Below, piece by piece: positions 1-29,515 of a stretch of 29,515 nucleotides of DNA. The position numbers and the translations under genes are program-made. The notes beneath the pieces are model-generated. The model worked only from the letters and a program-made list of their open reading frames with translations, made no database searches and was not told the origin of the DNA. Origin of the DNA: a virus (Duplodnaviria > Caudoviricetes); the IMG/VR virus record IMGVR_UViG_3300014167_000264, positions 1-29,515 of that record; one strand, given 5' to 3'. Position 1 is the first letter of the stretch; each line of letters opens with the position of its first letter.

Positions 1-3000
1 CTATCCGCTCACCGTCGCGGATCGCGGCCCTACCGCCGGCAGTGCGGCCGGCCAGCTCATCAAACAAAGGTGGTCGAGAGCCCAAAAGCCCATACCGGGC
101 ATGCCCGCGCCCACCGCATACAAATACTCTTTCGGCCACGCACAGCCGCCGTTCATCCAAGGAATCAGCAAACGGCTATCCGCCTTCGACCACGCTGCAA
201 CCGTCCACGGGAACGTGATCGTCTCTTCGGCCTTCGCAAGAGTTCGATACGTCGAGCCCCAAGACAAACCCTCAACCTTGAAGCGATCGAGCCCCGATCC
301 GCTCTTCGCCATATAGGCTGCAGGAAGGTTCACCGCGCGATTCAGAGCGCCACCCTGCGGCCACGGCATGTAATTTGACCAGTAGCAGCTCGGGTAGTTG
401 ACGTCGTATGGCCACAGCAGCTCGAACTTCGCCGTCGGAATCACAGCCAATACGGCCGCACGGATCCCGTCGATGTGAGCCTTCATCAGGCCAGCCAGGA
501 ACGCCACGTCCACGCCGCCATTCACCGTCGGATCGTCGGCCTGCGTATAGAAGGATGCGAGCGCCCGGCCGAGCGTCGTCATGGCCGCCTGTGCGGTGTA
601 CGCGTCGTAATAGGCCATTCCGCCGCCGGTGATCGTGCCCGTCGCGGCCACGTAGTTCCCGTTGCCGTTCGTGCCGTTCAGCGTGCAATGCGTCGCATCG
701 GTCACCGTCACCGTCTGCAGACCATTCGCGGCCGTGTTGCCCTGAACGCCCGCGAGAATTGCCCGCTGGCCAGTAAGAAGCGTGTGCGGCAACTGCGTTC
801 CGATCGAGATCGGCGCCGTCCAGCTCGCATAGCCCACCGCCAGGCCCTGCACCCGGCTGAAGAACCACCAGCCCACCTCGCCGAACTGCAGCCACGGCAC
901 GAGCCCGGCCGCGCTCAGGATCCCGGCCGCCTGCTTATAGCAGGCCGCCAGATACGCGCCCACGGTCGACGGGTTAAAGCAGCACTGGGACGTCTGCAGC
1001 TCAATAAAACAGGCATCGCCGACGCTCGGCACGTATCCGCCGGAATTGCTCACTTGCGTCGCCAACGAGAAGTGATTCGTGTCGATCACCGTGATCGTCC
1101 ACGCCCCGGAGCCTGCCGCGCTGGCTCCGTGCCAGGTGTTGCCCGTGATATAGCCGTGCGCCGTGACTTGGATCGTGGATCCGCTGATGCCCTCGACCAG
1201 GCCGGCGCCCCATGATCCAAAGCCCGTCGCCGTCAGTACCTGCGTACCGTCAGCGAAGCGTTGCGTCCACGCGCCTGCCGCCGTATTAGTGTCCGGAGGC
1301 GCGAGCAACTCTTGCGAAAACGCCACCGTCATCGTGAGTCCGGCCGTGTGCAGGAGTCCCGAGAAATCGCTCAAATAGGCCGTAAAAGCGCTATTCAGAG
1401 GCGACGCCTGCGAGGCGTCCACCTGCCAGACGCCTTCCGTCCCGACGCCGATATCGCCACTGATCGAAATGCCCGTGCCCTTCGAAAACAGGGTGAATCC
1501 GTTGATCGGGCTGAGCGTCGTGATGGTGAGCTGGCCAGCGCCCGTGACGGATGCCCAAATGCCCACAAACAGGGCGTTGATCGCGTTCACCAGCCGCTGC
1601 GCCAGCGTCGTCAAGGTGTCCGCTGGATACACCGCAACGCCGAATTCCGTGCCTTTGCCGTCGCCGTAGGCGCTTCCGCCGACCTGCAGGTACAGCGCGT
1701 CGCCATTTCCATAGCCCGTACCGATACTGAACGGGCCTGCGATCGTCACCACCGCCGCGTGAAAATTGCCGCCGGACCGCACTCTGCGCAGCGCGAAGAA
1801 CACGCCGGCGTAGAAGTCGATATCGCCCGCAAACCCGAACTGGCTGAGGATCCACGCCAGGCGCTCGGGCGGGATTTGATAGGTCTGGGAAGTATCAAAG
1901 TCACATGCCGCGCTCACCTCTGGATAGGTAATCGGCGCTGGCAATGCATCTGATAAGACCGCCGCCTGCAAAAAATCGAAGGTGCACGCCCCCGAAACCG
2001 TCAGCACCACCGTGTGCGACCCGGCAGCCACGCCGGCAGCGAGCAGCCGCCGCGTGACGATCGCCGACGCGCTGTCCGCGTTCAGCGAAACAGGCGCCAC
2101 GGCCGCGCCGTCCAGCGTCGCGTTGAACGTCCCCGCACCGCTCACGAGAGCGGTCCCGAGGTATAGATTATGGGCAAATTGGCACGAGTACTCCACGCTC
2201 ACCGTGTCGCCGGCGTGCGACGACTGCCGCGCGAAGCCGCCAAAGTACCAGCCCGCGACCTGACTCCATCCGCTGCCCGCGTACGTCGTCCAGGCGTCCG
2301 AACTGCCGATCGTCACCGACCCCGGCCCGGCAAGTTTGAGCACCGTCACGCCGCTCGCGTCTCCCACCGTCCAGTTGCTGAACACGGCCGAGAATTCACA
2401 CGGCGCGTACGCTGCCAGGCCGCCCGCGCCGCTATAGTTCAGCGCCGGCGCGAGCGTGAGCCAGATCTGCCGCACACTGGCCAGCCCCAGCACCGAAAAG
2501 TCGAAATGGAAATGCATCGAGGTCGGATCGGCGCCGCCCGTCAGCTTCGATGACCCGCCAGGCGTCAGGTAGGCGGTTGGCGTCGCGTGCAGCTCCAACA
2601 GCTCGATAGAGTTGCCGTCGCTTCCGGATATCGAAGGCGTGATCGTGAAGCTCGCCCCGTTCAAACTGGCCGTCAATTCGATCTGGGCGCCCACCGCGCC
2701 CCAGTTTGTCTTAGTGATTTGATCGACCAGGTCCGCCGCTATAAACGCCGGCGTCTCCGCGCCCCGCAGCGTTCCCGGCCCGTTCCCGTCGCTAGCCGAG
2801 CAGCTCAGCGTCGGTGGACAGGCTAACTTGGGAGTCAGCGTTACGCTGTTTCCTGCCGCCGAAGCGGTCGCGTTCGGATCGTTCACCGCCCCCGCTATTG
2901 CCGCCGCGATGCTGTTTGCGGTGTCGGTCTTGCCTTCCGTGTATGAATAGGTCGCGCCGCCGATCGTGATGCTGTGCACGGTTCCTGGGCCGTACCAGTA

Positions 3001-3513
3001 AAAGGAGAACGAAACCGCCGCCGGCCCGATCACCGTGTGATCCCACACCACATTGCTCAAGTAAACGAGCTGCACGCGATCGCCGAGCGCCGGCGTACCG
3101 TTCACCGTATACGTGCGCGAAGCGACCTGCGCCCCGTTGGATGATGTCGAAAGAGGCGCGAGCGGCGTCGTCCCGGGCGTCTCTAGGTTGTTAATAAACG
3201 ACAGCGCGCCCCACGCCACGCTCGGGTATTTCCCGCTCAATGGGCACTGGCAGCCGGTCAGCGCCAGGTCGAAATCGAGCGTCACGCCCGCCAGGCTGAA
3301 ATCCGGCAGGTACCGCGACGTGAAGAGATGCCCGTATTGATCGTCGGCATCGAACAGCACGGCCACGGCGAAATCCGCCTGGTCGCTCCAGCATCCGCTC
3401 ACCGTGAAGCCCGCGGCCGACGCGTGATGCATCGCCGCCGCCGCGCCTCTGCGGTCGAACCCGCGCAGGTACATGCTGCGGTGCGGAGCCAGCTTGTGGA
3501 TCGTCTCGCTCAA
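1..3513 (-). CDS. Large tail-associated protein (1170 aa) with carbohydrate-binding-like jelly-roll and C-terminal TIM-barrel/glycoside-hydrolase-like domain
   Basis: Likely start is TTG at 3513 overlapping the TGA of the upstream gene (TTGA); the ORF track's first 135 aa are a shadow of the upstream gene. Motifs WLQFGEVGWWFF and DRFKVEGLSW, a jelly-roll-like block at ~1965-2292, and two FCCH-like inserts. Stop TAG at 1-3. Confidence 0.7.
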   Translation of the reverse strand: MSETIHKLAPHRSMYLRGFDRRGAAAAMHHASAAGFTVSGCWSDQADFAVAVLFDADDQYGHLFTSRYLPDFSLAGVTLDFDLALTGCQCPLSGKYPSVAWGALSFINNLETPGTTPLAPLSTSSNGAQVASRTYTVNGTPALGDRVQLVYLSNVVWDHTVIGPAAVSFSFYWYGPGTVHSITIGGATYSYTEGKTDTANSIAAAIAGAVNDPNATASAAGNSVTLTPKLACPPTLSCSASDGNGPGTLRGAETPAFIAADLVDQITKTNWGAVGAQIELTASLNGASFTITPSISGSDGNSIELLELHATPTAYLTPGGSSKLTGGADPTSMHFHFDFSVLGLASVRQIWLTLAPALNYSGAGGLAAYAPCEFSAVFSNWTVGDASGVTVLKLAGPGSVTIGSSDAWTTYAGSGWSQVAGWYFGGFARQSSHAGDTVSVEYSCQFAHNLYLGTALVSGAGTFNATLDGAAVAPVSLNADSASAIVTRRLLAAGVAAGSHTVVLTVSGACTFDFLQAAVLSDALPAPITYPEVSAACDFDTSQTYQIPPERLAWILSQFGFAGDIDFYAGVFFALRRVRSGGNFHAAVVTIAGPFSIGTGYGNGDALYLQVGGSAYGDGKGTEFGVAVYPADTLTTLAQRLVNAINALFVGIWASVTGAGQLTITTLSPINGFTLFSKGTGISISGDIGVGTEGVWQVDASQASPLNSAFTAYLSDFSGLLHTAGLTMTVAFSQELLAPPDTNTAAGAWTQRFADGTQVLTATGFGSWGAGLVEGISGSTIQVTAHGYITGNTWHGASAAGSGAWTITVIDTNHFSLATQVSNSGGYVPSVGDACFIELQTSQCCFNPSTVGAYLAACYKQAAGILSAAGLVPWLQFGEVGWWFFSRVQGLAVGYASWTAPISIGTQLPHTLLTGQRAILAGVQGNTAANGLQTVTVTDATHCTLNGTNGNGNYVAATGTITGGGMAYYDAYTAQAAMTTLGRALASFYTQADDPTVNGGVDVAFLAGLMKAHIDGIRAAVLAVIPTAKFELLWPYDVNYPSCYWSNYMPWPQGGALNRAVNLPAAYMAKSGSGLDRFKVEGLSWGSTYRTLAKAEETITFPWTVAAWSKADSRLLIPWMNGGCAWPKEYLYAVGAGMPGMGFWALDHLCLMSWPAALPAVGPRSATVSG

Positions 3514-5495
3514 CAGCACACCACCACGAGCAAGCCGCTCCCCGGATTCGTCGTTCCAACGCCCGTAATATCCAGCGTCATGTTTGCGTTCGCCGGCAAG
3601 ATCATCGTGTCGACGCCCGGCGTCGTGAACATCGTCACCAGATTCGTAACCTGCCCGGGAGTGATCGTCGTCGGAATCGCAAAAGACACCCAGGCAGCGC
3701 CGTTCACGTTGATTGTGCAGGTGATCGGAGCGCCCACCGGCGCGCTCTCCACGCTGGCGGAGATGCTCAGGACGCTGGCCGCCAGCGCCGGACTCACGCA
3801 CCGCGTGGCCGCGTTGCTGCCGATTGCCAGTGTGCCCTGCACGCTCATCTGCACCTGCACCGTGCTCATGGACCGGACGCGTCCTCCGAATGGAGAATCC
3901 GCCTCCGAGACGGTCCACACCGGCCCGTCGCCAAATTCATTCGTCGCCCACATGTCCACCGCGACCAGTCCCTTGGAACGGAACGGGATCGCGGGCGTCT
4001 CGCCCGGCCATGCCGGCGTCCCGTAGCTCTCCCCGGGCGGCGTGAAAAACAGCGTCGTTTCCTTGACCGCCCATACCCTCTCGCCGCCGGCGCTGAACGT
4101 TTGCACACCGCACCCCTTGGCTCCGCGCACGATGCTCGATCCATCCGTCGCGCGCACCTCGATGATCTCGCCGCACCAGGACAGTCCCTCAATCCCTTCC
4201 ACCAGCACGTACGTCGGCGTCATCTCCGTTAGGGTCTGGGGCGCATTGCCGTCGGACGCCGTGCAGGCCACCGTCGTCCCGTCGTCGCGCCGGGGCGCGA
4301 GGATCACCGTCGCGCCGTTCACCTCCGCGATCGCGTTCGCGTCCGCCAGCGCCTGGATCACCTGCGCCAGACCGGCCGCCACCATCGCCGCCGTGTCGCC
4401 CGTCTGCTGCTGGTATTGGTAAACCGCCGTGCCGATCGCGATGTTGTGCTCATAGCCCGGCCCGATCGTCACGCCACCCACCACGCCGCTGTTCAGGAAA
4501 GTGAAGACAACCGACCCCGGCCCAGGCGCAGGCAGCGGCGCGCTCACGCTCATATGCGTGTCAGTCGGGGCGAGCGCGGCCGTCAGCGTTCCGATCGGAG
4601 CCTGCAGCTCGTCAATGTAATAGACCAGGAACGTGCCCGAGGTCACGCCGGCGACGTTCTGCGACGTCGCAAACCCAAGCAGGACGAACTTGAGCTGCCC
4701 AGGGTCCATATTCGGAACGCCGCACTGAATTCCGACCGAGTTGAACGCCGGCGGAAGGCCCGTGTCGCCGCTCGCGCCTTCGATCAGCAGGGCCGACAGC
4801 GGCGCCCGGATGATGGCCTCTTCGCCGTTCCCGATCCGTCGCGAGCTGAACGCCACGATCTGTGCCGCGTTCGTGACGACCCACCCGATCAGCGCGTCGT
4901 CGCTCACCGTCGGAGTCGAATTCGCCTGCCAATAGAAGCCCGCGCTTGAGGAGTAAAACAGCCAGCTCTGGCGCGATGCCGGCGCGGCCGGAACCACGGG
5001 GTTCTGCGCTGGCCGGTACATCTCGCCCTGCGCGAACAGAACGCCCTTCGTGAGCGTAGGAATAAGGTTATTGCCCGTCAGCTCCACCAGCGTATACGCC
5101 TGCAGCACGCCCTTGGCCTGGTAGGCTTCCGACGCGTAGCAAACCACCGGCGCGTCGGTGTCCTCGCGAGGCGTCAATTTGAGCACGGCCCCGTTCGAGC
5201 TGGCGATCGCGTTCGGATCCGGCGTTCCGTTCATCAGCGCCGCGAGCGCGGTCGCGATCGAAGTGGGCGTGTCCGTGCTGGTCTGCACATAGCTGTAGGT
5301 CAGCGAGCCGACCTGCACCCAGTGCGTGAATCCGGTCGTGATCGTCAGCGCCTGTCCATTCACCGTGGTGTTCGCGCTGTAAAAAGTGAAGGAAACCGGC
5401 CCGCTCGCCGGCGTGTCGGCCAGCGGCGCCACCAGCGTGAACCCCGCCACGACCCCGGGCCTTGCGAACGTCGGCGATGTAAAAAAGATCGGCAT
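3510..5495 (-). CDS. Tail tip / central-fibre-like protein (661 aa)
   Basis: Thr/Gly/Ala/Val-rich and beta-rich, with two copies of a ~90-aa module and a C-terminal beta-sandwich typical of phage tail proteins (…LDITGVGTTNPGSGLLVVV). Lies in the distal tail module. Confidence 0.7.
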   Translation of the reverse strand: MPIFFTSPTFARPGVVAGFTLVAPLADTPASGPVSFTFYSANTTVNGQALTITTGFTHWVQVGSLTYSYVQTSTDTPTSIATALAALMNGTPDPNAIASSNGAVLKLTPREDTDAPVVCYASEAYQAKGVLQAYTLVELTGNNLIPTLTKGVLFAQGEMYRPAQNPVVPAAPASRQSWLFYSSSAGFYWQANSTPTVSDDALIGWVVTNAAQIVAFSSRRIGNGEEAIIRAPLSALLIEGASGDTGLPPAFNSVGIQCGVPNMDPGQLKFVLLGFATSQNVAGVTSGTFLVYYIDELQAPIGTLTAALAPTDTHMSVSAPLPAPGPGSVVFTFLNSGVVGGVTIGPGYEHNIAIGTAVYQYQQQTGDTAAMVAAGLAQVIQALADANAIAEVNGATVILAPRRDDGTTVACTASDGNAPQTLTEMTPTYVLVEGIEGLSWCGEIIEVRATDGSSIVRGAKGCGVQTFSAGGERVWAVKETTLFFTPPGESYGTPAWPGETPAIPFRSKGLVAVDMWATNEFGDGPVWTVSEADSPFGGRVRSMSTVQVQMSVQGTLAIGSNAATRCVSPALAASVLSISASVESAPVGAPITCTINVNGAAWVSFAIPTTITPGQVTNLVTMFTTPGVDTMILPANANMTLDITGVGTTNPGSGLLVVVCC

Positions 5496-5510
5496 CCCTG
5501 TTCTGGCTTG

Positions 5511-5966
5511 CTACCGGTTCCTCTGCGCGTGCGTGATCACCAGCAGGACGCCGTCCGGCTGGTTCATCTGCGACGTCTTGTAATAGCTGACTTGCGTCGT
5601 CACCACGCCCGTGCTCTGATCCACGTTCGCCAACGTCTGGAGCACCGTCCCCTGCCCCGTCGTCGATCCGGGCGTCGGAGGCGTCTGCGTCCCGTTGCAA
5701 GCCGTCGGCTGGCCGGCGGTCGAATACCAGCTAAAGCCATAGAGCAGCTCGTCGCGCTGGTACTCATACCCGTCCGCCGGCGACACGGCCAGTTGCACCG
5801 TCTCGCCGTTCTTGTAATACCCATAGAACTGTTCGTTGCGCACCGCCGCGAACTGCGCCGCCGCGTTCAGCTCCTGCATCACCGCCGGCGTCACCGGCGC
5901 TCCGGACGCGAACGAAGTCCCCGGAATCTGCGTAAACCCAGGCTGGCTGCTCAGTGTCAAAGACAT
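5511..5966 (-). CDS. Putative tail-tip structural protein (151 aa)
   Basis: ATG preceded by GAGAGGA; composition and position typical of minor tail proteins; no family recognised. Confidence 0.6.
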   Translation of the reverse strand: MSLTLSSQPGFTQIPGTSFASGAPVTPAVMQELNAAAQFAAVRNEQFYGYYKNGETVQLAVSPADGYEYQRDELLYGFSWYSTAGQPTACNGTQTPPTPGSTTGQGTVLQTLANVDQSTGVVTTQVSYYKTSQMNQPDGVLLVITHAQRNR

Positions 5967-6349
5967 GCGTATCGTCCTCTCAGGCTCGGAGTGCGTTCGA
6001 TCATGCGAACTAGGGAAATCTGCTCAGCGTCGCCAAACCGCAGCGGCCGCTTCAGGGGAGCAAAGTCGGGAACCTTGGGATGCGAAACCAACGCGCGCCC
6101 AAGCGCTACCGTGCGCGCGACAGGAGGAATCGGCGCGCCCGCGATCGACTCCAGCGCCAGGTCCACAAGCTCGCTCGAAAGCTGCCGCCGGTACCGCCAG
6201 ATCAGGTGCCAGAGATACCAGCGTTGCCGCAAGGAAAGCTCGTAATCGGCGCTCTTCGCCGACATGTCCGCGGCGAAGACGCGCGCTCGCGACATCCCGA
6301 AGTGGACGTTCCGCAGAGCCTGAATCGCGAGTTCTTCGCAGGGCGTCAT
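5957..6349 (-). CDS. Hypothetical basic protein (130 aa)
   Basis: Start MTPCEE at 6349 overlaps the TAA of the upstream gene (TAATG). The ORF-track extension to 6970 overlaps other genes. Motif LSLRQRWYLWHLIWRYRRQL. Confidence 0.6.
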   Translation of the reverse strand: MTPCEELAIQALRNVHFGMSRARVFAADMSAKSADYELSLRQRWYLWHLIWRYRRQLSSELVDLALESIAGAPIPPVARTVALGRALVSHPKVPDFAPLKRPLRFGDAEQISLVRMIERTPSLRGRYACL

Positions 6350-6582
6350 TATTGCTCCGTCACCTTCATTTCCCGCTTCCCCTCTTCGGGCTCGTCCGAG
6401 CACCCGAAAGCCGCATCCATGCCATCCCGAACGCCCTGCAGGTAAATGGCGATCGCAACTTCCTCCACGGACTGCCGTCTCAAATCCTCCACGGCGAAGT
6501 GGTCCAGCAAGACGTTGACCCGGCTCTTCGCGAGCGCCATCATCTCCGCCGAAACCTCGATCTCCTTGACTTTCTCGCTCAT
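6349..6582 (-). CDS. Hypothetical acidic helical protein (77 aa)
   Basis: Fills the gap exactly; purine-rich AGGGGGA upstream of the ATG; coupled to the next gene. Confidence 0.65.
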   Translation of the reverse strand: MSEKVKEIEVSAEMMALAKSRVNVLLDHFAVEDLRRQSVEEVAIAIYLQGVRDGMDAAFGCSDEPEEGKREMKVTEQ

Positions 6583-6591
6583 CGAATCCCC

Positions 6592-7920
6592 CTAATAAGC
6601 CAGTGAACTCCCCAACACAAACGATCCCCACGTACTCGCCGCCGGCTGCCCCGTCAGCCCTGTGTCGAGCAGCTTGAACTGCATCTGTCCGTTCGCGTAA
6701 TCGGGCTGCCTGTCGACCACCTCGAAAATGCGGTTCGCTACGCCCAGGTTGCCCGTCGTGATGTCCGGCATCAGCGGCAGCGTCAGGCTCACGTAATCCC
6801 CGGTCCATACCGGCAGCGTCATAAACATCGACCTCAGCGTGAGCAGCGGCGCGCCGCCCTTGATGCCCGGCGCCACGCCCGCGAAACGGGCAAACATCTT
6901 CTCGCTCACCCACTCGGCGTAAGAAAACGCGCCGAGTTCCGTCTGCAGCCCGTCCGACTGCAAACTCCACTGCTGCCCCTGTAAATACAGGCTGATGGAC
7001 GTCGCCTGCAGGAACGTCTCATAGTTGCCGTACTGGCTTCCGTCGTAGTCGAACTGCCAGATCATCTGATTACATATCGGCTGGCGGTCCCACTGCGGCA
7101 GCCCGATCACGTTGTCTTGCGTGAACGCGAACACTGGCGTCGGGCCGGCCGCCGGCGCGTGCATGCAGCGCAGTGATAGCTGGCCGTTCGGGAGCACCAC
7201 CTGATACATGCCCGAAGCCTTGAGAATCTGCGTTTCGAGCCACTGCTTTGCTTCGAACGACTTCGTGATCGCGAACTGGAACGGCCGGAAGCCCGCAAAA
7301 ATGCCCTCGCTCGCCGAGTCCAGGTCGGTCATCGTCGCGCGGTCGATCTGGCTCGCGCTCAAACCCAGCGCAAACAGCGTGATCGCCTGGAAGATCTCCG
7401 CCGGCGTCCCGCACAGATACCACGGGTTGCCGTCGCACAGCTCCTCGCCGTTCTCCGGATGCGTATAGATCGTCTGCTTTTCGAGCAGTTGCAGATCGTT
7501 GCAAACAAAGTAGTAAGAGGTGTATCCGTCCGTCGGGATGATCTTGTAGACCAGGTACGTATGCAGCGTCGCGAAGTCCGGCCAGGCCAGCCCCGGATAG
7601 CCCACCAGCAGCGTCGCCGTCGAGCCCTCCAGCACGTTCGTGCCGATCAGTTGCCGCACCGCGCCGCCGCAGTCCACGACCTCGCACTGGAGCTGCCCCA
7701 TCGACGAAGATCCGTTGACGATATCGATCGTCTGCGAAGCGCCCTGCGGCGTCTTCAGCCAGGGCTCGTATGCCGGGTAGCCCGTCACGCCCCACCGCGC
7801 CAGGTCGTGCGTCGTATAGGCCACCGACGTGCCCCACTGGCCGGCCAGCGTGAGCGCGAAGATCGGCATCTTCGCCGCCAGGGCGTTCTTCGCGTTCCAA
7901 TTGGGAGTCGTCGCGATCAC
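6592..7920 (-). CDS. Baseplate hub / tail-tip attachment-like protein (442 aa)
   Basis: GTG at 7920 overlaps the TGA of the Dit-like gene (GTGA). Size and position after TMP-Dit fit, and the C-terminal GDYVSLT…FEVVDRQPDY…QFKLLD matches a hub beta-barrel pattern. Confidence 0.7.
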   Translation of the reverse strand: MIATTPNWNAKNALAAKMPIFALTLAGQWGTSVAYTTHDLARWGVTGYPAYEPWLKTPQGASQTIDIVNGSSSMGQLQCEVVDCGGAVRQLIGTNVLEGSTATLLVGYPGLAWPDFATLHTYLVYKIIPTDGYTSYYFVCNDLQLLEKQTIYTHPENGEELCDGNPWYLCGTPAEIFQAITLFALGLSASQIDRATMTDLDSASEGIFAGFRPFQFAITKSFEAKQWLETQILKASGMYQVVLPNGQLSLRCMHAPAAGPTPVFAFTQDNVIGLPQWDRQPICNQMIWQFDYDGSQYGNYETFLQATSISLYLQGQQWSLQSDGLQTELGAFSYAEWVSEKMFARFAGVAPGIKGGAPLLTLRSMFMTLPVWTGDYVSLTLPLMPDITTGNLGVANRIFEVVDRQPDYANGQMQFKLLDTGLTGQPAASTWGSFVLGSSLAY

Positions 7921-8366
7921 GCCGTCACCCCGTAAAAACGCCGCAAAACGACACTGGGATCGCTCGGGCACTTGGCGTCGTTGAGGATCCGGAACACAAA
8001 CGTGCTCGCGTACTTTTTCGGAGCGTTCCGCTTGGTGTGCCAGTCTGTGTCTTCCAGAACGCAGTTATAGTAGTCGGGCAGGCTCGCGTTCGGATAGAAC
8101 TGAAACCCTCCGCCGGCGAGCGCAAAGGCCATGAAAGCGCCGAATCCCGGCATCGTCGTGTCCACCACCAGGTGGTTCATTTCGAAGCTGATCAGGATGT
8201 CGAGGTTCTCGGAGACACGTTCCCGGACCGCTCCCGAAGTGGATAGATTGTCATGCACGCGGCCGGCGAAATATGGCTCGAAGTTTTGCGGGCCCCACAC
8301 GAATGGAATCGTGGTCGGCCCTCCGCCCGAAGGCGTGTACGTGATCTGGGGCAGTCCGATGCTCAT
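7917..8366 (-). CDS. Distal tail protein-like (Dit/gpM position, 149 aa)
   Basis: Directly follows the TMP with an ATGA overlap; size and beta-rich pattern fit a tail-tube-fold Dit. Confidence 0.65.
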   Translation of the reverse strand: MSIGLPQITYTPSGGGPTTIPFVWGPQNFEPYFAGRVHDNLSTSGAVRERVSENLDILISFEMNHLVVDTTMPGFGAFMAFALAGGGFQFYPNASLPDYYNCVLEDTDWHTKRNAPKKYASTFVFRILNDAKCPSDPSVVLRRFYGVTA

Positions 8367-10990
8367 CTGGTCACCTGCGCGCCCGTCCGCGTGTTCGTCG
8401 CCGTCAGGGTCACGTCCTGGTTCAACACGGCGTCATTAAGCATCCCCGCTAACTGAGCGACCCCGGCCACGCCCACCACATGCCCGTAAACGTTTACCGT
8501 CAGGTGCGGCGTCCGCTGCTGGCTCATCCCGCCGCCGTATCCGCCTCCGGAGCCCGAACCTGACACGCCGCCCGTTCCTGGCGGCATGCTCGCTTTCCCG
8601 GCGCCCGCGCTCTGTTCTTGCCCCGCCGCCACCGCGCGCCCCGCAATCGCCGCGCCCACGCCCACGCTGCCAAACAGCGCCGCCGCCTCGAATGCCGCCG
8701 CCGCTCCCGTGAAGTTGCCCACCGCAATGTCGTAGAAGCCCCACGCCGTGGAATAGACCGCCTGGATGAGGCACTGGGCTGCAATCGACTCCAGCGTCGA
8801 AGCCGCAGCCGCTTGCATCGCCTGCCCGATCGACTTCGAATAGACGATTGCGTTCGCGATGCCGCCGCCCATGCCCTGCGCCATGTGATCGAACGCCTCT
8901 TTGGCGACCTGGTCGAGCGCCGTCATCGACAGCTTCACCATCTCGACGGACTGGTTTGTCGAGGTCTGCCATTGTTTCAGCGCGGCTTCGTCGCCCCTCA
9001 GCATCTCGCCGAACTTCGATCCGAATACCCCCGTCCAGCCCTGCGAGTTGTACAGCGCATTCAGGTCGGCCGTGTACCCGGCGAACAGCATCTTCCGGAT
9101 TGCCGCGAACTGCGCAACCACCACCTGCTGCTGCCCAATGTCCTTCACGTCCAGCAGGGCCTTCGCCAGCCGCGTCTGGCTGTAGTTCGCCACGTCGCGG
9201 TCGTACTCGGCCTTCAGCTTCTGCTCTTTCGTCATCTCGGCTTCCAGCAGCTTGTTGTGCGCCGACTTCAGGTTCTGCAGCTCCTGCGCGAATTCCGACT
9301 GTTGATTCCGGTTGATCCTGTCGCGCCCGGCCTTGTCCAGCGCCTCCAGTGCCTTCTCGTTATCCGCCGTCAGCTCGTTTTTCAGCTTGAGCTGCCGCCG
9401 CAATCCGGCCATCTCGATGGCCCACTGCTGCAGCTCGCTCTCGTAGCTCTTTTCCTGCTGCCCGGCGATCCGCTTTTGCAGGTCCTCGCCAGCGGCCTGG
9501 ACGGCCTCGCTGTGCTCGCGCCCGATCTTTTCCGCCCCTGCTTTCGCGAGCTGGCTGATCAGCGCGTCCAGGGCCTGTTGCTGCGTACTGGTGAGGTCTT
9601 TCTTCTTTCCGAGCTGCTCGCGCAGTTTGGCGATCTCCGCATCCCACGCCGCCTGCTGGTCGGCTTCGGATTTCGTCCGCTGACCGGCGATCCGCTGCCG
9701 CATGTCGGCCGCGAACTGGTCGAACTCCTCGTTCTGCTTATCGTGGAGTTTGTCCGTGAGCTGTGTGGTCAGGCTCTGAATCGCGGCCGGCAACTGCGCC
9801 AGCGCGCTCATGCCCTGTTTCACAGCCTGCGGAGCCAGTTCGCCGGCCTTCCGCAGTTCGTTGAATTTCGCCGTCGCCTTCGCAACTTCGACGCCCAGGT
9901 GATCGATCTGCTCGTCAATCTGCGCCTGGCCGCCCACCGAGTTTGCCATCCGCTCTTTCACGGTCTCCAGAATGTCGGCCAGGCCCGTGAATTCCGCTCG
10001 CACCTTCGCCACTTTTTCCGGCGCGCTGCCAAGTCCGTCCTTGCCTTCTCCGCCGCCGATGTTCGCGAGCGCCTTTCCCGTCGCCTCAACCTGTGCTTTC
10101 AGCACGTCCATCGTCGCGGCAAGGGAAGCCGCGAAATTGTTTGCCGGCACGCCTTTGCCGGACAGCATCATCACCACCGAGAGCCATCCGATCTTCAGGC
10201 TCTCCATCAGCGGCAGTGTGCGTTTGCCCCATTCAACGTCCAGCGCTTCTTGCTGCGCTTTGATCGTGTTGAGCGAAGCCTTGTATTCCTTCATCGCCAC
10301 GACGTCGTCGTGCCCGACAATCAGCCCCATCCGTCGCGCTTCGTCCGTAAAGCGCTTCAGCCCGTCCGCGCCCTGCGAGAGCATCCCGAGCAGCTCCGCG
10401 CCGCCGCGCCCGAACAGTTCGCGCGCCAGGGCCGCGCGCTCGGTGCCGGAAGCCAGGCTTTTGAACCGGTCGGCCGACGCCATCAGCAGCGGCAGGATGT
10501 TCTTCTCGCCGTCCGCGACCTGCTGGTTCGTGACGCCGAGCAGTCGCGCGATCTTGACGCGGCCCTCTTCGGTCGCATTCGCCTTGACGACTTCGGCTTC
10601 GAACCTGGTGATGCCGTGCGTCAGCGCCTCGTAGCTCGATCCCGTTTCCGTCGCCGCGAAGTGCAGCCCGGACATGTCCTCGACCGCGATCCCCGTCACC
10701 TTCGAGCCCTGCGCGATCTCGCTCACGTAATCGACGTACGCGTCGGCCGCGTGCACCGCCGCCGCCCCGGCCGCGACCAGTCCCGCCGCCATCACCGCGC
10801 CGCCGGCCGTCATCGCGCCCTGCACCGTTGACAGGTCCCCGAGCACCTTCGATGCCCAGTCGTCGAACTCCGCGCCGATGCCCTCCAAGTCCTTCCCCAG
10901 CAGCGTCCGGAAGCGCGCGATGTTGCCCTCGGCGTCCGCGCTGTCGGCGTTGATCTTGAAGAGCAGTTCGGCTGTGGAATCGAGTGACAT
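8363..10990 (-). CDS. Tail tape measure protein (875 aa)
   Basis: N-terminal ELLFKINADS motif, ALARELFGRGGAELL motif, long Ala/Gln/Lys/Glu coiled-coil, hydrophobic segments, C-terminal LTVNVYG; follows the tail chaperone. Confidence 0.93.
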   Translation of the reverse strand: MSLDSTAELLFKINADSADAEGNIARFRTLLGKDLEGIGAEFDDWASKVLGDLSTVQGAMTAGGAVMAAGLVAAGAAAVHAADAYVDYVSEIAQGSKVTGIAVEDMSGLHFAATETGSSYEALTHGITRFEAEVVKANATEEGRVKIARLLGVTNQQVADGEKNILPLLMASADRFKSLASGTERAALARELFGRGGAELLGMLSQGADGLKRFTDEARRMGLIVGHDDVVAMKEYKASLNTIKAQQEALDVEWGKRTLPLMESLKIGWLSVVMMLSGKGVPANNFAASLAATMDVLKAQVEATGKALANIGGGEGKDGLGSAPEKVAKVRAEFTGLADILETVKERMANSVGGQAQIDEQIDHLGVEVAKATAKFNELRKAGELAPQAVKQGMSALAQLPAAIQSLTTQLTDKLHDKQNEEFDQFAADMRQRIAGQRTKSEADQQAAWDAEIAKLREQLGKKKDLTSTQQQALDALISQLAKAGAEKIGREHSEAVQAAGEDLQKRIAGQQEKSYESELQQWAIEMAGLRRQLKLKNELTADNEKALEALDKAGRDRINRNQQSEFAQELQNLKSAHNKLLEAEMTKEQKLKAEYDRDVANYSQTRLAKALLDVKDIGQQQVVVAQFAAIRKMLFAGYTADLNALYNSQGWTGVFGSKFGEMLRGDEAALKQWQTSTNQSVEMVKLSMTALDQVAKEAFDHMAQGMGGGIANAIVYSKSIGQAMQAAAASTLESIAAQCLIQAVYSTAWGFYDIAVGNFTGAAAAFEAAALFGSVGVGAAIAGRAVAAGQEQSAGAGKASMPPGTGGVSGSGSGGGYGGGMSQQRTPHLTVNVYGHVVGVAGVAQLAGMLNDAVLNQDVTLTATNTRTGAQVTR

Positions 10991-11251
10991 TTATCGAGGT
11001 CCTTCTCTTCGGCCCGAAGTGAGAGGCTCGCTTACGGGAAGTTTCACGGAGTCGTTGAGCCTCTTGTCCGTTTCTTGTAACCAGTACGCATAGTTGAGCG
11101 GGTTTTGCGGGACCAGGTGATAGATAACCAGGCGCTCTTCAAAACCCGCGCTGAGCCTGATCTTCATCCGGATTTCGCCGACCTGAACCGGGCTGGCCAA
11201 GCCCGACACGTTGATGATGTCGCCAACCTCGAATTTGGTTTTGATGTCCAC
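10991..11251 (-). CDS. Small hypothetical protein (86 aa), SH3-like KFEVGD start
   Basis: GTG with AAAGGGGGA upstream; abuts the TMP start; visibly more AT-rich than its neighbours. Confidence 0.65.
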   Translation of the reverse strand: MDIKTKFEVGDIINVSGLASPVQVGEIRMKIRLSAGFEERLVIYHLVPQNPLNYAYWLQETDKRLNDSVKLPVSEPLTSGRREGPR

Positions 11252-11265
11252 CGCGTCCCCCTTTC

Positions 11266-11472
11266 TCAGAGCCAGATCTCCTGCACGTCCCCGCTATCGC
11301 TATCCCCGCCGTTACCCGACGATCCGGACTTTTGCGCTTGCGCGATCGCCAGCGCCGCCGCCAGGTCGATCTCCAGCGCCAACATCGGATCCGCGATCGC
11401 CAGCAGCGCCGACGGCCGCGTTCCGAACGTCTTCGCCGTCACGGCCAGCGTGATCATCTGCTCTGACCGTAC
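11266..11472 (-). CDS. Tail assembly chaperone C-terminal (GT-like) segment, probably reached by +1 frameshift
   Basis: Frame is +1 relative to the chaperone ORF. AKTFGTRPSALLAIADPMLALEIDLAAA resembles the T segment of chaperones. Only a weak RBS precedes the internal ATG at 11457. Confidence 0.65.
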   Translation of the reverse strand, partial: VRSEQMITLAVTAKTFGTRPSALLAIADPMLALEIDLAAALAIAQAQKSGSSGNGGDSDSGDVQEIWL

Positions 11473-11857
11473 GAAAGGGACGCAGCCGGTCCGCCTCGTC
11501 CATGCGCATCGCCCACCGCGTGACGAACGCCAGATCCTCGTCTGGAATCTCGCGCGGATGGATCTCATCGTCGCCCTGCGGGTTGAGCGAGATCCGCGGC
11601 GAAACGTAGCAATACAGCAGCAGTTGCCGCGTCACTTCGATCGATTCGAGCACCTCGGCCTTCGACATCGGCCCGCGCTCTTCGCCCTCGCCCGCCTGCA
11701 GCTCGCCGGCCAGGCTCAGCGGCAGCCGTCTCCAGGTCAGCAATTGCGCCGGATCCGGCCGCCGCGCCTTGATCGTCAAACCGCTCGGCAGTTCCAGATC
11801 GATTGCTTCCTCAACGGCCTTCTCCTGCTGTTTCGCCCGCCACGTTTTCAAGTCCAT
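11312..11857 (-). CDS. Tail assembly chaperone (G-like)
   Basis: Lies between tail tube and TMP. The first ~128 aa look folded (LELPSGLTIKARRP…); the zero-frame remainder is low-complexity. Confidence 0.8.
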   Translation of the reverse strand: MDLKTWRAKQQEKAVEEAIDLELPSGLTIKARRPDPAQLLTWRRLPLSLAGELQAGEGEERGPMSKAEVLESIEVTRQLLLYCYVSPRISLNPQGDDEIHPREIPDEDLAFVTRWAMRMDEADRLRPFRTVRADDHAGRDGEDVRNAAVGAAGDRGSDVGAGDRPGGGAGDRASAKVRIVG

Positions 11858-11900
11858 AACAAAGTCCCCCTGTCCTGTCTTTCACTTACGCCAGACCGCT

Positions 11901-12515
11901 TTAAAGCGTCTCGTACACCAGGCCGATTCTGCGCCCGGCCGTTCGCGTCGGATCCGTCAGGCCCTTGAACGTCCCCTTGTAGCTCGACTTCTTCGCGCGC
12001 CCGATCGCGGTGCTCAGCCCCAGCGTCCCGATCGCCGCGAACAGCACGCTCACGATGAAGCACCCCACCACGGCGCGCTTCGGCGAAATGAACGCCACGC
12101 ACTGCCCCACTGCGGGCAGCGGCTGATCGCCGAACGTCAGCAGGTTGTAGCCCGGCGTCGCCTGCGTCGAAAAGACGCAGAACGGCATCAGATTCTGCAT
12201 GATCTTCGGGTCCAGTTGAACGAAATCGGCCTCGATGCTCATCTCTTCGGCCGTGAGGTACTGGGCCACCGGTCCGGCAAACTGATCGACCGTGATGTCC
12301 TCGATCTTCGGTTTCACCGAAATCGTGACTGCCGAGTCCAGTGCGCCCAGATGCACGGCCGTCGGGAACGTGGTCGCATCCGGCGATCCATCGACCGCTA
12401 ATGTGACCAGCGGAGCGACCGAATCGACGGGCGCTGGCGAGATGAGCCACAAATCGCCCGGCCCCTGGTGGATGTGCTTAACGTCGTAATTTTTCGCCGT
12501 TGGAGTCGTCGGCAT
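11901..12515 (-). CDS. Major tail (tube) protein, non-contractile type (204 aa)
   Basis: IHQGPGDLW…HLGALDSAVTISVKPKIEDITVDQ pattern is typical of siphovirus tube proteins; precedes TAC/TMP; no sheath gene nearby. Confidence 0.85.
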   Translation of the reverse strand: MPTTPTAKNYDVKHIHQGPGDLWLISPAPVDSVAPLVTLAVDGSPDATTFPTAVHLGALDSAVTISVKPKIEDITVDQFAGPVAQYLTAEEMSIEADFVQLDPKIMQNLMPFCVFSTQATPGYNLLTFGDQPLPAVGQCVAFISPKRAVVGCFIVSVLFAAIGTLGLSTAIGRAKKSSYKGTFKGLTDPTRTAGRRIGLVYETL

Positions 12516-12680
12516 TTACTTCCCTTCCTTCGCTGGCGCGGCCTGCGCCTTTTCGTTCACCGCGATCAGCGCATGTGCGTACAAAATCGCGGTTTTCGTT
12601 TCCAGCTCGACGACCTCGCCGGGCTGATGCACAATGCCGTCCTCGAAAGCGACTGGCAGCGTAACTCGATACTTCCCCAT
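12516..12680 (-). CDS. Small virion-associated protein (54 aa; YRV…H.PGEVVEL family)
   Basis: ATG at 12680 with GGGAGG RBS; the motif is common in small head/neck proteins of Mu-like phages. The ORF-track extension to 13130 is a shadow. Confidence 0.7.
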   Translation of the reverse strand: MGKYRVTLPVAFEDGIVHQPGEVVELETKTAILYAHALIAVNEKAQAAPAKEGK

Positions 12681-12703
12681 GAAAGCCTCCCTTTCCTCAG
12701 ATT

Positions 12704-13165
12704 TCACTCCGGCAGCTCGACGCTCTCCACGGCGACATGCAGCTCCGGAAACTTCGCGAACCCGCCATTGCCTTGAAACAAAGGCCCGTAATCGTGTTCC
12801 TGCGGATGCAGGTGCAAAATCGTTTCGTCCAGCTCGCTCACCGTCGCATTCCGCAGCGCCAGGTCGACCGCCGTCATGTAATCGACGGCCGCGTGCGCGA
12901 TGTCTTCCGGATCGCCGCCCATCAGACCGATCCGCACCGTGACCAGGTGGACCTGCTCGATGAGCTGGCCTTCGTCGCTGACTTGCGTAGTCCGCGGCAT
13001 GATCCACACCGTCGGCGGATTCACCATCAGGCCCGTGTACGCCCACTTGAACTCGCGGAACGCATCGCGCGGCGTCGCCATGTTCGCGAGCAGCTCCGCC
13101 GTGTCGTTCTCGAGAATCGACTGAATGCAATTCAGCGCGATCAGAATGAACTGCGGATTAGCCAC
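12704..13165 (-). CDS. Putative tail terminator / tail completion protein (153 aa)
   Basis: Acidic ~150-aa alpha/beta protein just upstream of the tube gene; GTG preceded by GGAGG. Confidence 0.65.
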   Translation of the reverse strand: MANPQFILIALNCIQSILENDTAELLANMATPRDAFREFKWAYTGLMVNPPTVWIMPRTTQVSDEGQLIEQVHLVTVRIGLMGGDPEDIAHAAVDYMTAVDLALRNATVSELDETILHLHPQEHDYGPLFQGNGGFAKFPELHVAVESVELPE

Positions 13166-13880
13166 GCGCTGCCTCCACTCGCTGCCGGGCCGTCTCGAAC
13201 CGCTCCGCGTCGATCTCCATCCCGATGAAACGCCGCCCGCTCTTCACCGCCGCAACGCCCGTCGAACCAAGCCCCATGGAGTTATCGAGTACGACTCCGC
13301 CACGACGCGTGTAGGTCCGGATCAGGTACTCCAGCAGCGCGACGGGCTTTTGCGCGGGCTTCGCGCCTGGTTCGCGCTGGAATCGAAGAATCGACGTCGG
13401 CCATCCGGTCTTCGTCTGAACGCTTCCCTGCGCGCACTTGCCGTAGGTTTCCGATCCCCTCGCCGCCCGCGCTTTCGGCGCGCACGGCCGCAGTCCCTGG
13501 GGGAAGTAGCCGGGCATCTGCGGCGCGAATACGAGCAACTGCTCGTGTCGCACCATGGGACGACGGTGCGCCCACAGCCAGCCGCTTGCCGCTCGCTTAT
13601 CCCAGATCCACTCGTACCGGAACCAACCCCTCGGAGCCGCGTTCATCAGCGCCACCGAAAAGCGCATCATCGAGAACAACACGGCCGCGCCCCGTGCCTT
13701 CAGCACGCGGACATACTCGCGCCACAGCGTCGTGAGATTCATGACGCGGTCCCACGAGCAATTTGTCACCCCATAAGGCAAGTCGCACAGCACCAGGTCG
13801 ACGCTTTGCGCCTCAACCTTCGGAAGCAACTCCAGACAGTCGCCGTGATGCAGTTCGACCATATTTCCGCTATCCTTCAA
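13158..13880 (-). CDS. Orphan DNA amino-methyltransferase (N6-A/N4-C, beta class)
   Basis: GDCLE…VDLVLCDLPY (motif IV) precedes QKPVALLEYLI…VLDNSMGLGSTG (motif I) and FIGMEID. Alternative start is ATG at 13862. Confidence 0.92.
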   Translation of the reverse strand: MKDSGNMVELHHGDCLELLPKVEAQSVDLVLCDLPYGVTNCSWDRVMNLTTLWREYVRVLKARGAAVLFSMMRFSVALMNAAPRGWFRYEWIWDKRAASGWLWAHRRPMVRHEQLLVFAPQMPGYFPQGLRPCAPKARAARGSETYGKCAQGSVQTKTGWPTSILRFQREPGAKPAQKPVALLEYLIRTYTRRGGVVLDNSMGLGSTGVAAVKSGRRFIGMEIDAERFETARQRVEAARG

Positions 13881-14518
13881 TCCCGCTTTCCTCCTCGATG
13901 TTCGTGCTCATGTTCCCTCGGCAGCGGCGGATGGTAGAGCCTGCCGCCCATGCGGAGCGGTGCCGTCGCGCCCGGATGCGCGCTGAAATACTTCTGCGCC
14001 GCCGCGTCCAGCCGCTCGACGTCGGACGGTTTCAGCCCCGTCCGGAAGCCGCACGCCGACGCGATCTGCACCAGGTACACCTGGATATTCCGCATCGCCT
14101 CGCGCTTGAACTTCTCGGTGAGCTGGATCTCCGGCCGGGCCGCCATCTTGCTCGTGCCCTGCTGGTGAAACAGCGCGTAGTTCAACCGCGAACCGAGCGT
14201 CAGCGTCTTCCGCGCCTCGATATACACGGCGTTTGGATCGGTCCGGTCCGTCAGCGACGACGCCAGAGTGCCCGTCCGCTGCAGGATCGGCTTGCCCGGA
14301 TAGGCCACTTCCTTGAACTTTGCGTACTCCGGTTTCAGCTCTTTCCAGTGCTCGCCGCCCGCCTCGCCTTCGGTCTTGAACTGCGCCGCCACCTGGGCAT
14401 AGAAATCGTCCGCGATCACCGGCCAGATCGGCCTGTAATCGGCGACACCTTCGGTGAACCGCGCGATCCCTCGATCGAGCTGCGCCTGACCCGCAATTTC
14501 CATCCGGAATCGGAACAT
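13877..14518 (-). CDS. Phage virion morphogenesis protein (Mu G/gp31, tail-S family) with C-terminal extension
   Basis: F.TEG…WKEL, ILQRTGTLASSL, GSRLNYALFHQQGTSKMAARP. Start ATG 14518 chosen because it follows two hairpins and AAGAGG. Confidence 0.88.
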   Translation of the reverse strand: MFRFRMEIAGQAQLDRGIARFTEGVADYRPIWPVIADDFYAQVAAQFKTEGEAGGEHWKELKPEYAKFKEVAYPGKPILQRTGTLASSLTDRTDPNAVYIEARKTLTLGSRLNYALFHQQGTSKMAARPEIQLTEKFKREAMRNIQVYLVQIASACGFRTGLKPSDVERLDAAAQKYFSAHPGATAPLRMGGRLYHPPLPREHEHEHRGGKRD

Positions 14519-14568
14519 TCTGCCTCTTAGTGGGAACCCGGCGTTTCGCCGCCGGATGCTCACTGAGA

Positions 14569-14588
14569 GGGGCGGCCGAAGCCGCCCC
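14569..14588 (-). terminator. GC-rich hairpin with C(UUCG)G loop; possible weak terminator or mRNA-stabilising stem
   Basis: Minus strand GGGGCGGC-TTCG-GCCGCCCC, 14 nt after the stop of the 183-aa gene; followed only by TCTCAG, so no strong U-tract. Confidence 0.5.
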
Positions 14589-14602
14589 GTCCGGTAGCTT
14601 TC

Positions 14603-15154
14603 TCAGCTCCCGCCGGCCAGCAACCCGGCAATGAGCTGGTAGCCGGAGTTATTGTTCACGCTCGATTTCACCGTCCTGATATTCGGCCCGATCCACCAGG
14701 AGCTTTTGCCGACGGCATGCGTGGCCATCCCGCCGCCCGTCCAGGCCCAGCCCGTAGCTGCGCCCGACCAGGAAGGACCCGCCGCGGCCGTGAGGTAGAC
14801 CTGCCAGCCCGCCACGGTGAAAACTCGCTGCGCTACGCCTGCCGCCACATCGGTGGTCACCGTGACCGGCTGCAGGGTCGTCGGCACCGCGTCGAACACG
14901 GTGAACGCGTACGTTCCGGCGCTCGTTTGTTGCCTCGCGTACATCGCCGTGCCCGCAAATTGCTGTGCCGCGCTCGCTGACGCGCCCTGGTTCCACGAGA
15001 TCCCGGCGCCCCAGATGTTGAGCGGATCGGTGAGCGTCGCCGTCGCCGCCGGAGGCGAAGTCGCCGGCGTCGTCGCCGTCTGCGCGTAAATCGTTGGCAC
15101 AAAGATCATTAGGATCCCAAGCGCCATAACTCTCAAACTTCTCAGTGAATTCAT
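14603..15154 (-). CDS. Exported protein, predicted small beta-barrel/outer-membrane-like (183 aa)
   Basis: Sec-type signal (MNSLRSLR-VMALGILMIFVPT-IYA/Q), Thr/Pro/Ala linker, then about eight amphipathic Gly/aromatic-rich strands. Confidence 0.65.
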   Translation of the reverse strand: MNSLRSLRVMALGILMIFVPTIYAQTATTPATSPPAATATLTDPLNIWGAGISWNQGASASAAQQFAGTAMYARQQTSAGTYAFTVFDAVPTTLQPVTVTTDVAAGVAQRVFTVAGWQVYLTAAAGPSWSGAATGWAWTGGGMATHAVGKSSWWIGPNIRTVKSSVNNNSGYQLIAGLLAGGS

Positions 15155-15208
15155 CTGCCTTTCTTTCTTCCCCCCGTGCCTTGTCGAATTCGGCTGCTTA
15201 CTCAGCCC

Positions 15209-15535
15209 CTACGAAGCCTGCCCGTTTGCGGCTTCCCCGGCCGCCTCTGCCTCTTTCGCGAAGCCGATGAGCTTCGCGACCCACGGCCACTTGCCCGTTG
15301 CCCACAACAGGAAGGCCATCGCAACGATGCCGGTCGCCTTTGCCAGTTCGGCCACGGCCGTCTGGTCTTTGAACTGAAATCCCTGCATCGCGAGCATCCA
15401 GTTGATCTGGTTCGCCAGCAGCGGCGTCACCACGATCGCCAGGACATTCGTGCCCTCATCCGTCCCTTTGTGCGCAATCAGGCGCTTGAGCACCTGGTTG
15501 ATGAACCCGTTTTGCAGACTCTGCACGATCGCCAT
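15209..15535 (-). CDS. Small membrane protein, holin-like (108 aa)
   Basis: Two hydrophobic segments (VLAIVVTPLLA…, GIVAMAFLLWATG) and a polar C-tail; AAGGAG RBS. Confidence 0.55.
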   Translation of the reverse strand: MAIVQSLQNGFINQVLKRLIAHKGTDEGTNVLAIVVTPLLANQINWMLAMQGFQFKDQTAVAELAKATGIVAMAFLLWATGKWPWVAKLIGFAKEAEAAGEAANGQAS

Positions 15536-16105
15536 CTAAAGCTCCTTTCGAAACGCCTTCCCGGCGCTGTCCACACGTCGCAGGCCGAAATACTCTTCCA
15601 CCGGATGCAGCGCATACGGCCGCAATGTCCGGAACACCTTCCCAAGCTGCACTTCGATCCGGTAAACCTCGTGATAAAAGCTGCCCCTGTCCATTCGGAG
15701 AGCGCGGCAGCACTCCCGCCATCCGGCGCCCCCGAGAAAATGCAGCTCGAAGATCGCCGACCGCAGCGGATTGTCGAAGAGCGTCCGTCGCGAGACCAGG
15801 ACGAAATCGGCCGAGTACTCCTCGCGCTTACGTCCGTAGGTGAAACACCTCGATCGGCCTTCCCCGAAGCGGTCCAGGCTGACTGTCGAGAGCGTCCTTG
15901 GCTCACGCTGGATGCACAGCCATTTGTTGAAACAGGCCCGGAAAATCGAGTACCAGACGCAATAGCAGACCTGTTTCCCGCGTCCCCGGAAGCGGCCTGT
16001 CCCCATGCAGTGCGCGCACTTCGGGTTTGCCAGGATGAACGGGGCTACCCGCTCCCACTCGTACGCCGGCTCGGGGCTTTTCCGCCAGATGGGGCATGCC
16101 GCCAT
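15536..16105 (-). CDS. Zn-finger + C-terminal HTH putative transcription regulator (antiterminator-Q/sigma-region-4-like architecture, 189 aa)
   Basis: ATG at 16105 overlaps the upstream TAA (TAATG). CAHCMGTG…CYC zinc motif; IFELHFLGGAGWRECCRALRMDRGSFYHEVYRIE HTH-like block. Confidence 0.7.
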   Translation of the reverse strand: MAACPIWRKSPEPAYEWERVAPFILANPKCAHCMGTGRFRGRGKQVCYCVWYSIFRACFNKWLCIQREPRTLSTVSLDRFGEGRSRCFTYGRKREEYSADFVLVSRRTLFDNPLRSAIFELHFLGGAGWRECCRALRMDRGSFYHEVYRIEVQLGKVFRTLRPYALHPVEEYFGLRRVDSAGKAFRKEL

Positions 16106-16848
16106 TAGAAGACCTGATCCTTTCGGAAGCTGCGTTCGTCGCGGCCCGTCCGGTTGCTCGTCATGTTTCCGCCCGCGAATTGCGGACCCGGCGCCAGCGT
16201 CGCCGCGCTGGGCAGAAACAGCTTGTCGTAGTCGCCGCCGAGCAGCGCCTTCTTGCAGTCGTCGTAGCGGCTTTGCAGGTTCCGCCGGATCGGCAGGTCC
16301 TGCCCTGTGAACTGTGCCGCCACGGTCGCCGCCAACTGCGCCGCCGCGCCCAGGCGGTTGATCATTTCCAGCAGCCCCGCCGGCGTCGGCCACGCATCGG
16401 CCGTCGGCTGCTGCCATTGCGTCGAATCGAGCGGCAATCCCCGCCGCAACATCAGCCCCGCGATCTCCTGCGCGATCGACTCGATCCAGACCTGAATCTG
16501 CCGGTCGTCGATCTGGCCGCCGCGCTGAAACCCCGGCACTTCGCCGCATACGCTGCCGATCGACGTCCAGCTCTGCAGCTTGCTATCCGGGAATTGCACC
16601 GTAAAGATCTGCACGGCCGAAATCGTGCCGTCCGGATCGACGACGAAGATCCCCACCGGTATCGTGCCGCCGGCAGGCCCGGCCAGGTCGACTGGCACCT
16701 GCACCGTCATCGACACCGCCGAAAGATAAGTCGTCGGCGCCAGCGCCGGGCAGGCCGCGCGGGAGCCGGCCGTGAATCCGGCTCCCGTCAGCGTCACCGT
16801 CGTCCCAGGGGGACCGGACAACGGCGAGATCGAAGTTAACGTGGACAT
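16105..16848 (-). CDS. Head-tail adaptor-like protein with N-terminal IPT/TIG Ig-like domain (247 aa)
   Basis: LTSISPLSGPPGTTVTLTGAGF is the IPT/TIG signature. The helical C-terminal part (WTSIGSV…IQVWIESIAQEIAGLM…GLPL) resembles gp36/gp15-type adaptors. Directly follows the capsid gene. Confidence 0.75.
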   Translation of the reverse strand: MSTLTSISPLSGPPGTTVTLTGAGFTAGSRAACPALAPTTYLSAVSMTVQVPVDLAGPAGGTIPVGIFVVDPDGTISAVQIFTVQFPDSKLQSWTSIGSVCGEVPGFQRGGQIDDRQIQVWIESIAQEIAGLMLRRGLPLDSTQWQQPTADAWPTPAGLLEMINRLGAAAQLAATVAAQFTGQDLPIRRNLQSRYDDCKKALLGGDYDKLFLPSAATLAPGPQFAGGNMTSNRTGRDERSFRKDQVF

Positions 16849-16881
16849 GCTGTTTTGTTCCTCCTGTCTTCCCGCCGGCGT

Positions 16882-17865
16882 CTAGCTCAGCGTGCAGCGC
16901 TTGAACACGACCCCGGCGGCCGGAGCGATGTTCTGCAGCGCGTAGTAGCGCATGACCTCGATGTAGTCACCGTGATCGAGATCCGGAAGCCGGCCCTTGA
17001 ACACGAGCGAGCCCAGCCGGCCCGTCTGCCAGGTGAACTGGTATCCCAGCGCCACGGTCCGCAGCCCGGGCGACTTCGGCCGGTAGTACAGCAGCGACAT
17101 GGCGCCGTTCGGCAGCACGTTGCCCTGGCTGTCCTTGAACTGGCCCCAGACGTATTGCGCCGTCAGCGGAGTGATGTTTTCCGCGGAAGTGATCTGCACC
17201 GAGTTTGCGATGGAGATGTTTTCCAGCTCGAGCAAGTCCATGGCGTTTTCGATGCTGATTTGCTTGCCCGTTCCAACCGAACTCGTGCCGAACAGGTGCT
17301 TCAGCACGTTCACGTTGCTTCGAAATGCCCGCCACGCCGGTCTGGAAAAGACGAACGAATTCGGCCCTTTGCCAATCTGGTTGGCGATCGCTTCCTTCTG
17401 CTGATCGAGGAACGCGACCGGGTCGAGCGTCGCGCTGTCGAAAGTCTCCGTCAGCGTCGTCAGGTCGACAGTCGGCACGTTTGCCAGCAGCGAGTTGACG
17501 CAGTTCACTTCCCGGTTCAGGAAGATCTTGTCCGTCAGCTCGATTGTGCTGTCCGTGTCGAGGTCGAGCGCCGCGTCCGCATTCTCCCGGTCTTCGTCGT
17601 AGATCGGCATGTGCAGGCCGTGGCCGTCGCACTTGAAGCCCACCGGCGCGAGCGTCCAATCAATCTTGTTCGATCGGCTGCCCGGCCGCCGGGTGTCGTC
17701 CTGCGTTCGCAGGTTTTCCACCCCATAAACCCAGTAGTCGTCGCTCTGGTGCTGCACCGGAACGATTGGGTAAACCTGTTCGGAAACGAAGTCCCCGTTC
17801 CGGTACATCACGCTGACGCTCGTCAGCGGCTGGTCTACGTGTAACGCGCCTACTTGAATGCCCAC
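16882..17865 (-). CDS. Major capsid protein (327 aa)
   Basis: HVDQPLTSVSVMYRNGDFVSEQVYPIVPV N-terminus typical of capsid-E-like families; follows protease and cement genes; GAGGAG RBS before GTG. Confidence 0.9.
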   Translation of the reverse strand: MGIQVGALHVDQPLTSVSVMYRNGDFVSEQVYPIVPVQHQSDDYWVYGVENLRTQDDTRRPGSRSNKIDWTLAPVGFKCDGHGLHMPIYDEDRENADAALDLDTDSTIELTDKIFLNREVNCVNSLLANVPTVDLTTLTETFDSATLDPVAFLDQQKEAIANQIGKGPNSFVFSRPAWRAFRSNVNVLKHLFGTSSVGTGKQISIENAMDLLELENISIANSVQITSAENITPLTAQYVWGQFKDSQGNVLPNGAMSLLYYRPKSPGLRTVALGYQFTWQTGRLGSLVFKGRLPDLDHGDYIEVMRYYALQNIAPAAGVVFKRCTLS

Positions 17866-18193
17866 GATAGTTTCTCCTCATTCGCCCTCGCGAGCGGTCG
17901 CCGAGCGGGCGCTTTGCCCGTTTCTGGACCGCCTGCGGAATGAGGCCGCGCGGAGCACGGCGTCTCACTCGCCGTAAACCCCTGGAAGGAACCCGCGCAT
18001 TTGGCCCGAATAGCTCCGGTCACCAGGTCGGAGCTAAACCATACTGTGAGATGAACGTTCAAAACAAAAACCCTCAAATTTGGCCGTAGCGCGATTCCGG
18101 GGTATCGTAGGTCCACCCCAGGCCCCAAAATCGCGCCACGGCCCGTTTCCGGCCCCGCATGGCGGCTCTTAATCGCCGTTCGGAACCTCAAAA
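17866..18193 (-). ncRNA. Putative structured RNA / cis-regulatory leader upstream of the major capsid gene
   Basis: The only long intergenic gap. Contains a 21-bp stem with three G-U pairs valid only on the minus strand plus several further helices, one overlapping the capsid RBS. Confidence 0.55.
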
Positions 18194-18601
18194 CTAGCTC
18201 AGCGCCAGCGGAACCGTCTCAGGGCCGATCCACATGAAGAAGATCTGCCCGTTGATGGCCGCCGTCTCCGCCCGTCCGACGACGTTGTATTCCGTCGCCG
18301 GGCTCTCGGTTCCGACCGCGATCAGAGTCTCGACCGATTTCACGTCGCCCGCCGCGCTCGCGATGATCAGCCGGTCCCCTTGCGTGATGGCGCCATTGGC
18401 CACGACGCGCACTTGCCCGATCTTTTGAACGTCTACGCCCATGCCGGCCGTCGGCCGCGCTTCGGTGGTGACGCCCATGAACTTCGCCGCATTCGCCGCC
18501 GCCGGCGACATGACGTTGCCGCTCGTCACCGAGCTTGCTACGACGGCCTGGTATTGCGTCACCGGACCGTCGATCTTGTAACCCTTATGCCATTCGCCCA
18601 T
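18194..18601 (-). CDS. Capsid cement/decoration protein (DUF2190-like, 135 aa)
   Basis: FMGVTTE…GMGVDVQKIGQVRVVANGAITQGDRL…VGRAETAA pattern; lies between protease and capsid. Confidence 0.82.
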   Translation of the reverse strand: MGEWHKGYKIDGPVTQYQAVVASSVTSGNVMSPAAANAAKFMGVTTEARPTAGMGVDVQKIGQVRVVANGAITQGDRLIIASAAGDVKSVETLIAVGTESPATEYNVVGRAETAAINGQIFFMWIGPETVPLALS

Positions 18602-18607
18602 CGTTTA

Positions 18608-18635
18608 CTCCTGATTCCTGATTTCTGACTCTTAC
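18608..18635. repeat. Degenerate heptamer tandem repeat
   Basis: CTCCTGA TTCCTGA TTTCTGA CTCTTAC; includes the AGGAG RBS of the cement gene. Confidence 0.55.
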
Positions 18636-18652
18636 CTTCCAGCCGCCCGCGC

Positions 18653-19228
18653 CTAACGGGACCCGGCGACCGCGGGTCGCTGCAATTGCGTCCTGCGCTT
18701 GTTCAGATCCGGGCGCTCCGAGGCCACCAGCTTCACGGCATCGTGATATTGCAGCTTCGGATCCGCCTTCACTTTTGCGTCGGCCAAACTGACGATCAGC
18801 GCCTCGACCTTGTCCAGTTCCGAAACTCCGGCGCCGCCTCCGGCTCCTTCGCCGCCGCCGATCCCGTGCTCGGTCGTGTCCACCTGTTTCGGCAGCCCCT
18901 TGACGATCTCCCGGAACGTCGGCAGATCGCTCATCGCGATCTTCGCGAAATGCGGCCATTGCGCCGGCGTGATCTTGCCCTCTGCCACCGCCGCATCCAG
19001 CTCGCGCTGAGCGGTCATCGCGCCGAAGACTTCGCCCGCGATGAGCACGCCGTCTCCGGTCTGAAGCGCGTTGAAGTCCAACACGCCCTCTGCGTTTCGT
19101 GTCACGTCCGACAGCTTGATGACTCTCGGCGCCGCTTCCAGCCCCTCGACCGTCAAAGTCTGTTCGGTGTTGTCGTCGTTGACCACTCGCACCGTCCGTG
19201 CGACGCGGTCCGTCATGATGACTTTCAC
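18653..19228 (-). CDS. Putative scaffold protein (Mu Z-like), internal in-frame start within the protease gene (191 aa)
   Basis: GGAAGGAG at 19245-19238, 9 nt before an in-frame GTG at 19228, right after the protease domain. Scaffold motif LDAAVAEGKITPAQ downstream. Same arrangement as Mu I/Z. Confidence 0.65.
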   Translation of the reverse strand: MKVIMTDRVARTVRVVNDDNTEQTLTVEGLEAAPRVIKLSDVTRNAEGVLDFNALQTGDGVLIAGEVFGAMTAQRELDAAVAEGKITPAQWPHFAKIAMSDLPTFREIVKGLPKQVDTTEHGIGGGEGAGGGAGVSELDKVEALIVSLADAKVKADPKLQYHDAVKLVASERPDLNKRRTQLQRPAVAGSR

Positions 19229-20050
19229 TGCTCGTTGCTCCTTCCGAATTACGCCCGCGTCGCCGTGGGCGATCTCTTTCCATCCGCCGGCGTCCGACAT
19301 CGCGATCGCCGGCATCGCATCCAGGAACGGGCGGTTCGTGAGCGCCGCGCTCGTCAGAGTCGCGCCCTGGGCCTCGCCCGTCTGTTTGTTCCGCGCGCCC
19401 CAGTCGATCACCGGCGACATATAGCGGTATTCCTTGTCGCCGATCATCTTCGCGGCCCGCGGCGTGAACTCCGCCTGCCCGTACAGAACGCCGTCCGCGT
19501 CCGGAGCGTCCTCGACGGCCTTGATCCAGCCCGCCGCCGGCACGGCGCCGCCCTGCGCGACTTCGGGCTCTTCCGACGCGTGCTCGTAATCGATCACCGT
19601 GTCGGCCTTGCGCTTGTTGAAGTTCGAGACGATGTCCGACAGCGTGCGCCGCGTGATCGCGAACTTCTGCGCGCCTTTCACGAAGTTGCCGAGCTTCGCC
19701 AGGGGCACGCGCACCAGCCCGTCGACGGCGTTCAGCCTCACCGCCAGCCGCTGCCCCTTGTCCGTCATCCGCACTTCGCACGCGTCGACCTTGGCGTCTT
19801 TCCACGCTTCCGGCAGCTTCGCCTCGAATTCCGGCCCTTTCCGCTTCGCGATGCGCTGGATGTTGCTCTTCAGCGTGTCGGCGTCATGATTGTCCGCGCC
19901 CGCGCGGCCGATCGACTGCGCGGCGGCATGGACGTCCTCCGGCGTCTCGATCGGGAAGCTTCGCCCTTTTCCCGCGAAGTCGCCTTCCGGCATGTGCTTG
20001 CGCGTCGATTCCGGTATCTCCCGCGCTTCCAGCACTTTTGTTTCATACAT
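18653..20050 (-). CDS. Mu-like prohead protease I with extra N-terminal domain and C-terminal scaffold
   Basis: VIDYEHAS, PAAGWI, EFTPRAAKMIGDKEYRYMSP, SAALTNRPFL. Start 20050 preferred because AAGGAG is only 1 nt from the ATG at 20059. Confidence 0.92.
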   Translation of the reverse strand: MYETKVLEAREIPESTRKHMPEGDFAGKGRSFPIETPEDVHAAAQSIGRAGADNHDADTLKSNIQRIAKRKGPEFEAKLPEAWKDAKVDACEVRMTDKGQRLAVRLNAVDGLVRVPLAKLGNFVKGAQKFAITRRTLSDIVSNFNKRKADTVIDYEHASEEPEVAQGGAVPAAGWIKAVEDAPDADGVLYGQAEFTPRAAKMIGDKEYRYMSPVIDWGARNKQTGEAQGATLTSAALTNRPFLDAMPAIAMSDAGGWKEIAHGDAGVIRKEQRAVKVIMTDRVARTVRVVNDDNTEQTLTVEGLEAAPRVIKLSDVTRNAEGVLDFNALQTGDGVLIAGEVFGAMTAQRELDAAVAEGKITPAQWPHFAKIAMSDLPTFREIVKGLPKQVDTTEHGIGGGEGAGGGAGVSELDKVEALIVSLADAKVKADPKLQYHDAVKLVASERPDLNKRRTQLQRPAVAGSR

Positions 20051-20075
20051 ATGCCGCATTCTCCTTTCGAAGCGT

Positions 20076-23000
20076 CTATCCGATCCTCGCGGCGCTGACA
20101 GACCAGTCGTAAGCCATGCCGGTGCAGCCGGTTGGGATGCTGACCGCGTACGTCGGCGCAGTCGTGGAAGTCTGCTGAATCAGCTTGTGGCCATCGGCCC
20201 GCGTGCCGTTCGACGCGCCGCTGGCTGCCGCATTCGCCGAGGCCCAGGCAAACGTCGCCAGGCTGTAGCTGTTCAAACTGCCCCCGTCGTCGGTCCAGTT
20301 GACCGTGACCGTGAAACTCCCCGAACAGGCCGTCCCAGGCGTCTTTTGCACAACCGCCGCATCTACCGCCCAAATCTGCAACGCCGCCGTGCTCGGCGTG
20401 AACAGCGTCGTCGCACTCACTGCCGCGCTCGCGCCGGTCGCGGAGAAGGTCACATAGCTCGGCAGCGTGACGTTCTTGGCGATGCCGGTCGACGATTCGT
20501 AGACCTGCATCATTGCCGGTGTCGTCGCGTTGTTTCGGTTGAATGCCCCATCATTGCTCCCGCTATAAGCGGCCCCTGCGATCACCCTGAATGCGTCGGC
20601 CGATCCGGACGTGAATGCGGCGCCTGCGCTATTGAACGTCTGCAGCGCCGTCCAGGTCTGCGTAGAGCCAATCGCCGGAAGAGTTCCGCTGGCCGCGGGG
20701 AATGTGTAGGTCGCCGCTGCCGTGGTGTTGAACGTCGAAGTATTGTTCACGGTTGGGATATAAGCTCCGGCGCCCGTCGTCGCCTTCCAGGCCGGGACCG
20801 CGCTTACGGTGCCTGTGCCGGTCTGCGAGAGCAAATACATCGTGCTGGTCGTGTTGCCAGCCAACCTCGCCGGCGCTGGGGTCGAGTTCTCGTAGATGAT
20901 GTCGCCAAGCGTCGTCATGGGGTTCGTCATGCCGCCGCCCGGCGCGGTCCCGGTCTGGCTGGCCACTTCCCAATACGTTCCGTCGTAGAGCATCAGGAAC
21001 TGGGAGGATGTGGCGACGCTTCCGACATCGCCCACAGCAACTGCCGCATTCGCCGCCTGTTTCCAGATAGTCACGGCGCCCGCTCCGTTGACGTTGAGCG
21101 TGGGTGTCGTCGTGGTGTTTGCGAGATCGTTCGTGCCGGGATCCCAGATCACCAGATCGCCGGCCGCCGGCGTGAACGTCAGCGGAGTCGAGCAGGAGTA
21201 CGCGGTGCTCGAACTGGATGCCGTCGTGGAAGCGCAGACGATGTTCGAATCGATGCTGTGCGCGGTCGCGGCCATGGGCGCGCCGCTGGATACTTGAACG
21301 ATGGACCCGCTGGCAGGCCATGAGAATGCGCCCATCCGGCTGGTATCCGTCGGGTGGACGTGATCCGCCTTGGCGTAGGTCGCGGCAGAGCCGATTGCGG
21401 CCGTGCCGTCCATAATCGGCGTCGTGGACGAGGCGGCTGGAATCGTGGGCTTGTTTTGGACGAAAGGGCCACCGCTCGAAGCGTTCCAGTCGATGTACGC
21501 CGCGCTCAGCCCCGCCGCTGTCCCTGTCGTGTTTTGATTCAGCGTGGGGATCCAGCCAGCCGCCAGCGTGCCGCCCGATCCGGCCATGGGGATTGCATTG
21601 GCCGCGGGCGTGGCCGTTCCGACGAGATCCGCGCCGCCGTATTGATGGCTCGCCGCGTGCGCGGAGGGCAGCCAGGATGATGGGTAGCCCGACAGGCCGC
21701 TGATCGAGGAGTATACCGTCAGCGCCGCTTGCCGCGTCGTATCGGTGGGGTGAATGTGATCGGCCCGCGCCCACGTCGTGCCGGTCCCGGCCGCGGCCGT
21801 ACCGTCCATCAGTGGAGTTGCCGAGCTTGCAGCCGGAATCGTTGGCTTGTTTTGAATGAAAGCGCCGCCGCTCGAAGCGTTCCAGTCGATGAACGCCGCG
21901 CTCAGCCCCGCCGCAGTCCCGGTTGTGTTCTGGTTGAACGTCGGCCAGTTGGTGAGCAGCGCCGCGCTCACGGCGGGCAACTGGCTGCTGCCGTTGAGCT
22001 GAACGAGATTGCCCGCTCCGCTTCCGACCGTGTAGGACGCGCCCCACGCCGAGCCGGTCGAACTGGGGACGCCGGTGCCTGGGTATATCATGCTGCCGCC
22101 GCTGCCGTTGGCAATCCAACTGCGCACGCCGGCCGTCGTGGAAGACAGGACATATCCACTCGTGCCCGGATTCCCCAGCGCGGGCTCTTTTGCCGCCAGG
22201 TCCGCCGCTAGATTCGCGATCTGCGATTCGCTCAGCGTTAGCGGGTCACTGCCAGCCGACGCGTGCGTCGAGGCGTGCGCCGAAGGCGTGAAGCTCGATG
22301 GATAACCGGACAAGCCGCTGATCGTCGAATAGAGCGTGATCGGCGTCTGCGGAGTGTACCCGAGGGCGGTCGTGACCTGGCTGGACGACAGCGCCAGCGA
22401 ACTGATTGCCGCCCAGGTTTTGTTTCCCAGGAAGACCTGAGACGCCGTGCCGGCCGCGATCGCGGGCTCGAAGTAGGAAACCGGCTTCTGTGCCGCGCTT
22501 CCCAGAATCTGATCCAGCGCGCCGGAGATGCCCGAGCCAAGCCATGTCAACGGCGTCTGGTACAGCGCGGCCGTCGCCGCCGCCGCTCGCGCGTTGGTGA
22601 AATACAAATTTCCCGACTCGGCGACTTGCGCCGTCGTGTAGTCGCCAGTTTGCGCGGTGACTGCCCCGATTCGGCCGAACACGGACGAGACCGGTCCGCC
22701 GCCGCCGCCGCCGACCACAAGTCCCCAGGAGGAGCCGTTCCACGTCGGAACCTGCCCCGCCACCGTGCCCGCTGGAAACTGGCTCCAACTGAGCTGCATC
22801 AGCGGAGTGAGCGCGCTGTCCGTTTGCACCGCGCCGATCGTCGTCGTGGCTGGCGACGCGTGGATCCACCAGAAGAAACTGCCGCGCGACGTGCCTGAAT
22901 ACGTGACCGTGTACGGGTAGCCCGGTGAACAGTCCGCCAACGGGAAGAGCGCCATCGCCGGAATGATCGTGCCACCGCTGACCATGAACGTGAGCTTTGT

Positions 23001-23213
23001 CGGCCCGATTGGCGCGCCGTTGCAGATCATGCCCGGTGCCGTCAACGCCAGCATCCCGGTCCAGCCCGTTCCGTCTGGATTGAGCACCCGGTCGGAAATC
23101 GTCACCGCTACCGGCTGCGCGTGGGCGCAACGCGAGGACAGTGCCATCACCAGCAGCCCCGCCGCCAGCATCCCAATCAGCCGCGAAGTCCCCATCCTGG
23201 TTTCAGTTCTCAC
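20076..23213 (-). CDS. Large fibre-like protein with N-terminal signal peptide (1045 aa)
   Basis: GTG at 23213 overlaps the portal TGA and follows GAGGAG (alternative ATG 23195). Signal-like MGTSRLIGMLAAGLLVMALSSRCAHA/Q. Phage fibre motifs VSSVFGRIGAV, HASTHASAGSDPL, ARADHIHP, NPMTTLGDIIY. Confidence 0.75.
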   Translation of the reverse strand: MRTETRMGTSRLIGMLAAGLLVMALSSRCAHAQPVAVTISDRVLNPDGTGWTGMLALTAPGMICNGAPIGPTKLTFMVSGGTIIPAMALFPLADCSPGYPYTVTYSGTSRGSFFWWIHASPATTTIGAVQTDSALTPLMQLSWSQFPAGTVAGQVPTWNGSSWGLVVGGGGGGPVSSVFGRIGAVTAQTGDYTTAQVAESGNLYFTNARAAAATAALYQTPLTWLGSGISGALDQILGSAAQKPVSYFEPAIAAGTASQVFLGNKTWAAISSLALSSSQVTTALGYTPQTPITLYSTISGLSGYPSSFTPSAHASTHASAGSDPLTLSESQIANLAADLAAKEPALGNPGTSGYVLSSTTAGVRSWIANGSGGSMIYPGTGVPSSTGSAWGASYTVGSGAGNLVQLNGSSQLPAVSAALLTNWPTFNQNTTGTAAGLSAAFIDWNASSGGAFIQNKPTIPAASSATPLMDGTAAAGTGTTWARADHIHPTDTTRQAALTVYSSISGLSGYPSSWLPSAHAASHQYGGADLVGTATPAANAIPMAGSGGTLAAGWIPTLNQNTTGTAAGLSAAYIDWNASSGGPFVQNKPTIPAASSTTPIMDGTAAIGSAATYAKADHVHPTDTSRMGAFSWPASGSIVQVSSGAPMAATAHSIDSNIVCASTTASSSSTAYSCSTPLTFTPAAGDLVIWDPGTNDLANTTTTPTLNVNGAGAVTIWKQAANAAVAVGDVGSVATSSQFLMLYDGTYWEVASQTGTAPGGGMTNPMTTLGDIIYENSTPAPARLAGNTTSTMYLLSQTGTGTVSAVPAWKATTGAGAYIPTVNNTSTFNTTAAATYTFPAASGTLPAIGSTQTWTALQTFNSAGAAFTSGSADAFRVIAGAAYSGSNDGAFNRNNATTPAMMQVYESSTGIAKNVTLPSYVTFSATGASAAVSATTLFTPSTAALQIWAVDAAVVQKTPGTACSGSFTVTVNWTDDGGSLNSYSLATFAWASANAAASGASNGTRADGHKLIQQTSTTAPTYAVSIPTGCTGMAYDWSVSAARIG
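21336..21935 (-). repeat. Intragenic 204-nt (68-aa) direct repeat, copies at 21336-21539 and 21732-21935
   Basis: NQNTTGTAAGLSAA(F/Y)IDWNASSGG.F.QNKPTIPAASS.TP.MDGTAA.G…A.ADH.HPTDT.R occurs twice, 396 nt apart. Confidence 0.9.
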
Positions 23214-25699
23214 TTCTCGCTCCTCACTTCGTCTTTGAATACATACACATGCACGCACCGGCACTTGTCGCCGCCGTCGCAATCCGGGTTCGGAACGTCC
23301 GGAATGTCTTTCGGCGTGTCACCCTCGGCGCCATCGGCCGAGTCGCAGTTTCCGCAGGTGTTGCCGTCCAGGAGCGACGAGTAGCTCACGCTCCCAATCT
23401 CGTCCGCGTAATCCTCATAGCCGCCCTGCCGTCCGTCGGCAAACGCCTCGTTTGCACCCTTCGACGCCGTCGCGTCGATCCACTTGTCGCTCTGCCCGTC
23501 CAGGTCCTCGCCGATCGAGTTGATCAGCTCGCCCTTGCCGAGGTTGCCCCTCTTCTGTTTGTCGATCGCCAGGCCGGTAGCTTTCTGCTGCAGCCCGTTC
23601 TGAAACTCGCTGACCACGCCGTCGGCAAACAGCCCGAGCTGGTCGCCTTTGCGCCCCCGGTCGGTCATCCGGATCTTCGCGGCGTCTTCCGGAGCTTTCC
23701 CGGCGAGTTGTCTCGCGCGCTCCTGGCTCACCTGTTTCCGCCCGAAATCGGAGATTCCGTGCAGGATCTCCTCGATCTGGGCGATCAGCTTTTCGTCGGG
23801 AGCAACGCTCACCTGGTGCATCTTCCGCACCGGCGCATCGGCCAGCTTGTGAATGATCTCCGCCTGGATCCTCGGCCGCGCCGCCCGCAGAGCGCCCGCG
23901 ATATCGTTGCGACCCTTCTCGATCGATCCGACAATCTCGCTCAGCGCCAGGTGCTTCTCGGCGCCCTTCGGTGCGCGCTTCAGCCCGAGCGCCTGATATT
24001 CCGGCACGTCGGTCCGGATCACGCGCCCGCTGGCAAGCCGCTTCAGTGCGAGTGAGGAGAGCATGCTATCGGCGATGGCCGAAAAATCGGGGCTGCCGCC
24101 CTGCAACACAGCGCCAGCCCCGCTCGCCATCTCCGTGGGCGAACCCATTGAGCCATCGACATGCACCGATCCCACGTCGATACCCGTGATCTTTGTCAGC
24201 TCGCTCATCGCCGAGCGAATCACTTCCGCCGCCTTGAGGTCCTTCGCACTCGGCTTCTGATCCGCGGCCGTAGCGTCCACGCCCGCATCGCCGCCCTCGG
24301 CCGCCGCGCCCACTTGGCGTTCTCCGTCGGCCTCTTTGGGCGTGCCGCCCTTCGCTCCGCGCGGCGCATTTGCCCCAGGAGCGTTCGGATCCACCTGGCC
24401 CCCGCTCGGCGTCGACGCCGCCACGAGTGTGCGTGTGGTGGCCTTATCAGCGTCCGGAGCGCCCATTTTCGCGCGCACCCAGCTTTCCAGCTCGTCATCC
24501 GGAGCGATCACGCCGAACTGAGCCAGTTCCTGCAAAGCCTTCACGACGTCGTCGAACTTGAGCGACTGAATCTGCTGTGGAACCAGCTCCGGATAATGCT
24601 CGATCCAGTCGAAGTTGTAATCGACCAGCCGCCGCACCGTGCCCTGGTTCATCGCCCGGGCGATCTGCCGCGACGTCGCTTCCAGCGACATCATGAAGAA
24701 GTCCGCCATCGTCGCGCCCAGCGAGTGCGACCCGTGCTGCGACTGTCCGAGCATCATGAACATCGTCAGCGCGGCCATCGAAATCATTTCGTTGTGGTGC
24801 GCAATCGAGTCCTTCGGATCGCGCAGCGTGCCCTTCACGCCCTCCAGCGAGAACAGCCAGCCCTTGGGCAGCACGAGCCCGGTGCGTTCATGGGTCGTAA
24901 GCTGCTGGACCCACTCCTTCGCCTGCTCGATATCCTCTTGCTTTGCGTTGTCGCCAAGCGTGATGCACGGCACGCCCATGCCATTGCGCTCGCATGCGAT
25001 CGCGTCGACTTTGTAGAGGTTCGACTTCATGAACCAGTGCTGGTACATCGGCCGCAGCAGGCTCAGGCCCGTGTAGTTCTGGCCCTCTTGGTTCATCGTG
25101 AAGAGGTCCATTTTGTTCGCGGGCACTTGGAAAACGCCGTATTCCGAGCCCCGGTAGCCCATCTGTTCGAACGCCGCCAGGTTCTCGCCCGAGTCGTCGA
25201 CCAGCCAGCGATAGGCCGTGATCGGCAGCCGGGCTGCCAGCTTCGCCAGGCGCACGCGGTTTCCAACGATCTCCCAGACGTCCTCGTGCACCGCGAATCC
25301 GAAATCGAGCATCAGCAGCGCGTTGCGCAAGACGGCCGCAAAATCGAGGTCTTCAAAGAAGCACTCGCGGACGAACTCGCCCGCTTCCTTCTCAACCTTC
25401 GATGCGTCGTCAGGCAGCTTGACGTCCCACTCCGCGCCCAGGATCGGCAGCTTGATCGCCATCAGCGTCGCCGCGACTTGCGCGTCCGATCTCCGCATCT
25501 GCTCGTACGTGTAGACCGCGCTCAGCCCGACCAAGTCCGGGTTGTACTCGCCGCGCTCGCGAAGAAAACCGCCAAAAATGGGCGTTCCCGACGCGCCGTA
25601 TTCGGTTGCATCCGGCCGGTCCGGCCGCGCCGCCGCCCGCGCGACTTGCGGCTGCACCGACGTCGGTCCACCCGCGATATCGAGGCTCAAGAGTGCCAT
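23210..25699 (-). CDS. Portal protein (Mu gp29/DUF935-like) fused to a MuF/gp30-like C-terminal domain (829 aa)
   Basis: YEQMRRSDAQV, GFAVHEDVW, GLSLLRPMYQHW, ERNGMGVP, MLGQ portal motifs, then a low-complexity linker, then YSSLLDGNTCGNC…DG…PNPDC…CRC. Confidence 0.88.
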   Translation of the reverse strand: MALLSLDIAGGPTSVQPQVARAAARPDRPDATEYGASGTPIFGGFLRERGEYNPDLVGLSAVYTYEQMRRSDAQVAATLMAIKLPILGAEWDVKLPDDASKVEKEAGEFVRECFFEDLDFAAVLRNALLMLDFGFAVHEDVWEIVGNRVRLAKLAARLPITAYRWLVDDSGENLAAFEQMGYRGSEYGVFQVPANKMDLFTMNQEGQNYTGLSLLRPMYQHWFMKSNLYKVDAIACERNGMGVPCITLGDNAKQEDIEQAKEWVQQLTTHERTGLVLPKGWLFSLEGVKGTLRDPKDSIAHHNEMISMAALTMFMMLGQSQHGSHSLGATMADFFMMSLEATSRQIARAMNQGTVRRLVDYNFDWIEHYPELVPQQIQSLKFDDVVKALQELAQFGVIAPDDELESWVRAKMGAPDADKATTRTLVAASTPSGGQVDPNAPGANAPRGAKGGTPKEADGERQVGAAAEGGDAGVDATAADQKPSAKDLKAAEVIRSAMSELTKITGIDVGSVHVDGSMGSPTEMASGAGAVLQGGSPDFSAIADSMLSSLALKRLASGRVIRTDVPEYQALGLKRAPKGAEKHLALSEIVGSIEKGRNDIAGALRAARPRIQAEIIHKLADAPVRKMHQVSVAPDEKLIAQIEEILHGISDFGRKQVSQERARQLAGKAPEDAAKIRMTDRGRKGDQLGLFADGVVSEFQNGLQQKATGLAIDKQKRGNLGKGELINSIGEDLDGQSDKWIDATASKGANEAFADGRQGGYEDYADEIGSVSYSSLLDGNTCGNCDSADGAEGDTPKDIPDVPNPDCDGGDKCRCVHVYVFKDEVRSEK

Positions 25700-26041
25700 T
25701 TACGCCACTTCCCCCACAGCCACGGCCGAGTCGGCCTCACGCGTCTGCGCCAGCGGATCCGTTATCGGCCAGCTCCTTGACGACTGCGGCCACGTCGCGT
25801 CGGACTCACGCGCCTGCGCCAGCGGATCCTGCTCGTCCAAATTGCCAAACAGCGTCTGGCGCGCCGTCTCGTACGCTCGCGCATACCCATCCCCGATGCG
25901 CTGGTAGAGCTGCTGCCGGAACGCCGCTGGCAGCCGGTAATAGCACCGCTTGCAGAACGTGCGGCCCTGCATCTTCGGCTCTCCGCACCGGCACGTCCCG
26001 CTCCGAAGTTCCTTGACCAGTAGCTGTTCTTCACACGTCAT
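25700..26041 (-). CDS. Small Zn-finger protein (113 aa)
   Basis: ATG overlaps the terminase TGA (TGATG); CRC…FCKRCYYRLP; abuts the portal start. Confidence 0.7.
   Translation of the reverse strand: MTCEEQLLVKELRSGTCRCGEPKMQGRTFCKRCYYRLPAAFRQQLYQRIGDGYARAYETARQTLFGNLDEQDPLAQARESDATWPQSSRSWPITDPLAQTREADSAVAVGEVA
25736..25829. repeat. 25-nt direct repeat (24/25 identical), copies at 25736-25760 and 25805-25829
   Basis: CTCACGCG(T/C)CTGCGCCAGCGGATCC, encoding DPLAQ(T/A)RE twice, 69 nt apart. Confidence 0.85.
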
Positions 26042-27525
26042 CAGAAAGTCCTCTGCATCAGTCCGCGGAAAGTCGCTTTGCCGACCAGGCCGACCGCGCT
26101 CGCCGGCGTGTAATCGCGCGGGCCGTCCAGTGCGGCGTTCAGCAGCGCCAAAGCCCAAAACTCGTCTCCGTGGCCCTTGTCCGTACGCGCCGCGTCCAGC
26201 CGCACTTTGCCCGTCGGCCCGATAAACCGCTTGACCGCCTGGCAGCCGCGCCGGATCCGCGTCGACTCCGGCAGACGGAACAAGTGGTCCTCGAAGCGCC
26301 GCTTGGTCAGCATGGCCATGCGCTCTTTCACCGGTTCCCGGACCACTTTCCCCTCTTCCGTCTCGACGCCGGTGTCAACACTGGTGGAAAAATCCACAGC
26401 CTCGACGCACGGAAACTCCGCGCTCAGCGTCTCGCCGAGCTGCGCGCCGATCCCGGTCGAGTCGATGCAGAACCGGCCGCCGCTCGCTTCGATCACCGTC
26501 GCCACTTCGCGGCCGATCTTCGTCTGGTCGGCGAAAGTCATCCGGTCGAGCCACTTTGCGCCGCGCACTACCACCAGGTCGGCCGGCGCGTCGCCGATCA
26601 AAATCACGCTCCCATCGCGTTTCCGCGCGAAATCCCATCCCGCGCTCAGTCCCGGCCGCGCGTTTCCGTCCCAATCGAGCGACGCTTCGCCCGACTCGCA
26701 AGCCAGGATCATCTCCAATGGAATGAAGCAATCAGCGCCGACGACCGGGATGTTGCAATAGTCCTGATCCCAGATCTCGTCGTCGTCGATCGCCTGGCGC
26801 ATCGCTTCGATATCCACGGCCATTCCCTGTTCGCGCGCCATGTAGATATCGACCCAGTGCCAGCTCCAGCCATTGCCCGTCACGGGCTGCTTTGCCGGCC
26901 GGATGCCCTCGTGGATCCCGGCCGACTTCACCAGCTCGTAGAACTTGTTTTCCGTGCCCTTCAGCGTCGACGCCACGCGCACCTGGTAGCCGCGCGTCGC
27001 GCGCGTCATCATGGCCGCCCAGATCGCCTTTGAGTCGCGATGCAAGGCGAATTCGTCCAGGAACACATCGCCCGAGTAGCCCCGCGCCGTGTCAGGGTTT
27101 GCGGGCAGCGCGATGATCCGCGAATGGTTAGGGAAGATCGCCCGGTGCTCGATGATCTCCGTTTGGCCGAAATATCCGTCCTCGAATGCCACGTCCCAGG
27201 CCCGCGTGTGCATTTTGAGCTTCTCGACCAGTTCGACACTTTGGCGCTCGCTCGCGCTCAGCATGATCTTCAGTCGGTTCGGAATTTCCATCGCGCCCAG
27301 CGCGAACTCCAGGCTGGTGGTGAAGCTCTTGCCGGTCTGCACCGAGGCCAGAACGCCCTTAAAGCGGCTTTGGTCTTCGGCATACTCCTTCTGCCAGGGC
27401 AGCAGCGGAATGATCGGCTTCGGCTTCGGCGTCGAAACAGACGCGTTCGAAGCCGGACGGGCCTCGGCCTGCCCCGGGCGTCCAGCCGCGCTCTTCTTCG
27501 TCGGGAGTTTAGTTCGAGAGGCCAT
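26041..27525 (-). CDS. terL: Terminase large subunit (Mu gp28-like, 494 aa)
   Basis: LLPWQ, Walker A QTGKS, LSASERQS, LPANPDTARG, Walker B VFLDEFA, nuclease GWDFAR, IDSTGIG, HGDEFWALAL. Confidence 0.95.
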   Translation of the reverse strand: MASRTKLPTKKSAAGRPGQAEARPASNASVSTPKPKPIIPLLPWQKEYAEDQSRFKGVLASVQTGKSFTTSLEFALGAMEIPNRLKIMLSASERQSVELVEKLKMHTRAWDVAFEDGYFGQTEIIEHRAIFPNHSRIIALPANPDTARGYSGDVFLDEFALHRDSKAIWAAMMTRATRGYQVRVASTLKGTENKFYELVKSAGIHEGIRPAKQPVTGNGWSWHWVDIYMAREQGMAVDIEAMRQAIDDDEIWDQDYCNIPVVGADCFIPLEMILACESGEASLDWDGNARPGLSAGWDFARKRDGSVILIGDAPADLVVVRGAKWLDRMTFADQTKIGREVATVIEASGGRFCIDSTGIGAQLGETLSAEFPCVEAVDFSTSVDTGVETEEGKVVREPVKERMAMLTKRRFEDHLFRLPESTRIRRGCQAVKRFIGPTGKVRLDAARTDKGHGDEFWALALLNAALDGPRDYTPASAVGLVGKATFRGLMQRTF

Positions 27526-28048
27526 AAATCTCCCGGATCTTTTGCATCCGCTCTTCCGGCGTCATCTCTTCCTTGCCGTCCTGCAGCGTCGCGATCGCGC
27601 GCTCTTCCCGGCTTTCCAGGATCTGCAACTTCTTCTCGGTCACCACGACGGACCGTTCCCGGATGTCCAATTGCCGCTTCTTCAGCCGCAACTCTTCCGC
27701 CGCCAGGCTCAGGCTCTGCACCTTGATCGGATCCGCCGCGGTCAGCCCCTCCGGGTGACCCATTAGCTCGTCCATCGCCAGCGCCTGGATCGCCTCGGAG
27801 GCGTCCATGTCGCCGGCCTTCATGGCCGCGACCAGGTCGCTCATCCGTTCCCGCACCGCCTTCCGCCGCTCGACTTCGGCCCGCCACTCCGCCGCGCGCC
27901 GCGAGACCGTGCGGGGCGCGAGCTGCTCGCCCGTCGACTCCGCCACAGCTTCTGCGATGCGCTTCGCAGACCAGCCCTGCGCGAAACCCCGCGCCATCAC
28001 AACGCGCGCCGTCTCGCTGATCTGGTCTGTGGCTTTCTTCTGTGGCAT
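27509..28048 (-). CDS. Terminase small subunit-like (Mu gp27/DUF3486-like, 179 aa)
   Basis: N-terminal HTH (WSAKRIAEAV…LAPRTVSRR), coiled coil, C-terminal KIREIYGL; immediately upstream of TerL. Confidence 0.8.
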   Translation of the reverse strand: MPQKKATDQISETARVVMARGFAQGWSAKRIAEAVAESTGEQLAPRTVSRRAAEWRAEVERRKAVRERMSDLVAAMKAGDMDASEAIQALAMDELMGHPEGLTAADPIKVQSLSLAAEELRLKKRQLDIRERSVVVTEKKLQILESREERAIATLQDGKEEMTPEERMQKIREIYGLSN

Positions 28049-28052
28049 AGCG

Positions 28053-28397
28053 CTAGAAACGCACGTTCGGATCGGCCGCGATCTTCGCGTCGATCAGCAG
28101 CAGCCCTTTCGGCGTCAGCCGCGCGAACAGGATCACGTCGCGCCGCACGTCGTTGATCCGGTCGCTCCGGAATCCCGGCAGGTCCTCGGCACGCCAAATC
28201 GCGATGTAGCCGCTATCCGCCAGCAGCGAAAGCGAGAACTGCATGCCCTCCCCGGTCATTGAATAGCCCAGCAGGTCGAGCGACCCGGCCAGGGCCTTGA
28301 CCGACGTCATCTTGTTGACGTAGTCCTGCCGGAGCGCCTGCAGGATCGCCCCGCGCTGCTCGGCGTGCCGCGAATCTTCCATCGAGGCGATGCTCAT
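28053..28397 (-). CDS. Mu gp26-like winged-helix protein (114 aa)
   Basis: RGAILQAL…LSLLADSGYI…ARLTPKGLLLIDAK…PNV pattern; position before the gp27-like gene. Confidence 0.75.
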   Translation of the reverse strand: MSIASMEDSRHAEQRGAILQALRQDYVNKMTSVKALAGSLDLLGYSMTGEGMQFSLSLLADSGYIAIWRAEDLPGFRSDRINDVRRDVILFARLTPKGLLLIDAKIAADPNVRF

Positions 28398-28693
28398 GCG
28401 TTGACTCCTTCCTTCAGCGACCGCTCAATCATCAGCAGGTAGTCCTTCTGCTGCTCGATTTTCTCCGCCAATACCCGCACGGCGATCAGCACCTCTCTCT
28501 GATCCGCCTGCCCCTGCTGGACAGTCGTGGCCAGCGACGCGATGGACGATGCCTGCGTCACCATGGCGTCCGTTTGCTTCGTTTGCGCTTCCAGGAATCG
28601 TGGCGCCCATTTGTCGATGAGCTTGTAAATGAAGAACAGGATCAGGCCTGTTTCGCCGAATTGCTGTGCCAGTTTCCAGAGGTCGATTCCCAT
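28394..28693 (-). CDS. Single-TM coiled-coil membrane protein (Mu gp25 position; BhlA-like holin architecture)
   Basis: N-terminal hydrophobic segment (GLILFFIYKLI) followed by heptads. ATG overlaps the upstream TGA; GTG at 28696 is an alternative start. Confidence 0.65.
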   Translation of the reverse strand: MGIDLWKLAQQFGETGLILFFIYKLIDKWAPRFLEAQTKQTDAMVTQASSIASLATTVQQGQADQREVLIAVRVLAEKIEQQKDYLLMIERSLKEGVNA

Positions 28694-28941
28694 CACTTCC
28701 CCTCGATCGCCGCAACCATGTCAGGCGTCCAGCCCACGATCCCGGCCAGGCTGCACGCCGCGCACAGCGCCGCCGTCCTGGCTTCGATCTCGCCGCCGTG
28801 AATCTTTCGTGCGACGCCCAGCAATGCCGGCATCAGATGGATCGCGATCCGTTCGCGCTCCCGCCGCGAAGCTGGTTTCAGCCTGCGCGCGGCGTTCGGC
28901 CCCGCATCTTCCGTCTTTTGACTGGCTCCTGCCTTCCGCAC
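28693..28941 (-). CDS. Hypothetical protein (82 aa)
   Basis: GGAGAGGAG upstream of GTG; its stop overlaps the next start (TGATG). Confidence 0.55.
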   Translation of the reverse strand: MRKAGASQKTEDAGPNAARRLKPASRRERERIAIHLMPALLGVARKIHGGEIEARTAALCAACSLAGIVGWTPDMVAAIEGK

Positions 28942-29019
28942 GCTCGCTCCTCTCCGGGCAATCCTGCTCTGCCACCATCAACCTCGCAACGTCCAGAGGC
29001 CCCAATTCGCAGCGAATTT

Positions 29020-29457
29020 TCACGCCGAAAGCCCCTCCCGCCGGTTCATCGCCCGCACGCCGTGAAACACCCGCGCGAAGTCGCGCCGCGTCCGAATCGT
29101 GTCCCGGCCGCCGATCTGCCGCCGGATGAAATTCGACTTCGCTTCCCGGCCCATGCCGCGCTTTGCAAATTCGGCTTCCAGCGCTTCCAGCTCCGCGCCG
29201 GAAATCATCTGATCCTGATTGGAAGCCGCCGCTTCGCCCTTCTTCGGAAGCGCCGCCCGCTTCGTTCGCAGCGTCTTGCCCGTCCAGCCCTTGTACAGGG
29301 CTAACAGGTCCGCATCGCTCATATCCGCCATCGAATGAATCAGATAGGAAGCGCGGCAGAGATCGCGCAATTGATCGTGATCCATCCCCCGCTTCGCGGC
29401 CTCGGCATGGACGGCCCGGAACAATCTCGACCGCCGTCCGCTATTCAGTCCTGGCAT
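29020..29457 (-). CDS. Mu GemA/gp16-like (DUF1018-like) protein (145 aa)
   Basis: AVHAEAAKRGMDHDQLRDL…SMADMSDADL…FIRRQIG…HGVRAMNRR matches the GemA layout; lies at the early/middle-to-late boundary. Confidence 0.75.
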   Translation of the reverse strand: MPGLNSGRRSRLFRAVHAEAAKRGMDHDQLRDLCRASYLIHSMADMSDADLLALYKGWTGKTLRTKRAALPKKGEAAASNQDQMISGAELEALEAEFAKRGMGREAKSNFIRRQIGGRDTIRTRRDFARVFHGVRAMNRREGLSA

Positions 29458-29515
29458 GTTTGCCCCCCTTGAACCGTTCGAACGTAATCACAGCCTCGCG
29501 ATCCTCCACCAAAGA
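29441..29515 (-). CDS. 3' end of an upstream gene (partial)
   Basis: Open frame SLVEDREAVITFERFKGGKHARTE* running into the start of the GemA-like gene; too short to identify. Confidence 0.35.
   Translation of the reverse strand, partial: SLVEDREAVITFERFKGGKHARTE

Follow-up and report, generated by a model that had tools for sequence, protein, structure and literature searches.

The Mu-like phage represented by this stretch of DNA (29,515 nt in full, hereafter the window), whose host likely belongs to the Acidobacteria, encodes a 1,045-aa fibre that is very likely exported, judging from its sequence, and whose N-terminal domain (N-domain) is predicted to take the fold of a phage fibre anchor and to form a trimer. 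As this predicted docking domain lies behind a conserved secretion signal, the fibre probably reaches its folded state outside the cytoplasm and would not become part of the particle before lysis; we regard the chance that it does attach to the virion in this way as about even. Tailed-phage particles are held to be assembled entirely in the reducing cytoplasm, and no description of Sec-exported tailed-phage fibres was found in the literature covered (mostly open-access; titles and abstract openings). The features of the window discussed here are as follows.

14603..15154, minus strand: second leader-bearing gene in the same operon, 183 aa, Gln after the predicted cut, no family
18653..20059, minus strand: prohead protease, Mu-like and of gpI type, 16 nt downstream of the fibre stop (PF10123, E 1e-36)
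20076..23213, minus strand: fibre gene, 1,045 codons, GTG start overlapping the portal stop (GTGA)
20076..20471, minus strand: C-terminal all-beta tip, about residues 915-1045, Cys963/Cys1030, low-confidence TNF/C1q-like model
20604..22820, minus strand: shaft, Ala/Thr/Ser/Gly-rich mosaic with His motifs, Cys660/Cys674
21336..21944, minus strand: internal duplication, two 213-nt copies (21336-21548 and 21732-21944), 77% alike, 396 nt apart
22821..23117, minus strand: N-domain, residues 33-131, fibre-anchor-type beta-sandwich with Cys64/Cys95, predicted trimer
23118..23213, minus strand: leader predicted from sequence and hydropathy (Sec/signal peptidase I), residues 1-32, cut AHA/Q
23210..25699, minus strand: Mu-type portal, 829 aa, long C-terminal extension (PF06074, E 6e-51; phrog_113)
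23220..23225, minus strand: Shine-Dalgarno-like sequence GAGGAG within the 3' end of the portal gene, with the GTG start 6 nt further on

From 5' to 3', the gene comprises a signal peptide, the N-domain, a repeat shaft, and a beta-sandwich tip, and according to Pfam it is flanked by the Mu-type portal upstream and the Mu-like protease downstream. The first-pass annotation had described a start overlapping the portal stop, and the GTG at 23213 indeed lies within a GTGA sequence, with the portal stop codon at 23210-23212. The alternative ATG start at 23195 has a weaker ribosome site, and the leader is kept from either start; a longer TTG start at 23282 was rejected because it falls inside the portal gene. 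The portal-fibre and fibre-protease junctions are each spanned by single contigs with 0 differences (run X1, possibly from the same DNA source), which excludes a chimaeric assembly as the source of the layout, and an assembly artefact was rejected as its cause. The portal, used as a query, found no relative in IMG/VR, and no RNA data set is listed as containing this DNA, a result with no bearing on expression. Carrying a portal, a protease, and a tape measure, the virus is a tailed phage. The second leader-bearing gene did not significantly match a gene of similar appearance in another locus (L217).

The leader has the parts claimed for it in the first-pass annotation, namely a basic n-region, a hydrophobic h-region, and AHA/Q at residues 30-33, with small residues at positions -3 and -1. 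Its h-region gives the highest hydropathy of any 19-residue window in the protein (1.81, at residue 12), and the hydrophobic window at residue 74 (1.65) was rejected as a membrane helix, being a beta-strand in the model. A lipoprotein or Tat leader was likewise rejected since the leader contains neither a lipobox nor a twin-Arg motif. Homologues starting downstream of the hydrophobic stretch had been named beforehand as an observation that would speak against export; all five of the closest full-length homologues have the leader instead, differing in wording while conserving the three-part form and the AQP end, and none of the contrary observations named beforehand that could be checked occurred. 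Among the stored proteins with the N-domain, 81 of 87 have the leader. By our own hydropathy rule, which is not SignalP, 49 of 50 distinct family genes encode a hydrophobic stretch ahead of the domain, whereas for nine core phage genes at the same loci the figure is 0-5 of 21-52. Both family counts are biased because the family queries contained the leader.

The Cys-containing, beta-sandwich-like domain expected after the leader was recovered as a modelled sandwich with Cys64 and Cys95 (pLDDT 88.6). Among 48,161 chains searched, the five top-ranking folds are without exception those of phage fibre anchors: the A-1(L) neck fibre (8keg; Z 10.4, rmsd 2.9, 98 aligned), Bxb1 (9d93; Z 9.6), the lambda tail tip (9e7m; Z 9.0), XM1 (7kjk; Z 8.8), and the DEV collar (9cod; Z 7.3). 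Non-phage chains top out at Z 6.9, and sandwiches of this type occur widely among secreted bacterial proteins, with Z 6-7. Foldseek against the PDB gave nothing at E ≤ 0.001, with four of the same anchor entries ranking high but above that threshold, while the viral model library gave eight matches at E ≤ 0.001, minor tail proteins among them. The Atlas assigns PF08400 to the N-domain at 0.91, and 74% of members in its look-alike cluster have PF08400, but the PF08400 HMM, the lambda Stf-type profile, matched neither the query protein nor any of the 70 family members scanned. The trimer prediction proposed in the first-pass annotation returned a trimer of the N-domain, with a score of 0.52 against 0.00 for the best of three controls; of solved pairs, 20 of 30 attain the mark for this score, as does 1 of 23 single chains. 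Contacts agreed between runs to 86% or more, at pLDDT 80, although the model may pass through resemblance to solved anchors.

The mature chain has six cysteines (64, 95, 660, 674, 963, and 1030). Cys64 and Cys95 are kept or lost together in 69 of 70 rows (both in 36, neither in 33, a single one in 1), and the pair occurs in none of the six proteins scored as leaderless. The label of at least two Cys in the domain switches about six times on the tree, at least three of these being forced; the pattern is clustered on the tree, and the 70 rows are therefore not independent. Cytoplasmic genes here are also Cys-rich, the portal having eight.

The motifs named in the first-pass annotation are all present (VFGRIGAV at 178, HASTH at 313, DHIHP at 485, HAASH at 519, and TTLGDIIY at 767), and segments of the shaft also occur in leaderless tail fibres. 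The tip was modelled as a beta-sandwich (mean pLDDT 60); Foldseek against viral models found nothing for it at E ≤ 0.001. The proposed tail-fibre-like identity holds through fold and homologues, whereas the protein itself matched no family in Pfam, PHROG, or NCBIfam; the family profile found nothing under E 0.1 among PDB sequences. Export and identification as a fibre are together well supported by the leader in homologues, the anchor-type fold, the predicted trimer, and the paired cysteines. A trimeric autotransporter (YadA/Eib) was rejected because Pfam and NCBIfam show no YadA anchor and the tip models as a sandwich. Among 50,697 records of cultured phages, none holds a near full-length homologue and two have short shaft matches; the family member P0041, used as a query against the same records, matched five.

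In the proposed sequence of events, host Sec would export the fibre during late infection, as its operon position suggests, and cleavage of the leader would leave an N-terminal Gln that probably cyclises. The fibre would fold in the periplasm as a trimer, likely with disulfides, and would dock onto finished particles once periplasm and cytoplasm mix on lysis; the most likely site is the neck, where it may act as an accessory adhesin for surface glycans. In favour of this reading, phage copies of the family sit in virion or late modules, and two related elements (G404 and G070) have a further leader-bearing gene directly behind their tail-tip genes. One of the two readings offered in the first-pass annotation would have the fibre added to heads; the anchors matched by fold have their docking sites at the neck, collar, or tail tip. 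Lambda Stf, a cytoplasmic protein, is encoded in the tail module with its Tfa chaperone; its N-domain, which we take to be chain Ta of 9e7m, and the Bxb1 tail-tip chains share the fold of the query. Stf- and gp82N-type anchors are made in the cytoplasm without a leader, whereas the query fibre carries a conserved one. Filamentous phages do have virion proteins with Sec leaders (pIII and pVIII), and pIII disulfides form in the periplasm, but inovirus assembly takes place at the membrane, with extrusion of the particles, and the query belongs to a tailed phage. The A-1(L) gp82N, XM1 neck, and DEV gp53 proteins have the same oligomeric N-terminal beta-sandwich followed by a flexible fibre, at an identity of only 10-13% to the query N-domain; their solved chains align from residue 1, whereas in the query a Sec-type leader precedes the domain, which also contains a Cys pair. 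According to excerpts, the A-1(L) anchor domain is trimeric and attaches the neck fibre to the neck (PMC10966104), and that of the DEV gp53 collar rings the head-tail adaptor (PMC11445570). The gp82N gene also lies away from the tail genes, like the query gene, and the main text on A-1(L) contains the word "signal" 0 times (PMC10966104).

The portal-coupled site had been put forward as a hallmark. It recurs in the closest portal relative (L158), where a family member sits at the same site with an ATGA overlap, but only 2 of 43 related loci have the family between portal and protease and 41 lack it there. Besides the studied phage, L153 and L158 have this site occupied; elsewhere the family lies between neck and tube genes (6 of 36 loci), in the tail-tip region (L073 and L169), behind lysis genes, or at the end of the late operon (L015). 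The check proposed beforehand, whether homologues keep both signal peptide and position, came out positive for the leader, kept in all five closest, and not for the position. The gene behaves as an optional insert between conserved genes. The closest full-length homologues, with N-domains 41-44% identical to the query, follow the lysis genes in prophages of P2-like myophages; the neck and tail genes of these do not match those of the studied phage, so that no shared docking partner is evident. These relatives also encode a protein with a leader and tip but no anchor, and one (G003) possesses, at the baseplate, leaderless fibre-like genes of its own. A leaderless member on a viral contig (L051) has a T4-type long-fibre tip, and the N-domain thus also heads an ordinary fibre.

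The main rival to virion attachment is a late product that is exported without ever becoming part of the virion: set free at lysis or displayed on the infected cell, it would act on capsule or biofilm or block receptors against competing phages. We consider this possible but appreciably less probable. Such a fibre would resemble the mosaic adhesive trimer fibres (MATs) of Bdellovibrio, which work without a virion and, in the parts of the report seen, share with the query a signal peptide, a conserved beta domain (about 130 aa), a phage-like trimeric fibre, and an exchangeable tip (PMC10769870). The top match of the query tip is that of Bdellovibrio Bd2133, albeit at Z 7.5 (below 8; rmsd 3.3, 99 aligned) for a model of mean pLDDT 60. 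MATs are described there as chromosomal and cell-associated, with beta-helix shafts and often S74 (PMC10769870), whereas the query sits in a phage head operon without an S74 match, although some homologues are stand-alone. In keeping with a free fibre, the gene occurs in Mu-like, lambda-like, and P2-like phages, and many leader-bearing neighbours without the anchor resemble lectins or glycan enzymes (GDSL, pectate-lyase-like, LamG). Prophage Q-rule genes of Porphyromonas gingivalis combine, as the query does, a Sec leader with Gln at +1, and are read as outer-membrane modifiers, the word "fiber" appearing 0 times in the parts seen (PMC10367356). That a free fibre can block adsorption follows from the inhibition of gene transfer by purified RcGTA fibre, reported in an excerpted source (PMC5026251). 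On the other hand, the N-domain matches virion anchors above secreted bacterial domains, and a free fibre has no evident need for an anchor-type domain right at its mature N-terminus.

Lysogenic conversion, in which a quiet prophage makes an adhesin that benefits its host, appears improbable. Eib and Lom are adhesin-type products of this kind, and the absence of the family from the portal-protease site in most related loci would suit such an optional gene, as would orthologous stand-alone copies, 40-49% identical, beside host housekeeping genes (L163-L165). However, the start is coupled to the portal stop, a sigma-70 consensus scan of the coding strand found no promoter-like site before the gene or terminator-like site after it, its composition (GC 0.654, GC3 0.80) is in line with the other genes measured (GC3 0.78-0.85), and no autotransporter or other anchor family was found. 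Still less probable is a leader that is uncleaved or unused, either in a cytoplasmic fibre with a miscalled start or as an inner-membrane tether until particle pick-up. Leaderless members do exist (P0166, P0135, and L051), but no ATG, GTG, or TTG just before Gln33 would bypass the leader, its form and AQP end are conserved despite the different wording, and the leaderless-scored proteins lack the Cys pair.

If an exported fibre does become part of the virion, a periplasmic step is added to tailed-phage morphogenesis, disulfide-stabilised adhesins are allowed, lysis becomes part of assembly, and the particles of one prophage could carry fibres made by a co-resident prophage or by the host. If the fibre instead remains free, it shows phage fibres turned into secreted adhesins, as in Bdellovibrio. 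The family is not a one-off but widespread in Acidobacteria elements: 167 of 401 genomes of this major soil bacterial class carry it, and cultured strains may thus permit a direct test. Somewhat short of an even chance, in our estimate, is a class-wide arrangement in which Acidobacteria tailed phages and GTA-like elements, spanning siphoviruses, myoviruses, and domesticated clusters, would use Sec-exported fibres with periplasmic disulfides that attach at lysis. In RcGTA, the receptor-binding parts (head spikes and the tail fibre Rcc00171) have their genes outside the main cluster, according to excerpts of two sources (PMC5026251; bioRxiv 10.64898/2026.07.19.739414), and in this they resemble the stand-alone Acidobacteria copies. 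The excerpts mention no signal peptide for these proteins, the term appearing 0 times in the preprint. The family occurs in 126 of 128 genomes with either of two conserved head-tail clusters, an association confounded by taxonomy, and in all four genomes checked a conserved head-tail cluster accompanies stand-alone host copies that lie at a distance from phage genes.

The fibre protein of this phage is very likely exported. The leader and the named motifs reported for it in the first-pass annotation were all found as described within the 1045-aa reading frame, together with six mature cysteines. The gene (20076..23213, minus strand) starts with GTG at 23213, with GAGGAG 6 nt upstream, and its GTGA overlaps the portal stop. 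Contigs of the sequence run X1, which is possibly the source sample, span both fibre-gene junctions with zero differences, and the GC and GC3 of the gene are on par with those of core genes. The shaft contains a 213-nt duplication. A second contig in X1 is approximately 85% alike over window positions 20528-20802 (part of the fibre gene) and occurs at higher depth, and therefore a related fibre gene is present in the same sample.

At 32-41% identity, the five closest full-length homologues have the N-domain and the C-terminal tip in common with the fibre protein, and their leaders are all different, each ending in AQP. Using a hydropathy rule devised for this analysis, a hydrophobic leader was scored in 81 of the 87 stored proteins (out of 220) that contain the N-domain from its start and in 49 of 50 distinct family genes in the fetched loci (for nine core genes, the counts were 0-5 of 21-52), both shares being biased upward because the homologue-search queries included the leader. 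Among the six proteins without a scored leader, two resemble leaders broken by one charge, one seems cut short, and three seem leaderless. Both Cys64 and Cys95 occur in 36 of 70 rows and neither in 33, with one alone scored in a single row; leader-bearing proteins have zero (n = 32), two (n = 48), or three (n = 1) domain cysteines. Since the label “two or more Cys” changes about six times on a tree, the Cys pairing across the family lends modest independent support. Leader genes following the Q-rule, of unknown function, are carried by P. gingivalis prophages.

The N-domain (residues 33-131) was modeled confidently (pLDDT 88.6), and its five best fold matches among 48,161 chains were all phage fibre anchors, with secreted bacterial sandwiches ranking next (Z 6.9 and below).

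Best fold matches of the N-domain
A-1(L) neck fibre, Z 10.4
Bxb1 tail tip, Z 9.6
Ur-lambda tail tip, Z 9.0
XM1 neck, Z 8.8
DEV collar, Z 7.3

Anchor domains of this type hold fibres on the neck or form a ring around the adaptor, as described in two papers (PMC10966104, PMC11445570). Three copies of the N-domain were predicted to bind one another (score of 0.52 versus 0.00 for the best control; of the solved pairs, 20 of 30 attained the mark for this score, as did 1 of 23 single chains), a prediction which likeness to the solved anchors may have helped. Segments of the shaft are common to leaderless proteins with tail-fibre domains, five of them with S74 chaperones; one example, the stored protein P0021, has a tail-collar fibre N-domain match below the cut-off. 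The phage tail repeat PF12789 was matched by 8 of 70 family members with E-values up to 0.1. The weaker tip model (pLDDT 60) looks like the fibre tip of Bdellovibrio Bd2133 (Z 7.5) and also like TNF/C1q folds.

The question of whether homologues keep both the signal peptide and the portal-protease position has a divided answer: the leader is retained and the site varies, as the family is located in the portal-protease gap, between neck and tube genes, in the tail, and after the lysis genes. Around the 68 portal matches, 46 regions were fetched (L153-L156 being picked for a nearby family gene), and 43 of these contain both portal and protease. The gap is at least 400 bp in 15 of the 43 (stop-to-stop coordinates), of which 12 have one or more genes with a scored leader and 2 carry this N-domain (2 of 43 regions overall). 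In one of these two, locus L158, the start of the family gene shares ATGA with the portal stop, and four further leader genes come after it; the L158 portal is among the two closest to that of the window and also has the long C-terminal extension:

23210-24300 (minus strand), portal C-terminal extension of approximately 400 aa, present in L158 at 56%, matching nothing in Pfam and ending in Cys motifs that we take to be reminiscent of Mu gpF

The gap in loci L195, L197, L203, L192, and L211 is filled by other large, leader-bearing, Cys-rich genes without the N-domain (up to 1700 aa and 28 Cys). Elsewhere, the family is located between neck-terminator-like and tube genes in 6 of 36 loci and precedes the central tail gene in the lambda-like elements L073 and L169. 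The closest full-length homologues come after the lysis genes in P2-like myophages, followed by a gene for a leader and a lone tip (approximately 153 aa; L007:12745-13206, L009:12670-13125, and L006:10589-11050), and the one P2-like myophage studied in more detail carries fibre-like genes of its own that lack a leader. Exported fibre and glycan-enzyme genes, often Cys-rich, thus occupy several slots, of which the portal-protease gap is one.

We favor, at roughly even odds, an accessory fibre that would mature in the periplasm and dock onto particles during lysis. Once holin and endolysin have acted, periplasm and particles occupy a single compartment until the outer membrane gives way, which is an established part of the lysis pathway, and fibres of T4 and P22 can be joined to finished particles in vitro. 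The chief argument against docking is that close homologues are present in phages whose necks and tails are unrelated, and that there are exported neighbors without an anchor. This favors a free or surface fibre similar to the mosaic adhesive trimer fibres of Bdellovibrio (PMC10769870); we regard such a fibre as possible, at clearly less than even odds. An adhesin of the lysogen is improbable, as the coupling of the fibre start to the portal is a poor fit and no promoter-like site was found in a sigma-70 consensus scan, and a leader that is unused or serves for tethering is the least likely explanation. Regarding docking at lysis of an exported fibre, a literature search aimed at a Sec-export or lysis-docking route for tailed-phage fibres found no description, nor did a term search of the main text of the paper on cultured Acidobacteria phages find such a passage. 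If demonstrated, this route of assembly would be new in kind.

The window is the whole of a 29.5-kb virus record, with the terminase, Mu-type portal, fibre gene, Mu-like protease, capsid, neck protein, tape measure, and tail-tip-like genes all on the minus strand. Because no sheath or baseplate was recognized in the window except for two weak partial sheath matches, the phage is probably a siphovirus. The end of the record falls at a tail gene, and therefore more fibre genes may be missing. We infer a host within the Acidobacteria by sequence comparison, since the closest homologues in named genomes come from Acidobacteria assemblies in 5 of 5 loci and 62 of 401 Acidobacteria-class genomes contain portal relatives, at most 58% identical. 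No endolysin was recognized within the window, and the neck and tail region contains several further genes:

13158-13880 (minus strand), N6/N4 DNA methyltransferase gene within the neck-tail module
14603-15154 (minus strand), second leader-bearing, beta-rich protein, among the neck genes
15209-15535 (minus strand), small hydrophobic gene, possibly holin-like, among the neck genes
15536-16100 (minus strand), CxxC-containing ORF of no family, possibly a late regulator, seen again close to the family gene of unrelated phages (L169, L172)
16105-16848 (minus strand), gene resembling head-tail adaptors and encoding an IPT/TIG (CoaZ repeat) domain at the N-terminus, a candidate docking site

The family profile matched 167 of the 401 genomes, with only three candidates scored per genome. 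A leader-bearing copy of approximately 1530 aa occurs at four loci, and the two fully listed (L159, L160) have it inside a conserved head-tail cluster. An orthologous copy of approximately 430 aa occurs at three loci, two of which are fully listed and adjoin housekeeping genes, and a second type of conserved head-tail cluster was found elsewhere in all four genomes checked. The capsid-like gene of the second type is present in 73 of 401 genomes (68-79% identity) and that of the first type in another 55 (62-92% identity). The family occurs in 126 of the 128 cluster-bearing genomes versus 41 of the other 273, a co-occurrence that tracks taxonomy and does not amount to independent proof. These tallies take in six unpublished genomes (G342, G299, G259, G395, G102, and G355), on which no single claim depends. 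The two clusters, mostly single-copy (L227:2392-12593, L228, L229, and L232 in genomes G079, G046, G292, and G019; L159 and L160), look like gene transfer agents, and the co-occurrence pattern fits the scattered fibre genes described for RcGTA. Acidobacterial elements are treated as prophages in one study (PMC5900883). In many Mu-portal relatives in host genomes (L154, L173-L212), the tape measure frame is very short (approximately 270-330 codons versus 875 in the window), which suggests a third domesticated, short-tailed element.
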